32,000 nt of DNA from Synechococcus sp. A15-24. GTDB lineage: Bacteria; Cyanobacteriota; Cyanobacteriia; PCC-6307; Cyanobiaceae. Shown here piece after piece: positions 1 through 32,000 of this stretch. The translations under genes and the position numbers were made by a program. The stretch spans positions 1,230,001-1,262,000 of the forward strand of contig NZ_CP047960.1 of assembly GCF_014280195.1 (NCBI RefSeq). The letters run 5' to 3'. Positions within the stretch are counted from its first letter, which is position 1. Every line of letters starts with the position of its first letter. A model generated the notes under the pieces. It searched no databases. It worked only from the letters and a program-made list of their open reading frames with translations, and had not been told where the DNA came from.

Positions 1-1
1 T

Positions 2-178
2 AACGCAGGCGAGCGAGAACCCGATAACCCTGTTTTGAACCCAATGAAGAAACACACCGCACGGCGTGCCGCAAACTTGACTGCGCGCAAGAGCGCAACC
101 CCGAAGCACCCTCCTTCCAACCAGCTCAAAACCTCTCCCCAACTCATCAGCTGGGAAGAGGTCATCGGCAAGCGCTGA
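2..178 (+). CDS. 3' end of a basic hypothetical protein (open to the window edge), or a 44-aa ORF starting at ATG 44
   Basis: The frame is open from position 2 to TGA 176-178 (..MKKHTARRAANLTARKSATPKHPPSNQLKTSPQLISWEEVIGKR). No family recognised. Confidence 0.3.
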   Translation, partial: NAGEREPDNPVLNPMKKHTARRAANLTARKSATPKHPPSNQLKTSPQLISWEEVIGKR

Positions 179-190
179 ACCGAGCTGAAA

Positions 191-448
191 TCAGCGGCGG
201 GGTTCGGCCTGACGAACTGTGATCCCGCGTCCCATCCACTCGACGTCCTGCAGGTCGTCGATGGCGGACTTTTCATCCGCAGCATTGGCAAGGTCGACAA
301 AGGCAAAGCCACGCTTTCGGCCGGTCTCCCGATCCAAAGGCAGCGAACACTTGCTGACCTCGCCGTACTGGCTGAACAGATGAACGAGGTCTTCTCTCTC
401 AGCGTCCCAGGAGAGATTGCCAATGAAAATCGTCAAAAAAAAGGCCAA
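191..448 (-). CDS. RRM-type RNA-binding protein (cyanobacterial Rbp family)
   Basis: Single RRM with RNP2 IFIGNL and RNP1 RGFAFVDL. The track start is TTG 448. An in-frame TTG at 436 (MTIFIGNLS) is the more typical N-terminus. Confidence 0.9.
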   Translation of the reverse strand: MAFFLTIFIGNLSWDAEREDLVHLFSQYGEVSKCSLPLDRETGRKRGFAFVDLANAADEKSAIDDLQDVEWMGRGITVRQAEPRR

Positions 449-494
449 AACCGTACTAACTCACCATCGCATACAGCCGTACCTTGAATGCCAC

Positions 495-686
495 TCATCC
501 AGCAGGCTCAGTAGGCGGTGGCAGTGACAGAACGAATGTCAGCAGAGCTGAAGCAAGACGTGCGTCGCCCTCAAGTACTAAGAGACGGTGCACGTCCATC
601 GCTTGACCAAGGTCCGGCGTCGCCGATCCGTTGATCAGACCACGCGCTTTGCTGCGGGCGATCACGTGCTGGAGCGACATGGTCAT
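495..686 (-). CDS. hypothetical small protein (63 aa), uncertain
   Basis: This is the part of the 163-aa track ORF that lies outside the 463-bp repeat, with ATG at 684-686 (MTMSLQHVIARSKARGLINGSATPDLGQ..). No family recognised. Confidence 0.25.
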   Translation of the reverse strand: MTMSLQHVIARSKARGLINGSATPDLGQAMDVHRLLVLEGDARLASALLTFVLSLPPPTEPAG

Positions 687-766
687 GACTCCAAGCTGGC
701 TTATCTGAAACCAAAGCCCTTCAGGTCTTCCACATTGCAGCGGTATTGGGCCAAAACCAGGCATGG

Positions 767-1229
767 GCACGCCATTTCCAACATCGGTGGGCGCTGCCCC
801 AGAGGCAATGCGCCTTAACACCGATTGCCGGATGTGCTCCACGCGACCAACACTGTGGTCATCGAGATCGGAGGTGCCCATGACGGCCGACACTCCACCT
901 GAGCAACACCCAGAAGCTGCCTGACTGACTCGGCTCCTGCTCCAACAGTTTCCACACATCCGTAAGGCTCGTCCTTTGGCAGGCATTCCTTGAGCGCCAC
1001 GTCAATCGACACTCCATTGCACCGTCCTCAGGTGCCCAGGAGTCCACAAGCCTTCACAACTGGACCCCATGGCCCCAGGCGCCATCCAGCCAGACGCTTC
1101 GACCGTTTCTTCAGTCCCTTTGCTTGAGGTTCCAACTCACTGAAGCATTACTGATCAGGTCGATTGCTATGCACAAACGAGCGAGATAGGCCGTCCTTCC
1201 CATCCGGGAGGGGCGGCCTTCCCCTTGTT
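767..1229. repeat. 463-bp direct repeat, copy 1 (non-coding)
   Basis: Aligns without gaps to 4909-5371 (offset 4142) with only 5 mismatches. Ends in a GC-rich hairpin at 1189-1218. Confidence 0.95.
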
Positions 1230-1318
1230 GGGTGCATGGATCAAATCAATAGAAGGCCTGTTGTTTGGCGCTTTTCGATCCTTGGACTGTTCACCCTGGA
1301 TGTAGTTGCAGCGAAGCC

Positions 1319-1513
1319 ATGGGTGGATTGAGTGGCACCAAATCGGACGACTTCATCAACGCCGCCAAAGCACGTGCTGAGGCCGCCATTCAAGACAACC
1401 AGCCAAAGCTGACCAAACTGGAAAAGGCTTTCCGCCATGCCGCCCTGCGGCGCCGGGCCCAGGATGCCCGCAGGGCTGCTGACGACCATCGCGCCAAACC
1501 CAACACTCCATAA
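1319..1513 (+). CDS. hypothetical small protein (64 aa)
   Basis: ATG 1319 within track ORF 1265-1513 (MGGLSGTKSDDFINAAKARAEAAIQDNQPKLTKLEKAF..). Helical and charged, with G/C-rich third codon positions. Confidence 0.45.
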   Translation: MGGLSGTKSDDFINAAKARAEAAIQDNQPKLTKLEKAFRHAALRRRAQDARRAADDHRAKPNTP

Positions 1514-1604
1514 CAGATCAGAGCGACATCCGCAGGCCCTGAGCCCAATCCAGCGTGAACTCGAAACATAGTGTTACGGTTCGAAGGCTCTGTGTCCCCT
1601 GCGG

Positions 1605-2561
1605 ATGTTCACGCTCGACAAAGCTCGTCAGATCTTCCCAGACACGTTGAGCGCTGGTGCAGTCCCGGCCATCACAGCCCGCTTCAAGCTGCTGAGCGCA
1701 GAGGACCAGTTGGCACTTATCTGGTTTGCCTATCTGGAAATGGGGAAGACCATCACCGTGGCGGCACCGGGTGCGGCCCGCATGGCGCTGGCACAGCCGA
1801 CGATGGATGAAATTCTGGCGATGAGCTTTGACGAGCAGACCAAGGTGATGTGCGATTTGGCTTCCAAGATCAACAGCCCGATTTCGGCGCGCTACGCCTA
1901 CTGGTCGGTGAACGTGAAGCTGTGCTTCTGGTACGAGCTGGGCGAATTCATGCGCCAGGGCAAGGTGGCTCCGATTCCTCAGGGGTACAGGTTGTCCGCA
2001 AACGCCAACTCGGTGCTGGAGGCCGTCAAGAAAGTTGAGCAGGGCCAACAGATCACCCTGCTGCGCAACTTCGTGGTCGACATGGGCTACGACCCCGATG
2101 TGGACGACAGCCAGGTGGTCACCGAGCCGATCGTGGCTCCGACACCGGTTGATCAACGCGAGGAGATTCTGATCCCCGGCGTGCTGAATCAGACCATCCT
2201 CAGCTACATGCAGCTGCTCAATGCCAACGACTTTGATCAGCTGATCGATCTGTTTCTCAACGATGGTGCTCTGCAGCCCCCGTTCCAGCGTCCCATTGTC
2301 GGCCGCGACGCCATCCAGAAATTCTTCAAGCGGGATTGTCAGAACCTGAAGTTGATGCCCCAGGGCGGTTATGGCGAGCCGACCGAAGGTGGCTTCAATC
2401 AGATCAAGGTCACCGGCAAGGTGCAGACCCCCTGGTTCGGTCGTGAGGTGGGCATGAACGTGGCTTGGCGCTTCCTTCTGGATGAAAACGACAAAATCTA
2501 TTTCGTGGCCATCGACTTGCTGGCATCTCCAGCCGAGTTGCTCAAGCTGGGTGGCAAATGA
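1605..2561 (+). CDS. ocp: orange carotenoid protein (OCP)
   Basis: 318 aa, collinear with Synechocystis OCP: FPDTL.., LALIWFAYLEMGKTITVAAPGAA, YRLSANANSVLE. The NTF2-like C-domain shows GALQPPFQRPIVG, KVTGKVQTPWFG and FVAIDLLASP. Confidence 0.97.
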   Translation: MFTLDKARQIFPDTLSAGAVPAITARFKLLSAEDQLALIWFAYLEMGKTITVAAPGAARMALAQPTMDEILAMSFDEQTKVMCDLASKINSPISARYAYWSVNVKLCFWYELGEFMRQGKVAPIPQGYRLSANANSVLEAVKKVEQGQQITLLRNFVVDMGYDPDVDDSQVVTEPIVAPTPVDQREEILIPGVLNQTILSYMQLLNANDFDQLIDLFLNDGALQPPFQRPIVGRDAIQKFFKRDCQNLKLMPQGGYGEPTEGGFNQIKVTGKVQTPWFGREVGMNVAWRFLLDENDKIYFVAIDLLASPAELLKLGGK

Positions 2562-3285
2562 GTTCAGCCCTCAGGCCCGCAAAGGGTTGGTTCTGGCTGG
2601 TCTGATTGGATCCGCCTGGCTGCTCTCCCTGGGCCTGAGCTACACCCTGCCACTCGATCAGACGCCTGGGCTGTTGATTGGCAGCTTGATTCTGCTGAGG
2701 GCCTTTCTGCATACCGGGCTGTTCATCGTTGCCCACGATTCCATGCACGCCAGTCTTGTTCCGGGTCATCCCGGATTGAACAGCTGGATCGGCAAAGTTT
2801 GTTTAATGATGTATGCAGGCTTGTCTTATGAGCGTTGTTCCCGCAACCACATACGTCATCACCTGGCACCGGAAACGTTCCAGGATCCTGACTACCAATG
2901 TTGCACGAAAAACAACATCCTGGATTGGTATGTTCACTTTATGGGCAACTATCTGGGTGGCCAACAACTGTTGAATTTAAGTTTTCTTTGGCTGACACTT
3001 GTCATTCTCAACGGTTCTGATCTCCCTGTTCAGATCATGCATCTGCTGTTGTTCAGCGTTCTGCCACTGATCATCAGTTCCTGTCAATTGTTTCTAGTGG
3101 GAACCTGGTTACCCCACCGACGTGGGGCCACGACACGACCGGGCGTGACAACGCGCAGCCTGGCCTTGCATCCAGCACTATCTTTCGCAGCTTGTTACCA
3201 CTTTGGCTATCATCGCGAACATCATGAATCGCCTTCCACTCCCTGGTTTCAGCTGCCACAACTCCGAAGTGAATCATTCATTTGA
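2551..3285 (+). CDS. crtW: beta-carotene ketolase CrtW
   Basis: His boxes AHDSMH, HIRHH and HREHH, plus hydrophobic segments. The track ORF begins inside ocp. GTG 2551 (overlapping the ocp stop) is the first plausible start, so the exact start is uncertain. Confidence 0.9.
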   Translation: MANEFSPQARKGLVLAGLIGSAWLLSLGLSYTLPLDQTPGLLIGSLILLRAFLHTGLFIVAHDSMHASLVPGHPGLNSWIGKVCLMMYAGLSYERCSRNHIRHHLAPETFQDPDYQCCTKNNILDWYVHFMGNYLGGQQLLNLSFLWLTLVILNGSDLPVQIMHLLLFSVLPLIISSCQLFLVGTWLPHRRGATTRPGVTTRSLALHPALSFAACYHFGYHREHHESPSTPWFQLPQLRSESFI

Positions 3286-3330
3286 CCATTTCTGACCAAC
3301 GCTGATTTCCTCCTCACCGCTTTCCCCTTC

Positions 3331-3651
3331 ATGTCGGCAACAGACTGGACATCCGAAGAACAGGCCGTTGCCCGCACTGCCTTCGAACTTGGCAAACATC
3401 GTTCAATCACGGCTTTGATTTCAACTCTGCAGGAGCAATCCAGCAACCTTGATACACCGGAATCGGTCTGGAAGCTGCATGACCACCTCAGCACTGAGCG
3501 CTATCTGTATGAAGGGCGCGCTGAGTTTGACGAAGGTAATGTGTTGTTCGTGTTAGCCGACATGATCAAACAACGTTTGATCGCTTTGGATGATCTGCAA
3601 GGGTTGGATCAAACTAAAGTGATCAAAGTCAAAGCGATGTCGATGTTCTGA
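3331..3651 (+). CDS. frp: fluorescence recovery protein (FRP)
   Basis: 106 aa and helical. Matches the FRP pattern (W..EE...A...F, WKLHDHLS, EGRAEFDE) and sits in the canonical ocp-crtW-frp position. Confidence 0.9.
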   Translation: MSATDWTSEEQAVARTAFELGKHRSITALISTLQEQSSNLDTPESVWKLHDHLSTERYLYEGRAEFDEGNVLFVLADMIKQRLIALDDLQGLDQTKVIKVKAMSMF

Positions 3652-3689
3652 TCGACACGCAGAGATGTGATCAGAACCACCAGGCAACT

Positions 3690-4895
3690 TCAACGCAGTG
3701 AGCGTCCCTTCCAGGTCCACCCCTGACCGGTGAAGGTCCGCCAAACCGACACGGGCCCGATGGCGCCAACAATCAACCCTCCGGCCCCCATCAGCCACCA
3801 GTAATCGATGGGTAGTTGAAATTCCCGTCTGGTCCACAGACGCAGGATGAACTGCTGAAGAACTGCGACTGTGGCGGCAGCCAGCAGAGCCAGCCACCAC
3901 CGCTGAGCGATCGGGAGAACCAACAACAATCCAGTCGAAACTGGAATCAGCAACCAGGGCAGGCTGAACATCAGCACCACCACGCCAGCAGCAGCCAGTC
4001 CTTTGCCGGGATCGCGATCCAGTCCAAGGCACCAGTTTTTGGTCCAGCCTTCCCACAACGCGGCCAGATCGGCGTACATACGCAGATCAACGGCATCAAG
4101 ACCCAGCAGGTAGCGCAAGCGATAACCGCCCGTCTTGATCCTGCGCGCCAATGCCAGATCCTCCACCACCTCTGCCGCCAGAGCACGGTGCCCACCGATC
4201 CGCTCATAAACACTGCGGCGGATGAGCATGAACGGTCCCGCAGCAAAGGCAACGTCGGAGTCGGGATCATTGGCGGCCTCGATCGGAAAACCCAGCCCCA
4301 GCAGGCTGGCCATGATCGGTTGCACCATCCATTCGGCCAAGCAGCCACAGGTGAGTCGCGGCGCCAGGCTCAACAGATCCGCCTGATCCGCGATCGCCTG
4401 AGCCAGTGCTCGTGGGATGGCATCGGCTTGAAGCTGCACATCGGCATCGATGAACAGCACCCAGTCGCTGCGCACCTGCTCCATGGCCCGGGTGCACGCC
4501 CAGTTCTTGCCCACCCAGCGTTCAGAGGCCGGACGGGGACCTGCCGGCAGCACACTGAACCCCGCCGTGGACTGCGGGTGGCGGGCAGCACAGGCCACCG
4601 CCAGCTCCGCTGTGGCATCGGTTGAGTCGTCATCCACCACCAACACCTGCCACTCCACGCAGGGGGGCTGGCCCTTGAGCACGCTGGCCAGGCAAGCGCC
4701 GATGTTGCCGGCTTCGTTGTAGGCCGGAATCACCACCGTGAGGGAGGTCCGGGGCACAGGCGTGTCCGCCGCAGCCTGCAACTGCGGCGCCACTGCGAAC
4801 ACCCGCCAGAGACCGAGCTGCAGGATCAACAGGCCAATGCAGGAGGCCATGGCGGTGGCCAGCAACCCCAGCGCAACGATCACCAGTGGATCCAA
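3690..4895 (-). CDS. family 2 glycosyltransferase, membrane-anchored (CrtQ/HpnB-like architecture)
   Basis: 401 aa with an N-terminal TM helix. Motifs VVIPAYNE, VVDDDSTD, FIDAD and WVGKNWA, plus C-terminal TM helices. Confidence 0.9.
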   Translation of the reverse strand: MDPLVIVALGLLATAMASCIGLLILQLGLWRVFAVAPQLQAAADTPVPRTSLTVVIPAYNEAGNIGACLASVLKGQPPCVEWQVLVVDDDSTDATAELAVACAARHPQSTAGFSVLPAGPRPASERWVGKNWACTRAMEQVRSDWVLFIDADVQLQADAIPRALAQAIADQADLLSLAPRLTCGCLAEWMVQPIMASLLGLGFPIEAANDPDSDVAFAAGPFMLIRRSVYERIGGHRALAAEVVEDLALARRIKTGGYRLRYLLGLDAVDLRMYADLAALWEGWTKNWCLGLDRDPGKGLAAAGVVVLMFSLPWLLIPVSTGLLLVLPIAQRWWLALLAAATVAVLQQFILRLWTRREFQLPIDYWWLMGAGGLIVGAIGPVSVWRTFTGQGWTWKGRSLR

Positions 4896-4908
4896 AGGCT
4901 GTCGGCAA

Positions 4909-5371
4909 GCACGCCATTCCCAACATCGGTGGGCGCTGCCCCAGAGGCAATGCGCCTTAACACCGATTGCCGGATGTGCTCCACGCGACCAACACTGTGG
5001 TCATCGAGATCGGAGGTGCCCATGACGGCCGACACTCCACCTGAGCAACACCCAGAAGCTGCCTGACTGACTCGGCTCCTGCTCCAACAGTTTCCACCCA
5101 TCCGTAAGGCTCGTCCTTTGGCAGGCTTTCCTTGAGCGCCACGTCAATCGACACTCCATTGCACCGTCTTCAGGTGCCCAGGAGTCCACAAGCCTTCACA
5201 ACTGGACCCCATGGCCCCAGGCGCCATCCAGCCAGACGCTTCGACCGTTTCTTCAGTCCCTTTGCTTGAGGTTCCAACTCCCTGAAGCATTACTGATCAG
5301 GTCGATTGCTATGCACAAACGAGCGAGATAGGCCGTCCTTCCCATCCGGGAGGGGCGGCCTTCCCCTTGTT
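4909..5371. repeat. 463-bp direct repeat, copy 2 (non-coding)
   Basis: Same as 767-1229. Mismatches at 4919, 5098, 5127, 5169 and 5281. Hairpin at 5331-5360. Starts 13 nt from the GT2 start codon. Confidence 0.95.
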
Positions 5372-5575
5372 CATATGGTGCAATTAAGGTGTGGAGCTGA
5401 TGTTTACCGAACGCAATCAATGATTTGCCGGATTGCAGCGGCTCGCATATGTTTTCTGGGTGAAGAGAAGTGCAGGCGACAGATTCCACTAAGCGGTGCA
5501 TGCCTCGGCTGTCTGATTGCACCCTGATCGCTCCACGGCGTTGACTTCACGCAACCGTGATTCCGGAGACGAGCC

Positions 5576-5740
5576 ATGACATCAGCCTCTGTGGTGACCA
5601 CGCGCGATGGAGACACCGTGCGCATGTTTCAGGGCGTGGATGGACCGTTTTACCGCGCCTGCAACGGCAACCGCTGCGTGAACTGCCGAGATCTGGTGAT
5701 CGCCCTCGAGCATCTCAAGGTCTGGCGTCAGAAGCTCTGA
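5576..5740 (+). CDS. hypothetical small protein (54 aa)
   Basis: Below the track's 60-aa cutoff. ATG preceded by GGAG (MTSASVVTTRDGDTVRMFQGVDGPFYRACNGNRCVNCRDLVIALEHLKVWRQKL). G/C-rich third positions. The overlapping track ORF is Arg-rich and off-frame. Confidence 0.5.
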   Translation: MTSASVVTTRDGDTVRMFQGVDGPFYRACNGNRCVNCRDLVIALEHLKVWRQKL

Positions 5741-5769
5741 GCGGTCGCCCGTGAACGGGGGCTGACGGA

Positions 5770-6006
5770 TTACTTCTGGCGCTTAAAGGTGTAGCAACCA
5801 CCGTGGTAACCGGTGAAGGGCTGGGCATAGGTGGTGAGCTCCCAGCCCTGTTCCCCCAGCTCATTCATCAACCCCACCAAGGTCACATCACGCTGGGGGT
5901 GGCTGCGGGAAATGATCTGACGATCATCCAGCCACAACTCTTCGATCTCACCGGTCCACGACTTACCGCGGGGCACAAAGCGGAGCTGGGTGTATTCCCA
6001 CTTCAT
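5770..6006 (-). CDS. DUF4177-like small protein
   Basis: Internal ATG 6004-6006 of the track ORF. Shows the MKWEYTQL.. start, ..LMNELGEQGWELT.. and ..FKRQK, the pattern typical of DUF4177. Confidence 0.7.
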   Translation of the reverse strand: MKWEYTQLRFVPRGKSWTGEIEELWLDDRQIISRSHPQRDVTLVGLMNELGEQGWELTTYAQPFTGYHGGCYTFKRQK

Positions 6007-6029
6007 CGCGGACCGGTAGGGGCAGTGGA

Positions 6030-6281
6030 TCAAAGCACGCCGAGTGGGCTCTTCTTCTTCTTGCAGTAGCCAGCGCCGATGTTCATCCAACCGGCCTTGC
6101 AGGCCTGGCCATTGGTGGGAGCTACCTCGTAATACACCGGAGACACACAGGTGGTACCGAGGGTGTTGACGTAGCCAGCAGGGCACTGATCAAAACCGGG
6201 GGCCTTGGGGATCTCCTTCTGCGCCAGGGCAGCGGAAGGAGCCACCAACAAAGGAAGCAGGGCGAGAAGAACGGAGCGCAT
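6030..6281 (-). CDS. secreted Cys-rich small protein
   Basis: ATG 6279-6281. Signal peptide MRSVLLALLPLLVAPSAALA, then 4 Cys and a KKKK tail. Confidence 0.65.
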   Translation of the reverse strand: MRSVLLALLPLLVAPSAALAQKEIPKAPGFDQCPAGYVNTLGTTCVSPVYYEVAPTNGQACKAGWMNIGAGYCKKKKSPLGVL

Positions 6282-6399
6282 CAGGCGAAAGCGGCAAGAG
6301 CACCCAACGGTTTTAGGCAAATCCGCAGCAATCGACAGCCCTTCGCACGACAATTGTGCAAAGGATCCGACAGAGTGCCGGCACTTTAGGCTCCTACCC

Positions 6400-6702
6400 A
6401 TGACCACTCCCAGCCGCGATCAGGTGCTGGCATCCTCCGCCGGTTGGGTGGCCGTGCTGCTCAACGTGGTGCCCGGACTCGGGGCCGGCTACCTCTACCA
6501 GCGCCGCTGGCGGGCCTACTGGATCACCTCGGCTGTGGCCACCGCCTGGTTCGTGGCAGGTGCCGTGCTGGCTCAGGATGCGGACGCTGCTGCCGAAGCG
6601 CAGAACCAACTGGTGGGGTTGATCGGCCTGCTGGTGCTGGCGGGGGTGACCGCCACCGAAGCCGGCCTAACACTGAAGCAGGTGCGTCAGTCACTCTCCT
6701 GA
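6400..6702 (+). CDS. small integral membrane protein (100 aa)
   Basis: ATG 6400 in frame with track ORF 6205-6702. Several hydrophobic helices, including GLGAGYLYQRRW. Confidence 0.7.
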   Translation: MTTPSRDQVLASSAGWVAVLLNVVPGLGAGYLYQRRWRAYWITSAVATAWFVAGAVLAQDADAAAEAQNQLVGLIGLLVLAGVTATEAGLTLKQVRQSLS

Positions 6703-6710
6703 TCTGAGGG

Positions 6711-6875
6711 TTACTCAGGCAGGCGTTCAACTGCGACGTGCATGAAGCGCTTGACCATGGCGATCGGCCAGCCTTCACGCTGCAGCTCCTCAGCGATCTG
6801 ATTGATCTGATTGGCAATCTCCTCAGCCACCAGCTCCTCAAGCAGGTGGTTTGAGTGCTGGGTGGATGCGGTCAT
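6711..6875 (-). CDS. hypothetical small protein (54 aa)
   Basis: Sub-cutoff ORF (MTASTQHSNHLLEELVAEEIANQINQIAEELQREGWPIAMVKRFMHVAVERLPE). Protein-like composition, unlike the overlapping Arg/Ser-rich 105-aa track ORF. Confidence 0.5.
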   Translation of the reverse strand: MTASTQHSNHLLEELVAEEIANQINQIAEELQREGWPIAMVKRFMHVAVERLPE

Positions 6876-6989
6876 GGCAAGCGTGATCTTCTACGGGGCT
6901 AACCCATCACTGCCGAGCGGCGCCACTGCAGCATCCGTGACGGATGCCATCACTGTGAAGACGTACGGTCTCTTCACTATTGAGATGCC

Positions 6990-7286
6990 ATGGAGAGGAT
7001 GGTCTGGGCAATGGTGCTGATGGTTGGTCCAGCAGCGGCCCTGGCGGAAGCCAGGTTTGAGTGGACGGAGACCACCAGCAAGGAATGCAGGGCCTACTTC
7101 CAGCAGGCCTACATCGACCAGGCCCGTGCACTGCCGCCGAAAGGCATGGGACGTGACTACTGCGGTTGCGTGAAGGACGCACTGGCCACCAACCCAGCCG
7201 CGGCGGATGTCACCCAGATGTGTTCACTGATGGTGAATTCCAGATTTCAAACAGCATCACAACAGGTAAACACCTCAGACAACTGA
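6990..7286 (+). CDS. secreted hypothetical protein
   Basis: 98 aa with an N-terminal signal-like segment (MVWAMVLMVGPAAALA) and 4 Cys. Confidence 0.65.
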   Translation: MERMVWAMVLMVGPAAALAEARFEWTETTSKECRAYFQQAYIDQARALPPKGMGRDYCGCVKDALATNPAAADVTQMCSLMVNSRFQTASQQVNTSDN

Positions 7287-7299
7287 GCTGGCATTCGAC

Positions 7300-7506
7300 T
7301 CACGGATTGGGATAACACAGGCAGCCAATCTGAAGCGGTGTCTGATCACGATCAACCCAGCCCAATCCGTTTCCACAGTTCCATTCACGACGATCAACCT
7401 TGTGAATGCCTGAGCTGCCGCAATCTGCGTGCTGCAATTCAACGCAACGCTGTTGCACAGCCACTGCAGTTGCGGCGGCGTTGAACCGTTGGCAGGGTGA
7501 AGGCAT
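7300..7506 (-). CDS. hypothetical Cys-rich small protein (68 aa), uncertain
   Basis: ATG 7504-7506 preceded by GAGGAG, with 6 Cys. Its start overlaps the start of the opposite-strand candidate 7505-7666, so at most one of the two is likely real. Confidence 0.3.
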   Translation of the reverse strand: MPSPCQRFNAAATAVAVQQRCVELQHADCGSSGIHKVDRREWNCGNGLGWVDRDQTPLQIGCLCYPNP

Positions 7507-7666
7507 GAAGCACTCCTCTCTGCTGCAGCGACTCGGCACCTATCTGCTGGGGTTGGTGGACGAATACTGGGCCATGAGGCGACCCTGGCAGTACGGCAAC
7601 AAACAGCCCCAGTGCGGCTTGCAATGCGATGGCGATCATTGCCAGCGCAGCGACGAAGCTATTTGA
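7505..7666 (+). CDS. hypothetical small protein (53 aa), uncertain
   Basis: MKHSSLLQRLGTYLLGLVDEYWAMRRPWQYGNKQPQCGLQCDGDHCQRSDEAI. Strongly G/C-biased third positions. Conflicts with 7300-7506. Confidence 0.35.
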   Translation: MKHSSLLQRLGTYLLGLVDEYWAMRRPWQYGNKQPQCGLQCDGDHCQRSDEAI

Positions 7667-7670
7667 ATCG

Positions 7671-7718
7671 CAAGAACAGAAAAAGGAAGGCGGCCGCTGG
7701 TGTGAGAGGGCGGCCGCC
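7671..7718 (-). terminator. GC-rich hairpin followed by a U-rich tract on the minus strand
   Basis: 9-bp stem GGCGGCCGC (7689-7697) pairs with GCGGCCGCC (7710-7718). On the minus strand it is followed by TTCCTTTTTCTGTTCTTG. No obvious upstream minus-strand gene. Confidence 0.4.
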
Positions 7719-7814
7719 AGAGAGCCAACTTCCCGATCAGCTCCACGCATGTTTTAACCGCGGCTTAAAGCAGCAGCTGTTGGAATGGATACACCGTCGC
7801 TCCATCGAAGCTGC

Positions 7815-8132
7815 ATGAATCATTCGGCTCAGGTTCTTGTTCTGTTGAGTTCGCTCCTCCAGGGGGTCGCTCTGGCCAACACCACGTCAAGAGAGCAGCA
7901 GTCGGTGATCGCACGCTGGACCGGTGAAAACATCTGCAAGATGGGCACCGAACGGTTCTACGCACTGCCAGAGGACGACGTCCGCAAGCTTTTTGAAAGC
8001 CAGACGTCCATGCGGTACGACGACATCCCGTTGAACCCAAGCGAATCAGAACGCAACAGAATCACGTCTCAACTCACCGGTTACATCTCTGCCGTTTGCC
8101 CAGGAGAACTGGAAAATTATCGGAAACTGTGA
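7815..8132 (+). CDS. secreted hypothetical protein
   Basis: ATG 7815 gives signal peptide MNHSAQVLVLLSSLLQGVALA. The remainder is protein-like. Confidence 0.7.
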   Translation: MNHSAQVLVLLSSLLQGVALANTTSREQQSVIARWTGENICKMGTERFYALPEDDVRKLFESQTSMRYDDIPLNPSESERNRITSQLTGYISAVCPGELENYRKL

Positions 8133-8184
8133 TCCGCTCCACGTTGATGCGTGATGGTCAGTCCAGTGCAATTCAGGTGCTGAA

Positions 8185-8355
8185 CTACTCGTCTTGCTGG
8201 TCCGCGTCCAGACCAAGGCAGGCCTGCTTGTCGACCTGACACAACAACTGCATCAGGTTCTGGCGATCCACGGCAGAGAGTTCCCCACTGGTTTCCCACT
8301 TCAAGCAGGTGCGTCGCTGACAGCTTCCTGTGTGGCCCTTAAGAACTTCAAACAT
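8185..8355 (-). CDS. hypothetical small protein (56 aa)
   Basis: Sub-cutoff ORF with a strong SD (AAGGAGG, 5 nt before the ATG). MFEVLKGHTGSCQRRTCLKWETSGELSAVDRQNLMQLLCQVDKQACLGLDADQQDE. Confidence 0.55.
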   Translation of the reverse strand: MFEVLKGHTGSCQRRTCLKWETSGELSAVDRQNLMQLLCQVDKQACLGLDADQQDE

Positions 8356-8462
8356 GGCAGCCTCCTTTGGCTGATGTCTGGACTCTTACGCCAAAACAAC
8401 ACAACGAATCAAGAGCATGAATACCCATCAATGTGCAGTGTGTCGGCTCCGGAGCCAGCCCG

Positions 8463-8681
8463 TCAGGAGTTGTGAAGTTGCAGGAGAAGTTTGGCCGCCA
8501 GGCCTCTGGACAGGCGACGGTTCACCAACAGATCACAGATCCAATCAAACAGAGGCGGTGCATCATCCACCTGGGCCAAACGCTGTTCGAGCTCTTTCAG
8601 TTCCTGAACGTGCCTACAGCCCCGCAAGGCATCGATCAGGGTGTCCTCGGTCGGCTTGCCAGACATTGGGGTTCCGACCAT
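8463..8681 (-). CDS. hypothetical small protein
   Basis: 72-aa track ORF with an alternative ATG at 8666 (MSGKPTEDTLIDALRGCRHVQELKELEQRLAQVDD..). Confidence 0.55.
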   Translation of the reverse strand: MVGTPMSGKPTEDTLIDALRGCRHVQELKELEQRLAQVDDAPPLFDWICDLLVNRRLSRGLAAKLLLQLHNS

Positions 8682-8808
8682 CTCGGTCCTGTTGCACCTT
8701 CATGATTGCTACGTCATGGAGGTGCTGTTTGTCACCAGATGGGGGTAGGGCCACAGGCCTGAATCGGTTGATGCTCAAACTGCGATGCCCTGATCGAAGA
8801 TCGCACCC

Positions 8809-9699
8809 ATGACGGCATCACTGGAGATCAGACCCTTTCAGGAGACGGACCTGGACTTCGTCAGGCAACTGGCACGTCAGGAGGATTTTGCTCCTGGCAT
8901 TGGGGACATCGCGATTTATGCCAACACGGCGAATCAAGGGGTATGGCTGGCCTGGCAGGGCGATATGCCCGTGGGATGCATCGCTGCCGTGAAATACAAC
9001 CCTGATTACGGCTTCATGGGTCTGTTTGTGGTGCACCCCGACCATCGCGGCGGTGGAGTGGGCAGGCAGCTCTGGGATCACGCTCTGGCATCACTCGCAG
9101 ATGTGACGTGCATCGGACTGGAAGCCGCACCATCAATGGTGGAGTTCTACCAACGTCAGGGCTTCCGAAAGGATTCGATCACCACGCGCAGGCAACATCT
9201 GCGCCTTGAAGAGTCATCGCAACACCCCACACGGCGATTGCTGCATCGCAACGACATCACGATTGTTCCGCTCAAGGCCATCTCACTGGATGCGGTGCAG
9301 GCCTATGACGAACGTCATGAAATCAGCCCGCGGCCCCACTTCCTCCAACAGTGGCTGAATCACCAGGCTGGTGATGTCTTCGTCGCCATGGACGGCAGCC
9401 ATCAGTGCCATGGCTATGTCCGCATCCGTCCATGCCTGCTGCCCATTGGCCAAGGCTGGAGAATCGGTCCATTGCTGGCAGAAGAGCCCGGGATCGCATC
9501 CTTGCTGCTGAGCAACGCCATGGATCGGCACAAAGGAATTATCCTCATCGACACCCCAGGCCATAATCGATCAGCCCGAACCGTTGCAGGGGCTAAAGGA
9601 TTTCGAAGCATGGGGGCAACCCATCGGATGTACAAAGGCGACCTTGACAATGGCCACGACCAGAACATCTACGGCCTGGCTTGCCTGGAATTGGGCTGA
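8809..9699 (+). CDS. GNAT family N-acetyltransferase with C-terminal YitH-like domain
   Basis: 296 aa. Acetyl-CoA motif HPDHRGGGVGRQLW, then FYQRQGF. Confidence 0.9.
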   Translation: MTASLEIRPFQETDLDFVRQLARQEDFAPGIGDIAIYANTANQGVWLAWQGDMPVGCIAAVKYNPDYGFMGLFVVHPDHRGGGVGRQLWDHALASLADVTCIGLEAAPSMVEFYQRQGFRKDSITTRRQHLRLEESSQHPTRRLLHRNDITIVPLKAISLDAVQAYDERHEISPRPHFLQQWLNHQAGDVFVAMDGSHQCHGYVRIRPCLLPIGQGWRIGPLLAEEPGIASLLLSNAMDRHKGIILIDTPGHNRSARTVAGAKGFRSMGATHRMYKGDLDNGHDQNIYGLACLELG

Positions 9700-9710
9700 G
9701 GCACGGTGAA

Positions 9711-10397
9711 TCAAATCTGAACCATGCCGCAACGCATTCCCTTCAACACATCCTGCACTCTGTTGTTCACCTCCAACGTGCGCAACAGGCGCTTGGTGTA
9801 GGTGCGAGCGGTTTCTTCCGTCACCACAAGATCTTCAGCAATGTCGCGATCAGACATGCCGCGGGCAAGCCGATCCAACACCTCATATTCGCGAGGTGTG
9901 AGCCTCGGGCAGCTCAGATAGGGAAGCTCATCAGACCGCAACGATGGGCTGCGGTAGGAGTGATGTCCCATCACCGCCAACACGGCCGCTTCCAGGGGTT
10001 TGCGGTCTTCGATGATGTCGGCTTCAGCGACAACAGCTTCCAGCCAGGGCGCGCTGTCGTATTCCACAGGGATGGCATCACTCAAAGCGAGCACAACAAC
10101 CTTCAGATCCGGTTGGTGCTCACGCGCTTTGCGCACCAGCTCAAAGCCGTTACCGCGCTCCAGTAAATCCGTACAAAGGAGAAACTCGAATGTGTCTTGT
10201 TTGAGGTAATCCAAGCAGGACACTTCATCGGTCACGGCACAACCGATCTGGGCACGTTCAGTCAGACTTTCACAGAAGCAACGCAGGAAGAAACGGCCCT
10301 TCATCGCCAAGGCAATCTTTCCGGTCATCGCAACTGACAACAACGGCTCGTCGTTCAGCTTCTTTGGTTGCTGTTGGAGATATGGCGTCAGATCCAT
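9711..10397 (-). CDS. LuxR/NarL-family transcriptional regulator with degenerate receiver-like N-domain
   Basis: C-terminal HTH: LTPREYEVLDRLARGMSDRDIAEDLVVTEETARTYTKRL. The N-domain has a receiver-like fold pattern but lacks the N-terminal acidic pair and the conserved Lys. Confidence 0.85.
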   Translation of the reverse strand: MDLTPYLQQQPKKLNDEPLLSVAMTGKIALAMKGRFFLRCFCESLTERAQIGCAVTDEVSCLDYLKQDTFEFLLCTDLLERGNGFELVRKAREHQPDLKVVVLALSDAIPVEYDSAPWLEAVVAEADIIEDRKPLEAAVLAVMGHHSYRSPSLRSDELPYLSCPRLTPREYEVLDRLARGMSDRDIAEDLVVTEETARTYTKRLLRTLEVNNRVQDVLKGMRCGMVQI

Positions 10398-10460
10398 GCC
10401 GAGAGCTGCTCCCTCTGCCCATCCTTGCCAGGCCGAGGAAGCATTCCGGAAACGCCGTTG

Positions 10461-10678
10461 TCAGTCGTCATAGACGCGACATTCAGGGGCATCTGGATTG
10501 AGATCGCAATGCACCTCAAGCGAGGTGGGATCTTTTTGATCACCGGGGTGATGGCTGCGGTAGGTCTCAAGGCCTTCGAGTTCCGTGGCGTAGTGACGCA
10601 CCTTGGCTGATCGCCACTGGCTTCCGCTCGCGCCAACTGCTCACGGTCCTTGGCGATGTGGGTTTCGATCGTGTCCAT
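10461..10678 (-). pseudogene. cp12: CP12-like protein (C-terminal Cys-pair type), reading frame interrupted by a 1-nt frameshift
   Basis: Frame A gives MDTIETHIAKDREQLARAEASGDQ. The next frame gives AKVRHYATELEGLETYRSHHPGDQKDPTSLEVHCDLNPDAPECRVYDD-stop, the CP12 C-terminal signature. The total span is 218 nt, one short of a multiple of three. Confidence 0.7.
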
Positions 10679-10825
10679 CCAGGATTCAACAACTCGGGTG
10701 CATCCAACCTCCACACAGCCCCAGCTCACTACCCCCATCCGGGGACAGCAGAACTGTCCCCAAATGGGAGGCGATGGAATACACCCAGCCAGCGCACACT
10801 GACGCCACCAAAACGACGCTGCAGC

Positions 10826-11023
10826 ATGACCACAGCAAGCCTGAGAATCGGTGAACTTGAAGCGAACTATGCGCTGTACTGCAAAGCCCTGAAGATCCTG
10901 ATCCGACAAGGCAAAACCAGTGCGGAATTGCATCGCACCATCTGCTGGAATCGCCTCGGTTTGCTTCACCGATCACTGCCTCGGCAGTACAAGTCGCCTG
11001 AGCGACTGATGTTGATGATTTAG
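10826..11023 (+). CDS. hypothetical small protein (65 aa)
   Basis: ATG 10826 within track ORF 10658-11023 (MTTASLRIGELEANYALYCKALKILIRQGKTSAELHRTICW..). Confidence 0.45.
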   Translation: MTTASLRIGELEANYALYCKALKILIRQGKTSAELHRTICWNRLGLLHRSLPRQYKSPERLMLMI

Positions 11024-11317
11024 ACCGATCTTTCCAACAATGGCTCTGTTTAGGAGTCGTTGTTCAGATGGAACTCAACGACGACGGCGCTTGATGATGG
11101 CTGGCTTCAACGGGCAGGCCAGGGCATGAAACGGTTGATGCTTGCCTTCCAGGATCATCGTGCCGATTGGATAGGCGTGGGCGAGTTCGAGCTTCATGGG
11201 TTTAGCAACTCGCAGGATCAACGTCCTGCTACAGGCTCACGATGCCTCGCAGCTGAGTAATCGACTACCCCAATTCGCCGAGTCAGGAACATCTACTCAG
11301 TGCCTGAAAGCGGCAGA

Positions 11318-12028
11318 TCAGGAATCAAGCGGGTCGATCAAGCCATAGAGCAGGGCGGTGACGGCCATCTGAGTGCGGTCGCGGGCACCGAGCTTGTCCA
11401 TGGCATTGCCCACATGGGTTTTCACCGTTTCCAGGGAGATGCCCAGCAGATCAGCGATGGCATTGTTATCGAGGCCACGGGCCACGGCTGCCGCCACATC
11501 CAGCTCGCGCTGGGTGAGATCCTCCACCAACGGCGGCAGATCAGGCTGCGGTGCTGCCACCGCCAGCCGGCGGATCTCCGCGGGGTAATAGACGCCACCC
11601 TCAGCGATGGTGTGCAGGGCAGCGATCAGATCACCACGGCCCGTGCCCAGGGTTGATTTGAAGATCACCCGATCGGCGAAGGCATCCAGCGCCTCCCGCA
11701 CCAGGGCCTTGGTTTCCCGTTCCAGCACGATCAGCAGCTGGCAGGTGGGCAGCTCCGCCTTCACGCGTTTGAGCAACACCGGGCCGTAGCCGGTTTCCAG
11801 ATCCGAGCTGCAGATCAGCAGATCCGGCTGGGTGCGCAGCACCAGCTCAACACCTTCGTCTTCTGTGGTGGCAGCACCCACCAGGGACGGCTGGATTGGT
11901 TCTGCGATCGTCAGGGCGCTGAGGGTGAGCCGATCACCAAACACCAGCACAAGGCGCCTGTGTTCGAGCAGCTCGGCGGCCTGGGCGATCGCCTCCTGGG
12001 TGGTGCGGGAATCGAGCCGGAGTTCCAT
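11318..12028 (-). CDS. LuxR/NarL-family response-regulator-like transcription factor (atypical receiver)
   Basis: HTH: LTQRELDVAAAVARGLDNNAIADLLGISLETVKTHVGNAMDKLG. The receiver-like N-domain keeps a candidate Asp (LLICSSDLE) and Lys (VIFKS), but has GD instead of DD and no Thr/Ser. Confidence 0.85.
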   Translation of the reverse strand: MELRLDSRTTQEAIAQAAELLEHRRLVLVFGDRLTLSALTIAEPIQPSLVGAATTEDEGVELVLRTQPDLLICSSDLETGYGPVLLKRVKAELPTCQLLIVLERETKALVREALDAFADRVIFKSTLGTGRGDLIAALHTIAEGGVYYPAEIRRLAVAAPQPDLPPLVEDLTQRELDVAAAVARGLDNNAIADLLGISLETVKTHVGNAMDKLGARDRTQMAVTALLYGLIDPLDS

Positions 12029-12031
12029 GGC

Positions 12032-12535
12032 TCAGTAGAGCTCGAACACGGTTGTTGAACCGTCGTGGGCAATGGCCATCACCGCAAACGGATCCGCCGT
12101 CCTCCCCTTCACCTCCATGCCAGGAGAACCGATCGGCATCCCCGGCACCGCCAGGCCACGGATGTCGGGCCGTTCGGCCAGCAGGCGTTGGATCGATGAT
12201 GCAGGCACATGGCCTTCGATCACATAGCCCTCAACGATGGCGGTGTGGCAGGAGGCCTGGTCCGGCGCGATGCCATTGGCCTGCTTCACACGATCCATGT
12301 CTTCCCGGACCTGATCATTGATGCGAAATCCCGCAGCGGCGATGTGTTCGCCCCACTGGGTGCAACAGCCGCAACTGGCTGAGCGGTAGATGGTCATGGC
12401 CGGTCCTGTCGCCTCGGAAGTGGCCGGCATCACAGATGGGCCCTTGGCATCACCATGGGCCTGCACCGACGCAGGCGAACACAGGAGCAAAGCCGCCAAC
12501 ACAGCGCCACAGGGAGCTAAGACCGTCCACGCCAT
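12032..12535 (-). CDS. DUF411 (CopG-like) periplasmic metal-binding protein
   Basis: Signal peptide, then SCGCCTQW, EGHVP and GLAVPGMPIGSPGME. Its stop lies 3 nt from the LuxR gene start. Confidence 0.85.
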   Translation of the reverse strand: MAWTVLAPCGAVLAALLLCSPASVQAHGDAKGPSVMPATSEATGPAMTIYRSASCGCCTQWGEHIAAAGFRINDQVREDMDRVKQANGIAPDQASCHTAIVEGYVIEGHVPASSIQRLLAERPDIRGLAVPGMPIGSPGMEVKGRTADPFAVMAIAHDGSTTVFELY

Positions 12536-12607
12536 CCCTGATCAACCGCAGCAACAACGCAATTCTCGCGAACGCTGCACGGGCGACAACAGGGGATGGG
12601 CGGAGAG

Positions 12608-12660
12608 ATCCCTCAACTGAGGGATGAAGAGAGACTTCAAGCTCCCTCAATTGAGGGAGC
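12608..12660. promoter_or_regulatory. two related palindromes (candidate operator pair) in a divergent intergenic region
   Basis: ATCCCTCA-ac-TGAGGGAT at 12608-12625 and the perfect 20-bp palindrome GCTCCCTCAATTGAGGGAGC at 12641-12660. Centres are 34 bp apart. Confidence 0.5.
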
Positions 12661-12712
12661 TGATGCTCACGACAGCCTGAGGAGTGCTCTCTTGACCATC
12701 CTCGACACACAA

Positions 12713-13573
12713 ATGCCAAAGGAGCCCGAGGGAAACCAACCCACACCAGTACTAGTCCTCGGCATCGATGCCGCCTGGACGCCCCACAACCCCAGTGGTG
12801 TGGCCCTGGTGCAACGAGCTGCTAATGGATGGCAATGCCTGGCCCTTGCCCCCAGCTACGACAGCTTCCTTGCCATTGCCGCTGGAGAAGCCTGGGACCA
12901 GAGCCGAAAAGCCCAGGGCAGTGAGCCCGATCCCGAAGCGCTGCTGGCGGCCTGCCAACAACTGGCGGGGCAACCCGTGGACTGCGTGTCGGTCGACATG
13001 CCCCTGGCAACGACTCCCATCACCAGCCGTCGCGCCGCCGACACCGCCATCGCCAGCCGCTTCGGACCGAAGGGTTGCGCCGTGCATAGCCCATCAGCAG
13101 AACGCCCCGGTGCCATCGCCGATCAGCTGCGTGAACGCTTCGCCGAACTCGGCGTTGCCCTGCACACCACAACTCCAGCTCGCCAAGGGCCGGCCCTGAT
13201 CGAGTGTTACCCCCATGTGGCCCTGCTGGCCTTGCTCAATCGCGACTACCGCGTGCCCTACAAGGTGAGCCGCTCGGCTCAGTACTGGAAGGCTGAGCGG
13301 CCTCCGATTGCTGAACGGGTCAAGCGTCTGCTCGCTGAGTTCACCGCCATCCACCAGGCCCTCAGCCAGTGCATCAGCGCCATCCCGCTCACCCTGCCCC
13401 AACCCCATGAGGTGAGCACGCTCTCATCGCTCAAGCCCGTGGAAGACATGCTCGATGCCCTGATCTGCGCCTGGATCGGCATCGAACACCTCGAGGGGCG
13501 AACCATTGGCCTGGGTGATGCCACCGCTGCTATCTGGGTGCCGGCATCAGTTTCCGGAGGCACCAGACCATAG
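12713..13573 (+). CDS. DUF429 domain protein (predicted RNase H-like fold)
   Basis: ATG 12713 gives MPKEPEGNQPTPVLVLGIDAAWTPHNPSGVALV.., a typical DUF429 N-terminus. The upstream part of the track ORF runs through the palindromes. Confidence 0.7.
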   Translation: MPKEPEGNQPTPVLVLGIDAAWTPHNPSGVALVQRAANGWQCLALAPSYDSFLAIAAGEAWDQSRKAQGSEPDPEALLAACQQLAGQPVDCVSVDMPLATTPITSRRAADTAIASRFGPKGCAVHSPSAERPGAIADQLRERFAELGVALHTTTPARQGPALIECYPHVALLALLNRDYRVPYKVSRSAQYWKAERPPIAERVKRLLAEFTAIHQALSQCISAIPLTLPQPHEVSTLSSLKPVEDMLDALICAWIGIEHLEGRTIGLGDATAAIWVPASVSGGTRP

Positions 13574-13597
13574 ATGTGAATACAATGTAATCACATC
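13573..13597 (+). promoter_or_regulatory. inverted repeat enclosing a -10-like hexamer upstream of mazE
   Basis: GATGTGA (13573-13579) and TCACATC (13591-13597) flank TACAAT (13581-13586), 14 nt before the mazE start. Confidence 0.4.
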
Positions 13598-13610
13598 AGT
13601 GAACTGTCCC

Positions 13611-13853
13611 GTGGTGCGTGCCAAGTTGGTCAAAATCGGGAACTCCAGAGGAATCCGACTCGCCAAGCCATTGCTTGAAGTTGCAGGGCTCTCAGACGAC
13701 GTCGAAATCGATGCAGCTCCAGGAGTTCTGACCATCAGGCCTTCGTCTCATCCAAGGGCTGGCTGGGCAGAAGCAGCATCCTCGTTTGAACCGGAGGGGC
13801 TGCTCGATGACATGAGCGCCACCCGGTTTGATGACGATGAGTGGACGTGGTAA
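13611..13853 (+). CDS. mazE: AbrB/MazE/SpoVT-family antitoxin
   Basis: GTG 13611 or 13614. VRAKLVKIGNSRGIRLAKPLLEVAGL is the swapped-hairpin SpoVT/AbrB motif, followed by an acidic tail. Confidence 0.85.
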   Translation: MVRAKLVKIGNSRGIRLAKPLLEVAGLSDDVEIDAAPGVLTIRPSSHPRAGWAEAASSFEPEGLLDDMSATRFDDDEWTW

Positions 13854-14182
13854 CAGAAGAACGCGTCTCAAGAGGGGACATCTTCCTCGTTTCGTTGAAT
13901 CCAACCCGTGGATCGGAAATTAGAAGGACCAGGCCGTGTGTCGTCGTGTCTCCAGACGAGCTGAATGCCCATCTCCGGACATTCATCGTTGCACCGCTCA
14001 CAACGGGAGGGCATCCCTACCCCTTCCGGGTGCGTTGCAGGTTTGAGAACAAAGACGGCCAAGTTGTGGCTGAACAGCTGAGGGCTGTTGATCAAGACCG
14101 CCTTGTGAAGCAACTCGGGAGGTTGCCGGAATCAACGTTGAATGAATTGCTTCGTGTTCTACAGGCGATGTTTGCTGTGTAA
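13841..14182 (+). CDS. mazF: PemK/MazF-family endoribonuclease toxin
   Basis: RGDIFLVSLNPTRGSEIRRTRPCVVVSPDELN.. and ..VAPLTT. The GTG start overlaps the mazE stop. Confidence 0.9.
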   Translation: MDVVTEERVSRGDIFLVSLNPTRGSEIRRTRPCVVVSPDELNAHLRTFIVAPLTTGGHPYPFRVRCRFENKDGQVVAEQLRAVDQDRLVKQLGRLPESTLNELLRVLQAMFAV

Positions 14183-14247
14183 AAAGATCTCAACAGTCCT
14201 CGATTGGCCCGCGAGATGCGCAACCGTTCCGCCACCACCAACAAACC

Positions 14248-14658
14248 ATGATCAGCGCCCTGCTCAACATCCTCTGGGTTGTGCTCGGAGGCTTCGTGAT
14301 GGCCCTGGGCTGGTGGCTGGCCGGCCTGCTGTGCGCGATCACGATCATCGGGCTGCCCTGGGCGCGCTCCTGCTTTGTGATCGGCAAATTTTCGCTCTGG
14401 CCGTTCGGGCAGGAAGCAGTGAACCGCGAGGAGCTGAGTGGACGCGGTGATCTCGGCACAGGGCCGCTGGGGCTCATCGGCAACGTGCTCTGGTTTCTGG
14501 TGGCCGGCTGGTGGTTGGCGATCGGCCACCTCAGCTCCGCCCTCGCCTGCTTCGTGAGCATCGTGGGCATTCCTTTCGGGATCCAGCACATCAAGCTGGC
14601 CTTGATCGCGTTGAAACCCGTTGGCATGACAGTCGTGCCGGTGCGGTCGGCGGGTTGA
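14248..14658 (+). CDS. yccF: YccF-domain inner membrane protein
   Basis: Two repeats of the YccF/DUF307 motif (NILWVVLGGFVMALGWW.. and NVLWFLVAGWWLAIGH..). Confidence 0.9.
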   Translation: MISALLNILWVVLGGFVMALGWWLAGLLCAITIIGLPWARSCFVIGKFSLWPFGQEAVNREELSGRGDLGTGPLGLIGNVLWFLVAGWWLAIGHLSSALACFVSIVGIPFGIQHIKLALIALKPVGMTVVPVRSAG

Positions 14659-14664
14659 ACGGGC

Positions 14665-15255
14665 TCAATCCAGCGATGGCGGCGTGAAGGTGTCGGCCAC
14701 CGCCACGATCCAACGGGCAGCGGCGGCCGCCACCTGTTCTTTGGTGACGTTGAACTCCAGGTCGTGGCCCTCGGCGAGCAGATCGGGAATGATCGTCTGC
14801 CAGGCCATGCCGGCGGCACTGGCGTTGAAATCACCGATCAGCACAAAAGCCTTGGCAGCACCGGTCACCGCAGCGGTGTACTCGGGATTGGCCGACACTT
14901 TGCTGCGATACCAGTCGCTCACCTGATCACGCTGGGCCTTGCTCAGAAACGGCGGTGCCCCCACCAGATAGGCATCAAGCACCAGCATCGGGCTGGGCAC
15001 GCTCTGGCCGGGATGCTTGAGCGCAAACCAGGCCTGGCCGATCGAGGCCGCATCGGGCCAATGGCAGATGATCGCGGCGTCCTGACTGTCGAGTGAACGC
15101 TGCGCCGCCAGCGCATCAGCGTTCGAGCAATTCCGGACCAGTGACCGGCGGCTCGGTGCGGGAGTGTTCAGCCCGGGCTTCATTGATCGCCTCAGCCACC
15201 GCCGCTTCGTTCTGCCCCAACTCCTGCAGAGCCCGCTTGAGGTTGGCATCGGCAT
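14665..15255 (-). CDS. hypothetical protein; N-terminal region doubtful, possible frameshift with ORF 15116-15271
   Basis: From about residue 45 onward the sequence is protein-like (ADALAAQRSLDSQDAAIICHWPD...). The first 45 or so residues are Arg-rich and off-frame-like, while the adjacent frame encodes a clean 51-aa segment ending at 15116. Confidence 0.5.
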   Translation of the reverse strand: MPMPTSSGLCRSWGRTKRRWLRRSMKPGLNTPAPSRRSLVRNCSNADALAAQRSLDSQDAAIICHWPDAASIGQAWFALKHPGQSVPSPMLVLDAYLVGAPPFLSKAQRDQVSDWYRSKVSANPEYTAAVTGAAKAFVLIGDFNASAAGMAWQTIIPDLLAEGHDLEFNVTKEQVAAAAARWIVAVADTFTPPSLD

Positions 15256-15301
15256 CGGCGGGACTGGTCAAGGGTGATCGCGCAGGGGTGAATCCACGAT
15301 G

Positions 15302-15706
15302 TCATTGATGATCATCTCGTCGTCGCAGGCGAGCCCCATCCCACGACGCTCTCGACAGGATGTCTCTCAGCTGATCAAGAACAGCTTGCTTTTGATCATT
15401 CCAAGCCCCCTGCTTCACAGTGATCAGATATTCATGTTGAACGCCAGTTCCCCTGATCCGTGAGGCTGCAATCGCCAGGTCGTCGTAACCAACTGGGAAA
15501 GAAACATCGGGAGACAACCCGAGAATGCCCTCAGAAACGAACAGAAGAAAATCAAACAGCACCGGGCTGAAGTATTCGTCATCCGGATTCAGGTCACCGC
15601 ACGACACCATCTGGTCTCTGGTCTGCGGCGTATAGGTCACAAACGAGAAGCACAAAGGATGGCCCGTGTTCTGCAGGTACAAACCTTTGAAACGCTGGCG
15701 ACTCAT
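15302..15706 (-). CDS. hypothetical protein (134 aa)
   Basis: Track ORF in the AT-richer islet. ATGA overlap with the upstream gene. Confidence 0.6.
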   Translation of the reverse strand: MSRQRFKGLYLQNTGHPLCFSFVTYTPQTRDQMVSCGDLNPDDEYFSPVLFDFLLFVSEGILGLSPDVSFPVGYDDLAIAASRIRGTGVQHEYLITVKQGAWNDQKQAVLDQLRDILSRASWDGARLRRRDDHQ

Positions 15707-15948
15707 CGGTGGGATTCCGGATTCATGCCTGGCCTTTGAGCCACATCACTGCTGGCAGGCTGCTTCATCAAGCCAGGGCCAAGGTTGAGATCAGGCTTCA
15801 GCCGTAGGGCCATCCACAGAAGCATGGCGGCACACTCATCATCTGAGGGGCCGTAGTCGTATTGCCAATCCTTCACCATCGCCACGAGCTCATGCTGGGC
15901 ATGGCGGATGAATTCATCAGTCCATTCCTGCATCCCCTTGCCCTCCAC
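15703..15948 (-). CDS. hypothetical protein (81 aa, or 76 aa from MQEWT)
   Basis: Track ORF. Its stop overlaps the downstream gene's start. Confidence 0.55.
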   Translation of the reverse strand: MEGKGMQEWTDEFIRHAQHELVAMVKDWQYDYGPSDDECAAMLLWMALRLKPDLNLGPGLMKQPASSDVAQRPGMNPESHR

Positions 15949-15983
15949 TCAGCGCAAGGCATCAGCGCAAAGCAGACGCCATC

Positions 15984-16256
15984 TCAATCTTGATCAAGCT
16001 CGTCATCTGGGACATAGAAAGGTTCATCCATTCCGGGCTCATTGTTCTGCAGAACAAAATCTTTCAAACAATCATCGCTTTCAAACACAAACAGATCGTC
16101 CTGTTCAGGATGCACACCCTGCATCTCGGGATGGCGATTCACAAGACGCGTGATCTTGCGGCGCTCCCGCACAAATCCCGATCCCTTTTCAACCAGATAA
16201 ACCATCAACGCGAGGTCGACCAAAACAAGCGTGACCATTTCCAATATCTGCATCAA
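15984..16256 (-). CDS. hypothetical small membrane-anchored acidic protein (90 aa)
   Basis: N-terminal hydrophobic helix (MVTLVLVDLALMVYLV) and an acidic C-terminus. Confidence 0.5.
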   Translation of the reverse strand: MMQILEMVTLVLVDLALMVYLVEKGSGFVRERRKITRLVNRHPEMQGVHPEQDDLFVFESDDCLKDFVLQNNEPGMDEPFYVPDDELDQD

Positions 16257-16346
16257 GCGCGAACCATCACTGAAATAACCCTAGCGAGAGAGCCATGAAT
16301 GGCACTCAGCACAAACGCCTGAAACCAACAACAAACAACTACCGGC

Positions 16347-17975
16347 TCAACGTGAACCCGCGAACCAGGGCCAGCGAAGACCCGCCGCCTCCAGGGGATC
16401 CATCACCAATTTGTTGAGGGCCCGGCCGAGCACCACCTGCGGTTCATCCGGGCGGATTGGAATCACACGGTGTTCGCCGGAGCCCGTTCCGCGCACAACC
16501 CCTCGCCGCAGCAGCGAATTGGCCGCCTCCAGGCCGCACACATAGGCCCGCTCCTGACAAAGGCCCTTGGCGCCATGCTCCCGCTCCCCCATACGCACCC
16601 AGTCGCCGGCGCACACCACCGACGCAAGCGATGTCTCCAGCGGCGGGCGTTGCTGAAAGCTGCCGGGAGAAAACAACGATACCGATGCCGGATACCGCCG
16701 CACCTCCTGATCCACCACCTGCGCATGGCGGAAGGCCGGTTGCACCTGCGGCAGCAACTGCTGCATCAAGGCATCAACGATCTCCTGATCGCTCTGCTCA
16801 GCAATGGCACTGGCGTTGTAGAAGTCGCTCGCGATCACTGACCCCTGCACCGCCTGATCCCCCCACAGGGCCTGCTCGTTGCCAGCCTGCAGTTGATCCA
16901 GCATGAAGAATGTGGCGCCGGCCCCCTTCAAGGCCGCGAAACGGGAGAAGACATTGGCGGGATCGTCAACGGCAATGGAGCGATCCAGCCACAGCCGCAC
17001 CGACACCACATCGATCGCGCCGAGTCCACCGGCCCGCGCCAGCTCCGGTGCCAAGGCAGCGCACTCCGCTGATCTGGCCATCAGAGACCCCATGCCTCGG
17101 GCCCCCACCGCCACCACCACGGAATCCACGTCGTCGATCACACCCGTCTCGCCGGTCGCCAGCGATCGCGTCTCCAGCGAGTCAATGGCACCGGTGGGGG
17201 AGACGTTCAAGCGTGAAGCAAACGTGCCGCCCAGCACCTGCAGCTGATGCGCATCGCAAAGACGGCGGCTCAGGGGCGCAAGCAGTTGCTCACCGATGCT
17301 CTTGCTCTTGATCCAGCGCACATCAAAGGAATCCTGGTGCGCCAGGGCGTAGTAATAGAGCAGCTCCATCGTCACCGCCGCCGACAGCTCCTCCGGCGGC
17401 TTGAACAGTCCCACCAGCAGGATCGGCCGCAGGAATTCGTTGATCATCCGCTCGCTGATCCGCAGTTGCCGGAACAGCGTGAGCGCATCAAGGGCGTCGT
17501 AGCGCTCGTACACCGCAGGGCTGCGGTTCAGATCGAGCATCGCCACCAGCAGTCCGGCGATGCTGAGTCGATCGGCTACCGGCAGGCGCTTGAAGTTGTG
17601 GATCGTGGCGAAGGCCTGCCCCAGCGGACTGGGCAACTGCGGGCCATCACCAAATACCGGTGCCGTGGCCTCCAACCCCTGGGGCGACCAGAAGGCACTG
17701 CTGGTGAACGGGGTGAACACATCGCTCAGCCCGAGTTCTTCGCAGAGCGCATTGATGTTGGGGTAATCCCGCCAGAACCCCCGGGTGCCGGCTTCAAACG
17801 GCTTACCGCTGGCGGTGGTCAGCGGCGTGCTGCCGGTGGGATCCGCCAGGCCATCCACCAGGGTGACGCGCACCCCGGCTTCGCAGAGCGCTTTGGCCGC
17901 ACCCCATCCACCCCAGCCGGCACCAACCACCACCACATGCGAAGGGTTGGCCGCCGATCCCCGCTGCACCGCCAT
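16347..17975 (-). CDS. NAD(P)/FAD-dependent oxidoreductase, phytoene desaturase/amine oxidase family
   Basis: 542 aa. Dinucleotide fold VVVVGAGWGGWGAAKAL..V.L.D, with the overall PDS/ZDS-like pattern. Confidence 0.9.
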   Translation of the reverse strand: MAVQRGSAANPSHVVVVGAGWGGWGAAKALCEAGVRVTLVDGLADPTGSTPLTTASGKPFEAGTRGFWRDYPNINALCEELGLSDVFTPFTSSAFWSPQGLEATAPVFGDGPQLPSPLGQAFATIHNFKRLPVADRLSIAGLLVAMLDLNRSPAVYERYDALDALTLFRQLRISERMINEFLRPILLVGLFKPPEELSAAVTMELLYYYALAHQDSFDVRWIKSKSIGEQLLAPLSRRLCDAHQLQVLGGTFASRLNVSPTGAIDSLETRSLATGETGVIDDVDSVVVAVGARGMGSLMARSAECAALAPELARAGGLGAIDVVSVRLWLDRSIAVDDPANVFSRFAALKGAGATFFMLDQLQAGNEQALWGDQAVQGSVIASDFYNASAIAEQSDQEIVDALMQQLLPQVQPAFRHAQVVDQEVRRYPASVSLFSPGSFQQRPPLETSLASVVCAGDWVRMGEREHGAKGLCQERAYVCGLEAANSLLRRGVVRGTGSGEHRVIPIRPDEPQVVLGRALNKLVMDPLEAAGLRWPWFAGSR

Positions 17976-18047
17976 GCCTGATCCCTGCCGTCGCTTCAGG
18001 CCGACAAGCTAGGCAGGGTTCATCCTGGCTCCGAAGCCGCTGCCTCG

Positions 18048-19802
18048 ATGTTGCGTGCCCTGCTGCTGATCCTCGGCCTCTGCATCAGCAGCACCGGCGC
18101 AGCCGCCGCGCCGGTGAGCCGCGACGACCCGGAATCCGCCGATCCCGGCCAAGCCGCCATCTCCACCGCCGCAGGGGATGCGGTGGTCGTCACCGCCAAT
18201 CCCCGCGCCAGCCGGGCCGCTGTGGCTGTCCTCAAGGCCGGTGGTTCGGCAGTGGATGCCCTGGTGAGCGCCCAGGCGGTGCTGGCCGTGGTGGAACCGC
18301 AGAGTTCCGGCCTGGCCGGTGGTGGTTTTCTGATGCACTGGGATGCCCGGCAGCAACAGCTGCAGGTGCTCGATGGCCGTGAGGTCGCCCCCCTGAGCAG
18401 CCGTCCAGATGATCTGCAGCAGCCCTCCGGCGAACCGCTGCCCTGGCGCGAGGCCACCAGCCGCCCGGAGGCCATCGGTGTGCCCGGCACCGTGGCCCTG
18501 CTCTGGAACGCCCATCAACAGCACGGTCGCCTGTCCTGGGCCACCACCTTTGAGCCGGCCATCCGCCTGGCCCGTGATGGGTTCCGCCCCAGCCCCCGCC
18601 TGCGCCGTTCTATCGGCATCGCCCAGCGTATCGGCGTGGACCACAGCCCGGCGTTTCAGGCGCTGTATCTGCCCGGCGGCCAACCGCCACCGGACAACAG
18701 GCCCTTCCGCAATCCGGCCCTGGCCCGCACTCTCGAACTGCTGGCCAAGGACGGCGGCCCGTCCTTCTACAAAGGCGAACTGGCCCAGCAGATCCTTGCC
18801 GGGATGGCTGCCCTGCAGGCCGAACAGCCCGACTTCCGCGGCTGGAGCCCTGCCGATCTGGCTGGGTACGCCGTTGTTCAGCGCTCACCCCTCTGCCACC
18901 GGCTGCGCAGCTACCGGCTCTGCACGGTGCCGCCACCAAGCAGCGGCGGGCTGGCGGTGTTGCAGACCCTGGCGCTTCTGAACCAGAGCAACGCATTGAG
19001 CGGCCCTGCAGATCCGCAGACCTGGCAGCTGCTGGCGCGAGCCCAGGCCTGGGCCGATGCCGATCGCCTCTACTGGGTGCACGACCCCGTGGATGGGGCC
19101 ATTCCGACAGGTCCACTGCTCGATCCCGCCTACATCCAATCCCGCGCCATTGGCCTGCAGGCCTCCCCCGCAGCTCGCCCGACTCCGGGGCTGCCCCCTG
19201 GCCTGGCGGCCTACCCCTATGCGCTGCCGGAGCAAAGCCGCGAACAGGGCACCACCCATCTGGCGATCGTCGATGGCGAGGGAAACCTCGCTGCTTACAC
19301 CAGCTCGGTAGAAACGGTCTTCGGCAGCCGCCATCTCGTGGCGGGAATGGTGCTGAACAACCAACTCACCGACTTTGCCTTCCGCCCCAGCATCAACGGT
19401 CAGCCGGTGGCCAACCGGCGCCGGCCCGGTCGTCGGCCGATGTCGTCGATGGCTCCGATGATCGTGTTCGAGCGGGGGCAACCGCTGCTGTCGGTCGGCA
19501 GTCCCGGCGGACGCAGCATCCCCCACGTGCTCAGCCGCGTGCTGCTGGCCTCTCTGATCTGGCGTGAGCCACCGGCACGGGCCGTCGGGCTGCCGCATCT
19601 GTCGCGACGCCGCAATGAGTTGGTGCTGGAACAGGATCCGCCCCTCCCCTGGCCCGTTGCCCTCGACCAACTCACTCCCGGTTATCAACCGGTCCGCCGC
19701 CAACGCCTGGGCAGCGGCACCGCCCTGCTGCAGAAGATCAACGGCCGCTGGCACGGAGCAGCCGACCCACGTCGGGAGGGAGCGGCCCTGTCAGCCGACT
19801 GA
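18048..19802 (+). CDS. ggt: gamma-glutamyltranspeptidase
   Basis: Signal peptide, SGLAGGGFLMHW, the autoprocessing site GTTHLAIVD, then MSSMAPMIV and GSPGG. Confidence 0.95.
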   Translation: MLRALLLILGLCISSTGAAAAPVSRDDPESADPGQAAISTAAGDAVVVTANPRASRAAVAVLKAGGSAVDALVSAQAVLAVVEPQSSGLAGGGFLMHWDARQQQLQVLDGREVAPLSSRPDDLQQPSGEPLPWREATSRPEAIGVPGTVALLWNAHQQHGRLSWATTFEPAIRLARDGFRPSPRLRRSIGIAQRIGVDHSPAFQALYLPGGQPPPDNRPFRNPALARTLELLAKDGGPSFYKGELAQQILAGMAALQAEQPDFRGWSPADLAGYAVVQRSPLCHRLRSYRLCTVPPPSSGGLAVLQTLALLNQSNALSGPADPQTWQLLARAQAWADADRLYWVHDPVDGAIPTGPLLDPAYIQSRAIGLQASPAARPTPGLPPGLAAYPYALPEQSREQGTTHLAIVDGEGNLAAYTSSVETVFGSRHLVAGMVLNNQLTDFAFRPSINGQPVANRRRPGRRPMSSMAPMIVFERGQPLLSVGSPGGRSIPHVLSRVLLASLIWREPPARAVGLPHLSRRRNELVLEQDPPLPWPVALDQLTPGYQPVRRQRLGSGTALLQKINGRWHGAADPRREGAALSAD

Positions 19803-19841
19803 CGAATCCCAGCAGGATGGTGTTCCACACGTGCGCTGCTG

Positions 19842-20039
19842 ATGAAGAGCTTCGAGGACACCGACCCACGCCCCTATGACCGTCACCGGTACCGGGTGCA
19901 GTTCCGCGATGGCTCGTTCAAGGACACCGGCAGCTACGCCGAAGCCACCGATCTCTGGTACTCAAGTCGTATCAAGCCTCGGGTGATTGAGGTGCTGCCC
20001 GCCACCAAACCGTCCCGCCCGCGTGGCGGCTTCGGCTGA
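19842..20039 (+). CDS. hypothetical small protein (65 aa)
   Basis: Track ORF with protein-like composition. Confidence 0.6.
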   Translation: MKSFEDTDPRPYDRHRYRVQFRDGSFKDTGSYAEATDLWYSSRIKPRVIEVLPATKPSRPRGGFG

Positions 20040-20043
20040 CGCT

Positions 20044-20208
20044 TCAGTCGAGCGAAAACTCTCCACGAAGAGCTCGCGCATCCTGAATGCGCTGCTCCTT
20101 CGCCAAAAGACGCAGCCGAGTGTTGAGCCAGAGGCGCAACCGATCGGACGACACCGATTTGTTCAGCAGCGCATCTGAGGGCTCAGGTTCACCGAAGGGA
20201 ATCGTCAC
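20044..20208 (-). CDS. hypothetical small protein (54 aa), translationally coupled to the DUF427 gene
   Basis: The GTG start overlaps the DUF427 TGA (GTGA). VTIPFGEPEPSDALLNKSVSSDRLRLWLNTRLRLLAKEQRIQDARALRGEFSLD. Confidence 0.45.
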   Translation of the reverse strand: MTIPFGEPEPSDALLNKSVSSDRLRLWLNTRLRLLAKEQRIQDARALRGEFSLD

Positions 20209-20489
20209 TGCAGCTCTACCCCTTTGCCCCGGTAGAAGGCGAAGCGTTCACGGATCGATTCCGCGTCTGGCTTGGGGGTGTCGTAAGTCCAAACGGCGTT
20301 GCGGATCACCTGATCGCCAATCACCACATCCCAGTAGCGAGCCGTGCCTTTCCATCCACAGACCGTGGCGTGATCGGACGCTCGGAACAACCCCTCTGCC
20401 ATGGCAGAGCGGGGGAAATAGGGGTTGCCATCCACCATCACGATGTCGTCGCTGTCAGCCAGCACCGTGCCGTTGAAGATCGCCTGCAT
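20205..20489 (-). CDS. DUF427 domain protein
   Basis: 94 aa. CGWKGTARYWDV and AVWTY are the DUF427 signature. Confidence 0.85.
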   Translation of the reverse strand: MQAIFNGTVLADSDDIVMVDGNPYFPRSAMAEGLFRASDHATVCGWKGTARYWDVVIGDQVIRNAVWTYDTPKPDAESIRERFAFYRGKGVELQ

Positions 20490-20542
20490 GATCTGGCACC
20501 GTCATTCATGTTCGGCCGCAGGCTAGAAAATCTGTCTCGGAA

Positions 20543-20758
20543 TCAGTTGTATTCCCCAGGCGTCTCCTGCTTGGACACCGTCACCCGCCCCACTTTGTTG
20601 CCGGAGAACCGCAGCAATTCATCGCCACCGAAGGAGTAGCCCAGCCCGCAGGCGATCTTGGCGACATCATCGGCTGTGGATGCCGCCAGCACTGACTGCT
20701 TCAGGGCTTCGTCGTCCTGCAGACGGAGCAAGAAGCCTTTCAGTTGATCGAGAGCCAT
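20543..20758 (-). CDS. Nif11-domain peptide (N11P-like, 71 aa)
   Basis: ATG 20756-20758. MALDQLKGFLLRLQDDEALKQSVLAASTADDVAKIACGLGYSFGGDELL matches the Nif11 leader domain, followed by a 19-aa Cys-free tail. The longer track start would overlap the upstream small gene. Confidence 0.75.
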   Translation of the reverse strand: MALDQLKGFLLRLQDDEALKQSVLAASTADDVAKIACGLGYSFGGDELLRFSGNKVGRVTVSKQETPGEYN

Positions 20759-20798
20759 CGCCCGCCTCAGCGCAGGGGCGTGAACCGTAAACGACGGC

Positions 20799-20975
20799 TC
20801 AGGAAGCGATCGACAGGTCCGAACCGTCATCGATCTGCAAGTGAGTCGTCAGACAAGTGGTGACACAGGTCTGGTCATGGATGTCGCAGGCACTGATGCA
20901 AACGAAATACTCATCTAGGGCTTGCCACCGTTCGCCGATGGATTGGTGTTGATGTTCCTGCTTGAGTGAGTACAT
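20799..20975 (-). CDS. hypothetical Cys-containing small protein (58 aa)
   Basis: Sub-cutoff ORF: MYSLKQEHQHQSIGERWQALDEYFVCISACDIHDQTCVTTCLTTHLQIDDGSDLSIAS. Confidence 0.5.
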   Translation of the reverse strand: MYSLKQEHQHQSIGERWQALDEYFVCISACDIHDQTCVTTCLTTHLQIDDGSDLSIAS

Positions 20976-21152
20976 CTGATTCTTGCGAGTGCGACACCTT
21001 TACGAGCAGCTTTGATGGCTCGTCAATAAAAACATTGCGGAGAATAAAATACTTAGGGAAATACTCTCAGGAAGAAATACTTATCCGGATCGTGAACAAG
21101 CCTTGCCGCCGGTTGTCATCTGGGCAACAAACCACAAGAGTGAAATCAGCGC

Positions 21153-21326
21153 ATGGACGAGGTCATGGAAATCAAAAGCCGCATCTTTGTCAACTCACAA
21201 GGTCAAACAATCGACGCAGTTGGCTACGGCCGCAACCTGGTCTGCCATCAGACCAGCTGCGTCATGGTGAAAGGCTGGCGCCAGGCCCAGACTGCCTTGA
21301 AACGCCAGGAGTCACCGATGGCATGA
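21153..21326 (+). CDS. hypothetical small protein (57 aa)
   Basis: Sub-cutoff ORF: MDEVMEIKSRIFVNSQGQTIDAVGYGRNLVCHQTSCVMVKGWRQAQTALKRQESPMA. The overlapping 225-aa track ORF is low-complexity. Confidence 0.45.
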   Translation: MDEVMEIKSRIFVNSQGQTIDAVGYGRNLVCHQTSCVMVKGWRQAQTALKRQESPMA

Positions 21327-21355
21327 GGCCCCGGCGAGCCTCCGGACGTCTGGCC

Positions 21356-21589
21356 TCAGAGGGTCTGCCAGGTGCTGGTGAGCCACTGGGGAGCAACGCT
21401 CCACCAGACTGCGACAGCCACAAAAATGGCTATCAAGCCAATGAGGCTGGTGATCAGCGTTTCTTCGCGCTGAGCATCGGACGTGACTTTTCTGACTTTG
21501 CCCAAGGATCGATCGGTCTCTGCTGTTGGTGTAGGTCGGCAGAAACCGAACGTCATCGGCGAAAACACCGACCGGTCTCTGGACGCCAA
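21356..21589 (-). CDS. hypothetical tail-anchored membrane protein
   Basis: 77-aa track ORF with a C-terminal TM helix (LITSLIGLIAIFVAVAVWW). Start uncertain. Confidence 0.4.
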   Translation of the reverse strand: MASRDRSVFSPMTFGFCRPTPTAETDRSLGKVRKVTSDAQREETLITSLIGLIAIFVAVAVWWSVAPQWLTSTWQTL

Positions 21590-21906
21590 AGAAGTCAGAG
21601 GAAGTCGAAATTGTCCTCATCATCCTCATCTTCATTGGACTGAACCCACAAAGCCGCCACAGGGAAGATCAAACATCCTGCATGAAGAATTTCCATCGAC
21701 CATAAAAGCTTTTAACAATCAGAACGTAAGTTGACTGCAGCAAGGATGTCGGTAACAACGACCCCCTTAATCACTCAACATGGTTGCGGATGATTCAAAC
21801 CCTCCCGATTAAGCAGATTCACTTAAACGGCCTGCAACGAATCATCCGATACGTTTTTATCATCGATCAAACAGATATTTGAAATGTTTATTCAACGCTT
21901 CAACCG

Positions 21907-21984
21907 ATGGAACTGTTTGCCCTGGCCATCATCGTTGGCATCAGCGGAGGCCTTGCCGCCCGCTTGACCCCACGCAAAGACTGA
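21907..21984 (+). CDS. tiny hydrophobic peptide (25 aa), speculative
   Basis: MELFALAIIVGISGGLAARLTPRKD. One TM-like segment plus a basic tail. Confidence 0.25.
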   Translation: MELFALAIIVGISGGLAARLTPRKD

Positions 21985-21987
21985 ATC

Positions 21988-22062
21988 ATGTACACCCTCA
22001 CCGCTGCCCTTGTGACCGCTGGGTTTATCGGCTTATTCATTCCAATCATTGCCCTGCTCTGA
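21988..22062 (+). CDS. tiny hydrophobic peptide (24 aa), speculative
   Basis: MYTLTAALVTAGFIGLFIPIIALL. Starts 3 nt after the previous stop. Confidence 0.25.
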   Translation: MYTLTAALVTAGFIGLFIPIIALL

Positions 22063-22088
22063 GTCATCCACATCCAGCAAGGAGAGGT

Positions 22089-22484
22089 TTAGAACCGTCC
22101 TTGCACAAGACGAAAGTCCCAATCCGTGAATGGAGCTCGCAGCTTCACCAACTCTTGATAGGCGGGGCTTTTGTAGAAATCGATGCCGTCCTGGAGGGTT
22201 TTACCCTTGCAGGCTGTCACCACCGTCAAGGGACCTCCATCACCTTCCATCAGCAAGGTGTTGCGCTGGCGAACGAGATACTCACAGCCCCACTCCTCCA
22301 TCAAGGCATCCACCTTTTCGATGTAGCCCTTCATGGCTGGGTCGGCCTTGGACGTTCCAGTCACAACTGCCATGCCGTAATTCTGCTGAGGATTCGGGAT
22401 CAGCACCCCGGCAATCAGCCCAACCGATCCGGCTGCGATGCCGACAGCCGCCGTGAGGTTGAAACGCATCGGATCAATCAGCAA
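22089..22484 (-). CDS. DUF1330 domain protein with N-terminal hydrophobic segment
   Basis: YIEKVDALMEEWGCEYLVR..LMEGDGGPLTVV..FYKSPAYQELVKLR matches the DUF1330 pattern. Confidence 0.8.
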   Translation of the reverse strand: MLIDPMRFNLTAAVGIAAGSVGLIAGVLIPNPQQNYGMAVVTGTSKADPAMKGYIEKVDALMEEWGCEYLVRQRNTLLMEGDGGPLTVVTACKGKTLQDGIDFYKSPAYQELVKLRAPFTDWDFRLVQGRF

Positions 22485-22508
22485 TGTTCCGTCATCATCG
22501 CTGGCCCG

Positions 22509-22901
22509 TCACCGTTGCCGTAGCCAGCGAAAGCTGGGCACTGCTCCTGCACTGGACCGAGTGAGCGCCAACAACAACGCACCAATCAGGGCCAGGTTCA
22601 TGAAGAAGCCGCTATCCACCGGAAACGTGTGAAAAATCAGCGTGGTGGGTACGAGAAACACCAGCAGCAGCGACGCCCCGAGCCGGGTGTTCGTTCCAAA
22701 AACAAAAACAACCGATCCCAAGATCAAACAGGTGATGGCACTGGCCAGTAGGAATCCAGCCAAGGGTTCGGCGATCCCTTTTGAAGCGATCACATCAACC
22801 GTTCCGCTGAAATCCGTCAGTTTTCCGGGAACGGCTTTGACAAACAACGCAGCCATTAAAACGCGCCCGAGCCAATCGAGCAGGATCTGAGGGGTCATCA
22901 T
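22509..22901 (-). CDS. DoxX family membrane protein
   Basis: 130 aa with 4 TM helices. LGRVLMAALFVKAVPGKL.. start and LALIGALLLL-type end. Confidence 0.85.
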   Translation of the reverse strand: MMTPQILLDWLGRVLMAALFVKAVPGKLTDFSGTVDVIASKGIAEPLAGFLLASAITCLILGSVVFVFGTNTRLGASLLLVFLVPTTLIFHTFPVDSGFFMNLALIGALLLALTRSSAGAVPSFRWLRQR

Positions 22902-23095
22902 GTCCAGTTTTTCCAGATAAAACGCTCATCCCAATCTCCCCTGACGGCCCGGATGAATGCATCCTCCGACTCATCGGTCATGAAGCAATATGCAATCACC
23001 TTGTTGTCGTCGTCTTTGATCGCCAGAACATCATCCGCCGGCGGTGACGTGGCTGACGAGAAAATTTTGCCGTCTCTCAGGATGAAGCGATGCAT
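22898..23095 (-). CDS. hypothetical small protein (65 aa)
   Basis: Track ORF with ATGA overlap onto the DoxX gene. Confidence 0.6.
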   Translation of the reverse strand: MHRFILRDGKIFSSATSPPADDVLAIKDDDNKVIAYCFMTDESEDAFIRAVRGDWDERFIWKNWT

Positions 23096-23237
23096 CGTCT
23101 TCAGACGGGAATTTCTTCAACCTAGCCACGCAAATCCAACGTAAATGTGACGACTCAAACCAAAGCATTCGTCATGGCGCCCTGTCAGAGCTGGACAACG
23201 CGATACCGGGGGACTAAGACAGAAATGTCGTCACCAC

Positions 23238-23284
23238 GACACAGGCCATGGAACGGGGGTCTGGGCTTGCTTCCCTTGGATGCG
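23238..23284 (+). promoter_or_regulatory. probable glutamine-II riboswitch (Downstream-peptide motif), copy A
   Basis: The block AGGCCATGGAACGGGGgtCTGgGCTTGCTTC matches 28 of 31 nt with the copy at 29841-29871. Stem 23240-23245 pairs with 23260-23265. Lies immediately 5' of a short YRG-motif ORF. Confidence 0.6.
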
Positions 23285-23461
23285 ATGACAACCATGGTTT
23301 GGATTGGATCAGCTTTTGGCCCTCAGGATCGTGAGGCCGCCAAACGTGAGGCGCTGGTACGGCGTCTTGAGTCAGCCTTAGCAGGTCCTGATGGGCAGCA
23401 CTCGGCCCAATACCGCGGCACGGCATACCTGCGCCGAAACGGCTTTTCGGCTGTGCGCTGA
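23285..23461 (+). CDS. short YRG-motif peptide (58 aa; DUF4278-like downstream peptide)
   Basis: ATG 23285 in frame with track ORF 23147-23461. Contains ..AQYRGTAYLRRNG... Sits directly after the riboswitch-like leader. Confidence 0.6.
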   Translation: MTTMVWIGSAFGPQDREAAKREALVRRLESALAGPDGQHSAQYRGTAYLRRNGFSAVR

Positions 23462-23475
23462 CCGATCAGGCCGCA

Positions 23476-25197
23476 GTGATGCTTTCAATAGCATCAGCGG
23501 ATCGCTGGTCTGACCGCATGCCCACTACCGCGACAACGTTTGAAGAGTTCAGGCAGCGGGTCGACTACTCGCTGCTGCAAGCCCTGAAGCCTGATCCTGA
23601 GGCGACGTCGGACGGCATTGACCACCGCCCCAGGCCGGTGATCTCAGGCCACTGGGTGCCCGTGAGGCCAACACCCATTCCAGAACCGAAATATGTCGCC
23701 CACAGTTTCAGTCTGTTCGCCGAACTTGGGCTCAGTGATGACCTCGCCCGCAACAGCGACTTCACCCGACTGTTTTCTGGCGATGCTTCGGTCGCAGCCG
23801 AACCGATGCACCCCTGGGGGTGGGCCACCGGCTATGCCTTGTCGATCTACGGCACCGAATACATCCAGCAGTGTCCCTTCGGCACGGGCAATGGCTACGG
23901 CGACGGCCGTGCGATGTCGATCGTTGAAGGCGTTTTTGAGGGCCAGCGCTGGGAAATGCAGCTGAAGGGGGGCGGACCGACCCCCTACTGCCGTGGCGCC
24001 GATGGCCGGGCCGTGCTCCGCTCCAGCGTGCGCGAATTCCTGGCCCAGGAGTTCATGCATGCCCTTGGCGTTCCCACCTCCCGTTCGCTCACGCTGTATC
24101 GATCTGAAGCCGAAACGGTGAGACGCCCCTGGTACTCCGACCACTCACGCTCCTTTGATCCGGACGTGATGGTCGACAACCAGGCCGCCATCAGCACCCG
24201 GGTGGCGCCGTCGTTTTTAAGGGTGGGTCAGATCGAACTGTTTGCTCGCCGCGCACGCGACAACGCTCACCCCAACGCCCACGACGAGCTGCGGCTGATT
24301 GTGCAGCACCTGATCGACCGCAATTACCGCGCTGAGATTGATGCAACGCTGCCCTTCCATCAGCAGGTGCTTGAGCTGGCGCGACTGTTCCGCGGTCGAC
24401 TCACCGCCTTGGTCGCCAACTGGATGCGAGTCGGCTACTGCCAAGGCAACTTCAACAGCGACAACTGCGCTGCCGGTGGATACACCCTCGACTACGGCCC
24501 ATTCGGCTTCTGTGAATTGTTTGATCCACGCTTCCAACCCTGGACCGGTGGTGGGGCCCACTTCTCCTTTTTCAACCAGCCGGCAGCCGCGGAGGCCAAC
24601 TACCGGATGTTCTGGAGATCCCTGCGCACCCTGCTGGAAGGAGATGACGCGGCCCAGCGAGAGCTCGATCAACTGAACGAAGGATTTGCCGTGGCGATGC
24701 AGCAGCAACTGGAGGCGATGTGGGCCAGCAAGCTGGCGCTCCCTGCTTACGACGAAACCCTTGTGACTGAACTGTTGCAGCTGTTGGTTGCCGCCAAAGC
24801 CGATTACACCAAGGCGTTCCGCCTGCTCTCGGCCATTCCCGACCATGTCGCCGAGCTGCATCCGAGCTTCTACTTGCCCAGTTCGGAAGACCTGGATCAA
24901 CGCTGGCAGACCTGGCTGCAACGCTGGCGTGAGCGAATCACGGCTAACGGCAATCTGGAGGAGACATCAGCTGCCATGCAGCGCGTGAACCCGGCCATCA
25001 CCTGGCGGGAATGGCTGATCGCCCCGGCTTACCAACAGGCTGAGCAGGGTGACAACAGCCTGGTGCTGGAACTGCAGACCCTGTTCAGCACCCCCTACAG
25101 CGCCCCATCCGCAGAGCTGGCGGCCCGCTACGACCAGCTCAGGCCGCAGCAGTTCTTCAGCGCCGGCGGCATCTCTCACTACAGCTGTTCCTCATGA
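23476..25197 (+). CDS. selO: protein adenylyltransferase SelO (YdiU/UPF0061)
   Basis: GYGDGRAMSIVE, EMQLKGGGPTPYCRGADGRAVLRSSVREFLAQEFMHALGVPTSRSL, and GNFNSDNCAAGGYTLDYGPFGF. Confidence 0.95.
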   Translation: MMLSIASADRWSDRMPTTATTFEEFRQRVDYSLLQALKPDPEATSDGIDHRPRPVISGHWVPVRPTPIPEPKYVAHSFSLFAELGLSDDLARNSDFTRLFSGDASVAAEPMHPWGWATGYALSIYGTEYIQQCPFGTGNGYGDGRAMSIVEGVFEGQRWEMQLKGGGPTPYCRGADGRAVLRSSVREFLAQEFMHALGVPTSRSLTLYRSEAETVRRPWYSDHSRSFDPDVMVDNQAAISTRVAPSFLRVGQIELFARRARDNAHPNAHDELRLIVQHLIDRNYRAEIDATLPFHQQVLELARLFRGRLTALVANWMRVGYCQGNFNSDNCAAGGYTLDYGPFGFCELFDPRFQPWTGGGAHFSFFNQPAAAEANYRMFWRSLRTLLEGDDAAQRELDQLNEGFAVAMQQQLEAMWASKLALPAYDETLVTELLQLLVAAKADYTKAFRLLSAIPDHVAELHPSFYLPSSEDLDQRWQTWLQRWRERITANGNLEETSAAMQRVNPAITWREWLIAPAYQQAEQGDNSLVLELQTLFSTPYSAPSAELAARYDQLRPQQFFSAGGISHYSCSS

Positions 25198-25237
25198 ACA
25201 TGACAGCGTGTGTGCGCCCCCGTCACGGCAACGGCTG

Positions 25238-25690
25238 ATGACCGCCAGCTCCATCCGGCCCCAGCAGACGCATCAGAGCAACCCGGTTCAAGGCGTGTGG
25301 AGCCTGGTGTCGTACGTCGTGGAGGTGCAGGAGACCGGTGAAACCTTCGCACCGATGGGAGACCATCCCACCGGTTTTGTAATATTCACGGCCGAAGGGC
25401 GGTTGTCCTTCACCCTTTCAGCCCAGGGGCGCCAAGCCGGCTCCACAGCTGAGGAGCGATCCGATCTGCTCAACAGCATGATTGCTTACACCGGCAGTTA
25501 TCGGCTCGAGGGGGATCGCTGGATCACCCAGGTGGATGTGGCCTGGAATCCCTCCTGGGTCGGCACGGAACAGACCCGTTTTTACCGGGTGGAGAACGAC
25601 CTGCTGATCGTCAGCACCCCATGGCGGGTAATGCCCAACTGGCCGGAGAAGGGGATGACCCGCAGCATCGTGCACTTTCAACGCTGTTGA
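25238..25690 (+). CDS. lipocalin-like domain protein
   Basis: ATG 25238. GVWSLVSYVVE..G..PMGDHPTGFVIFTAEGRLSF..YTGSYRLEGD matches the lipocalin-like (PF13924-type) pattern. Confidence 0.75.
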   Translation: MTASSIRPQQTHQSNPVQGVWSLVSYVVEVQETGETFAPMGDHPTGFVIFTAEGRLSFTLSAQGRQAGSTAEERSDLLNSMIAYTGSYRLEGDRWITQVDVAWNPSWVGTEQTRFYRVENDLLIVSTPWRVMPNWPEKGMTRSIVHFQRC

Positions 25691-25707
25691 TCGATCCGCG
25701 CTGTTCC

Positions 25708-26211
25708 ATGCACGAGGCCATCCTCGAGTTCTGGTTTGAACAGTGCCGTCCTTGGCAGTGGTTTCGCCGCAGCGAAACGTTCGATCAGGAGGTCCGCCAG
25801 CGGTTTGGTGCGCTGGTGGAGCAGGCCCTCGCTGGCGGCCTGCAGTGCTGGGAGGCGCAGCCGTCATCGTGTCTGGCCCTAGTGCTGCTGCTGGATCAAT
25901 TCAGCCGTCAGATCTGGCGGGGCGAGCCCCGAGCCTTTGCCGGCGATGCACAGGCGCTGCGGCTGAGCCAGCGGGCTCTCGCGCTGGGCTGGATTGCGAT
26001 GGAACCGCAACGGGCCAGGCGCCAGTTCTGGCTGATGCCGATGCTGCACAGCGAAACCCCCGCTGTGGTGCAGCAGGCGATCCCGCTGCTGCAGATCCAT
26101 GTGGACCAGGCCACGGCAGACCTGGCACAACGCAACCTGGAACAATTGCAACGCTTCGGGCGCTATCCCTGGCGCGACGAGGCTCGACGAACTGAGCAGA
26201 ATCACCCCTGA
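25708..26211 (+). CDS. DUF924 family protein
   Basis: ATG 25708. ILEFWFE...W....FDQEVRQRFG, LLLDQFSRQIWRG and RFGRYPWRD. Confidence 0.85.
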   Translation: MHEAILEFWFEQCRPWQWFRRSETFDQEVRQRFGALVEQALAGGLQCWEAQPSSCLALVLLLDQFSRQIWRGEPRAFAGDAQALRLSQRALALGWIAMEPQRARRQFWLMPMLHSETPAVVQQAIPLLQIHVDQATADLAQRNLEQLQRFGRYPWRDEARRTEQNHP

Positions 26212-26262
26212 CGGGCCAGATCACCCCTGCTAGAACCAGTACATCCGTACCAAAAGCATGGC

Positions 26263-26562
26263 ATGGCTCTGGCGAGCAAAGACGCACCGCCGTTCCTCGG
26301 CTTCAAGGCTGGAGACCTGGTGCTCGTTGAACCGCTCTCAGCCGACACCGCTGCAGACGCCGACTGGTGGATGGGCTGGATCATCCATGTGGATGGAGGA
26401 GCACGAGATCCGCGCGTGCCGACGCTGTTCCAGGTCGCTGACTGCGATACAGGCCATGTGCGCTGGATCAGCGCTGATGAAGCGACCCGGCTGGTCCTGA
26501 GCGGCCTGGAAACCATCAATATTGTGGACTTCACATCGAAGCGGCGCAAGCGCTTGTCGTGA
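26263..26562 (+). CDS. DUF3104 domain protein
   Basis: GDLVLVEP...DWWMGWIIHVDGGARDPRVPTLFQVADCDTGHVRWISADE. Confidence 0.8.
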   Translation: MALASKDAPPFLGFKAGDLVLVEPLSADTAADADWWMGWIIHVDGGARDPRVPTLFQVADCDTGHVRWISADEATRLVLSGLETINIVDFTSKRRKRLS

Positions 26563-26626
26563 GGCCTGAACAAACAGATCAGACCCTTTTATTCACATGC
26601 TTTGATGGAGTTGATTTGACATTGAG

Positions 26627-26839
26627 ATGGCAAGATATTTACTGCGAGGTGGCAACAAGATTTGTGCCAATATCGATCCCTGTAGGTTGGACATATTTAT
26701 CTACAAAGACGGCCAGGGCAATAACATCAATGCCCTGTTATCTGTAAAAGCAGAACGTCAACTTCTGAAGACAATCCAGATGCCATCGCTACCCATCCAA
26801 GCGCGTATGCAGCTGGCCATGAGCCGCATCAGCGCCTGA
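26627..26839 (+). CDS. hypothetical small protein (70 aa) in an AT-rich islet
   Basis: Track ORF only. Confidence 0.4.
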   Translation: MARYLLRGGNKICANIDPCRLDIFIYKDGQGNNINALLSVKAERQLLKTIQMPSLPIQARMQLAMSRISA

Positions 26840-26848
26840 GGGTGGGAA

Positions 26849-27334
26849 TCACTTGATCCACTCCGTGGTCGGCAACCCCTCCACAGAAGCCACCATCACC
26901 CATACGACCGTTGGGGTGTCTCCTTTGTTTTCCACATAGTGCGGCTCTGAGGCACCCTCAATGAAGCTCTCGCCAGGCTTGAACACACTGCTCACCTCAC
27001 GGCCATCCGGCTGCACACGAGTGTTGAGCAGCTCACCGGAATCGGTGGCCTGCACATAAACCAACATCGGTGCAGGGTGGGTGTGCAGTGGGATCTTGCC
27101 CCCCGCAGGGAGCTCAACGCGGAACAGACGCAACTCCGGCTTGCCCTCGGGATACGTCAGATCGGTGCCATTGAGGGTCTGGCTGCCGCTGAAGATCGCC
27201 TCGATCTTGGCGTCCGTCGATGCAGCATCCGACGATGCCTGACCGCCGGAGCTTGTTGGCTCCCCGGCGCAACCGACAACACCAACCATCAAAAGGGCAG
27301 AGGCTGCCATCGAAGGAAGAGTTGTTTTCAGCAT
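26849..27334 (-). CDS. cupin-domain lipoprotein
   Basis: Signal peptide plus lipobox (MVGVVGC). Cupin motifs G.KIPLHTHPAPMLVYV and GESFIEGASEPHYVENKGDTP. Confidence 0.85.
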   Translation of the reverse strand: MLKTTLPSMAASALLMVGVVGCAGEPTSSGGQASSDAASTDAKIEAIFSGSQTLNGTDLTYPEGKPELRLFRVELPAGGKIPLHTHPAPMLVYVQATDSGELLNTRVQPDGREVSSVFKPGESFIEGASEPHYVENKGDTPTVVWVMVASVEGLPTTEWIK

Positions 27335-27378
27335 GTGGCGGGTCAGGGAAGGTGATGCCAGCAGTTTGCCGCGATTTT

Positions 27379-27606
27379 TCAGGCCACCCAGCGATCTGCA
27401 TCCATGATCCGTTTAATCAACAGCCCAAGCCGCTTGACCTCGCTGAAGTTCACGTCCTTCACCGGCTGATCGAGACCGCTGTCGATCCAGGCCCCATCAC
27501 GTTTCTCGTAAATCGTGAAGTCCTGTTCCAGGCCTTCACGCCGGATGCAGTACGTCACACCATCGTCATGGAGAAATTCGGCGGAATGCAGCTGCAGAAC
27601 CATCAA
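27379..27606 (-). CDS. hypothetical small protein (75 aa)
   Basis: Track ORF, protein-like, upstream of the cupin gene on the same strand. Confidence 0.6.
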   Translation of the reverse strand: MMVLQLHSAEFLHDDGVTYCIRREGLEQDFTIYEKRDGAWIDSGLDQPVKDVNFSEVKRLGLLIKRIMDADRWVA

Positions 27607-27666
27607 TCGGTGACGTTACTCCTGCGATGTTGGCAATAGCTTGCTCAGAGCCACACATCTGGATCC

Positions 27667-28911
27667 ATGACGGCCGCACCCTTGCCCAGTACCGGTGCAG
27701 TGACAGGCCTCGGCGAAACCCTGGCCCTTTTTCGGGATCCGTCCTTCAGCCAACGCCGCTTCAGTGAGCTGGGAGATGTGTTCGAGACCAAACTGCTGGC
27801 CCAAAGCATCGTGTTCATCCGCGGAGAACGCGCCATCGGTGATCTGCTGAAGCAGGAAGACTGCCTTCAAGGCTGGTGGCCGGACAGCGTGCGGCAACTA
27901 CTGGGCAGCAAGTCGTTGGCCAACCGCAGCGGTGCAGACCACAAAGCGCGTCGCCGGGTGGTGGGTCAGCTGTTCTCAAGTGCAGCCCTGAGCCGCTACA
28001 CCCCAGCCATCGAAGCCCTGGTCAAGGACCTTGCCAACGAGCTGCAACAGGCAGATGGCCCGATCCCCCTGGCTGCACGGATGCGGCGCTTTGCCTTTTC
28101 GGTGATCGCCACCACGGTGCTGGGGCTGGAGGCCGAGAACCGCGATGCCCTGTTCGCCGATTTCGATATCTGGACCCGCGCCCTGTTTTCCATCCCCCTT
28201 GCCTTGCCAGGAACGCCTTTCGCGCGGGCCCTTGCCGCACGGCAACGGTTGCTGGCTCGGCTGAAGACTGTGCTGCAAACCAACAACAACAGGCAACAGG
28301 GCGGTCTTGATCTGCTCAGCGGCGGACTGGATGAAGCGGGACTCCCACTAGATGACGATGACCTGGTTGAGCAGCTGCTGCTGCTGCTGTTCGCTGGCTA
28401 CGAGACCACGGCATCGTCATTGAGCTGCCTGTTTCGAGCCCTGCTGCTCAACCCAGAGGTGGAACAGTGGCTCATGCAGGATCTGAACAGCCACGAACGC
28501 CCGTCGAGGCTGGATGCCACAGTGCTTGAGGTGATGCGCATGACGCCACCGGTGGGCGGTTTTTTCCGGCAGAACACCCAGTCGATCGAGCTGGCCGATG
28601 TGGCGATTCCCCAGGGAAAGGTGATTCAGGTGGTGCTGAGCTCATCGAGCACCACAGACCAGACCGACTTGGAAACCTTCCGGCCCCAGCGTCATCTGGA
28701 TGGATCGTTCCAACAGACCCTGCTTCCCTTCGGCGGCGGTGAACGGGTCTGCCTGGGTAAGGCCCTGGCGGAACTGGAAATCCGTTTGATGGCGGTGGGA
28801 CTGTTGCAGCGCGTTGAGCTGCATCTCGAGCCCGATCAGGATCTCAACCTGCAGTTGATTCCCAGCCCAACGCCTCGGGATGGACTGCTGGTGACGGCCA
28901 CAGCCCGTTGA
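27667..28911 (+). CDS. cytochrome P450
   Basis: 414 aa. I-helix FAGYETTA, an ExxR-type motif (EVMR), and heme loop FGGGERVCLGKALA. Confidence 0.95.
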   Translation: MTAAPLPSTGAVTGLGETLALFRDPSFSQRRFSELGDVFETKLLAQSIVFIRGERAIGDLLKQEDCLQGWWPDSVRQLLGSKSLANRSGADHKARRRVVGQLFSSAALSRYTPAIEALVKDLANELQQADGPIPLAARMRRFAFSVIATTVLGLEAENRDALFADFDIWTRALFSIPLALPGTPFARALAARQRLLARLKTVLQTNNNRQQGGLDLLSGGLDEAGLPLDDDDLVEQLLLLLFAGYETTASSLSCLFRALLLNPEVEQWLMQDLNSHERPSRLDATVLEVMRMTPPVGGFFRQNTQSIELADVAIPQGKVIQVVLSSSSTTDQTDLETFRPQRHLDGSFQQTLLPFGGGERVCLGKALAELEIRLMAVGLLQRVELHLEPDQDLNLQLIPSPTPRDGLLVTATAR

Positions 28912-28921
28912 TCAGCAGACG

Positions 28922-29074
28922 TCAATCCTTCTTGGGAGGCTTGATCAATTCACCGGTCTGCAACGACACCACTGCAAAACTCCCCACGAACACCAGTGCG
29001 ACCACCACCAGAACAACGGTGGTGACGTTGCTGATCTCCAGCTCACCGAGCATGAAGGCCAAGGGAACAGGCAT
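28922..29074 (-). CDS. small single-TM protein (50 aa, or 43 aa from ATG 29053)
   Basis: Sub-cutoff ORF: MPVPLAFMLGELEISNVTTVVLVVVALVFVGSFAVVSLQTGELIKPPKKD. G/C-rich third positions. Confidence 0.45.
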   Translation of the reverse strand: MPVPLAFMLGELEISNVTTVVLVVVALVFVGSFAVVSLQTGELIKPPKKD

Positions 29075-29098
29075 CGGAACCTCTACGGAAGCGAGAGC

Positions 29099-29290
29099 CT
29101 AAAGCTGGGGTGTGATGGCGTCGTTGGGGAAAAACTCCTCAAACACACAGATGCGATCGGCCCAGCGCATCTCCACCTCAAAACGCATCAAGCGGTGGCG
29201 CACCCACATCAGGGTGTCGACATCAATGGGTTTGTGAACCTTCTGCTTTTGCGCCCTGAACCAGTCGTCCTTGTTCTGATGAGAGTTCAT
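29099..29290 (-). CDS. hypothetical small protein (63 aa)
   Basis: ATG 29290 within track ORF 29099-29308 (MNSHQNKDDWFRAQKQKVHKPIDVDTLMWVRHRL..). Confidence 0.55.
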   Translation of the reverse strand: MNSHQNKDDWFRAQKQKVHKPIDVDTLMWVRHRLMRFEVEMRWADRICVFEEFFPNDAITPQL

Positions 29291-29837
29291 TGAACTGAGA
29301 ATGAGCACTCACACCGTAAGGACGGTGCTGAATGGCGCAGCCAACGTCACCATCCGTAAGCATCGATGCACACAGGTATCAGCCAAAAGTGTTCATCTGA
29401 TCATGATCTTCAGAGAATCTTTGCGTTCTCATCCTTCTGAAGAGGTCGTCTGATCCTTCATTTGGTCGCCATCGCAGCAGTGCTGGGGGTGCACGGAGGA
29501 GGACATTGTTGAAATCATTCCACTTGATCAATGCCCCTCAACCCTGTCGTGAAGCTGTTGAAATCAACATCGACAGTCAAATCAAACGCAGACAAAACAA
29601 AACCAGCTCTACTTCCACGACCTCTTCGACCGGATCCAATTCGTCCACGAAAACAATCCATCGAAACCAGCTGGGACGAACTCCGGCAGGAATACTCGGG
29701 GCTCGGTTGAGGCGGTTTCCGCAAATTTCTCTGTTGTGTAGCGGCATGAACGACAGAACCCTGGACAGAGCCTGTAGAACATTGATGTAGCAACAGCTAC
29801 AACACGTTCACCTCACCACCGGTGAGGCGCAGTTCGA

Positions 29838-29883
29838 CTCAGGCCATGGAACGGGGACCTGAGCTTGCTTCGAGGAACCCATC
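29838..29883 (+). promoter_or_regulatory. probable glutamine-II riboswitch (Downstream-peptide motif), copy B
   Basis: 6-bp stem CTCAGG (29838-29843) pairs with CCTGAG (29858-29863), enclosing CCATGGAACGGGGA. This is followed by GCTTGCTTC, GAGGAA (SD-like) and ATG 29884. Confidence 0.65.
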
Positions 29884-29988
29884 ATGACCCTGACCTATCG
29901 CGGCCAGACGTACGTCCAGAACAACGCTGCTGCCACCAACTGCAAGCGTCCGGCTCTCGTGTACCGCGGCCACAAAGTGGCTCAGTGA
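29884..29988 (+). CDS. short YRG-repeat peptide (34 aa; DUF4278-like downstream peptide)
   Basis: MTLTYRGQTYVQNNAAATNCKRPALVYRGHKVAQ. Two YRG motifs. Followed by a strong terminator. Confidence 0.65.
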   Translation: MTLTYRGQTYVQNNAAATNCKRPALVYRGHKVAQ

Positions 29989-30012
29989 GCAGCACTTTGA
30001 AGCAGCTTAATC

Positions 30013-30037
30013 GCCCCGCTTCGGCGGGGCTTTTTTT
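30013..30037 (+). terminator. Rho-independent terminator
   Basis: GCCCCGC-ttcg-GCGGGGC followed by TTTTTTT. Confidence 0.8.
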
Positions 30038-30043
30038 GTGCTT

Positions 30044-30292
30044 TCAGCCAACGGTTAATTCACCATCAACGCCGTATTGGTGCAGACATTGCTTCACCGT
30101 GAGCACCGACACAGTGCTGCCCGTATCAGCATCAAACAAGGCATAAGGACAACCCCGCACAACACAACGACGACGTGCATCGACGTAGGCATCAAACAGG
30201 GTCTGGTGGGAACATTCCTCCACCCAGCCACTGCTGCTCAAGTAGCGCGTCAGGATCATGCGCCCGGCACAGATGCTTTCGTGATGGCCCAT
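30044..30292 (-). CDS. hypothetical protein (82 aa)
   Basis: Track ORF, Cys-containing and protein-like. Confidence 0.6.
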   Translation of the reverse strand: MGHHESICAGRMILTRYLSSSGWVEECSHQTLFDAYVDARRRCVVRGCPYALFDADTGSTVSVLTVKQCLHQYGVDGELTVG

Positions 30293-30356
30293 GGATCCAC
30301 CGGGTGGCTGAAGTTACCTGAACTCTTCGGGATCACAGCACGTTGATCAGTTTTCC

Positions 30357-30608
30357 GTGTTGTTCAGCACAACCAACATGCTCAGGAGGAGCGCGTTAGG
30401 ACAGGGTGTCGATCCACTGGGAATGCCACTGTTCGTCTGTGCCGGCTGCAGCATGCGCATCGAGCGATCGATGGCCACCTATCTGCGTCTGAAAGGCAGG
30501 GTGCTGTGCTCCACCTGTCTGGACCAGATGGAGTCTGAATTGACCACTGGCAGTGACCGAAACGTGGCAGCCCCATCGGTGCCGACTCAGGAATCACCGA
30601 TGAGCTGA
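30357..30608 (+). CDS. hypothetical zinc-ribbon-like small protein
   Basis: CAGC...CSTC Cys pairs. Alternative ATG at 30378. Confidence 0.55.
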   Translation: MLFSTTNMLRRSALGQGVDPLGMPLFVCAGCSMRIERSMATYLRLKGRVLCSTCLDQMESELTTGSDRNVAAPSVPTQESPMS

Positions 30609-30704
30609 GAGCCGATCAGGCCTTGGTCCTGAAGGTCTGGCTGGTACGACGTCATTCCGTAGCTGATCACACCGCGCGTGCCACCGGTGCCGCAGACAGT
30701 GGCA

Positions 30705-30810
30705 GGGCGGAGAAACCTAGGGTTCCGATCCCATCAGGGATGTCTGGTCCAAGAGGTTTCGGTCGGTTCTGCCGGCTGCACGGAGGGACAAAAGCCCGGG
30801 AGACCGCAAC
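30705..30810 (+). promoter_or_regulatory. guanidine-I riboswitch (ykkC-yxkD motif)
   Basis: The conserved blocks appear in the correct order: CCTAGGGTTCCG, GGTCCAAGAG and ACGGAGGGACAAAAGCCCGGGAGA. The element ends about 20 nt before the ureohydrolase ATG. Confidence 0.85.
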
Positions 30811-30829
30811 AACCCCAACTCTCCCTTCG

Positions 30830-32000
30830 ATGTCATCCCCAACGGACCCCAACGGGGCCTTTCAGCGTTCGCATCCCAGCGAAGGCATGCAGGCGCTCGA
30901 GAAGGAACGCAAGTTGCCCCTCACCGGCTGGCAACAGGAAGTTGATCAGGCCAAGCGCCTGGGTCTCGAAGCTGCGGAAAGCATCGTTGACCGCAACATC
31001 TCCACCTTTTCGCGAGGTGAGCTCCCGCATTTCGCCGGCATCAACACCTTCATGAAGGCTCCCTACCTGGAGGATGTGAACCAGGTGGGCAATTACGACG
31101 TGGCCATCGTCGGAGTCCCCCACGATTGCGGAACCACCTACCGCCCCGGCACCCGCTTCGGGCCCCAGGGCATCCGTCGCATCTCAGCCCTTTACACCCC
31201 CTACAACTACGAAATGGGGGTTGATCTGCGCGAACAGATCACCCTCTGCGATGTCGGCGACATCTTCACCATTCCGGCCAACAACGAGAAAAGCTTCGAT
31301 CAGATCTCCAAGGGCATCGCCCACGTGTTCGCCAGCGGCGCCTTCCCGATCATTCTCGGCGGCGACCACTCCATCGGCTTCCCAACCGTCCGCGGCGTCT
31401 GCCGCTATCTGGGTGACAAGAAAGTGGGCATCATCCACTTCGACCGTCACGTCGACACCCAGGAGATCGACCTGGACGAGCGGATGCACACCTGTCCGTG
31501 GTTCCACGCCACCAACATGGCCAACGCTCCGGCCGAGAACCTGGTGCAGCTCGGCATCGGCGGCTGGCAGGTGCCGCGCGAAGGCGTGAAGGTCTGCCGC
31601 GAACGTGGCACCAACGTGCTCACCGTCACGGACATCACCGAGATGGGTCTGGAGGCGGCATCCAAATACGCCATCGAACGCGCCACCGACGGCACCGACT
31701 GCGTTTACATCTCCTTTGACATCGACTGCATCGATGCCGGCTTCGTGCCGGGCACCGGCTGGCCCGAACCCGGCGGCCTGCTGCCGCGCGAGGCGCTCAA
31801 GCTGCTGGAACTGATCGTGCGCAATGTTCCGGTGTGCGGTCTCGAAATCGTGGAGGTTTCGCCGCCATATGACATCAGCGACATGACCTCGCTGATGGCC
31901 ACCCGCGTGATCTGCGACGCCATGGCCCATCTCGTGGTCAGCGGCCAGCTCCCCCGCAAGGGCAAGCCGGCCTGGATCAGCGATGTCTGCAACATGAACG
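30830..32000 (+). CDS. arginase/agmatinase-family ureohydrolase (3' end beyond the window); likely guanidine hydrolase-type given the leader
   Basis: The frame is open from ATG 30830 to the window end. Metal-site motifs GGDHSIGFP, HFDRHVD and SFDIDCIDAGFVPGTG, plus EVSPPYD. All minus-strand track ORFs here are shadows. Confidence 0.95.
   Translation, partial: MSSPTDPNGAFQRSHPSEGMQALEKERKLPLTGWQQEVDQAKRLGLEAAESIVDRNISTFSRGELPHFAGINTFMKAPYLEDVNQVGNYDVAIVGVPHDCGTTYRPGTRFGPQGIRRISALYTPYNYEMGVDLREQITLCDVGDIFTIPANNEKSFDQISKGIAHVFASGAFPIILGGDHSIGFPTVRGVCRYLGDKKVGIIHFDRHVDTQEIDLDERMHTCPWFHATNMANAPAENLVQLGIGGWQVPREGVKVCRERGTNVLTVTDITEMGLEAASKYAIERATDGTDCVYISFDIDCIDAGFVPGTGWPEPGGLLPREALKLLELIVRNVPVCGLEIVEVSPPYDISDMTSLMATRVICDAMAHLVVSGQLPRKGKPAWISDVCNMN

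Follow-up and report, generated by a model that had tools for sequence, protein, structure and literature searches.

Twin copies of a very probable Yfr103 gene bracket the ocp-crtW-frp operon and evolve in concert in clade III marine Synechococcus

Dispersed paralogs in bacterial genomes, among them rrn operons, the tufA/tufB pair and copies of IS elements, are known to evolve in concert and to mediate deletion of the DNA between them. In Prochlorococcus and Synechococcus, genomic islands and tycheposons are reportedly flanked by repeated fragments of tRNA genes. The locus described here invites comparison with both, as these systems are generally understood. With the former it shares direct paralogs of several hundred bp that are open to RecA-dependent homogenisation and possible reciprocal deletion; it departs from them in its unit, a 463-bp small RNA (sRNA) gene, and in its interval, which measures just 3.7 kb and combines an accessory photoprotection operon with a core gene. 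With tycheposons it shares flexible genes lying between direct repeats that derive from a structured-RNA gene. Unlike them, it has no tyrosine recombinase or other integrase, its repeats are two full gene copies rather than a gene and a partial att copy, and the genes it brackets were acquired separately.

The closest described counterpart of the repeated unit itself is Yfr103, which is encoded by seven paralogs of 290-328 nt in strain CC9605, has homologs in WH8102 and WH7803, and adopts a conserved structure (PMC5069720). Its promoters contain a -10 element and, between -59 and -30, a palindrome that is imperfect (PMC5069720), and the CC9605 genes Yfr103a-g are placed in NC_007516 at 1038850, 523173-523498, 745088, 2396025-2396316, 520334-520624, 946997 and 1437033 (Table S2, PMC5069720). 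Yfr103 has been reported as the picocyanobacterial transcript of top abundance in several natural communities. The papers that our searches recovered make no mention of a link to the OCP operon, of concerted evolution of a pair, or of repeat-mediated deletion.

The repeat pair and its RNA gene

The window (the whole stretch of 32,000 nucleotides from Synechococcus sp. A15-24 that was analysed) contains two direct repeats of 463 bp, at 767-1229 and 4909-5371, which align without indels, always 4142 nt apart, and differ by five substitutions (at 777, 956, 985, 1027 and 1139 in copy-1 numbering); a match of this length at 98.9% identity rules out a chance origin. Alignment reproduced in every particular the coordinates, offset, substitutions and absence of indels given in a first-pass annotation of this DNA, and its observation that sequence outside the borders is unrelated also held, identity dropping to background right beyond either edge of both copies. 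That annotation had raised the prospect of an assembly artefact, such as a duplicated or misjoined contig end, and short-read metagenome assemblies do frequently break at the repeat; identical placement of the pair in 13 further related clade III assemblies and contigs (about 96% identical) nevertheless refutes this explanation, to which we assign a near-zero probability, and establishes the pair as genuine. The 13 comprise WH8102 (BX548020, a finished genome that carries both copies, at 1353009-1353471 and 1357149-1357611), WH8103 (LN847356), RS9915 (CP047934), CP047955, CP047956, CP047947, RHLE01000002, a 750-kb metagenome contig (L100), four draft assemblies (L102 and L105-L107) and a metagenome scaffold (L104). 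Moreover, five sites distinguish the two copies here, and 0-8 sites do so in the other sequences.

Each repeat is a complete noncoding RNA (ncRNA) gene, in which an imperfect palindrome and a -10-like box precede a structured RNA of a predicted ~365 nt and an intrinsic terminator. In copy 1 (767-1229, + strand), which is confined to the WH8102-type clade III lineage, the palindrome GGCAATGCGCCTTAACACCGATTGCC (804-829, +) is a putative transcription-factor site some 32-57 nt before the predicted start; it corresponds to alignment columns 39-64 and is nearly invariant among 15 paralogs. The -10-like hexamer AACACT (849-854, +) follows the pattern nAnAnT, with positions 2, 4 and 6 invariant in the 15 paralogs. 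Transcription is predicted to start near A861 and to produce the structured RNA and its tail (861-1229, +), with the hairpin of the intrinsic terminator at 1188-1219. Copy 2 (4909-5371, +) occupies the older of the two positions, immediately upstream of a GT2 glycosyltransferase gene that points the other way, and has its palindrome at 4946-4971, its predicted start at ~5003 and its terminator at 5330-5361, all on the + strand.

In an RNAalifold consensus model of the paralog alignment 96.9% of cells are paired, compensatory changes affect 11 pairs (slid controls, 3-5) and the + strand alone shows G-U pairs in the consensus fold; the single-sequence fold of the repeat RNA gives z = -2.75. Inside the RNA lies a predicted, conserved mini-ORF of 14 codons, MTADTPPEQHPEAA (880-924, +), preceded by GGAGG, which begins with ATG or GTG in all 15 sequences and has a variable middle without indels. 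No frame is open throughout the unit, and the longest ORFs overlapping it have no Pfam match. Rfam 15 yielded no family for the repeat, either in a gathering scan of the whole window or in an E-value scan of 600-1600, and a scan of the window found no tRNA or tmRNA gene. A cis-regulatory leader was considered and rejected, the gene downstream being different at every copy.

The unit is a member of a multi-copy family of marine Synechococcus, with full-length representatives at 74-90% identity in 14 further sequences, WH7803 and WH8017 included. Within ~20 kb there are two copies in WH8102, two at the WH7803 locus and three in WH8017, where a lone 3' fragment also adjoins a full copy. Judged by the published description (architecture, size and promoter geometry), the family is very probably Yfr103. 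As described for Yfr103 (Voigt et al. 2014; Hou et al. 2016, PMC5069720), several structurally conserved paralogs of ~300-370 nt occur per marine Synechococcus genome, those of WH8102 and WH7803 among them, the strong conservation of secondary structure being that of our own consensus fold; a -10 element and an imperfect palindrome ~30-59 nt upstream likewise match its promoters, with distances counted from the predicted start at ~861. Predicted RNAs fall into length classes of ~306, ~330 and ~365 nt, the first two fitting the published 291-292 and 326 nt, whereas the clade III version carries an additional segment of ~45 nt, which would take it beyond the published range. The direct pair has a parallel as well: CC9605 carries Yfr103e and Yfr103b in direct orientation, 2.8 kb apart.

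The bracketed genes and their separate histories

The interval between the copies (1230-4908; 3679 bp) holds a small ORF, ocp, crtW, frp and GT2, as the first-pass annotation listed, and Pfam recognised no other gene. The small ORF (1319-1513, +; 64 aa, of no known family) is conserved next to GT2 across many clades. The genes ocp (1605-2561, +), crtW (2551-3285, +) and frp (3331-3651, +) lie in an insertion segment (1504-3689, +), in place of which one relative (L001) has 30 bp. GT2, an HpnB/CruG-like glycosyltransferase scoring below family cut-offs, occupies 3690-4895, or 3690-4883, on the minus strand. Outside the repeats are a gene for an RRM-type RNA-binding protein on the left (191-448, minus strand) and, on the right, ORFs of 54 aa (5576-5740, +) and of 78 aa, the latter DUF4177-like (5770-6006, minus strand).

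The earlier interpretation of this interval as a single photoprotection module does not survive comparison with relatives. GT2, which has at least 500 relatives, Prochlorococcus included, is by sequence comparison a core picocyanobacterial gene, and it neighbours the small ORF without OCP in eight of the related sequences, L001 and L090 among them. These two genes are old residents of the site; between their converging ends, 2.2 kb carrying the ocp-crtW-frp operon was inserted separately. Strain A15-28 (L086) and L089 have the OCP operon in this very place but just one repeat copy, the one upstream of GT2, and lack copy 1; L001 and L090 have neither copy 1 nor OCP, and retain the small ORF, GT2 and copy 2. 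Copy 1 is accordingly missing at its position in all four and copy 2 has a counterpart at the same position in each, with short forms in L021, WH7803 and WH8017. A comparison of cassette and flanks, proposed in the first-pass annotation, gave no support to recent transfer: the OCP genes and their flanks have diverged in step, so that no sign of such transfer is seen. No record of the window's exact OCP protein was found.

Exchange between the copies, origin and deletion

Across 14 genomes, copy 1 and copy 2 of one genome differ at a mean of 3.1 positions, vs means of 8.6 (copy 1) and 8.3 (copy 2) for same-position copies of different genomes; a within-genome difference that low arose in none of 10,000 permutations, and genome-specific variants are common to both copies. 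That copies within a genome are more alike than copies at the same position indicates ongoing gene conversion: each genome's pair is held at ~99% identity, and between strains the same-position copies drift apart.

We consider it probable that the arrangement consists of two very probable Yfr103 copies linked by gene conversion, with the OCP operon inserted separately. In this view the old position is that of copy 2, upstream of GT2 as a core gene, and copy 1 is an addition particular to the WH8102-type clade III lineage, with the RRM gene on one side and the small ORF on the other. Sequence passes between the two copies by gene conversion, and ocp-crtW-frp was inserted independently between the small ORF and GT2. 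The operon's arrival most likely preceded that of copy 1, because relatives without copy 1 already have OCP there. The repeat pair thus brackets OCP by position, not by origin. Copy 1 coincides at its edges with exactly the conserved gene unit, with no additional flank, and a 6-nt GCATGG is present at 761-766 and, 4 nt offset, at 1234-1239, with none at copy 2; from GCATGG and the exact borders, copy 1 could stem from a transposition-like or microhomology-mediated event. A weak, non-significant terminator-like match at position 1 of L001 (nhmmer E = 0.04) would also be compatible with an old copy 1 that other lineages have lost.

Three observations just described, namely duplication of exactly the conserved unit, GCATGG as a possible 6-bp target duplication, and a multi-copy family whose positions differ among lineages, together with the solo 3' fragment in WH8017, would suit a 463-bp unit that is itself mobile, as a non-autonomous MITE-like element or an RNA-mediated retro-copy, and that inserted at position 1. 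The features that characterise IS elements and MITEs are nevertheless wanting: terminal inverted repeats are absent, the offset of the putative target duplication and its lack at copy 2 tell against it, and there is no transposase, integrase or reverse transcriptase within ~10 kb. The absence of integrases and transposases noted in the first-pass annotation extends to relatives: among the genes called within ~10 kb to the left and right, no such Pfam domain occurs in A15-28 or in six clade III genomes with both copies, all seven being complete or nearly so. The copy, moreover, includes promoter sequence preceding the predicted start, which would be missing from a retro-copy; conservation at 74-90% across clades and the compensatory base-pair changes are as for a functional RNA gene; and searches of IMG/VR (by motif) and GenBank phages (by blastn) found no match to the element. 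Mobility of the unit is, in our judgement, highly improbable.

The first-pass annotation had instead read the repeats as the scar left by a circle that integrated in Campbell fashion and had proposed RecA-mediated loop-out as a switch for the whole module in populations, a combination that we regard as unlikely. Its integration half fails: GT2 and the small ORF are ancestral at the site in many clades without OCP, some genomes have these two genes with one repeat and without OCP, and A15-28 and L089 have the operon here with one repeat only, so that the pair is no integration scar. Copy 1 and the OCP operon vary separately, as independent indels beside a GT2 and small ORF that are always present, rather than moving as one unit that leaves an empty site, and no site-specific recombinase or integrase is associated with them within ~10 kb. 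Loop-out fares better. A reciprocal crossover at the repeats would remove 4142 bp, and with it the whole ocp-crtW-frp operon, GT2 and the small ORF, and the copies demonstrably recombine with each other. A metagenome contig of 14.4 kb (L088; ERZ802855 NODE_287), which matches the window at 96-97% identity, joins window 1-766 through one repeat to window 5372 onward, the empty-site structure that had been predicted. Its repeat bears the copy-1 alleles of L100 at four sites on the 5' side and the copy-2 alleles at four sites on the 3' side, as a crossover product would, but the 5' alleles are generic ones and the mosaic is therefore not decisive. The contig is also a single short-read product with a SPAdes coverage value of 3.1, possibly mis-joined through the repeat, and both copies and the interval are kept in 14 of 14 lineage sequences spanning both repeat positions. 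A scan of JGI metagenome contigs with a left-flank 26-mer returned no further deletion contig: it recovered five contigs (one in the normal arrangement, four ending inside the repeat). A second look-up, with RRM, recovered ten (five normal, five ending in the repeat or at its end). No stand-alone interval contig was found from the sample of L088, three look-ups having matched other samples. Loop-out deletion is plausible and is hinted at by this one contig, but would be rare or selected against.

Implications for the OCP operon in marine Synechococcus

In four of six distinct genomic contexts a copy resembling yfr103 is found no more than 10 kb from the OCP operon, and two direct copies enclose the operon both in the clade III and in the WH7803/WH8017 arrangements. 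Together with L088, which may be a natural loop-out, these observations hint, tentatively, at a wider reading in which yfr103 paralogs serve as portable blocks of homology, recombination between which relocates, deletes or captures small cassettes, ocp-crtW-frp included; we think this less likely than not by a good measure. A strongly expressed, light- and temperature-responsive sRNA gene situated 375 bp upstream of ocp may also couple the regulation of the two.

In marine Synechococcus the OCP operon is a flexible trait that goes with cold niches and with those of high light. The repeats are a real feature of a known sort in a new arrangement, and the locus is a clean natural case of concerted evolution in an sRNA gene pair. 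The pair explains why short-read assemblies break here, which is relevant when OCP is counted in metagenomes. In the WH8102 lineage, the OCP operon sits between two actively recombining copies of what is probably these cells' most strongly expressed sRNA gene, and recombination of the pair offers a concrete possible route for OCP loss, at the cost of losing the core glycosyltransferase too.

Repeat pair and its conservation

Realignment of the window bore out the repeat pair described in the first-pass annotation: positions 767-1229 (copy 1) and 4909-5371 (copy 2) align over 463 bp at a constant 4142-nt offset, with no indels and five substitutions (copy-1 positions 777, 956, 985, 1027 and 1139), and identity drops at once to background outside both borders. 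The gene content reported between the copies also held, comprising a 64-aa small ORF (1319-1513), ocp (Carot_N and NTF2), crtW, frp and a minus-strand glycosyltransferase gene, GT2; an RRM RNA-binding protein gene lies in the left flank, and a 54-aa ORF and a DUF4177-like ORF in the right. GT2 (3690-4895) is of the terpenoid type and core in picocyanobacteria; its best curated matches are hopene-associated HpnB (171 bits; cut-off 379) and the carotenoid 2'-O-glycosyltransferase CruG (138; cut-off 600). Three riboswitch matches elsewhere in the window (23236-23265, 29802-29863 and 30706-30804) comprise a full Glutamine-II (71.9 bits), a Guanidine-I (87.6 bits), and a Glutamine-II-like match of half length, which scores 22 bits against a threshold of 33 and repeats part of the full one at 89% identity.

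Relatives collected through the exact RRM and 54-aa protein sequences of the window were ~96% identical to it and kept its gene order for more than 10 kb, identifying the source as a WH8102-type strain of clade III. Both copies recur at the same positions in 13 further sequences, excluding an assembly artefact: Synechococcus WH8102 (BX548020), WH8103 (LN847356) and RS9915 (CP047934); CP047955, CP047956, CP047947 and RHLE01000002; a 750-kb metagenome contig (L100); four draft genome assemblies (L102, L105-L107); and a metagenome scaffold (L104). Short-read metagenome contigs often end 55-140 nt into the repeat or precisely at its end, as expected where a true repeat exceeds the assembly k-mer. 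In two sequences of this lineage, draft assembly L105 (4891-5711) and metagenome contig L118 (2428-3703), ocp is broken into two or three ORFs, reflecting either frameshift pseudogenes or sequencing errors.

The repeat unit as a putative RNA gene

The unit is not confined to this lineage: nhmmer retrieved full-length relatives (74-90% identity) from numerous loci of marine Synechococcus, as many as three of them lying within 20 kb in WH8017, and the two ends of the unit are the same in every case. Aligning 15 paralogous copies revealed a nearly invariant imperfect palindrome, GGCAATGCGCCTTAACACCGATTGCC (804-829), a hexamer AACACT (849-854) invariant at positions 2, 4 and 6, and a strong hairpin (1188-1219) in whose stem the substitutions compensate each other. 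Long conserved blocks are broken by 1-2-nt indels, a pattern incompatible with a coding function. RNAalifold predicted nested long-range helices, with 96.9% of base-pair cells paired and 11 pairs changed on both sides, versus 3-5 when partners were slid as a control; G-U pairs appear only when the plus strand is taken as RNA, and the single-sequence fold beats 100 of 100 shuffles (z = -2.75). Searches with the repeat gave no match in Rfam, among tRNAs and tmRNAs, or among phages, and the longest ORFs overlapping the copies had none in Pfam. Genes downstream vary from copy to copy of the family, which rules out a cis-regulatory leader and argues for a free-standing RNA gene.

These features very probably identify the unit as Yfr103, described in Synechococcus CC9605 as seven paralogs of 290-328 nt that jointly account for 55% of CC9605-mapped mdRNA-seq reads (Hou et al. 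2016, PMC5069720). The same study reports homologs in WH8102 and WH7803, among other strains, and a structure that is strongly conserved; upstream of the start there is a -10 element and, at about -30 to -59, an imperfect palindrome that is likewise conserved. Given a predicted start near 861, ~7 nt past the -10-like box, the window unit would have its palindrome at about -32 to -57. RNAs predicted for the family's two shorter length classes measure ~306 and 330 nt, compared with the published 291-292 and 326 nt, whereas the clade III version is predicted to be longer, at ~365 nt.

Inside the predicted RNA lies a 14-codon ORF, MTADTPPEQHPEAA (880-924 and 5022-5066), preceded 6 nt upstream by GGAGG. 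All 15 paralogs retain a start codon, ATG or GTG, and the variable middle is free of indels; in locus L001 the ORF opens with GTG and stops earlier. A predicted helix includes part of this ORF, and the predicted RNA may have a dual function.

Concerted evolution and the origin of copy 1

Within any one of 14 genomes the two copies differ at 0-8 sites (mean 3.1), against an average of 8.3-8.6 for same-position copies compared across genomes; none of 10,000 permutations reached the within-genome value, and variants specific to one genome are common to both its copies. The pair is evolving in concert by gene conversion, which accounts for repeat copies that are ~99% identical although the DNA around them is only 93-97% identical from strain to strain.

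On the simplest reading, some copy mechanism would have added copy 1 in the ancestor of WH8102-type strains, and gene conversion would then have acted on the pair. The segment duplicated at copy 1 is, to the base, the conserved gene unit; it has no inverted ends, and relatives retain no significant remnant at its site. A transposition-like event is conceivable: GCATGG occurs immediately left of copy 1 (761-766) and again 4 nt beyond its right end (1234-1239), and the two hexamers may record a target duplication, or microhomology, from the event that created the copy. An element also lies upstream of the small ORF in L009 (11815-12381), a MED650 MAG contig containing Ns, where the contig terminates, beyond the element, in a second GT2 5' end. 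The first 64 nt of this element are identical to copy 1 of the window, and the arrangement reflects either chimeric assembly or tandem duplication.

Excision, integration and the context of the OCP operon

The first-pass annotation read the pair as bracketing a mobile OCP cassette that recombination could excise, and as the scar expected from Campbell-type integration. This reading holds only in part: the repeats are real, but neither an integration scar nor a single cassette could be sustained. In the window and its 13 relatives, both copies enclose the small ORF, OCP operon (ocp-crtW-frp) and GT2. A15-28 (L086) and L089 carry the operon at the same site with copy 2 only, contradicting Campbell-type integration. 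L001 and L090 have the order RRM, small ORF, GT2, copy 2 and right flank, with 62 bp at the copy-1 site and 30 bp replacing window positions 1504-3689, which contain the operon. L088 has a single repeat and lacks the stretch from small ORF to GT2. These arrangements make copy 1 and the OCP operon two separate differences. Nor is the interval one module: among the at least 500 GT2 relatives found by protein scan of species-representative genomes of Synechococcus, Cyanobium, Vulcanococcus and Prochlorococcus, many have the small ORF as convergent neighbour in genomes without OCP. Divergence of the OCP genes is in step with that of their neighbours. In metagenome scaffold L090, the element lying upstream of GT2 (3452-4058) has a ~59-nt internal duplication (model positions 141-199 twice).

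A crossover between the copies would delete 4142 bp, core GT2 gene included. One contig, L088 (ERZ802855 NODE_287; 14.4 kb, coverage value 3.1), shows precisely the predicted deletion structure. At four sites in the 5' part its single repeat matches copy 1 of L100, the nearest relative of this contig, and at four in the 3' part it matches copy 2 of L100; the 5' alleles, being the common ones, do not discriminate between copies. This fits a real deletion, and also a path error through the repeat in a short-read graph; further look-ups of metagenome contigs and RRM sequences gave no second example, and we regard a real variant as plausible, if somewhat short of probable. Loop-out has one candidate empty site, but the interval is retained in each of the 14 sequences that cover both repeat positions, so that deletion, even if real in L088, is rare or counter-selected.

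The operon occupies at least six contexts in marine Synechococcus (L021, L024, L025, L033, L114, L115, L116, L117). WH7803-type genomes carry it on the opposite side of GT2, once more with a family member upstream of it, and other lineages in four further contexts; in WH7803 and WH8017 two direct, diverged copies again bracket it. A yfr103-like element lies within 10 kb of the operon in four of the six contexts, against a chance expectation of ~6% per 20 kb (from 7 copies per 2.5 Mb). In CC9605, Yfr103e and Yfr103b lie ~2.8 kb apart on the same strand (NC_007516, 520334-523498; PMC5069720 Table S2), and close direct pairs may be a recurrent layout of the family. The papers found by our literature search make no mention of this layout around the OCP operon; the feature itself belongs to a known class, that of paralogous sRNA genes evolving in concert.

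Follow-up and report, generated by a model that had tools for sequence, protein, structure and literature searches.

The two copies of a 463-nt direct repeat in the window, the 32,000-nt stretch of Synechococcus sp. A15-24 DNA that was analysed, are as a whole best explained as self-contained genes of the Yfr103 family, with an RNA that acts in trans and with paralogs that form patches of homology in a hypervariable island; the probability of this explanation is put at about 0.88. Each unit appears to consist of a promoter of ~95 nt followed by a plus-strand RNA of ~365 nt, intrinsic terminator included (Table 1). As a member of an ncRNA gene family that is already known, the unit is no new finding in itself. 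The present analysis adds a 63-sequence alignment (A4) with defined boundaries, the anatomy of promoter, start and terminator in window coordinates, and covariation support. Relative to the portions of PMC5069720 available, the bracketing of an orange carotenoid protein (OCP) operon, concerted evolution and mosaicism of the units are further additions.

Table 1. Coordinates of the units, their parts and the intervening cassette in the window
Feature	Position (copy 1 equivalent)	Strand	Basis
yfr103-type unit copy 1 (promoter + RNA gene + terminator)	767..1229	+	direct repeat; family-profile nhmmer match, positions 1-462, E = 8.8e-125
yfr103-type unit copy 2	4909..5371	+	direct repeat; nhmmer E = 2.6e-124
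imperfect palindrome GGCAAT-N14-ATTGCC, about -57 to -32	4946..4971 (804-829)	+	A4 columns 40-48, 56-64
-10 element AACACT, family nAnAnT	4991..4996 (849-854)	+	A4 columns 85, 87, 89
inferred transcription start region ATCGAGATC	5003..5011 (861-869)	+	projected CC9605 start sites
Yfr103-type RNA, ~365 nt incl. terminator	5003..5371 (861-1229)	+	family length, fold z-score, covariation counts
5' hairpin GGAG (5012-5015)/CUCC (5035-5038)	5012..5038	+	helices 1-2, never vary in sample
14-codon ORF MTADTPPEQHPEAA, candidate	5022..5066 (880-924)	+	kept in 59/63 members
central domain, long-range helix GAAGC (5055-5059)/GCUUC (5238-5242)	5055..5242	+	RNAalifold + pair counts
intrinsic terminator, hairpin 5331-5360 + UUCCCCUUGUU tail	5331..5371 (1189-1229)	+	12-13 bp stem; covariation
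cassette between units	1230..4908	.	Pfam matches; same architecture in L102, L103, L109
small ORF, ~64 aa (orf64)	1322-1513		
OCP (orange carotenoid protein)	1605-2561		Pfam
CrtW-like ketolase	2482-3285		Pfam
FRP (fluorescence recovery protein)	3331-3651		Pfam
GT2 (family-2 glycosyltransferase), divergent	3690-4895	minus	Pfam

Self-alignment of the window superimposes 767-1229 on 4909-5371 without gaps and with five substitutions (777, 956, 985, 1027 and 1139 in copy 1 coordinates), and the homology breaks off sharply at either end; the 463-nt repeat reported in the earlier note is real. A 23-nt core within it has exactly two exact occurrences in the window against none expected from 100 shuffles, and is not a chance recurrence. 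Copy 1 is flanked on its left by ORF 495-686, followed by a gene for an RRM-type RNA-binding protein, and on its right by the OCP cassette. Copy 2 lies 13 nt from the start of the divergent GT2 gene, a distance that had been given correctly before, although the start codon is a TTG at 4895 and not an ATG; the distance of 80 nt from copy 1 to the ATG at 686 needs no correction. Both flanks of copy 2 are conserved in contig L001, which contains the GT2 start, the unit and the right flank, whereas contig L002 carries RRM, ORF495, the small ORF and GT2 without a unit, i.e. an 'empty site' from which copy 1 is missing. In contig L003 a unit with 72% identity ends at the same boundaries, but its flanks are unrelated and it differs by 1-nt indels and a deletion of 24 nt.

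The exact 23-nt core, common to the window units and the first metagenome contigs, was used as a search pattern and occurs at 21 loci in reference genomes, every one of them marine Synechococcus or Parasynechococcus, and in 71 metagenome contigs; in viral contigs and phage genomes and records the unit was not found. Collection of homologues with an nhmmer profile, as the earlier note had proposed, gives 110 matches in marine Synechococcus genomes and metagenomes, including 65 of full length (417-477 nt) that have the same ends as the window repeat. All homologues but two were gathered through the exact 23-mer, so that the invariance of the core and of the 5' hairpin is partly an artefact of ascertainment; the two copies found by proximity alone do vary within the core. 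Like the Yfr103 genes, the units occur in several copies per genome (four in PH41509 and two each in CUG2217, CUG2137, Parasynechococcus Bin2 and this window). Many matches lie at contig ends and many contigs terminate inside units, which is what a repeat that breaks assemblies would lead one to expect and is a warning for metagenome assembly at yfr103 genes in general.

Indels of 1 and 2 nt and one region of variable length are found across the members, and for this reason the family is regarded as non-coding. Within the unit no ORF exceeds 65 aa and none of the ORFs touching it has a Pfam match, in agreement with the earlier judgement that no frame gives a convincing protein; the minus-frame peptides quoted there, KECLPKDEPYGC in copy 1 and KESLPKDEPYGW in copy 2, are correct. 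A protein search with a minus-strand ORF that runs into the unit retrieves nothing but metagenomic pseudo-proteins, whose starts and frames do not agree with one another. The unit could be thought of as a degraded gene fragment or pseudogene that was duplicated along with the island, considering the ORFs of 50-65 aa in several frames and the 'proteins' made across it by metagenome gene callers (P0001, P0003-P0007). These called proteins, however, differ in start, stop and frame, Pfam is silent, the small indels run throughout the family, and conservation comes in blocks with compensatory changes and without codon periodicity, which reduces the probability of a decayed gene to almost nothing.

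The RNA part of the unit is preceded by the promoter. In the first 100 columns of the alignment the conserved blocks are GGCAATG.GC ... C.GAT(T)GCC, an nAnAnT hexamer and an A/G-rich start region. The two arms of the palindrome, at columns 40-48 and 56-64, show little or no variation among the 63 sequences, and the A, A and T of the hexamer are each present in 62 of the 63. The experimentally mapped start sites of Synechococcus CC9605, when projected, follow the -10 element at a distance of 7-15 nt, so that the palindrome spans about -57 to -32; it is a putative transcription-factor site, probably bound by a dimer. The helices described in the earlier note between 783 and 829 are all present in the sequence of copy 1, with ATCGGTG (783-789) complementary to CACCGAT (819-825), GGCGC (790-794) to GCGCC (810-814) and GGCAAT (804-809) to ATTGCC (824-829). 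They lie upstream of the start, however, where they overlap the imperfect palindrome, and hence belong to the promoter and not to the structure of an RNA; the last pairing, regarded as a competing one in that note, is the promoter palindrome itself. A reading of CTTAAC in the palindrome spacer as a Pho box was dropped, as it applies to one subtype only.

At the other end of the unit the 12-bp terminal hairpin noted previously at 1189-1218 and 5331-5360 is real. It forms a G+C-rich stem of 12-13 bp followed by TTCCCCTTGTT, and the region of its 3' arm gives a terminator-like call on the plus strand. RNAalifold on the 63 sequences yields 49 pairs, of which the 47 in the transcribed part were counted independently. 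At these 47 pairs 98.4% of the cells are paired, compared with 42-51% if the partners are slid by 1-3 columns, and two-sided changes occur at 10 pairs in 109 cells, a level reached in 0 of 500 shuffles. Covariation supports three helices, viz. the terminator (helix 11: 12 pairs, four with two-sided changes, 99.5% of cells paired) and, in the central domain, the helix of columns 201-205/296-301 and the hairpin of columns 210-212/218-220. The 5' hairpin and the GAAGC/GCUUC helix are invariant in this sample, which precludes covariation, so that they are neither supported nor contradicted by it. The 5' hairpin is predicted to enclose a Shine-Dalgarno-like GGAGG and an AUG at 5022, the latter in the loop. 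All-against-all naive covariation scans of the alignment were uninformative, being swamped by clade structure, and a RIBOSUM-weighted RNAalifold fold of the RNA part was left unused for its implausible global fold, which destroys half of the terminator.

From these elements, transcription would proceed along the plus strand, starting at ~861-869 in copy 1 and ~5003-5011 in copy 2 and ending at the terminators at 1189-1229 and 5331-5371. The RNA would be built of four parts: the 5' hairpin, a multi-helix central domain closed by GAAGC/GCUUC, a 3' region of variable length and the terminator. Of the possibilities named in the earlier note, the conserved, non-coding and structured element is borne out by at least 110 instances with fixed boundaries and frame-breaking indels and by compensatory changes in the terminator and two internal helices, and the plus-strand ncRNA ending at the hairpin proved right, coinciding with the published transcribed Yfr103. 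That note had also proposed a minus-strand 5' leader or cis-regulatory RNA common to GT2 and ORF 495-686, in view of the short distances (13 and 80 nt) by which the copies end before the respective starts. Yet the flank concerned is unrelated in other genomes, with more than 30 different neighbours, and the flanks differ completely between the copies; promoter and terminator both point along the plus strand, which is also the transcribed strand of the units in CC9605; and the minus-strand fold is the less distinctive one (MFE z-score of the window RNA -1.8, against -2.6 on the plus strand). A shared minus-strand leader is, accordingly, highly improbable.

Voigt et al. are said to have described Yfr103 in Prochlorococcus MIT9313 in 2014. 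In Synechococcus CC9605, seven paralogous ncRNAs of 290-328 nt, Yfr103a-g, are reported by Hou et al. (2016; Sci Rep 6:35470; PMC5069720); of the mdRNA-seq reads that this genome recruits, 55.2% belong to the seven together. According to the same source, no transcript of marine Synechococcus is more abundant in the field than Yfr103, and homologues of it occur both in low-light Prochlorococcus and in many of the marine Synechococcus; the secondary structure of the RNA is strongly conserved, the genes carry a -10 element (Fig. S3c) and, at -29 to -58, a conserved imperfect palindrome, and the function of the RNA is termed 'enigmatic'. The supplement provides coordinates for all seven on NC_007516.1, Yfr103e lying at 520334-520624 and Yfr103b at 523173-523498, both on the minus strand, and it contains the sequences of the new small genes Syn_n009, Syn_n011 and Syn_n012 around these two (PMC5069720).

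The three small genes provide the link to the window. They occur with 91-100% identity in contigs L050 and L083, where they adjoin units on the same strand that belong to the same family as those of the window (nhmmer E = 1e-43 to 1e-134) and that match Yfr103b and Yfr103e in position and strand relative to Syn_n009, Syn_n011 and Syn_n012. The CC9605 annotations were projected onto L083 and L050 by their distance from Syn_n009 and Syn_n012, the distances agreeing within about 6 nt. In L083, Yfr103e projects to 2798-3088, inside the unit 2756-3183, and Yfr103b to 7553-7878, inside the unit 7509-7971; in L050 the start of Yfr103b projects to 2915, inside the unit 2545-2927. In three of three cases the projected start site falls in CATCGAGATC, at 93-102 nt from the 5' boundary of the unit and just downstream of the conserved nAnAnT element and the GGCAAT-N14-ATTGCC palindrome. 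For the two annotated RNAs projected in full this distance is 93-95 nt, and their 3' ends come to lie ~42-45 nt short of the end of the unit, immediately before the terminator hairpin. The length from start to terminator is 323-374 nt in the family (median 363) against the published 290-328 nt, a gap that is attributed to the annotated 3' ends preceding the terminator hairpin and to shorter paralogs.

Because of this synteny, the agreeing distances and the matching promoter architecture, the unit is taken as a complete yfr103 gene. The identification is an indirect one, by way of synteny, distances that agree to within a few nt and promoter architecture. The window units share with Yfr103 their occurrence in marine picocyanobacteria, in multiple copies and as stand-alone genes with their own start site, the imperfect palindrome ~30-58 nt upstream, the -10 element, a conserved structure whose helices are supported by the covariation counts, and a transcript of ~300-370 nt. 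Nothing essential differs: the window copies represent a long subtype of ~365 nt with terminator, compared with 290-328 nt, and the unusually similar pair (~99%) around the OCP operon is not mentioned in the available portions of PMC5069720.

The unit matches no Rfam family at gathering thresholds, tmRNA, RNase P, 6S, riboswitches, group I/II introns and HEARO included, and at E values up to 10 only chance-level scores of 11-20 bits are obtained; ARAGORN detects no tRNA or tmRNA in it. The Rfam search had been suggested in the earlier note, which recognised no known RNA here. This holds as far as Rfam is concerned, but the element is known as Yfr103 and is merely absent from that database. This important RNA has no Rfam model, and annotation pipelines and readers keep rediscovering it as an unexplained repeat; it illustrates well how an element can be missing from Rfam.

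The AUG in the 5' hairpin opens a short frame, and the transcript might also be an mRNA or dual-function RNA from which a 14-residue peptide, MTADTPPEQxxEA(A/D/S), is translated by way of GGAGG-N5-AUG. The GGAGG and the AUG are invariant, as is the spacing between them, the 14-codon frame with a common stop is retained in 59 of 63 members, and in the two copies found without the 23-mer the frame stays open with conservative changes (MTDDTPPQQTEEAD and MTAETPPQQI). Synonymous sites are equally conserved, however, indicating that it is the RNA that is constrained; in the predicted fold GGAG pairs with CUCC and leaves the AUG in a loop, and codons 12-13 fall on the GAAGC arm of the long-range helix. 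In the remaining 4 of 63 a stop follows after 10 codons, within a 6-nt variable stretch and at about the rate expected without selection. Moreover, a peptide would leave ~300 nt of conserved downstream structure unexplained, and the authors of PMC5069720 mapped novel small proteins in the same data and still classed Yfr103 as ncRNA. Translation of the 14-codon ORF would therefore be a minority hypothesis, and an unlikely one. A tmRNA-like reading, with an Ala resume codon and an ...EAA stop, was rejected, as there is neither a tRNA-like domain nor an ARAGORN match and many copies end in ...EAD.

The two Yfr103-type genes of the window enclose a cassette of OCP, CrtW, FRP and GT2 genes. The ocp-crtW-frp operon, which serves photoprotection, is a niche-related flexible cluster of cold-water Synechococcus (PMC10119275); the words 'repeat' and 'tycheposon' are absent from the main text of that paper. 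The complete order RRM, orf63, unit, orf64, OCP, CrtW, FRP, GT2, unit is also found in L102, L103 and L109, and since these three further assemblies share the architecture the two-copy arrangement is not an assembly artefact. Direct pairs of units bracket cassettes of 2.3-4.3 kb in the window and in L102, L103, L109, L006, L056, L050, L083, L022 and L046. In L006 and L056 the bracketed genes are OCP-CrtW-FRP alone, the Syn_n012/Syn_n011 cassette is bracketed in CC9605, L050 and L083, and L022 and L046 have direct unit pairs around further cassettes. Bracketing of OCP operons is not universal: the operon in L110 has no unit within 6 kb and that in L111 has one upstream unit only.

The bracketing copies are unusually alike. 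In each of the four genomes with the full arrangement they are 98.9-100% identical (~99% in the window; the 100% identity in L102 could be due to collapse by the assembler), compared with 65-80% for paralogs in other genomes, where one pair reaches 95%. Across these genomes 14-15 sites are the same in both copies of a genome and different between genomes, against 1-2 sites that follow orthology; the same genomes differ by 3.4-6.5% in the cassette that the copies enclose. In addition, units have a mosaic make-up: L008 is equal to the window over the first 38 columns but not beyond, and L074 matches the window (95%) only in columns 39-100. The three lines of evidence, i.e. pair identity, sites shared within genomes and mosaicism, point to gene conversion of the copies.

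A unit that is primarily a mobile or recombination DNA element, MITE-like or similar to an attC cassette site, with transcription only incidental, would fit several of these observations: the multiplicity of up to four copies per genome, the breaking of assemblies inside the unit, the bracketing of different cassettes in direct orientation, the 'empty site' in L002 and the mosaic units. But a search for terminal inverted repeats of 30 nt or more found none, and the alignment shows no clear target-site duplication in the flanks of the two copies, the two features together by which MITEs and insertion sequences are recognised. The neighbour families inspected contained neither a transposase nor an integrase, and no partner gene recurs in the gene maps. 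One copy type resides in a conserved, syntenic core locus (trpA...cupin > unit < PsiE...sigma factor, ~15 contigs). The unit has a promoter with a projected mapped start and a covarying terminator, and the family accounts for 55% of the CC9605 mdRNA-seq reads; besides, homologous recombination between paralogs explains the bracketing without dedicated machinery. A mobile element is for these reasons improbable.

A role of the Yfr103 paralogs in the island is proposed. The two copies would exist here as homology patches in a hypervariable island, bracketing OCP-CrtW-FRP(-GT2) and kept nearly identical by gene conversion, and homologous recombination between them could lead to gain, loss or exchange of the cassette. 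It is possible, though as yet rather doubtful, that 460-nt yfr103 paralogs in general, homogenised by gene conversion, are portable homology handles around flexible island cassettes, the cold-niche ocp-crtW-frp operon among them, and mediate the gain, loss and shuffling of these cassettes by homologous recombination. This is the part worth pursuing. The near-identical bracketing copies suggest a simple route of gain and loss for a niche-adaptive operon, and if the handles were real, the most abundant transcript of these cells would be linked to the mechanics of island plasticity.

With regard to the RNA itself, the proposal is of an abundant structured RNA that would act in trans under palindrome-dependent control, for which the evidence extends as far as the gene anatomy. 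It may bind or titrate a conserved protein or ribosomal partner through the invariant 5' hairpin and junction motifs, and we would consider partner binding more likely than base-pairing with particular mRNAs. A possible analogy in mode of action is offered by 6S RNA (Yfr7) and the RNAs of the CsrB/RsmZ type, which like the unit are very abundant, structured and stand-alone and contain invariant motifs, but which differ from it in size and architecture; the unit has no Rfam match to any of them. For the island, the closest parallel lies in tRNA and tmRNA genes, which are hot spots of integration and recombination in genomic islands, e.g. for tycheposons in Prochlorococcus. There, too, a small RNA gene is repeated at the borders of flexible cassettes in picocyanobacterial islands; those duplications are short att sites, whereas here whole paralogous genes of ~460 nt are involved, with no adjoining integrase seen, and mosaicism and concerted evolution in the units argue for general homologous recombination. 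Integron attC sites and MITEs are likewise repeated structured elements that flank cassettes. Unlike these, the unit is devoid of an integrase, inverted termini and a target duplication; instead it possesses its own promoter and terminator and belongs to a massively transcribed family.

The two yfr103-type units of the window, each consisting of a promoter, a structured Yfr103 RNA and a terminator, lie at 767-1229 and 4909-5371, and were compared with their counterparts in three marine Synechococcus contigs (L102, L103 and L109; other L-numbers likewise denote genome or metagenome contigs). At 14-15 sites the two copies of one genome have a common state that differs among genomes, and just 1-2 sites follow orthology. 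Among the same genomes the cassette enclosed by the copies diverges by 3.4-6.5%. The bracketing copies of the window, L102, L103 and L109 are evolving in concert.

Two further units are mosaic. The unit at L008:117-581 shares 100% identity with the window unit over columns 1-38 and ∼75% over the remaining alignment columns, and that at L074:2746-3214 shows 95% identity to the window in columns 39-100 and matches L031 and L035 elsewhere. In a separate subtype (L027, L039, L040, L067, L076, L077), profile positions 339 and 402 are separated by ∼145 nt, versus the usual ∼60 nt, the extra length being an expanded variable region ahead of the terminator-proximal conserved block.

Although the RNA is classed as non-coding, it includes a Shine-Dalgarno-like motif followed by a short ORF, the 14-codon frame of which is retained in 59 of the 63 family members. 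This ORF is listed below with neighbouring genes and two riboswitches located elsewhere in the window.

Features of the window associated with the yfr103 units or lying elsewhere
Feature	Position	Strand	Remarks
RRM-type RNA-binding protein gene	191-448	-	adjoins yfr103 unit
Small ORF, ∼64 aa	1322-1513	+	gene call in L102, L103, L109
Perfect GGAGG-N5-AUG and 14-codon ORF MTADTPPEQHPEAA	5012-5066 (copy 1: 870-924)		extreme 5' end of Yfr103-type RNA
Glutamine-II riboswitch	29802-29863	+	full-length Rfam match, 71.9 bits (gathering score 33)
Guanidine-I riboswitch	30706-30804	+	full-length Rfam match, 87.6 bits (gathering score 63)

The RRM-type gene is found beside a yfr103 unit at the same island locus in many strains (L031, L032, L034, L035, L044, L074), an adjacency that may be fortuitous synteny or may point to a partner protein. 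The small ORF, for which no Pfam match was obtained, frequently comes after a unit (L008, L032, L034, L035, L044, L074), and is present in L002 without any unit.

Short-read assemblies appear to be systematically broken around the OCP operon by the Yfr103 repeats. Many OCP-bearing contigs among the listed homologues are just 2.7-3.2 kb long, and the RRM-side contigs L104-L108 start inside a yfr103 unit. At L103:5938-6758 (GCA_902540675.1) the OCP gene is broken into three short ORFs, reflecting either a pseudogene or sequencing errors.

The OCP operons of L110 and L111 are not bracketed by yfr103 units. Direct-orientation unit pairs flank flexible cassettes of 2.3-4.3 kb and varying content in the window (767-5371) and in L102, L103, L109, L006, L056, L050, L083, L022 and L046. 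In Synechococcus strain CC9605, by the published coordinates (PMC5069720), the paralogs Yfr103e and Yfr103b, 2.5 kb apart, likewise bracket a cassette.
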